From positions 1 through 22,964 of the forward strand of contig JBHLLU010000061.1 in the NCBI GenBank assembly GCA_048938895.1: 22,964 nt of DNA, read 5' to 3'. Position 1 is the first letter of the stretch; the number at the start of each line of letters is the position of its first letter. The translations under genes and the position numbers were made by a program. The DNA is from Promethearchaeota archaeon. Lineage in GTDB: Archaea > Asgardarchaeota > Lokiarchaeia > Sigyniarchaeales > SOKP01. Below, one piece after another: positions 1-22,964 of the stretch. The notes below the pieces were generated by a model, which saw only the letters and a program-made list of their open reading frames with translations, was not told where the DNA came from and searched no databases.

Positions 1-2579
1 CAGGAAGCTAAAGAACTTATAAGACCCTCCATTTGGAATGATTTTTTATCAATCATTAAATCATCCAGTTGCATTTCAATTTCTTTTGCCTTTTTTATCT
101 CGTCATCTAAAGTACGATAAAATTCGTTTAAATTTTTCCTCCTTCTACCATCATCTTCAGCGAAAATAACATTTTTTAAGTCTTTTTCTACTTTCCCAAT
201 AATTGGTTCTAAGATGCCAATAGATTCTTCAAATAAATTAATTCTTTTGATTAAAGCATATACTACATCTGTTTCCACTGTACCTTCCATGTAAAAATTA
301 TAAATATAGATTTCACGTGATTCTTGTCCAATTCTATCTACACGTCCGATTCTTTGTTCAAGTTTCATTGGGTTCCATGGTAAGTCAAAATTAATGATTG
401 TTCTACAGAACTGGAAATTACGGCCTTCACCTCCTATTTCAGTTGAAAGTAAGATTGAAAATCCCTGTTGATTGCGGAATTTTTCAACAGCATCATCTTT
501 TTGTTGTTTATCTAATCCTCCGTAAAATGTTTGCACGAAATATTTATTTTGTTGATTTGTTATTAATTCCTTTAAGAATTTTAAAGTATCAACAAATTGG
601 GTAAAAATTATTACTTTTTCATCGGAATTACGAGAATAAATGTTATCTAGAATTTCAATTAATTTATCAGATTTTGAATCATAAGGAATATTCTTCAGTT
701 TATTATAAAATTCTTTTAATATTTTCTCTTGATTAATTATATTGATACTTTCTTCAATTTGTTTTTCTGTTAGTTGCTCTTTCAAGTCATCAAATGATTC
801 AGAGTCAAGAAATTCTTCCTCTAATTCCAGTTCGTAGAATTCTGGATCTAGATCTTTAAAAACCTTAAAATTAAGAAAAATATCCTTATATCGCGTAATT
901 TGTTCTAATCTTCGCTCAAGACTCTTAAGGATTGCATATTTAGAGCTCGTTAAGAGTTTTTGTAGTGTAGTAATCACAAAACCCAAGCCCACATTTTCTT
1001 GGTTAATTGATGAGTTATAAATCTGGGCAAGGTATAATCGTATTTCATTGTAAATTTCCAATTCTTCCCTCGTAGGATTAACAATAATTGTATTTACAAT
1101 CCGTTTATTCAGGAATTCTTCAGTAAACACATTTTTCTTTCTATTTCTTATGATCAATTTGGATAAAGTATGATCTTGTTCAATTTTCCTAAATAAATTA
1201 AGAGTAAATGATTCATCTTTAATATCTGCCAAAATTCCTTCATTGGATTTATCTTTTTCTACATATCGTAAATCTCTTAGCAACTTAATTGTATTTTTAA
1301 CTTCGAAACTATTTAATTTATCAATGTTTTTTATGTTAGTAATTAAGAGATTAATAAACGGCATGTTTTTCCTGAAATGCTCAAATTTACTGAAAGAATC
1401 AAATATCTCTGGATGTATTAATTCAATTAAAGAATATAATTCAAATGAATGGAGCTGTAAAGGAGTAGCTGTTAATAGAAGCATACTTTCTGAAGTTGTA
1501 CTTAAATTTCTAGCCAATTTGTAGTTTAAAGTCTCTCTATATCTCCCGGTTGCTGCATTTACTAAATATCTTCTTAAGTGATGAGCTTCGTCAAAAACAA
1601 CGATATCCCAAGAAATTTTTGATAATAAATCAATATATTTCTTTCTTCGTGCAAATTGTAGTGAGCAAATAATTAAATTGTCATAATAAAATGGATTTTG
1701 AAGAATATTAATATTCTTGTAGTAACCATCTCGCTTTAATTCCTTTACTTTTCTACCATCGTAAATGGTAAAACTGATGTGAAATTTGTTTTCTAGCTCA
1801 AATTTCCATTGTTGAACCAGTGATGCGGGTACGATTATTAATATTCTTTCAGCAAGGTTTCGAGCCATCATTTCTTTTATATAAATCCCCGCTTCAATAG
1901 TTTTTCCTAATCCTACTTCATCAGCTAATAAAATTCTTGGAAAATGTTCCTCAGCTAAACGGTGTGTTACGTTTATCTGATGAGGCATTAACGATAAACG
2001 AGAATTTGTAATACATTTAATTTGATAAGAAGTATAGTAAGAATAAAATAAATGAGCCCAATATTTAAGTAAAAAATTATGAGGAGGATCGATTTGATGA
2101 TTAATAATGAGATTCTTTATTGGTGGTATATATTTCGTATAAATATCTTCTTCGTAGATTTGAACTTTTTTAGCATTCTCTTTAAGAAATTCATAAGAAA
2201 TCATTCCATCTTTTATTATGAAATCTTTAGAATTAATAATTCCAATACCCTCTTTAGTTTCAATCTTTTCATTTATTTCGAACACAAAATGAATCAGATC
2301 AATTGGATGAATGATTTTAACTATATTATTTTTAAATAAGACTTTGTATTTTCTAATAAACTGAGTATCCTCATCATCTAAGGATTTCGAGCTAGGTATT
2401 TCTATTATTTTTATTATTTTTCCTAACCCAAAATCTAAATTCAATCGATAAATTACTAAATTTCCTAAATTAAACTTCTGTCCTTGACAATAAATATTAA
2501 AACATTTGGAAAATCTTGATTCTAATTCCTTTCCACAAAAAGGACATGAATATTTAAGTGGTTTTCTATTGGTAACCAT
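1..2579 (-). CDS. SNF2/RapA(HepA)-like helicase-ATPase with N-terminal Cys4 motif; 3' end runs off the window
   Basis: Not in the ORF track because there is no stop in the window. Manual translation from the ATG at 2579 gives MVTNRKPLKYSCPFCGK..., Walker A ILLADEVGLGKTIEAG, IVPASLVQQW, DEAHH, LLLTATPLQ, STEIGGEGRNFQ and DLPWNPMKLEQRIGRVDRIGQ. The frame is open to the window edge. Confidence 0.93.
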   Translation of the reverse strand, partial: MVTNRKPLKYSCPFCGKELESRFSKCFNIYCQGQKFNLGNLVIYRLNLDFGLGKIIKIIEIPSSKSLDDEDTQFIRKYKVLFKNNIVKIIHPIDLIHFVFEINEKIETKEGIGIINSKDFIIKDGMISYEFLKENAKKVQIYEEDIYTKYIPPIKNLIINHQIDPPHNFLLKYWAHLFYSYYTSYQIKCITNSRLSLMPHQINVTHRLAEEHFPRILLADEVGLGKTIEAGIYIKEMMARNLAERILIIVPASLVQQWKFELENKFHISFTIYDGRKVKELKRDGYYKNINILQNPFYYDNLIICSLQFARRKKYIDLLSKISWDIVVFDEAHHLRRYLVNAATGRYRETLNYKLARNLSTTSESMLLLTATPLQLHSFELYSLIELIHPEIFDSFSKFEHFRKNMPFINLLITNIKNIDKLNSFEVKNTIKLLRDLRYVEKDKSNEGILADIKDESFTLNLFRKIEQDHTLSKLIIRNRKKNVFTEEFLNKRIVNTIIVNPTREELEIYNEIRLYLAQIYNSSINQENVGLGFVITTLQKLLTSSKYAILKSLERRLEQITRYKDIFLNFKVFKDLDPEFYELELEEEFLDSESFDDLKEQLTEKQIEESINIINQEKILKEFYNKLKNIPYDSKSDKLIEILDNIYSRNSDEKVIIFTQFVDTLKFLKELITNQQNKYFVQTFYGGLDKQQKDDAVEKFRNQQGFSILLSTEIGGEGRNFQFCRTIINFDLPWNPMKLEQRIGRVDRIGQESREIYIYNFYMEGTVETDVVYALIKRINLFEESIGILEPIIGKVEKDLKNVIFAEDDGRRRKNLNEFYRTLDDEIKKAKEIEMQLDDLMIDKKSFQMEGLISSLAS

Positions 2580-2649
2580 TATGTTTATATTGTATTTAAT
2601 ATGAGAAAATGTAAAAAATTTAGGATTTTAAATTAAACCTGTGTGAAAA

Positions 2650-3522
2650 ATGTCTGAAGTTGGAATTGAACCAACATTTGTAGGCAAGGATGAGAGTTTG
2701 AAGTTCATTGTTCCTCAAGAACTATTTGGGATGAGGTTACAAACTGATGACGAAATCGATAAGGAAATTTCAAAACGTTATAGTAAATATATTCAAGATA
2801 CGTTTAAAGGATTTCAAGAAGCAAGAAAAACTAAATATGGAAATGAAAACAACAAGAAAACGATAACAAATTCCAGATTTTGGGAGGAGTTTGAAAAAAA
2901 ATCAAAAGAGTTAGGAGTCGATCTCATAGGATATACGCCTATTATTGAAGAATTCATTTTTTATAATCTTAAAGTTTTTGGAAAAAATGCAATTGTGCTT
3001 GGCATGGAAATGAAATGGGAAGAAATCAAAACAGCTCCAAGCATAAATTGCAGTATTGAATCTTTCCGAGTTTATTCTGAATTAGGGGATATTACAATTC
3101 GACTGACAGAATATTTAAAGGAACAGGGATACAAAAGTGAAGCGCATCATCCATTTGGGGGAAAATTTTTATTCCCTCCTCACGCTGTTGCAGCAGGATT
3201 GGGTATTATGGGAAGGAATGGTCTTGTAATTACACCAGAGTTTGGACCTCGACAGAGATGGGCAATTATTTCCACTGATGCTGAAATACCCACTAGAACT
3301 AAAATCAACTTACAAGCATTAATAGATTATTGTAAAGACTGTGGAGCATGCGTTAGAGAGTGTAAAGGTGGTGCTGCTTTTGAAGATCCAATTTATCGTG
3401 AGAATTCTCCTGTAATAACTCATATTGATCGATCTAGATGTATTGATAGTTTGATAAATAATAATTATTGTTCCTATTGCCTAAAAGTTTGTCCCCAGGG
3501 CAACCCCAAATTCAGATTATAA
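2650..3522 (+). CDS. Reductive dehalogenase/epoxyqueuosine reductase (QueG)-like cobalamin and 2x[4Fe-4S] protein
   Basis: AAGLGIMGRNGLVITPEFGPRQRWAIISTD is the RdhA/QueG core motif. It is followed by CKDCGACVREC and C-x9-CSYCLKVCP. No TAT signal is visible. Confidence 0.8.
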   Translation: MSEVGIEPTFVGKDESLKFIVPQELFGMRLQTDDEIDKEISKRYSKYIQDTFKGFQEARKTKYGNENNKKTITNSRFWEEFEKKSKELGVDLIGYTPIIEEFIFYNLKVFGKNAIVLGMEMKWEEIKTAPSINCSIESFRVYSELGDITIRLTEYLKEQGYKSEAHHPFGGKFLFPPHAVAAGLGIMGRNGLVITPEFGPRQRWAIISTDAEIPTRTKINLQALIDYCKDCGACVRECKGGAAFEDPIYRENSPVITHIDRSRCIDSLINNNYCSYCLKVCPQGNPKFRL

Positions 3523-3598
3523 AAATCTTTCATTATCAAAATATAAACGTTATATTCAAAATAGAAATACTATTTTAATTAAACAATAACTTTCATTT

Positions 3599-6376
3599 AT
3601 GTCTGGATGTAAAATGACTGAATCTAAAGAAAAACTAGATAGAGATGAGATCAAAAGTACAGCTTCCATTGAGACTTTGAAAAGAGTAAACTCTGCTGCA
3701 AATTATTGTTATAATTGTAATCGATGTAATAATGTCTGTCCAACTGCTTATCTAGATATATTTTATCCTCGTAGTTTAATTACAGATCTTACATTTCTCA
3801 CGCCTGAAGAAGCTTTGGAAAGAAATGATATATGGAAATGTTTGACATGTGGTTTATGCTCAGAATATTGTCCAATGACAAAAGAAGAAGTGGGTGTTAA
3901 CTTTAATAAGATCATAAAGGATCTTCGTACCCTAATTTCAGACTACGAGCCTTTAAAAGAAAGATTGTTTAGCTGTAATCATGATAGAGTATATTCTAGT
4001 TTACCGAAATTAATGGCAGAAGATAAAATAAAATTTACAAATAAAACTGGTTTTTTAGAGGGAACAGGATTAAAAATAGCTAAGAATGGTGAAATTGGGT
4101 ATTTTATGGGCTGCGTACCTTTTTTAACGGGTACTGCACCATGTGTTGTAGGATGTCCTGCAGGAGTTGATGTCCAAGGTTATGTGTCATTAATTGCAGA
4201 GGGGAAATACCAAGAATCTATCGATTTAATAAGAGATAAAAATCCCTTACCGTATTTATGCGGAAGAATTTGTACTGCACAGTGTGCTTTGAATTGCAAT
4301 CGTCAATACTTTGATGATCCATTAGCAATTCGTGAACTTAAGAGATTTGTTTCTGACTGGGAAGCTGAGCATCCAAATCAAAGTAAAATAAAACCAGTAC
4401 CTCAGACGAAGGAAAAAGTAGCGATCATAGGAGCGGGACCAGGAGGTTTATCTGCTGCTTATTTTTTAGCAAGAATGGGATATAAACCGACAATTTTCGA
4501 AAAAGGAGATAAGACTGGTGGTGTGGTTAGATATGGAGTGCCACAATATAGACTTTCTGACGATGCGCTTGATCACGATGTAGATTTTATTAAGAGTATG
4601 GGTGTAGAAATAATTTTAAAGAAAGAATTCGGACCCAATTTCACATTAGAGGATATCAGGAACGAAGGATATAAGGCTGTTTTTATAGCAGTAGGTCTTT
4701 ATGTACCAAAAACGTTAAGGCTTGAAGGTGAAGATTTGCCAAACGTACATGTTGCTCTTGATTTTCTTTTAGACCGCAAATATAAATGCTCAGAAAATCC
4801 AGAAGAATTCAAAGGAAAAACTTTTGGTATTATTGGAGGTGGAGCAGTTGCTGTGGATGTTGGAGAGACTGCAGTTCGATTAGGGGCAACCAAAGTTGAT
4901 CTTGTTGATATCTTGACAGAAGAAGCGTTAAAAAATGTCCTTAAAGATTTACATGAAGCTGAGAGAGAGGTGATGGAATATCATTTTGAAACATCGACTC
5001 TCAATATTACTCAGGAACCTAATGGTAAAATAGCACTAAATTGTTATAAGATTGAATGGGGAGAGCCTGATCCTGAAACAGGTAGACGTCCTTTAAATAA
5101 AATAGAAGGCTCCGAGTTCAAAATTGTTGTTGATCATATTGTTATAGCAATTGGTCAAGGTCTCGATCCAGAACCATTAAATGCTGCTACTGCCAATAAA
5201 TTAAAATTTGAGAGAGGAAAGATTGTAGTTGATAATTTAACCTATGAAACCGGTATTCCAGGAGTTTTTGCGGGAGGAGATATCATCTATAATTCGTTGA
5301 TGTGTGCTGTCGATGCCATAGGGGATGGAAGAAAAGCTGCTTTTACAATTAATCGTTACCTAAGAGGACTTGATTTAAAAGAAGGAAGAATAAGAAAAAA
5401 TGATTTGAAGCGATCAACAATTCCAAAGAAGTATATCCTCACACAATCATGTCAAGAAATGAACTTCATGCCGGGCTCTGATAGATTAGTTTGTTTTGAT
5501 GAGATGGAATTAGGATTTTCAGAGGAACAAGCGAAAAAAGAAGCAAATCGTTGTTTAAATTGTAATTGTTGCTGCAATTCAGATCAAATTCCTGAGGATT
5601 TTGAAAAGGCTCTTGATGATTCTGGTGTAATGATTTGTGACTATGGAAGTCAAGATAATTGGAGCTCATTAAACGCTCCTGACTACTTAGAAATTCCAAA
5701 GAGAGTGATAGGTATTTTGAATCAGCATGATATTGTCCCCGTTGTAATACCTGAAGAAAAATGCTGTGGTCACGATGCTCTGTGGCGTGGAGATGTAGAT
5801 ACTTTTAAAATATTAGCTGAGTATAATGTAAAGCTGTTCAAAGAAGCAGGTGTTAAAACTCTCATATTTAGTTGCGCTGAAGGATATTACACATGGAAGA
5901 AAGAATATAAAAACCTTTTCAAGGGAACTGATGATTTTGACTTTGAAATTTATCACATCACTGAATATATTCTAAAAGAAAGGCTATTAGAAGATATGTC
6001 ATTTCCCAGTTTAGATAAAATTAAAGTTACCTATCATGATCCTTGTCGACTCGGAAGATTGAGTAAAGTTTTTGATGCACCCCGTGAAGTATTAAAACAG
6101 ATTCCTTTCGTAGAACTAATTGAAATGGAAGATACTAAGGAAAATGCAGAATGTTGCGGAGTATCAGCTTATATTTCATGCAACCAGGATTCAAAAAAGC
6201 TCCAAGAGAAGAAAATTCTTCAAGCAATTGAAACGGGAGCTGAATATTTGGTTACAGCATGCCCAAAATGCATAGCACATTTGAATTGTTATCTTAATGA
6301 AAACCGAGAGTTAAAAGATAAAATAAAAGTTATCGATATTATAACTTTCATAGGAAAATTATTATTTTTGGTTTAG
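3599..6376 (+). CDS. HdrC/HdrD-like Fe-S and CCG oxidoreductase with an internal GltD/NfnB-like FAD/NAD(P)-binding module
   Basis: N-terminal CYNCNRCNNVCP and CLTCGLCSEYCP (HdrC-like). GltD block: APCVVGCP, CGRICTAQC, IGAGPGG, GGGAVAVD, FAGGD, EANRCLNC. CCG motifs: YFMGC...EKCCG...SCAEG and YHDPC...ECCG...ACPKC. Alternative start ATG at 3614. Confidence 0.88.
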   Translation: MSGCKMTESKEKLDRDEIKSTASIETLKRVNSAANYCYNCNRCNNVCPTAYLDIFYPRSLITDLTFLTPEEALERNDIWKCLTCGLCSEYCPMTKEEVGVNFNKIIKDLRTLISDYEPLKERLFSCNHDRVYSSLPKLMAEDKIKFTNKTGFLEGTGLKIAKNGEIGYFMGCVPFLTGTAPCVVGCPAGVDVQGYVSLIAEGKYQESIDLIRDKNPLPYLCGRICTAQCALNCNRQYFDDPLAIRELKRFVSDWEAEHPNQSKIKPVPQTKEKVAIIGAGPGGLSAAYFLARMGYKPTIFEKGDKTGGVVRYGVPQYRLSDDALDHDVDFIKSMGVEIILKKEFGPNFTLEDIRNEGYKAVFIAVGLYVPKTLRLEGEDLPNVHVALDFLLDRKYKCSENPEEFKGKTFGIIGGGAVAVDVGETAVRLGATKVDLVDILTEEALKNVLKDLHEAEREVMEYHFETSTLNITQEPNGKIALNCYKIEWGEPDPETGRRPLNKIEGSEFKIVVDHIVIAIGQGLDPEPLNAATANKLKFERGKIVVDNLTYETGIPGVFAGGDIIYNSLMCAVDAIGDGRKAAFTINRYLRGLDLKEGRIRKNDLKRSTIPKKYILTQSCQEMNFMPGSDRLVCFDEMELGFSEEQAKKEANRCLNCNCCCNSDQIPEDFEKALDDSGVMICDYGSQDNWSSLNAPDYLEIPKRVIGILNQHDIVPVVIPEEKCCGHDALWRGDVDTFKILAEYNVKLFKEAGVKTLIFSCAEGYYTWKKEYKNLFKGTDDFDFEIYHITEYILKERLLEDMSFPSLDKIKVTYHDPCRLGRLSKVFDAPREVLKQIPFVELIEMEDTKENAECCGVSAYISCNQDSKKLQEKKILQAIETGAEYLVTACPKCIAHLNCYLNENRELKDKIKVIDIITFIGKLLFLV

Positions 6377-6550
6377 ATCTTTCTTTATTCTATTTTATAA
6401 TTTAATAATTCTTGATTTTACAAAATCTAAATAAGAGATTTTAAAGAAAGAGTTTTTCGGAGTTAACAAGTAACCTTTAAAATTTTGGTATTTTATTTTT
6501 AATAACTACATTCAATTCTTAATAAAAAAATAAATTAAATAGTGAAAAAC

Positions 6551-8476
6551 ATGAGTAAAACTAAAGAACTATCTGTTCCTGATGAGGTAAAAGGTTTTAC
6601 CCAAGTAAGACTTGACGTCAATTTAACTGATGGAAAAATTAGTAAATCTAAATTATCAAACGAATTCTGTCGCGATTGGATTGGAGGGTATGGTTTTGGT
6701 GCAAAGATTTTATGGGATGAATGTCCTGCTGGAGTAGATCCTTTAAGTCCTGAGAATGTTTTTGTATATGCCCAAGGTCCATTTCCCGGTACAATTTTAC
6801 CTACCTCCAGCAAATATGGTGTATTTGCCAAATCTCCATTAACTGGCATGTTCGGTATGGCAATTTCTTCTGGTTCTGTTGCTGCTCAAGCGAGACGTGC
6901 TGGAATCAATATGGTTGTAATTAAAGGTAAAGCCCCCGAACCTGTTTATATGGTTGTTGATGATGATGATTACTATTTAGTACCCTGCAAGGATACTTTA
7001 TGGGGAAAAGGATGCTGGGAGACAGAGGAACTCTTGCGTGAAGAATTTCAAGATCACCGACTTGGTATAATGGCCATAGGACCTGGAGGCGAACGTGGTG
7101 GATTTATGGGCTGTATAACTAATGATCGCAATAGACAAGCAGGCAGAACTGGAATGGGTGGCGTTATGGGCTCAAAAAACCTTAAAGCAGTATGTTTTAG
7201 AGGTACTAAAGGTATTAATGTTGCTCGGCCAGTTGAATTCTTTAAATTAGCTAAAAAACTAATAAAAGTTGCAAATGGTCCTGCCACAGCGAAATATCGT
7301 GATTTAGGTACACCAGCGGGAATCACAAGTTACAATAAACTGGGAATGATGCCTACATTTAATCACCGTGAGGGGACTTGGGATAAAGTTGATGATGGAA
7401 CCTTTACAGGAGATACACTTAATCAAGATTGGGTGGTAAAGAAAGTAGCATGTTCCCAATGTTCAATTGGGTGTGATCATATTACAAAAATTCCAAAAGA
7501 TCATCCTCACTGGCCTAATCTTTACTCTAGCATAGATCAAGAATTGTGTTATAGTTTTGGGTCTGCATGCGGTAATTATGATTGGCCATCTGTATTTAAA
7601 TGTGTCTCACTTACAGATGATCTTGGAATCGATGCTATCAGTGGGGGAGTAACTGCAGCAATGGCTTGTGAATGTTTCGAAGAAGGCATTATAACAAAAG
7701 AAGATTTAGGCTATGAATTACCTTTTGGGTCAACAGTAAACCTAGTGAAGTTCACTGAAGAAATGATTCTTGGTAAAGGTTTTGCTGGAAAGATTTTTGG
7801 AGATGGTGCACGAGAAGCAGGAAAACGACTAGAAGAAATGGGAAGAAAAAATGCAAGCTATTATGCTATGCATATAAAAGGATTAGAAATGCCCGCATTC
7901 GACGTCCATGGAATGAGTTCTTTCGCTGTAGGAATGAGTGTTTCTATTAGAGGAGCGTGTCATTTAAGAAATGGTTCATATGGTCTTGATGCTAAGGGAA
8001 ATTTTGATAGATTCGGTTATGACAAACCAGTTGAAAGAGGAGACGCAATTAAAAAATTAGAAGATATATACGCAATTATCGATTCATATATCGTCTGTAA
8101 ATTCACAAGGGGGATTTATGAAAACGATGCAGAAATGGCAAAAGTTTTCGAACTGGTAACTGGAATTCCTGTAACTGATGAATTTATAAATCTAAGAGGA
8201 GAGGCCATTGTCAATCTCTCTAAGTGCTTTAATATACGGGAAGGATGGAAGCGCGAAGATGATCATCCTCCAGAAAGATTTTTCAAGCAACCACATACTA
8301 AAGGTCCTACTAAGGGAGTCACATTGAAAGAAGAAGGATATCAAAAGGTTTTAAGCGGTTACTATGAAGCTCGTGGATGGGATACTAAAACTGGGATACC
8401 AACTGATGAAACATTGAAGAATCTTGGACTAGATTTTGTTATTGGTAAATTACAACCTGCTGGGGGTAAAAAGTAA
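6551..8476 (+). CDS. aor: Tungsten-dependent aldehyde:ferredoxin oxidoreductase family protein (AOR/WOR), large subunit
   Basis: WIGGYG, AKSPLTG, AGRTGMGGVMGSKNLKA, CSQCSIGC, DDLGIDAIS, IKGLEMPAFD, RGACHLR, YYEARGWD..GIPT. The ATG at 6551 is preferred over the GTG at 6542. Confidence 0.93.
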   Translation: MSKTKELSVPDEVKGFTQVRLDVNLTDGKISKSKLSNEFCRDWIGGYGFGAKILWDECPAGVDPLSPENVFVYAQGPFPGTILPTSSKYGVFAKSPLTGMFGMAISSGSVAAQARRAGINMVVIKGKAPEPVYMVVDDDDYYLVPCKDTLWGKGCWETEELLREEFQDHRLGIMAIGPGGERGGFMGCITNDRNRQAGRTGMGGVMGSKNLKAVCFRGTKGINVARPVEFFKLAKKLIKVANGPATAKYRDLGTPAGITSYNKLGMMPTFNHREGTWDKVDDGTFTGDTLNQDWVVKKVACSQCSIGCDHITKIPKDHPHWPNLYSSIDQELCYSFGSACGNYDWPSVFKCVSLTDDLGIDAISGGVTAAMACECFEEGIITKEDLGYELPFGSTVNLVKFTEEMILGKGFAGKIFGDGAREAGKRLEEMGRKNASYYAMHIKGLEMPAFDVHGMSSFAVGMSVSIRGACHLRNGSYGLDAKGNFDRFGYDKPVERGDAIKKLEDIYAIIDSYIVCKFTRGIYENDAEMAKVFELVTGIPVTDEFINLRGEAIVNLSKCFNIREGWKREDDHPPERFFKQPHTKGPTKGVTLKEEGYQKVLSGYYEARGWDTKTGIPTDETLKNLGLDFVIGKLQPAGGKK

Positions 8477-9031
8477 ATGTCAAAAGCAACCAAGAAGAGA
8501 GGGGGAGTAGTACACCAATTTATTATTGTGGATCCCAATTTATGTACGGGATGTGAAACATGCGAATCTGTTTGTTCTTTCGTTCATGATGGTGAGTTCA
8601 ATCCAATCAATACTAGAATACATAGAGTTAGAATCGAACCAATTATGAATGTTGCGTTAGCATGCCAAAAATGCGACGATGCCCCATGTGTACGTAGCTG
8701 TCCTGAAAAAGCTTTAGAACAAGATAAAAAAACAGGTTCTATAATCGTAGACGATGAAAAGTGTAATGGGTGTGCATTTTGCATCAGAGCATGTGATTTT
8801 GGAGTTTTAAGCCTTCACATACAATCTCAAAAGGCTTTGATTTGTGATCTTTGTGAAACAATGAAAGATGATTACATCAATGAAGAAAGGGGGGAAAAAT
8901 ATCCTGCCTGCATTGATTTATGTCCAAAAGAAGCCATTTCATTGAAAGATGTAGAACAAATTGGTGAAGAGAAGCGTATTGATGCTGTAAAGCGCCTTTT
9001 TGGGGATATTTTGAAAGAAACTGAAGCATAA
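8477..9031 (+). CDS. Polyferredoxin-type 4Fe-4S subunit (DmsB/CooF-like), probable small subunit of the upstream AOR
   Basis: CTGCETCESVC, CQKCDDAPCVRSCP, CNGCAFCIRAC, CDLC...PACIDLCP. Its ATG directly abuts the aor stop (TAA-ATG at 8474-8479). Confidence 0.9.
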   Translation: MSKATKKRGGVVHQFIIVDPNLCTGCETCESVCSFVHDGEFNPINTRIHRVRIEPIMNVALACQKCDDAPCVRSCPEKALEQDKKTGSIIVDDEKCNGCAFCIRACDFGVLSLHIQSQKALICDLCETMKDDYINEERGEKYPACIDLCPKEAISLKDVEQIGEEKRIDAVKRLFGDILKETEA

Positions 9032-9066
9032 ATTTCTTTTTATTTTTTCTTTTTTCTATTATTTTT
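9032..9066 (+). terminator. Archaeal-type oligo-T terminator
   Basis: Several T5-T6 runs immediately after the TAA at 9031. Confidence 0.5.
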
Positions 9067-9192
9067 GGGTTTCAAAATACCAGCCTTTAATCGATTAAAT
9101 TTAGAAAGAGATCATATCAAGGGAATAAAAGAAAGATTAAAATAGTTCTTTAATTCTTTAATTAAATTACTACATAATGGTGATTAAAAAAT

Positions 9193-10488
9193 ATGGAAAA
9201 TTTACCAGATAATATACCTCTTTATGAAACTGATATGTTTAAAAATATGATAGGTGGTCTATTAGGAAGAGCACCAGCAGGATTAAATGCAAGTTTTCGA
9301 ACATCACAGATTTATTTTGGTATAAATTCAATCAATCAAATGAGTGAACAAATAAGAACTCGGATTAATAGAGAGGAAAGGAGGGCTTTAATAATTACAG
9401 ATGATTTTACTAAAAAATATGCAAATTTGGTTCTAGAGCCATTAGAATCAATAAAAGCTGAATCGAAAGTGTGGTCTGGAGTGGAGCCAGAAGGTCCACT
9501 TTATACTATTGAAGCTGCTGTAGAGGTGTGTAAAGAATTCAAACCTACTGTATTCATAGCAATTGGAGGAGGGAGTGTTATGGACTCTGCAAAGGCTATA
9601 ATGATTAAATATGAAAATCCAGAGACAAATCTTTTTAGAATATCTCCTTTTGGACCGCTGGGATTGCGTAAAAAGGTGAAATGTTTAATTGCTATTCCTA
9701 CGACTTCAGGAACAGGATCTGAAGCTACAAGTGCTGCAATGCTTACAGATGTAGCAAGAGATCCTCCTAAGAAGTTAGCAGTTGCACATGGTGAAATACT
9801 TCCAGATATCGCTATTTTGCATACAGATTTTGTAAAAGAAATGCCACCTTTTTTAACTATGGCTACAGGATTAGACGCATTAGCTCATGCAGCTGGAGCT
9901 TATGTGTCTTCTTGGGGTAGCCCTTTCACTGATGCTCTTAACATTGGTGCGATAAAAGAAATTCTAAAATATTTACCACGAGCATATAAATATGGTACAA
10001 AAGATTTAGAAGCAAGATCAAGGATGCAAATAGCAACGACAATGGCAGGGTTAGGCTTTGGTAATGCTAGAGTTGGTCTTGATCATGGTTTAGGTCACAG
10101 TTTAGGTAAAGTATTTCGTCTACATCATGGTTTTTGTGTTGGATTGTTTCTTCCATATACAGTGGGATACATGGCAAAAATCTCAGAACGTTGGAAAGAT
10201 CTATGCCCAATTTTCGGAGTTGATTCAGAAGGGAAGGAAAATAAGTTATTACTTACAGAATTACTTCAAGCAATAAAAGATTTCATACACTCTATGGATG
10301 GAGCGGTATGTATAGAGGAGATAAAGGAACCAACCATAACAAAAGAAGAATATATGAACAAAATTGATCTTTTAATTCATTACGCTGAAACTGATGCTGT
10401 GGACCTTTTGGCCCCACGTTATATGACTAAAGAATTCTACAGAAAAATATTTGAATATGCATGGGATGGGAGGGATATTGATTTTTAG
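9193..10488 (+). CDS. adh: Iron-containing (group III) alcohol dehydrogenase
   Basis: GGGSVMD, IPTTSGTGSE, metal ligands in GLDALAH, HGLGH and HHG. RBS GGTGA at 9179-9183. Confidence 0.93.
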   Translation: MENLPDNIPLYETDMFKNMIGGLLGRAPAGLNASFRTSQIYFGINSINQMSEQIRTRINREERRALIITDDFTKKYANLVLEPLESIKAESKVWSGVEPEGPLYTIEAAVEVCKEFKPTVFIAIGGGSVMDSAKAIMIKYENPETNLFRISPFGPLGLRKKVKCLIAIPTTSGTGSEATSAAMLTDVARDPPKKLAVAHGEILPDIAILHTDFVKEMPPFLTMATGLDALAHAAGAYVSSWGSPFTDALNIGAIKEILKYLPRAYKYGTKDLEARSRMQIATTMAGLGFGNARVGLDHGLGHSLGKVFRLHHGFCVGLFLPYTVGYMAKISERWKDLCPIFGVDSEGKENKLLLTELLQAIKDFIHSMDGAVCIEEIKEPTITKEEYMNKIDLLIHYAETDAVDLLAPRYMTKEFYRKIFEYAWDGRDIDF

Positions 10489-10503
10489 GGAGGTTATAAA
10501 AAG

Positions 10504-12387
10504 ATGAGTGATAATTTATATGGTTATAATGGAAAAATTGCTTATATTAATTTAAGTAATAATAGTGTTGATATAAAAGAGCTGGATCGCCAAGTTGCGT
10601 TGGAATATCTTGGAGGAACCGGATTAAGTGCTAAAATTGCTTATAATATGCTCTCAAAGGATGATTATAAACTTCTTAAAGAAGATCGCTTTACTGAGAT
10701 TAATCCGCTGATTTTCGCGACAGGTCCCGTTACTGGAACAATTAGGCCGTCTTCGGGTAGATATTCTGTTGCAGGAATATCTCCTCTAACTGGAATATGG
10801 GGTGAAGGAACCTCTGGGGGATACTTTTGCTTGTCTTTACGTAATAGCGGTTATGATGCTCTTGTTTTTACTGGTAAGTCGAATGAGCCAGTTTATTTAT
10901 ACATAAATGACGAATCAATAGAATTTAAAGATGCAAGAAACATATGGGGTAAAGACAGTTATGAATCTCAGGATTTAATAAAAAAGGATTTAAATCAATC
11001 CAATCTGAGAGTTGCGTGTATTGGTCAGGGTGGGGAAAATCTCGTTAAATATGGTGCTATAATTAATGATGAGGGAAGAGCTGTAGGTAGATGTGGATTA
11101 GGAGCACTCATGGGCTCAAAAAAACTAAAGGCAGTTGCAATTCGTGGAACAAAACGAATTCAAATTTTTGATAATGAGGTTGGTAAAGAATTAAGAAAAA
11201 AAGAAGAAGCCGCAAAAAAAGCAAATCCCATGGCATCTGTTGGAACTACTTTGTTTAAATTGTATGGTACTAATTTTTATCTCGATCTCGGAATGGCTAG
11301 TGGTGATGCTCCAGGATATTATTTTACTGAATCAGAATTTTTTGCTGAAAAATTAACAAGTAAAACGTTAAAAGAAGAGCATCCAATGTTTTCCTATGGA
11401 TGTGCAGGTTGTACGATCCAATGTGGTAAAGCTACGATTATAGAAATCAATGGTGAGGAAATTGAAGTGGATGGTCCAGAATACGAGTCTGTAGCTGCTT
11501 TAGGAACTTTGTGTGGACTATTCAATTCGAAGCAAGTGATTTTAGCGAATCATTTATGTAATAAATATGGAGTTGATACTATCTCATGTGGCGTAAGTAT
11601 TGCATTCCTAATTTATTTGGTTCAAAACAATCTAGGTATTAATCATATCAAAACTAATCTAAAAGGAATTCAAATTGAAGATATAAAATGGGGAAATGGT
11701 GAACTAATCTTAGCATTAATAGAAAAAATAATTAGAAGAGAAGGGATTGGTAATGTTCTTGCAGAAGGGGTCAAAATTATAGCTGAAAAATTAGAGGTAG
11801 ATCCGGAATTAGCTGCTCATGTGAAAGGATTAGAAATTCCTATGCATGAACCTCGAGCATTCGCAGGACAAGCATTAAGTTATATGACTGGATGTGTTGG
11901 TGCTAATCATAATAAGTGTGATTGGTATGGAGCTGAATTGGGGAATGTTAATTATCCGTCAATAGGTATAAAAAGAAGTAAAGGAAGAAATAACATAAAA
12001 GGAAACGAGAAGGGAATTGCTAAACTTCAAGATCTCAGAGCGATTGATGATTCTACGATTAATTGTAATTTTGCAGGACTCCCTCTTGATAATATCTTAG
12101 GATATATTAATGCTGCTACTGGTTTTAATTATGATAAGAACTCCTTGATGAAGGTGGGAGAACGTATAAATAATCTTAAAAGACTAATAAACTGTAATTT
12201 AGGAATTGCAAGAAAAGATGATAAGCTTCCAGGTCATTTCTTGAAAACTTTACCTTCTGGAAGAATTGCGGGTGTTAAACTCGATTTAGAAGAAAATCTA
12301 AAAAAATATTACGTGGAACGAGAATGGGATTGGGAAACAGGCAGACCAACAGATGAAAAATTAAAAGAATTGAATATCATAAATTAA
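10504..12387 (+). CDS. aor: Tungsten-dependent aldehyde:ferredoxin oxidoreductase family protein (second paralogue)
   Basis: YLGGTG, ISPLTG, GRCGLGALMGSKKLKA, CAGCTIQC, GPEYES, YGVDTIS, VKGLEIPMHEPR, GANH. RBS GGAGGT at 10489-10494. Confidence 0.93.
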   Translation: MSDNLYGYNGKIAYINLSNNSVDIKELDRQVALEYLGGTGLSAKIAYNMLSKDDYKLLKEDRFTEINPLIFATGPVTGTIRPSSGRYSVAGISPLTGIWGEGTSGGYFCLSLRNSGYDALVFTGKSNEPVYLYINDESIEFKDARNIWGKDSYESQDLIKKDLNQSNLRVACIGQGGENLVKYGAIINDEGRAVGRCGLGALMGSKKLKAVAIRGTKRIQIFDNEVGKELRKKEEAAKKANPMASVGTTLFKLYGTNFYLDLGMASGDAPGYYFTESEFFAEKLTSKTLKEEHPMFSYGCAGCTIQCGKATIIEINGEEIEVDGPEYESVAALGTLCGLFNSKQVILANHLCNKYGVDTISCGVSIAFLIYLVQNNLGINHIKTNLKGIQIEDIKWGNGELILALIEKIIRREGIGNVLAEGVKIIAEKLEVDPELAAHVKGLEIPMHEPRAFAGQALSYMTGCVGANHNKCDWYGAELGNVNYPSIGIKRSKGRNNIKGNEKGIAKLQDLRAIDDSTINCNFAGLPLDNILGYINAATGFNYDKNSLMKVGERINNLKRLINCNLGIARKDDKLPGHFLKTLPSGRIAGVKLDLEENLKKYYVEREWDWETGRPTDEKLKELNIIN

Positions 12388-12428
12388 GTATTTTTTAACA
12401 TTTTTTTTATCCTTTTTATAATTTTTAA
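12388..12428 (+). terminator. Archaeal-type oligo-T terminator
   Basis: T6, T8 and T5 tracts directly after the stop at 12387. Confidence 0.5.
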
Positions 12429-12635
12429 CAAGGAAATTTCGAATACCGTTAATTTCTTAATGGATTTTATTCTAAAATCAGAAATATTGATATAAAGATA
12501 AGATATTAAAAAAGAAAATCCAATTAGGTTATTAGATAATTGAAGAGTTGAATTATACTTTGATAACAATTTAATTTTAATAATATCAACTATTTTCAAT
12601 ATCATAATTCATTTCTTAGAATTACTAATAACTAA

Positions 12636-12691
12636 AACGAGTAAATATCGTTAATCTTTAAAACTTAGGAGGTTAGGATTAACAAAGGTGA
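12636..12691 (+). promoter_or_regulatory. Candidate hdrA promoter region: inverted repeat, TATA-like TTTAAAA and RBS
   Basis: AACGA-N7-TCGTT at 12636-12652, TTTAAAA at 12657-12663, GGTGA at 12687-12691, 6 nt before the TTG at 12698. Confidence 0.4.
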
Positions 12692-12697
12692 ATTAAA

Positions 12698-14674
12698 TTG
12701 TCTGAGAAACAGACCAATGAAAATATGAACGAAGATCAACCAAGAATAGGTGTGTTCGTGTGTCATTGAGGTATCAATATAGCAGGAATCTTAGATATCC
12801 CTAAAATCGTCGAAGAAATAGATAAATTAGATAATGTTTGGGCTTATCCATATCTATCGTTATGTACTGAAGGTGGATCGTCTGAAATTAAAGAAAAGCA
12901 TGAAGAAAGGAAATTTAATCGGGTTTTAGTAGCAGCATGCACTCCAAAGACTCATCAGCCGGTATTTCATGCTATTTTAACAGAGATGGGATTACCGCCA
13001 AGGTATCTAGAATTTGTAAACATTAGAGAGCATTGTTCATTTGTACATCAAGCTCCAGAAGTCCGAGAAAGAGCCACATTAAAAGCAATCGAATTAATTA
13101 AAGCAGGAATTGCAAGAGCAAAATTATTAGAAGACGTCCCAACTAAGACAGTTCCCGTAGAACCTACAGCTTTAGTAGTTGGAGGAGGAATAGCAGGATT
13201 ATCTGCAGCTATCGATTTAGGAGATGCAGGATATAAAGTGTATCTTGTTGAAAAAAATACGACTATTGGTGGTCGTATGTCTCAACTTGATAGAACTTTT
13301 CCTACAGATGATTGCTCAATATGAATCTTGGGACCTAAGATGCTTGAAGCAAATCGTCATCCAAATATTGAGATTCTTTCCTACAGTGAAGTTGAGGAGG
13401 TAGATGGCTACATTGGTAATTTTGAAGTGAAAGTAAGACGAAAAGCTCGGTTTGTTGATGAAGATAAGTGTACAGGGTGTGGAACATGTACAGATGTATG
13501 TCCGGTTTATATCAGTAATTATTTTGACGAAAATCTTTCAGCTAGAAAGGTAATTGACATTGCATTCGCTCAAGCAGTACCAGCAGTTTCACAGCTAGAT
13601 AGAAAAGCATGCATTGAATGTTTTGCTTGTGTAGATGCATGTGAACAAGAAGCGATAGATTTTAGTCAACAAGATAAGATTGTGGAACTTAAAGTAGGTA
13701 CTATCATAGTCGCCACTGGATGGGACCTCTATGAAGGTGATGATTATGGGTATGGCATCTATGATAACGTTATCAATCAGATAGAACTAGAAAGAATACT
13801 TGCCCCAAATGGTCCAACGTATGGCCATTTAAAACGACCATCTGACGGTAAACGCCCAACAAAAATATTATTCATAAACTGTGTCGGTTCAAGAGATGTT
13901 AATAAAAATGCCCATTGTAGTGTTATTTGTTGCAATCTTTCTCTTAAAAATTCAAAATTAATCAAATCTGAATATCCTGACTCACAAATTGTTTGTACAT
14001 ATATAGATATGCGATGTGCAGGAAAAGACTATGAAGAATATTATAGGAGATCTCGAAATGCAGGTATAATCTTTGTAAAAGGTTTGGTTGGAAAAGTTGA
14101 AGAAGATCCATTAACTAAGAACCTTACAGTACAATTTGAACCTGTGGGTACTGATTCTGTTGTAACAATGGAAGTTCACATGATTGTAACTTCACCAGCT
14201 TCACTTCCATCTCAGGGTACTATAGAGATTGCTAAAGTATTAAACATGGAAAAAAGTCCTGATGGATTTTTAAAGGAATACCATGCAAGGCTTGATCCTA
14301 TTAGTACTAAAGTACCAGGAATATATATCTGTGGTTCAGCTCAGGGACAAAAAGAAATTGATAAAGCAGTAAGTCAAGCTAGAGGTGCAGCATCTGTAGC
14401 TGGAATTCCGATGGGAAAAGGAGAGTATACTATGGAGTTAATTCGGGCTACCCCCTCCGATGAACGTTGTGCTAAATGTTATAAATGTATAGAAGCATGC
14501 CCATATAACGCAATATCTGTAAATGAATCTGGTAATCTTGTTGTCGATCTTATCAATTGCCGAGGATGTGGAACTTGTGCTTCATTATGTCCTTCAAAAG
14601 CAATTGAATTAACGTATTTCAGAGATGTTCAATATATGGCTTTATTAGACGAATTATTACCAATTGAGGAGTAG
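12698..14674 (+). CDS. hdrA: Heterodisulfide reductase subunit A, selenoprotein with two in-frame UGA (Sec) codons
   Basis: One continuous frame from TTG 12698 (or ATG 12725): ...PRIGVFVCH-TGA(12767-12769)-GINIAG...AACTPKTH...NIREHCSFVH...GGGIAG...TFPTDDCSI-TGA(13322-13324)-ILGPKM...CSVICCNLSLK... to TAG at 14672-14674. Both TGAs align to conserved HdrA Cys (CHCG and CxxC). This joins ORF-track fragments 12986-13324 and 13328-14674. Confidence 0.93.
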
Positions 14675-14690
14675 AGAGGTAGAAAATAAA

Positions 14691-15149
14691 ATGGCAACTG
14701 AAAATGATATAAAAATTATTGTCTATGCTTGCTGGAAATGAGGATATGGTTCAGCTGATATGGCAGGTACTATTCGTGCACAATATCCGGACTCAATTCG
14801 AAATATATTAGTACCGTGTTCTGGAAGAGTAGGATGCGATCTGATAATGCGAGCGTTTGGTAGAGGTGCTGACGGTGTTGTTATAAATGCTTGATACCCT
14901 GGAGAATGCGATTACGAGACAGGAAACTATTATGCATACCGACAAGTCGAATATGTTAGGGAAATATTAAAAGCTGTAGGAGTAAGTCCAGACCGGATAA
15001 AAATAATATATTGTACAGCAGCAGAAGGTCAAAAGTTCCAAAACGAAGCAATTGAATTCGACAAGACCATACGTAAGTTAGGACCAAGTCCCTTACGAAT
15101 AAAGAGCACACCTAAGAAAGGGGAAGCTAAGGCGAAAGCTAAAGCTTAA
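14691..15149 (+). CDS. vhuD: MvhD/VhuD [2Fe-2S] subunit, 152 aa selenoprotein with two in-frame UGA (Sec) codons
   Basis: Absent from the ORF track. Translation: MATENDIKIIVYACWK-U17(14739-14741)-GYGSADMAG...VPCSGRV...GADGVVINA-U68(14892-14894)-YPGECDYETGN...CTAAEGQKF...LGPSPL...KAKAKA-TAA. RBS GAGGT at 14676-14680. Confidence 0.93.
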
Positions 15150-15156
15150 AAAGTTA

Positions 15157-15231
15157 ATGTGTTTACTGATGAAGCTGAGTTAAAAAAAATGAGAACTCAT
15201 GCAGAAGAAATGGGTGCACCATATAACACAT
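15157..15231 (+). promoter_or_regulatory. Eukaryote-like SECIS element in the 3' UTR of hdrA-vhuD
   Basis: Helix I is ATGTGTT (15157-15163) with AACACAT (15225-15231). The 5' core is ATGA-A (15169-15173). Helix II is GCTGAGTT (15174-15181) with AACTCA-T-GC (15194-15202). The A-rich apical loop spans 15182-15193 and the 3' core is A-GA-A (15203-15206). It begins 7 nt after the vhuD stop. Confidence 0.8.
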
Positions 15232-15338
15232 AAAATAGTTTTTAAAATATAATAGAAATAGTATAAATTTATCAATAGTTTGTATATATAAGAAAAAGTA
15301 ATTTGTAAGTATTTATTTTACTTCAGAGTTGGAAATAT

Positions 15339-16478
15339 ATGGACGCAATAGCAGAATACCTAATTAAGATTGAAGATTTCTCTAAAATTTTAGTTACTTT
15401 ACTAAAGGAAAAAGTAGTAGACAAAATCATTGGAGCAGATTTACGAGTAGATAAAAAATCTGGAAATGTCGATAGATTCACAGTTCAACCAAAATTGGTT
15501 GAAAAAGAAGAGGATCTGTCAGATTTTCCATTATCACCGTTAATTGCATTTGGATATGCAAGAACAGATTCTGCATCAAAATTTCTCCATAAATCTGTAT
15601 CAGGTGCAATGAATGAAAAAGTAGGATTAATCGCACGACCTTGTGATACCAGAGCTTTAATAGAACTTGCTAAAATCAAGCAAATAAATCTTGATAATCT
15701 CTTTGTTATAGGTATAGAAGATAGAGGAATGCTTCCAAAAGCAGGACGAGAAATGCGAGCAATTAAAGATGTTGATCCTACGAAAATCGTGAAAGAAAAA
15801 GTTGGAGATAACGGTCTTATTGTTAAATTAGATGATGGAAGCAGCAAAGAACTTAAATTATCTGTTTCGGAAAATTGTCTGAGATGTTATCGCAAAATTC
15901 CTGTGGTTGCGGATTTAACTGTAAGTGATCTCGGGATACCAATAGATTCAGAGGACATAATTCTTAAGGTATATTCTGACAAGGGAAATAATGTTTTAGA
16001 AAAATCAGGGATAAAGAAGAAAAATCTTCCAGACAAGATGAAGAAAGAGCATACAGCAAAATATGAGGAAATCATTGAAAAAGCTAAAGAAAAAAGAGCA
16101 AAAGATTTAGAAGAATGGGATAAACTTTCTGAGGAAGAAAAAATCGCTGAACTCCTTAAATGTACAATGTGTAATACATGTATTCGAGGATGCCCAGTTT
16201 GCTACTGCGTGGATTGCATTCTTCAGAAAAAGAGAAAGGATAAAACAATTGATAAAGTTACCTATCAATTAACTCGAATAGCACATGATGCCGATCGTTG
16301 TGTAGAGTGTGGTAACTGTGATAATAATTGTCCTCAGAACTTACCCCTCTCACTATATTTTCAATCGTTAAATGAAGCATTTAAGGAAAAATTTGGCTAT
16401 GAGGCAGGTATGTCCTTAGAGGATATTCCATTTCGATCTGGAAAAGCAATAGCAGAGATGAAATTAGAAAAGACATAA
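15339..16478 (+). CDS. FdhB/FrhB-fold (FlxC-like) Fe-S protein with C-terminal ferredoxin domain
   Basis: ARPCDTRALIELAKIKQINLDN, ENCLRC...IPVVADL, KCTMCNTCIRGCPVCYCVDC and RIAHDADRCVECGNCDNNCP are typical of the formate dehydrogenase beta-subunit family. Confidence 0.82.
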   Translation: MDAIAEYLIKIEDFSKILVTLLKEKVVDKIIGADLRVDKKSGNVDRFTVQPKLVEKEEDLSDFPLSPLIAFGYARTDSASKFLHKSVSGAMNEKVGLIARPCDTRALIELAKIKQINLDNLFVIGIEDRGMLPKAGREMRAIKDVDPTKIVKEKVGDNGLIVKLDDGSSKELKLSVSENCLRCYRKIPVVADLTVSDLGIPIDSEDIILKVYSDKGNNVLEKSGIKKKNLPDKMKKEHTAKYEEIIEKAKEKRAKDLEEWDKLSEEEKIAELLKCTMCNTCIRGCPVCYCVDCILQKKRKDKTIDKVTYQLTRIAHDADRCVECGNCDNNCPQNLPLSLYFQSLNEAFKEKFGYEAGMSLEDIPFRSGKAIAEMKLEKT

Positions 16479-16516
16479 CCATAATTTTTTTCTATTTTAT
16501 TATTTTATTAATTTAT

Positions 16517-17782
16517 ATGAACAAGAGAGGGATTTTATCCTTAATTTCATTCATCCTCATAGAAATTTTTTTGTTTTCTTTAATTCAATTTCCCTCCTAT
16601 GATAAACCTTGGTATCGTACATGGGGTAGAAATTATAGAGAATTTGCCTTAGAACTTGAAGTTGATTCAAATAGTAATGTTTACTTTACTGGATTTTCAA
16701 TGATGTCTGAAGAAGGTGATTGGGATATTTTCGTTGCTAAATTAAATAAATTTGGAAAGCTTGAGTGGGAAGTAATGTGGAGCGGAAGAAGTTATGAAAA
16801 TGGATATGATATTGCATTAGATTCACTTAATAATATTTATGTCGTGGGATATACTAGAAGTTATTCAGGTGAACACTATGATTTATGTTTATTGAAGTTT
16901 AATAATAGTGGTGACCTAATATGGAATAAAACATGGGGTGGAAAGGATTATGATTGTGGGTGCTCAATTATTTTAGATTCATTCAACAATATATACATAG
17001 CTGGAATTACAAGTAGTTATGGAGTTGGGAATCTTGATATTTGCATACTAAAATTTAATGACAGCGGTTCTTTGTTATGGAATAACACATGGGGAACAAG
17101 TACATATGAAAGATCTGAGGGAATTATTTTAGATTCTTTTGGCAATGTGTACATTACAGGTTATACGCATTCTCCAGGTGTAGCTAATTTTGATGTTTTT
17201 CTGCTGAAATTCAATAGGTTGGGGATTTTATTGTGGAATGCTACTTGGGGCAGTGATGTTCCTGAATATGGTCATGCTATTTCAATAGATGCTTCAGATA
17301 ATGTATATATTTCAGGAACTAAAGATGATCGAATGTTGTTATTAAAATATAATCCTTATGGTTTAATCCTAAATAATTTAACATGGGGGGAGTCTAATAA
17401 GTTCGATAGTGGCTATGGAATTGGCTTAGATTCTTCTGACAACATCTATATTACGGGAAATGACCTTTATAAGCTATATTTATTCAAATTTAACAATTTT
17501 AGTATATTGGAATGGGAAATTTCGTGGAGAATGTTCTCAATTAATCGCGCATTTGGATTATCATTAGATTCTAATAATAATATCTATATAATAGGAGATG
17601 CTGATTATACAGATATCCTAATAATTAAAAATCCTCAACTTTGGGAAAAATTTAAACATCTGGAGATGAAAAATTTGCTCCTAATAATTTTGATTTCAGG
17701 AAGTTTTGTCATGGTTGGAATAAGTTTTTTATTGTTAAAGGGAATTATCAGAAAAATTGATATCGATAAGCTATCCTATTAA
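16517..17782 (+). CDS. SBBP-repeat beta-propeller protein, membrane anchored
   Basis: About seven repeats of the type LDSxNNIYIxG...LLKFNxSGxLxWNxTWG, with a hydrophobic N-terminal segment and a C-terminal TM helix. Confidence 0.82.
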   Translation: MNKRGILSLISFILIEIFLFSLIQFPSYDKPWYRTWGRNYREFALELEVDSNSNVYFTGFSMMSEEGDWDIFVAKLNKFGKLEWEVMWSGRSYENGYDIALDSLNNIYVVGYTRSYSGEHYDLCLLKFNNSGDLIWNKTWGGKDYDCGCSIILDSFNNIYIAGITSSYGVGNLDICILKFNDSGSLLWNNTWGTSTYERSEGIILDSFGNVYITGYTHSPGVANFDVFLLKFNRLGILLWNATWGSDVPEYGHAISIDASDNVYISGTKDDRMLLLKYNPYGLILNNLTWGESNKFDSGYGIGLDSSDNIYITGNDLYKLYLFKFNNFSILEWEISWRMFSINRAFGLSLDSNNNIYIIGDADYTDILIIKNPQLWEKFKHLEMKNLLLIILISGSFVMVGISFLLLKGIIRKIDIDKLSY

Positions 17783-17863
17783 AAAAAACTTCAAATGTGA
17801 TATTAATTGTTCTTGTATTTTTATAATAAAAGGTTTTTATTTTTCCAATCATTTTCGGCATAC

Positions 17864-18526
17864 ATGACATCAGATTTAACAACTAATTTAGTTGAACTTG
17901 AACGTGACAAAGTATTATCTGAAGTAAAAGAACGTCTCAATCAAAACGAAGATCCAATGAATATATTCGATGAATGTAAGCAAGGTATGGAAACCGTGGG
18001 TGATAAATATAAAAATAAGGAATATTTTCTTGCGGAACTAATGCTTTCAGGAGATCTTTTTAGAGAAGTTATGGAACTTATCGAACCCAAGTTAGGTAAA
18101 GTAGAAACCGAAGGAAATATTAAAGGTAAAATCGTACTTGCCACAATCCAAGGGGATATTCATGACTTAGGGAAGGATATTTTCGCTACTCTCCTTAAAT
18201 TAGAAGGTTTTGAAGTTCACGATTTGGGTGTAGACGTTAATCCCGATATTGTCGTTGAAAAAGTAAAAGAAATTCAGCCCGACTTTCTTGGTTTTTCTGC
18301 GCTTCTTACCATAACTTTTGATCCTATGAAAGAAGTAATTGAAAAATTAGAAAAAGCTGGACTTCGGGATAAAATGAAGATATTGGTAGGTGGAGGAATC
18401 ACAACCCCACTCGTAAAAGATTACACAGGGGCAGATTTTCAAACTGTTGATGCCATGGAGGGAGTTAATTATTGTCTAGAGATAATTAAATTAAGAGTTC
18501 AAATTAGAGCGCGGGGGGGAATATAA
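17864..18526 (+). CDS. Methyltransferase-cognate corrinoid (B12-binding) protein, MtbC/MttC-like
   Basis: Cap domain GMETVGDKY...YFLAELM, plus GDIHDLGKD (DxHxxG), SALLT and LVGGG. The ATG at 17864 is preferred to the TTG at 17807. Confidence 0.9.
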   Translation: MTSDLTTNLVELERDKVLSEVKERLNQNEDPMNIFDECKQGMETVGDKYKNKEYFLAELMLSGDLFREVMELIEPKLGKVETEGNIKGKIVLATIQGDIHDLGKDIFATLLKLEGFEVHDLGVDVNPDIVVEKVKEIQPDFLGFSALLTITFDPMKEVIEKLEKAGLRDKMKILVGGGITTPLVKDYTGADFQTVDAMEGVNYCLEIIKLRVQIRARGGI

Positions 18527-18528
18527 AA

Positions 18529-19671
18529 ATGAAAGAAGAATATATGACTCCTCAAGAGAGAACAACAGCTGCGATAAACTTGGAAAAGCCAGATCGTGTA
18601 CCAATTGCTCCTATTGTAGGTATGGACTTACCTGCGACATATTATGGGTTAAATATAGCGGAATTGCATAGAGAACCTATAAAAGCTATTGAGGCAATGG
18701 TCAAATTTTTTGATGAATTTGGAGGTTGGGATGGATATTCTACTCTACCACTTATTAAGATAGGATATATCTTAGGAGGATTAAAATTTAAAGCACCGGG
18801 ACAAGAATTGCCCGATGCTCCGGGTTATTATGGACAGTTTGATGAAGGAGAGTGGATGAAAGTAGAAGATTATAAAACTATTGCGGAAGTTGGATGGGGT
18901 AAATTTGTCGCTGATGAGTATATTTATCGGATCAGTGATTGGACTCCCGAAGATGTACAAGAATATAGAAAGATATATTTTCAGTTCGCTTTGAAAGGTG
19001 GGGAAGAATTCAATATAAAAAGAAAAATGGGAATGAGGACAGGAGCTAATCGTGTTCATCCTTTTTTTCTTCTTTCCCTAAATCGGTCCATGCTAAAATT
19101 CACTCAAGATCTCTATTATAGACCTGAATTAGTCGAAGCAGCACTCGATACTATGACAGATGGTTTAATAAAAAGCACCATAGCACAATGCAAAAGTAAT
19201 GGTGGTAATGTAGTATTTATACCTGAAGAAAGAGCAGAAGGTGCTGTTTATCCCTTAAAGATTTTTGAGCGATTCTGGTGGCCCTATACGAAAAGAATAG
19301 TAGAAAGCTTATTTGATGAAGGAATTATTTCATGGCTCCATCTTGACCAATGTTGGGACCTAAATATCCCTTACTTTAAGGAATTACCAAAAGGATCAAG
19401 TATAATTGACCTTGATGGACTCACAGACATATTTAGAGCAAAAGAAATCCTAAAAGATCATTTATGTATAATGAGCGATGTAAGCGGATCTCTATTTGCT
19501 ATAGGCACACCAAAACAAGTTGAAGATTACGTTAAAAAACTCATTGACAAACTTGGTGTTGATGGAGGTCATATTTTGAGTTCAGGTTGCGAAGTACCTC
19601 CAACTTGTAAACCAGAAAACTTCCGAACTTTTCTTCAAACTGGTAAGACTTATCAATTATCAAAAGAATAA
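18529..19671 (+). CDS. Uroporphyrinogen decarboxylase/MtaA-CmuA family protein, probable corrinoid methyltransferase
   Basis: MTPQER...AINLEKPDRVP, FERFWWPY, WLHLD, GTPKQV, GGHILSSGCEVP. Starts 2 nt after the corrinoid gene. Confidence 0.8.
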   Translation: MKEEYMTPQERTTAAINLEKPDRVPIAPIVGMDLPATYYGLNIAELHREPIKAIEAMVKFFDEFGGWDGYSTLPLIKIGYILGGLKFKAPGQELPDAPGYYGQFDEGEWMKVEDYKTIAEVGWGKFVADEYIYRISDWTPEDVQEYRKIYFQFALKGGEEFNIKRKMGMRTGANRVHPFFLLSLNRSMLKFTQDLYYRPELVEAALDTMTDGLIKSTIAQCKSNGGNVVFIPEERAEGAVYPLKIFERFWWPYTKRIVESLFDEGIISWLHLDQCWDLNIPYFKELPKGSSIIDLDGLTDIFRAKEILKDHLCIMSDVSGSLFAIGTPKQVEDYVKKLIDKLGVDGGHILSSGCEVPPTCKPENFRTFLQTGKTYQLSKE

Positions 19672-19723
19672 AACTGCTATAAATTTAAATTCATTTATTG
19701 AAAATTAAGTATTTTTTATAACT

Positions 19724-20209
19724 ATGAAAACACTAATCATATATTTTACAATGGGGGGAAGAACGAAGAAAACAGCGGAGACAATCGCAGGTGTGCTAAC
19801 CAATTATGAAGTGAGCTACTTTCCAATAGAATTAACAGGGAAATTTAGAGAAAAGATAAAAATGTTAGATAAATTCGAGAATAAAGACTTTGCTATAATA
19901 GAGGCTGATTTAAATAATCTTGATGCTCAACCTTATGATCTAATTATTTTTGGTATGCCTACATACGGAAATTTTCCACCAAAAATTTTTGATGAAATCG
20001 TAGTTAAAATGAAAAAAATTAGCGGGAAAAGAATAATTGTATTCAATACAGCTCGTTTTACTGGTGGAAAAGCACTTGATTATATGAAAGCTAAAGTGGA
20101 GGAAGCAGGTGCTCAAGTAATCAAACAATCCAAATTCAGAAAATTATTTTGGATTGGTACAAAAAATGCTCTTAAATTTGGTAAGGAAATCAATCAAAAT
20201 CGGGAATAA
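19724..20209 (+). CDS. Flavodoxin-like protein
   Basis: IYFTMGGRTKKTAETIA (FMN phosphate loop), YDLIIFGMPTYG, IVFNT. Confidence 0.85.
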   Translation: MKTLIIYFTMGGRTKKTAETIAGVLTNYEVSYFPIELTGKFREKIKMLDKFENKDFAIIEADLNNLDAQPYDLIIFGMPTYGNFPPKIFDEIVVKMKKISGKRIIVFNTARFTGGKALDYMKAKVEEAGAQVIKQSKFRKLFWIGTKNALKFGKEINQNRE

Positions 20210-20247
20210 GTTTTAAAGTAAGACTTTTGTAAGATTACATAAAAAAA

Positions 20248-20265
20248 TAAGGAATATATTCCTTA
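20248..20265. repeat. 18-bp perfect palindrome between convergent genes (possible bidirectional terminator)
   Basis: TAAGGAATATATTCCTTA is its own reverse complement and is preceded by an A-run. Confidence 0.55.
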
Positions 20266-20270
20266 ATTGT

Positions 20271-21215
20271 TTACATTATTTTTTGTTTGAAAATTTCTAA
20301 AGGATCTTCTATTCTAGATTTTCGTAAAGATAAGACAATTTTATCAATTCCCATATTTTCCATTTCATTAGATTTTTGTTTGATATCTTCAGGAAATCCT
20401 ATAAACTGATGTTCTAATAAGTATTCTTTTGTTGGTTTCATTGGTCCTGGTGCATTTTTTATAGTATCTTCTATTATTTTATCCAAATCTTGCTGATCTT
20501 CTACGATAGTAAATGATGTAAAAAGAGAAATCTCAAAATTATCTCTTTTTTTTTTATATTTGTTTAGATTTTGATTAATCTCTGATAATTTACTAGCCAA
20601 TTGACGCTTTAAAAATATAGTCTGACTTGGATAACCCAGATTTACCCCATCAGTTTCCCTGCAAGCGATATCAGTCATTCTTTTTCCAGTAGTACCGAGA
20701 ACAATTTGGGGATATGGTTTTTGAATTGGTTTAGGGAAATTTCTATTTCGCTCTAGTTTCCAAAATTTCCCTTCAAAATCGGTGACATCTTCAGTAAACA
20801 TTTTCTTATAGATGGTTAATGATTCCTCAAGTTCGTCAACCCTTCTTTTTGGCGTGGGAAATGGATACCCATATGCGTTATACTCTTCTTCATACCAACC
20901 AGCACCCAACCATAATAACGCTCGACCATTAGAAATAACATCTAATGTAGAAATCATCTTCGCTAAATACGAAGGATTTCGATATGAATTACAAATTACA
21001 ATATTTCCTAACTTAATTCTCTTGGTTTCAATAGCTAGAGCAGCTAAAAGCATTAAAGCCTCTAAATATGGTTCTTTTTTATCTTGAGTCGCATCAAATC
21101 CGATAAAGTGGTCATTTAAATGAGCTGAATCAAATCCTAATTCTTCGACTCTTAAAGTCAAATCTCTAATCTTAGAATATTCTAAAGGAATTCTTACATA
21201 ATACCCAAATTTCAT
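20271..21215 (-). CDS. LLM-class (luciferase-like) oxidoreductase, probably F420-dependent
   Basis: EELGFDSAHLNDHF, YRNPSYLAKMISTLDVISNGR, LGAGWYEEEYNAYG, PKPIQKPYP. Confidence 0.88.
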   Translation of the reverse strand: MKFGYYVRIPLEYSKIRDLTLRVEELGFDSAHLNDHFIGFDATQDKKEPYLEALMLLAALAIETKRIKLGNIVICNSYRNPSYLAKMISTLDVISNGRALLWLGAGWYEEEYNAYGYPFPTPKRRVDELEESLTIYKKMFTEDVTDFEGKFWKLERNRNFPKPIQKPYPQIVLGTTGKRMTDIACRETDGVNLGYPSQTIFLKRQLASKLSEINQNLNKYKKKRDNFEISLFTSFTIVEDQQDLDKIIEDTIKNAPGPMKPTKEYLLEHQFIGFPEDIKQKSNEMENMGIDKIVLSLRKSRIEDPLEIFKQKIM

Positions 21216-21303
21216 AGTAGTGAAAAGAAAGAAAATTCTAATAAAAATTTTAGTTTTATAAAAATATGCAAATTCAAAAAGAGATGATAAAATGAATTAT
21301 TGA

Positions 21304-22233
21304 TTAATCTGGTTTGTAGTAAAATGAATTATTATCTGCTTCTAAAATACAATTTTCTAATGTTTTAAGTATTTCATCTCGATATGGGAGAGGAGCATTA
21401 TAATAAGGATTTGCGAATGAACCTTTCCGGGAGATTCCAAATTTAACCATCAAATAAAAATCTTTGAAAAATCGTTCTATATTAAAAAATCTATTAAATT
21501 TGTCAGATTCTTCTACATACTGCCAAAATCTTTTTTCCTTTAAGACATCATATATTGAAATTAACCACTCTTCAATCTCGTGAAGTCTAAATTTATTTCG
21601 TAATAATGCCGTATAAACTGCTGAAGCAATTCTTAATTCTTCCTTCCCATTGAATATTATCGGGGAAGGTGAAGCTAATTTCTGTTTAAAAATTTGGAAT
21701 ATTTGAAGAATTTCTTCTTTTTGTATAAAACGGTGTTTAGCAAAATCCCTAAATAGATCGGCACCATGGGCGATCGAATGAGCCCAACCTTTCCCAATTA
21801 CATAAGATCTATAATCTTTTTCTTGCTGATAGTATTCTAGTGCAGTATTAAACCATCTCTTTACAATTTCGGGTGTTAAAAATGAATTTTTTCCTTTTAT
21901 TTCTCCATTTTCGCAAATTTCATCGAAATTCAATATCCCTGCTACCTCTAGTGCAGCAAACGCCCGTAAAAATACGAGGTCAGATATATTTTTGTCTAAT
22001 CCTGCATGTGTAAGGGATATAAGTTGATCACCCAGCGAAATTAGAGCTGCATTATCATATTCTCCATTCATAATCCACGTATATAAAATATCTAAACATC
22101 CTTCCCTAATATCGGAATTGATATCACCTAAATGTTCAATCAACATAGGGGTTATTTCAATTAAAGATGATTCTAAAGGGATCTGAAAATTATTTTCTAT
22201 TATAGATTTGATTTGTTCTATTGTTAGTTCCAT
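21304..22233 (-). CDS. DUF2785-family helical-repeat protein
   Basis: VFLRAFAAL and DYRSYVIGKGWAHSIAHGAD resemble the family motif. Confidence 0.7.
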   Translation of the reverse strand: MELTIEQIKSIIENNFQIPLESSLIEITPMLIEHLGDINSDIREGCLDILYTWIMNGEYDNAALISLGDQLISLTHAGLDKNISDLVFLRAFAALEVAGILNFDEICENGEIKGKNSFLTPEIVKRWFNTALEYYQQEKDYRSYVIGKGWAHSIAHGADLFRDFAKHRFIQKEEILQIFQIFKQKLASPSPIIFNGKEELRIASAVYTALLRNKFRLHEIEEWLISIYDVLKEKRFWQYVEESDKFNRFFNIERFFKDFYLMVKFGISRKGSFANPYYNAPLPYRDEILKTLENCILEADNNSFYYKPD

Positions 22234-22271
22234 TTTTTTGCTCCAATTTATTCATGATTTAATTAATCGAT

Positions 22272-22964
22272 TTATTGAAACTCTTTCGGTATATGAACAG
22301 CAAACTTACAAAGTAATCCTCCTGTGAGAGGTGTTTCAATTGGTTCTACATTAGTCGACTGACCGAAAATTATATCCCAATATTTCTTAGTATATCCTGC
22401 ACTACAATAACAAAATTGAGAAAAAAGGTCTCCCTTTGTTCCATTTTTAATCGCACTTCGTATCCATGGACAATAACAACTATAAAATCCTTGCATATTC
22501 TTATCTTTTGCAACTAAAAACATTTTAGTTTGATAAGGTAATTTGGCAGTAATAATTTTATTCCCATTTCTTATTCCGGGATTGATTGAAGGAGTACTTT
22601 TTACAAATTCTATTACTTGATCATCGATATATTGTGCGAATTCAAGAGTTCCATCTTGCTTATGCTTTTGAAGTCTTTTAATGAGTTCTTTTTTTTTGAT
22701 GTGTAAGAATTCATCAATGTCATTTAGCTTTAAAAAAAGTTTTCTATCCTCCTCAAGCGGGCCAGGATAACCATGTAAACAAGGTTTTAGCAGTTCGACT
22801 GTTTTTTCTCCACCAATTTTCTCTTCTAATCTTTTCATTATTATCTTGGTAAATTCTGGTTTTTTTTCAGGATCAACACCTAAAGGTGGAACTTCAATCT
22901 CTTTAAAAATTTCATCTCGTAAATTCTCTCCAAATTGTTCAGCAACTCGTTGGTAGAGATTATT
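22272..22964 (-). CDS. Cys-rich conserved hypothetical protein (DUF6144-like), 5' end outside the window
   Basis: The frame stays open upstream of the ORF-track ATG at 22838 to the window edge (NNLYQRVAEQFGENLRDEIF...). Motifs CYCPW, FCYCSAGY and GGLLCKF. Confidence 0.65.
   Translation of the reverse strand, partial: NNLYQRVAEQFGENLRDEIFKEIEVPPLGVDPEKKPEFTKIIMKRLEEKIGGEKTVELLKPCLHGYPGPLEEDRKLFLKLNDIDEFLHIKKKELIKRLQKHKQDGTLEFAQYIDDQVIEFVKSTPSINPGIRNGNKIITAKLPYQTKMFLVAKDKNMQGFYSCYCPWIRSAIKNGTKGDLFSQFCYCSAGYTKKYWDIIFGQSTNVEPIETPLTGGLLCKFAVHIPKEFQ

Follow-up and report, generated by a model that had tools for sequence, protein, structure and literature searches.

A probable eukaryote-like SECIS element shared by four UGA codons in the hdrA-vhuD tandem of an Asgard archaeon

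Just downstream of an hdrA-vhuD tandem from an Asgard archaeon lies an element (positions 15157-15231 of the window, i.e. of the whole stretch of 22,964 nucleotides analysed here) that is very probably an Asgard-type, eukaryote-like SECIS, located in the 3' UTR of a bicistronic mRNA and serving four UGAs. For Lokiarchaeota, as for other Asgard archaea, such a reading of hdrA-vhuD has already been published. The main text of Mariotti 2016 (Mol Biol Evol 33:2441, PMC4989117) describes a single lokiSECIS per HdrA-VhuD tandem, downstream of VhuD, each element serving as many as six UGAs spread over about 2 kb. In the main text of Huang 2024 (ISME J 18:wrae111, PMC11227280), a single eukaryote-like SECIS past the end of vhuD, named eSECIS-like type I, is assigned to both hdrA and vhuD/frhD of Asgard archaea, and the relevant part of a 2026 review repeats the shared-SECIS model.

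Neither bacteria nor methanogens nor eukaryotes offer a counterpart to one 3' element that recodes the UGAs of two successive cistrons over distances of up to 2.4 kb, and a shared SECIS bears on the origin of the eukaryotic Sec system. As this point about origin was made in 2016 and 2024, the window represents a further well-documented case and not a discovery. Three things are added here: a negative search for a second signal with full-model scoring; a contrast within one genome between four Sec tandems and a lone Sec-hdrA, which have the element, and ten Cys paralogues, which lack it; and a candidate three-helix architecture, which could guide the design of a first functional assay and is the only lead that may go beyond the literature.

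The element and the genes that precede it

The coordinates of the two genes, of their UGA codons and of the parts of the element are gathered in Table 1. Both frames were read with TGA as selenocysteine (U). The product of hdrA matches the Fer4 (Fe-S cluster) and FAD/NAD-binding families of Pfam, and that of vhuD belongs to the Pfam family FlpD (E 1.8e-41). The distance of 16 nt between the two genes that was given in a preliminary description of this DNA is borne out. The gene that precedes hdrA encodes an aldehyde:ferredoxin oxidoreductase; the one that follows the element (15339-16478, 189 nt past the vhuD stop) codes for an FrhB/FdhB-like protein carrying a 4Fe-4S domain.

When the two proteins are aligned with their paralogues from this genome, all four UGAs fall opposite Cys or another UGA. 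The Cys-type paralogues have Cys at all four positions, and U24 and U209 of HdrA are aligned with Cys or Sec in the paralogues. Codon 209 is the HdrA Sec position that the main text of Mariotti 2016 (PMC4989117) calls 'canonical'. Orthologues carry TGA at the same four positions, and the UGAs of hdrA are retained in 38/38 full-length orthologues and paralogues. The genome from which the window originates (assembly of 4.65 Mb, 31% G+C, in which the window is contig C115) carries Sec machinery: a tRNA-Sec (anticodon UCA according to aragorn, 61.1 bits with RF01852) is found about 320 nt upstream of a gene encoding SepSecS (PF05889, 393.5 bits, E 1.1e-117), on the same strand (C51:105615-107184, locus L047).

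The assembly is of the metagenome type, with 174 contigs and an estimated contamination of 7.49%, and the TGAs could in principle be assembly errors, pseudogene lesions or the result of a general reassignment of UGA, the hairpin then being incidental. This explanation is scarcely credible, and is refuted as far as sequence tools reach, by the TGAs found at the same four positions in orthologues and replaced by Cys in paralogues, by the presence of tRNA-Sec and SepSecS, and by the integrity of the other genes of the window, none of which is interrupted by a TGA.

The preliminary description had placed a hairpin with an AUGA, an A-rich loop, a GA and two helices just past the vhuD stop. All these features are present, and the limits that it gave (15157-15231) are exactly those of the conserved block. 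The AUGA begins 19 nt past the vhuD stop and 2,400 nt after the end of UGA 1, which agrees with the distance of about 2.4 kb first put forward for the first UGA. The inner stem, P2, consists of nine positions, i.e. eight standard pairs and an A.A at the base, with one bulged U (U15200). The sequence on both sides of its base permits the kink-turn-type pairs G15171.A15205 and A15172.G15204. A further hairpin, P3, in which 15210-15213 pair with 15219-15222, was absent from the preliminary description. The folding energy of the element is -14.0 kcal/mol (z -1.67; 12/200 shuffles fold as well), and such energies discriminate it weakly (z -1.31 and -1.67 in two runs).

Table 1. Positions of the hdrA-vhuD tandem, its UGA codons and the parts of the downstream element in the window
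Feature	Positions	Strand	Description
hdrA	12698..14674	+	658 aa, TTG start, UAG stop; heterodisulfide reductase subunit A-like flavo/Fe-S protein; two predicted Sec codons
UGA 1	12767..12769	+	hdrA codon 24, motif VCHUG
UGA 2	13322..13324	+	hdrA codon 209, motif DCSIUILGP
Spacer hdrA-vhuD	14675..14690	+	16 nt, GAGG-type ribosome-binding sequence
vhuD/mvhD/frhD	14691..15149	+	152 aa, FlpD family, UAA stop; two predicted Sec codons
UGA 3	14739..14741	+	vhuD codon 17
UGA 4	14892..14894	+	vhuD codon 68
Whole conserved 3'-UTR element	15157..15231	+	very probable Asgard eSECIS-like / lokiSECIS, subtype of this orthologue group
P1 5' arm AUGUGUU	15157..15163	+	pairs with 15225-15231; 6/7 pairs invariant in 30 sequences
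AUGA core motif	15169..15172	+	invariant in 30/30 orthologous elements and 28/28 model elements
P2 5' arm	15173..15181	+	pairs with 15194-15203; U15200 bulged, A15173.A15203 unpaired
Apical loop AAAAAAAAUGAG	15182..15193	+	12 nt, A-rich start, ends AG
P2 3' arm	15194..15203	+	pairs with 15173-15181
GA of AUGA/GA core	15204..15205	+	immediately 3' of the stem
P3 side hairpin AUGG-GUGCA-CCAU	15210..15222	+	stem invariant, loop variable in 30 sequences
P1 3' arm AACACAU	15225..15231	+	pairs with 15157-15163
T5 tract	15239..15243	+	candidate archaeal transcription stop, 8 nt after the element

Conservation and association with UGA-containing genes

The preliminary description had tied its reading of the hairpin to conservation in orthologous loci. 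A search with VhuD retrieved 37 related loci from assemblies of Promethearchaeota (Asgard), and all 37 carry an AUGA...GA element no more than about 25 nt from the end of vhuD, with a stem that covaries. Two groups can be distinguished, which were aligned separately because a joint MAFFT alignment misaligned the AUGA. Group 1 includes 29 loci (76-93% VhuD identity) with a 72-75-nt block nearly identical to that of the window; the element is kept in 29/29 of these orthologous loci and the flanking sequence is variable. Group 2 includes eight loci (56-61% VhuD identity) with the same element layout and another sequence.

In the 30 orthologous sequences, 99.3% of the cells of P2 are paired and three of its nine pairs show changes on both sides; in the eight group-2 loci, six of nine do. 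Eight pairs are predicted from 17 diverse elements aligned without fitting, and all eight have changed on both sides. The A.A at the base of the stem of the window copy is replaced by A-U or G.U in 28 of the 30 orthologues, and the length of the loop ranges from 11 to 13 nt among orthologues.

A motif scan of the whole assembly from which the window originates detected 14 matches (2-8 in five shuffles). The ten matches with a 10-12-nt loop are all located from -44 to +20 nt from the end of a UGA-containing ORF. They include those of four hdrA-vhuD tandems (the one of the window on C115, two on C33 and one on C43), of a lone hdrA (C102), of a Prx-like gene and of four short ORFs without any Pfam match. 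The remaining four (10- or 13-nt loops, bulge) are found in or beside ORFs devoid of internal UGA, and their number fits the chance expectation. The ten Cys-type FlpD paralogues of the same genome, which include an all-Cys hdrA-mvhD tandem on C73, lack Cys-aligned UGAs as well as any credible element, and the gene upstream of them contains no UGA either. Likewise, the element is missing from 16 Cys-type vhuD loci in other genomes of the order, and the large ORF upstream of vhuD is free of internal UGAs in all of them.

These distributions bear on a second explanation, according to which the element would be a general 3'-UTR structure unrelated to selenocysteine, such as an L7Ae-bound kink-turn, a stability element or a terminator. 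The AUGA/GA motif is indeed kink-turn-like, a T5 tract occurs 8 nt downstream, and a chance-level Rfam match to a C/D-box sRNA (12.4 bits, E 2.5) overlaps the element. Nonetheless, a structure of this kind is very unlikely given that 10/10 good matches of the genome come right after UGA-containing ORFs, that the element is absent after the ten Cys-type paralogues and at the 16 Cys-type loci elsewhere, and that its features are those of the Asgard SECIS published in the main text of Mariotti 2016 (PMC4989117).

Some of the other loci of this genome deserve a description of their own. The tandem of C43 (C43:1209-3653, L040:1209-3675) pairs one SECIS with an hdrA that has five Cys-aligned UGAs and a vhuD that has two, i.e. 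seven UGAs per element versus up to six in the main text of Mariotti 2016 (PMC4989117), and the stop codon of its vhuD is a UGA within the AUGA core. The four UGA-containing short ORFs without Pfam match that lie beside a SECIS (C51:52039-52368, C99:40428-40940, C102:8486-8653 and one on the minus strand of C144; loci L041, L042, L043 and L045) include one with two adjacent UGAs and two with a predicted hydrophobic stretch. They may encode small selenoproteins outside the families given in the literature consulted here, their frames and starts being provisional.

A probable single signal for two genes

The UGAs of vhuD are located at ordinary distances from the element (430 and 277 nt), those of hdrA at 2.4 and 1.85 kb. 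A third explanation is that the element serves vhuD alone as a SECIS and that the UGAs of hdrA use another signal, or a transcript of their own with an unrecognisable signal. It agrees with the main texts of Mariotti 2016 (PMC4989117), Peiter 2022 and Peiter 2025 (PMC11881835), which report no SECIS shown experimentally to act across cistrons. A separate SECIS inside or upstream of hdrA is what the preliminary description had itself named as evidence against a shared element.

No separate SECIS was found inside or upstream of hdrA by any of three approaches (a covariance model, a methanogen-type pattern and folding of the sequences that follow the UGAs). The covariance model of the core, R1, was built from 28 elements, from which the element of the window and the bulged variants were left out. 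Applied to the window with filters off, it gives 15165-15209 a score of 34.1 bits (E 3.4e-6). The second-best match of the 22,964 bases, on the minus strand at 458-500, has 14.8 bits and was judged to be due to chance (E 0.2, within an ORF devoid of UGA). On the plus strand, nothing was detected at E <= 10 between 12388 and 15149, a region that covers the 310-nt spacer before hdrA, hdrA and vhuD. R1 was also run on 41 loci, related ones and those of the own genome (242 kb in total). Each contains a single strong match (36.8-59.5 bits), which immediately follows vhuD or, where hdrA stands alone, hdrA. An extra match at L001:689-733 (E 0.1), in an AT-rich spacer and not conserved in the window, was also judged to be due to chance.

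The methanogen-type GAA/A pattern has 14 loose matches in the window, versus 4-15 in 20 shuffles, and none of the 14 has a G/C-only upper stem. Shuffled sequences fold as well as the 64 nt downstream of each UGA (z +1.38, -0.33, +0.04 and +0.39 for the four), which give no sign of bacterial-type hairpins. Taken as a whole, these searches for Asgard-type, methanogen-type and post-UGA signals indicate that hdrA has no recognisable SECIS of its own.

At a threshold of E <= 10, no SECIS family of Rfam is matched by the window, by 15100-15340 taken alone or by nine other element-bearing loci; the weak Rfam matches that appeared in these scans include no SECIS family and were judged to be at chance level. 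Elsewhere in the window, positions 6423-6446 of the minus strand give a weak single-copy match to an Rfam CRISPR direct repeat (25.5 bits versus a gathering threshold of 37, E 1.6), which is most likely due to chance.

The layout of the locus is operon-like. The gap between hdrA and vhuD is 3-34 nt in 40/41 loci; in the last one, L031, no hdrA was found upstream of vhuD by the script. In the window, no T5 tract occurs between 14272 and the SECIS, spacer and vhuD included. The only T5 tract inside hdrA is at 14267, and four tracts of at least five T are clustered at 12391-12426, just after the gene upstream of hdrA. A scan for sigma-70 promoters and intrinsic terminators, whose models are not suited to archaea, remained at shuffle level.

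The stop codons of the two genes also differ. The 40 hdrA all end in UAA or UAG, without any UGA in their C-terminal halves, and 5/41 vhuD (those of L024, L029, L030, L033 and C43 of the own genome) end in UGA. In the main text of Mariotti 2016 (PMC4989117), action of the element on hdrA is argued from the same contrast, which is weak here (0/40 versus 5/41), because related loci are not independent. In three of the five vhuD that end in UGA, this stop directly precedes the AUGA of the SECIS, which fits the idea of a minimal distance put forward in the main text of the same paper.

The lone hdrA of C102 (C102:50776-52857, L044:1277-3358) has two UGAs, no vhuD next to it and its own SECIS 11 nt past its stop. 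Since a Sec-hdrA without vhuD has its own element, the UGAs of hdrA seem to need a 3' element in cis. Its motif sequence is closest to that of the hdrA of the second C33 tandem. The combination of a Sec-hdrA, a Cys-vhuD and a retained element was not found among 16 Cys-type and four one-UGA vhuD loci taken from the matches listed.

An element restricted to vhuD is therefore unlikely: no other signal of the three types sought is found in or upstream of hdrA, there is one element per locus in 41/41 loci, the UGAs of hdrA are nonetheless kept in all the full-length orthologues and paralogues, and a Sec-hdrA devoid of a vhuD neighbour has an element of its own. We rather infer that hdrA and vhuD are on a single transcript and that the SECIS acts across the cistron boundary.

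Under this reading of a shared SECIS, recoding can be viewed as follows. The AUGA/GA core at the base of the nine-position stem probably forms a kink-turn-like motif, as its sequence would allow. The core and the A-rich loop would then, most likely, recruit the Sec-specific elongation factor with Sec-tRNA(Sec), directly or through an adaptor. The ribosomes would subsequently read the four upstream UGAs, two in hdrA and two in vhuD, as selenocysteine. The Asgard SECIS elements are known from bioinformatics only according to the text of Peiter and Rother 2025 (PMC11881835), which also indicates that a lokiarchaeal SECIS was not functional in Methanococcus maripaludis, and no published experiment showing any Asgard SECIS at work was found in the literature.

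Helical architecture and comparison with known SECIS elements

Asgard SECIS elements of this family could possibly be three-helix junctions and not simple two-helix hairpins, even though this proposal is more doubtful than the identification of the element itself. From 5' to 3', the junction would tentatively be made of the outer helix P1, of the AUGA/GA stem P2 and of P3, which follows the GA and precedes the 3' arm of P1. All three helices are predicted by RNAalifold from an unfitted alignment of the 30 orthologues, and the same layout, with another sequence, is found in the eight group-2 loci. Unconstrained folds also contain the three helices in 7/10 elements of the own genome. From one element to another, the geometry of P1 and P3 is constant and their sequences differ.

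R2, a three-helix covariance model for which only the eight group-2 loci were used, detects all nine of the other elements of the own genome (39-84 bits). In the alignment of these nine elements to R2, 19/20 pairs are changed on both sides, a figure that leans towards the model because the alignment was fitted to it, and 92.5% of cells pair, versus 64.6% in shuffles and at most 50% with slid partners. An alignment-free geometric rule, written after seeing the data, recovers the layout in 8/10 elements of the own genome; in 500 shuffles of the flanks it does so in 0.42 elements on average and in three at most. A control based on the folding energy of the flanks gives a weak result (mean z -1.29), which counts against the proposal.

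Sixty-one genomes of the order were scanned with R2. All 41 genomes of the family to which the window belongs have one to nine matches, and the 19 genomes of three sister families have none. As these sister families have UGA-containing vhuD yet no R2 match, their SECIS must differ in sequence; an example of such an element is L066:3784. Even with filters off, R2 does not match the element of the window itself, which is read as a sequence subtype and not as an absence of the architecture. Within the orthologue group of the window, P1 and P3 are invariant, so that conservation alone speaks for both of them there.

The main texts of Mariotti 2016 (PMC4989117) and Huang 2024 (PMC11227280), as distinct from their figures and supplements, describe a lower stem and an internal loop and make no mention of a side hairpin, and a search of the full-text literature gave no paper joining SECIS, Asgard and 'three-way junction'. 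The outer helix and the 3' side hairpin that recur around 8/10 SECIS of the own genome may thus be an unreported detail. P1 and P3 may be part of what is recognized by the Asgard SECIS-binding factor, and they might be needed for the long-range action across cistrons.

The closest known system is the lokiSECIS, defined in the main text of Mariotti 2016 (PMC4989117) by an AUGA, a 9-bp stem, an 11-nt loop and a GA; the loop has an A-rich start and its final G usually follows an A. The element of the window shows each sequence and position feature of the Asgard lokiSECIS / eSECIS-like type I, in keeping with the preliminary description, which had assigned it to the eukaryote-like elements described for Lokiarchaeota. 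It has the AUGA before a nine-position stem, the A-rich loop ending in AG and, directly after the stem, the GA, in place of which this type may also have AA, and it lies a few nucleotides past the vhuD stop, with one copy per tandem. The tandem itself resembles those of lokiSECIS loci, as its hdrA has more than one Sec and hdrA ends in UAA or UAG. It differs from the published lokiSECIS by its 12-nt loop (one extra A compared with the published 11 nt), its bulged U and its A.A, and its orthologue group has P1 and P3 sequences of its own.

The AUGA/GA core, the unpaired apical A's and the 3'-UTR position are shared with eukaryotic SECIS (RF00031, SECIS_1), as is the action at a distance on several UGAs, which is predicted in the case of the window element. 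Unlike eukaryotic SECIS, this element has a shorter upper stem and an extra side hairpin between the GA and the outer helix, would be carried by a polycistronic mRNA, and has no match to the Rfam model at E <= 10. In addition, SBP2 was not detected in Lokiarchaeota and none is known in Asgard archaea, according to the main text of Mariotti 2016 (PMC4989117).

Compared with methanogen and bacterial SECIS, the difference noted in the preliminary description holds: neither the GAA_A bulge and G/C-only stem nor hairpins after the UGAs are found. Methanogen-type SECIS, in which an asymmetric GAA_A bulge separates a long G+C-rich stem from a 3-bp G/C stem, share the 3'-UTR position with the window element, but such a bulge with a G/C-only upper stem is not found near the genes. 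In Methanococcales, hdrA adjoins vhuD and the SECIS of vhuD carries an AUGA, as stated in the main text of Mariotti 2016 (PMC4989117). Finally, bacterial SECIS have in common with the element of the window the recoding of UGA to Sec, which is predicted for the latter; they are found inside the ORF just after each UGA, whereas the element of the window is located in the 3' UTR.
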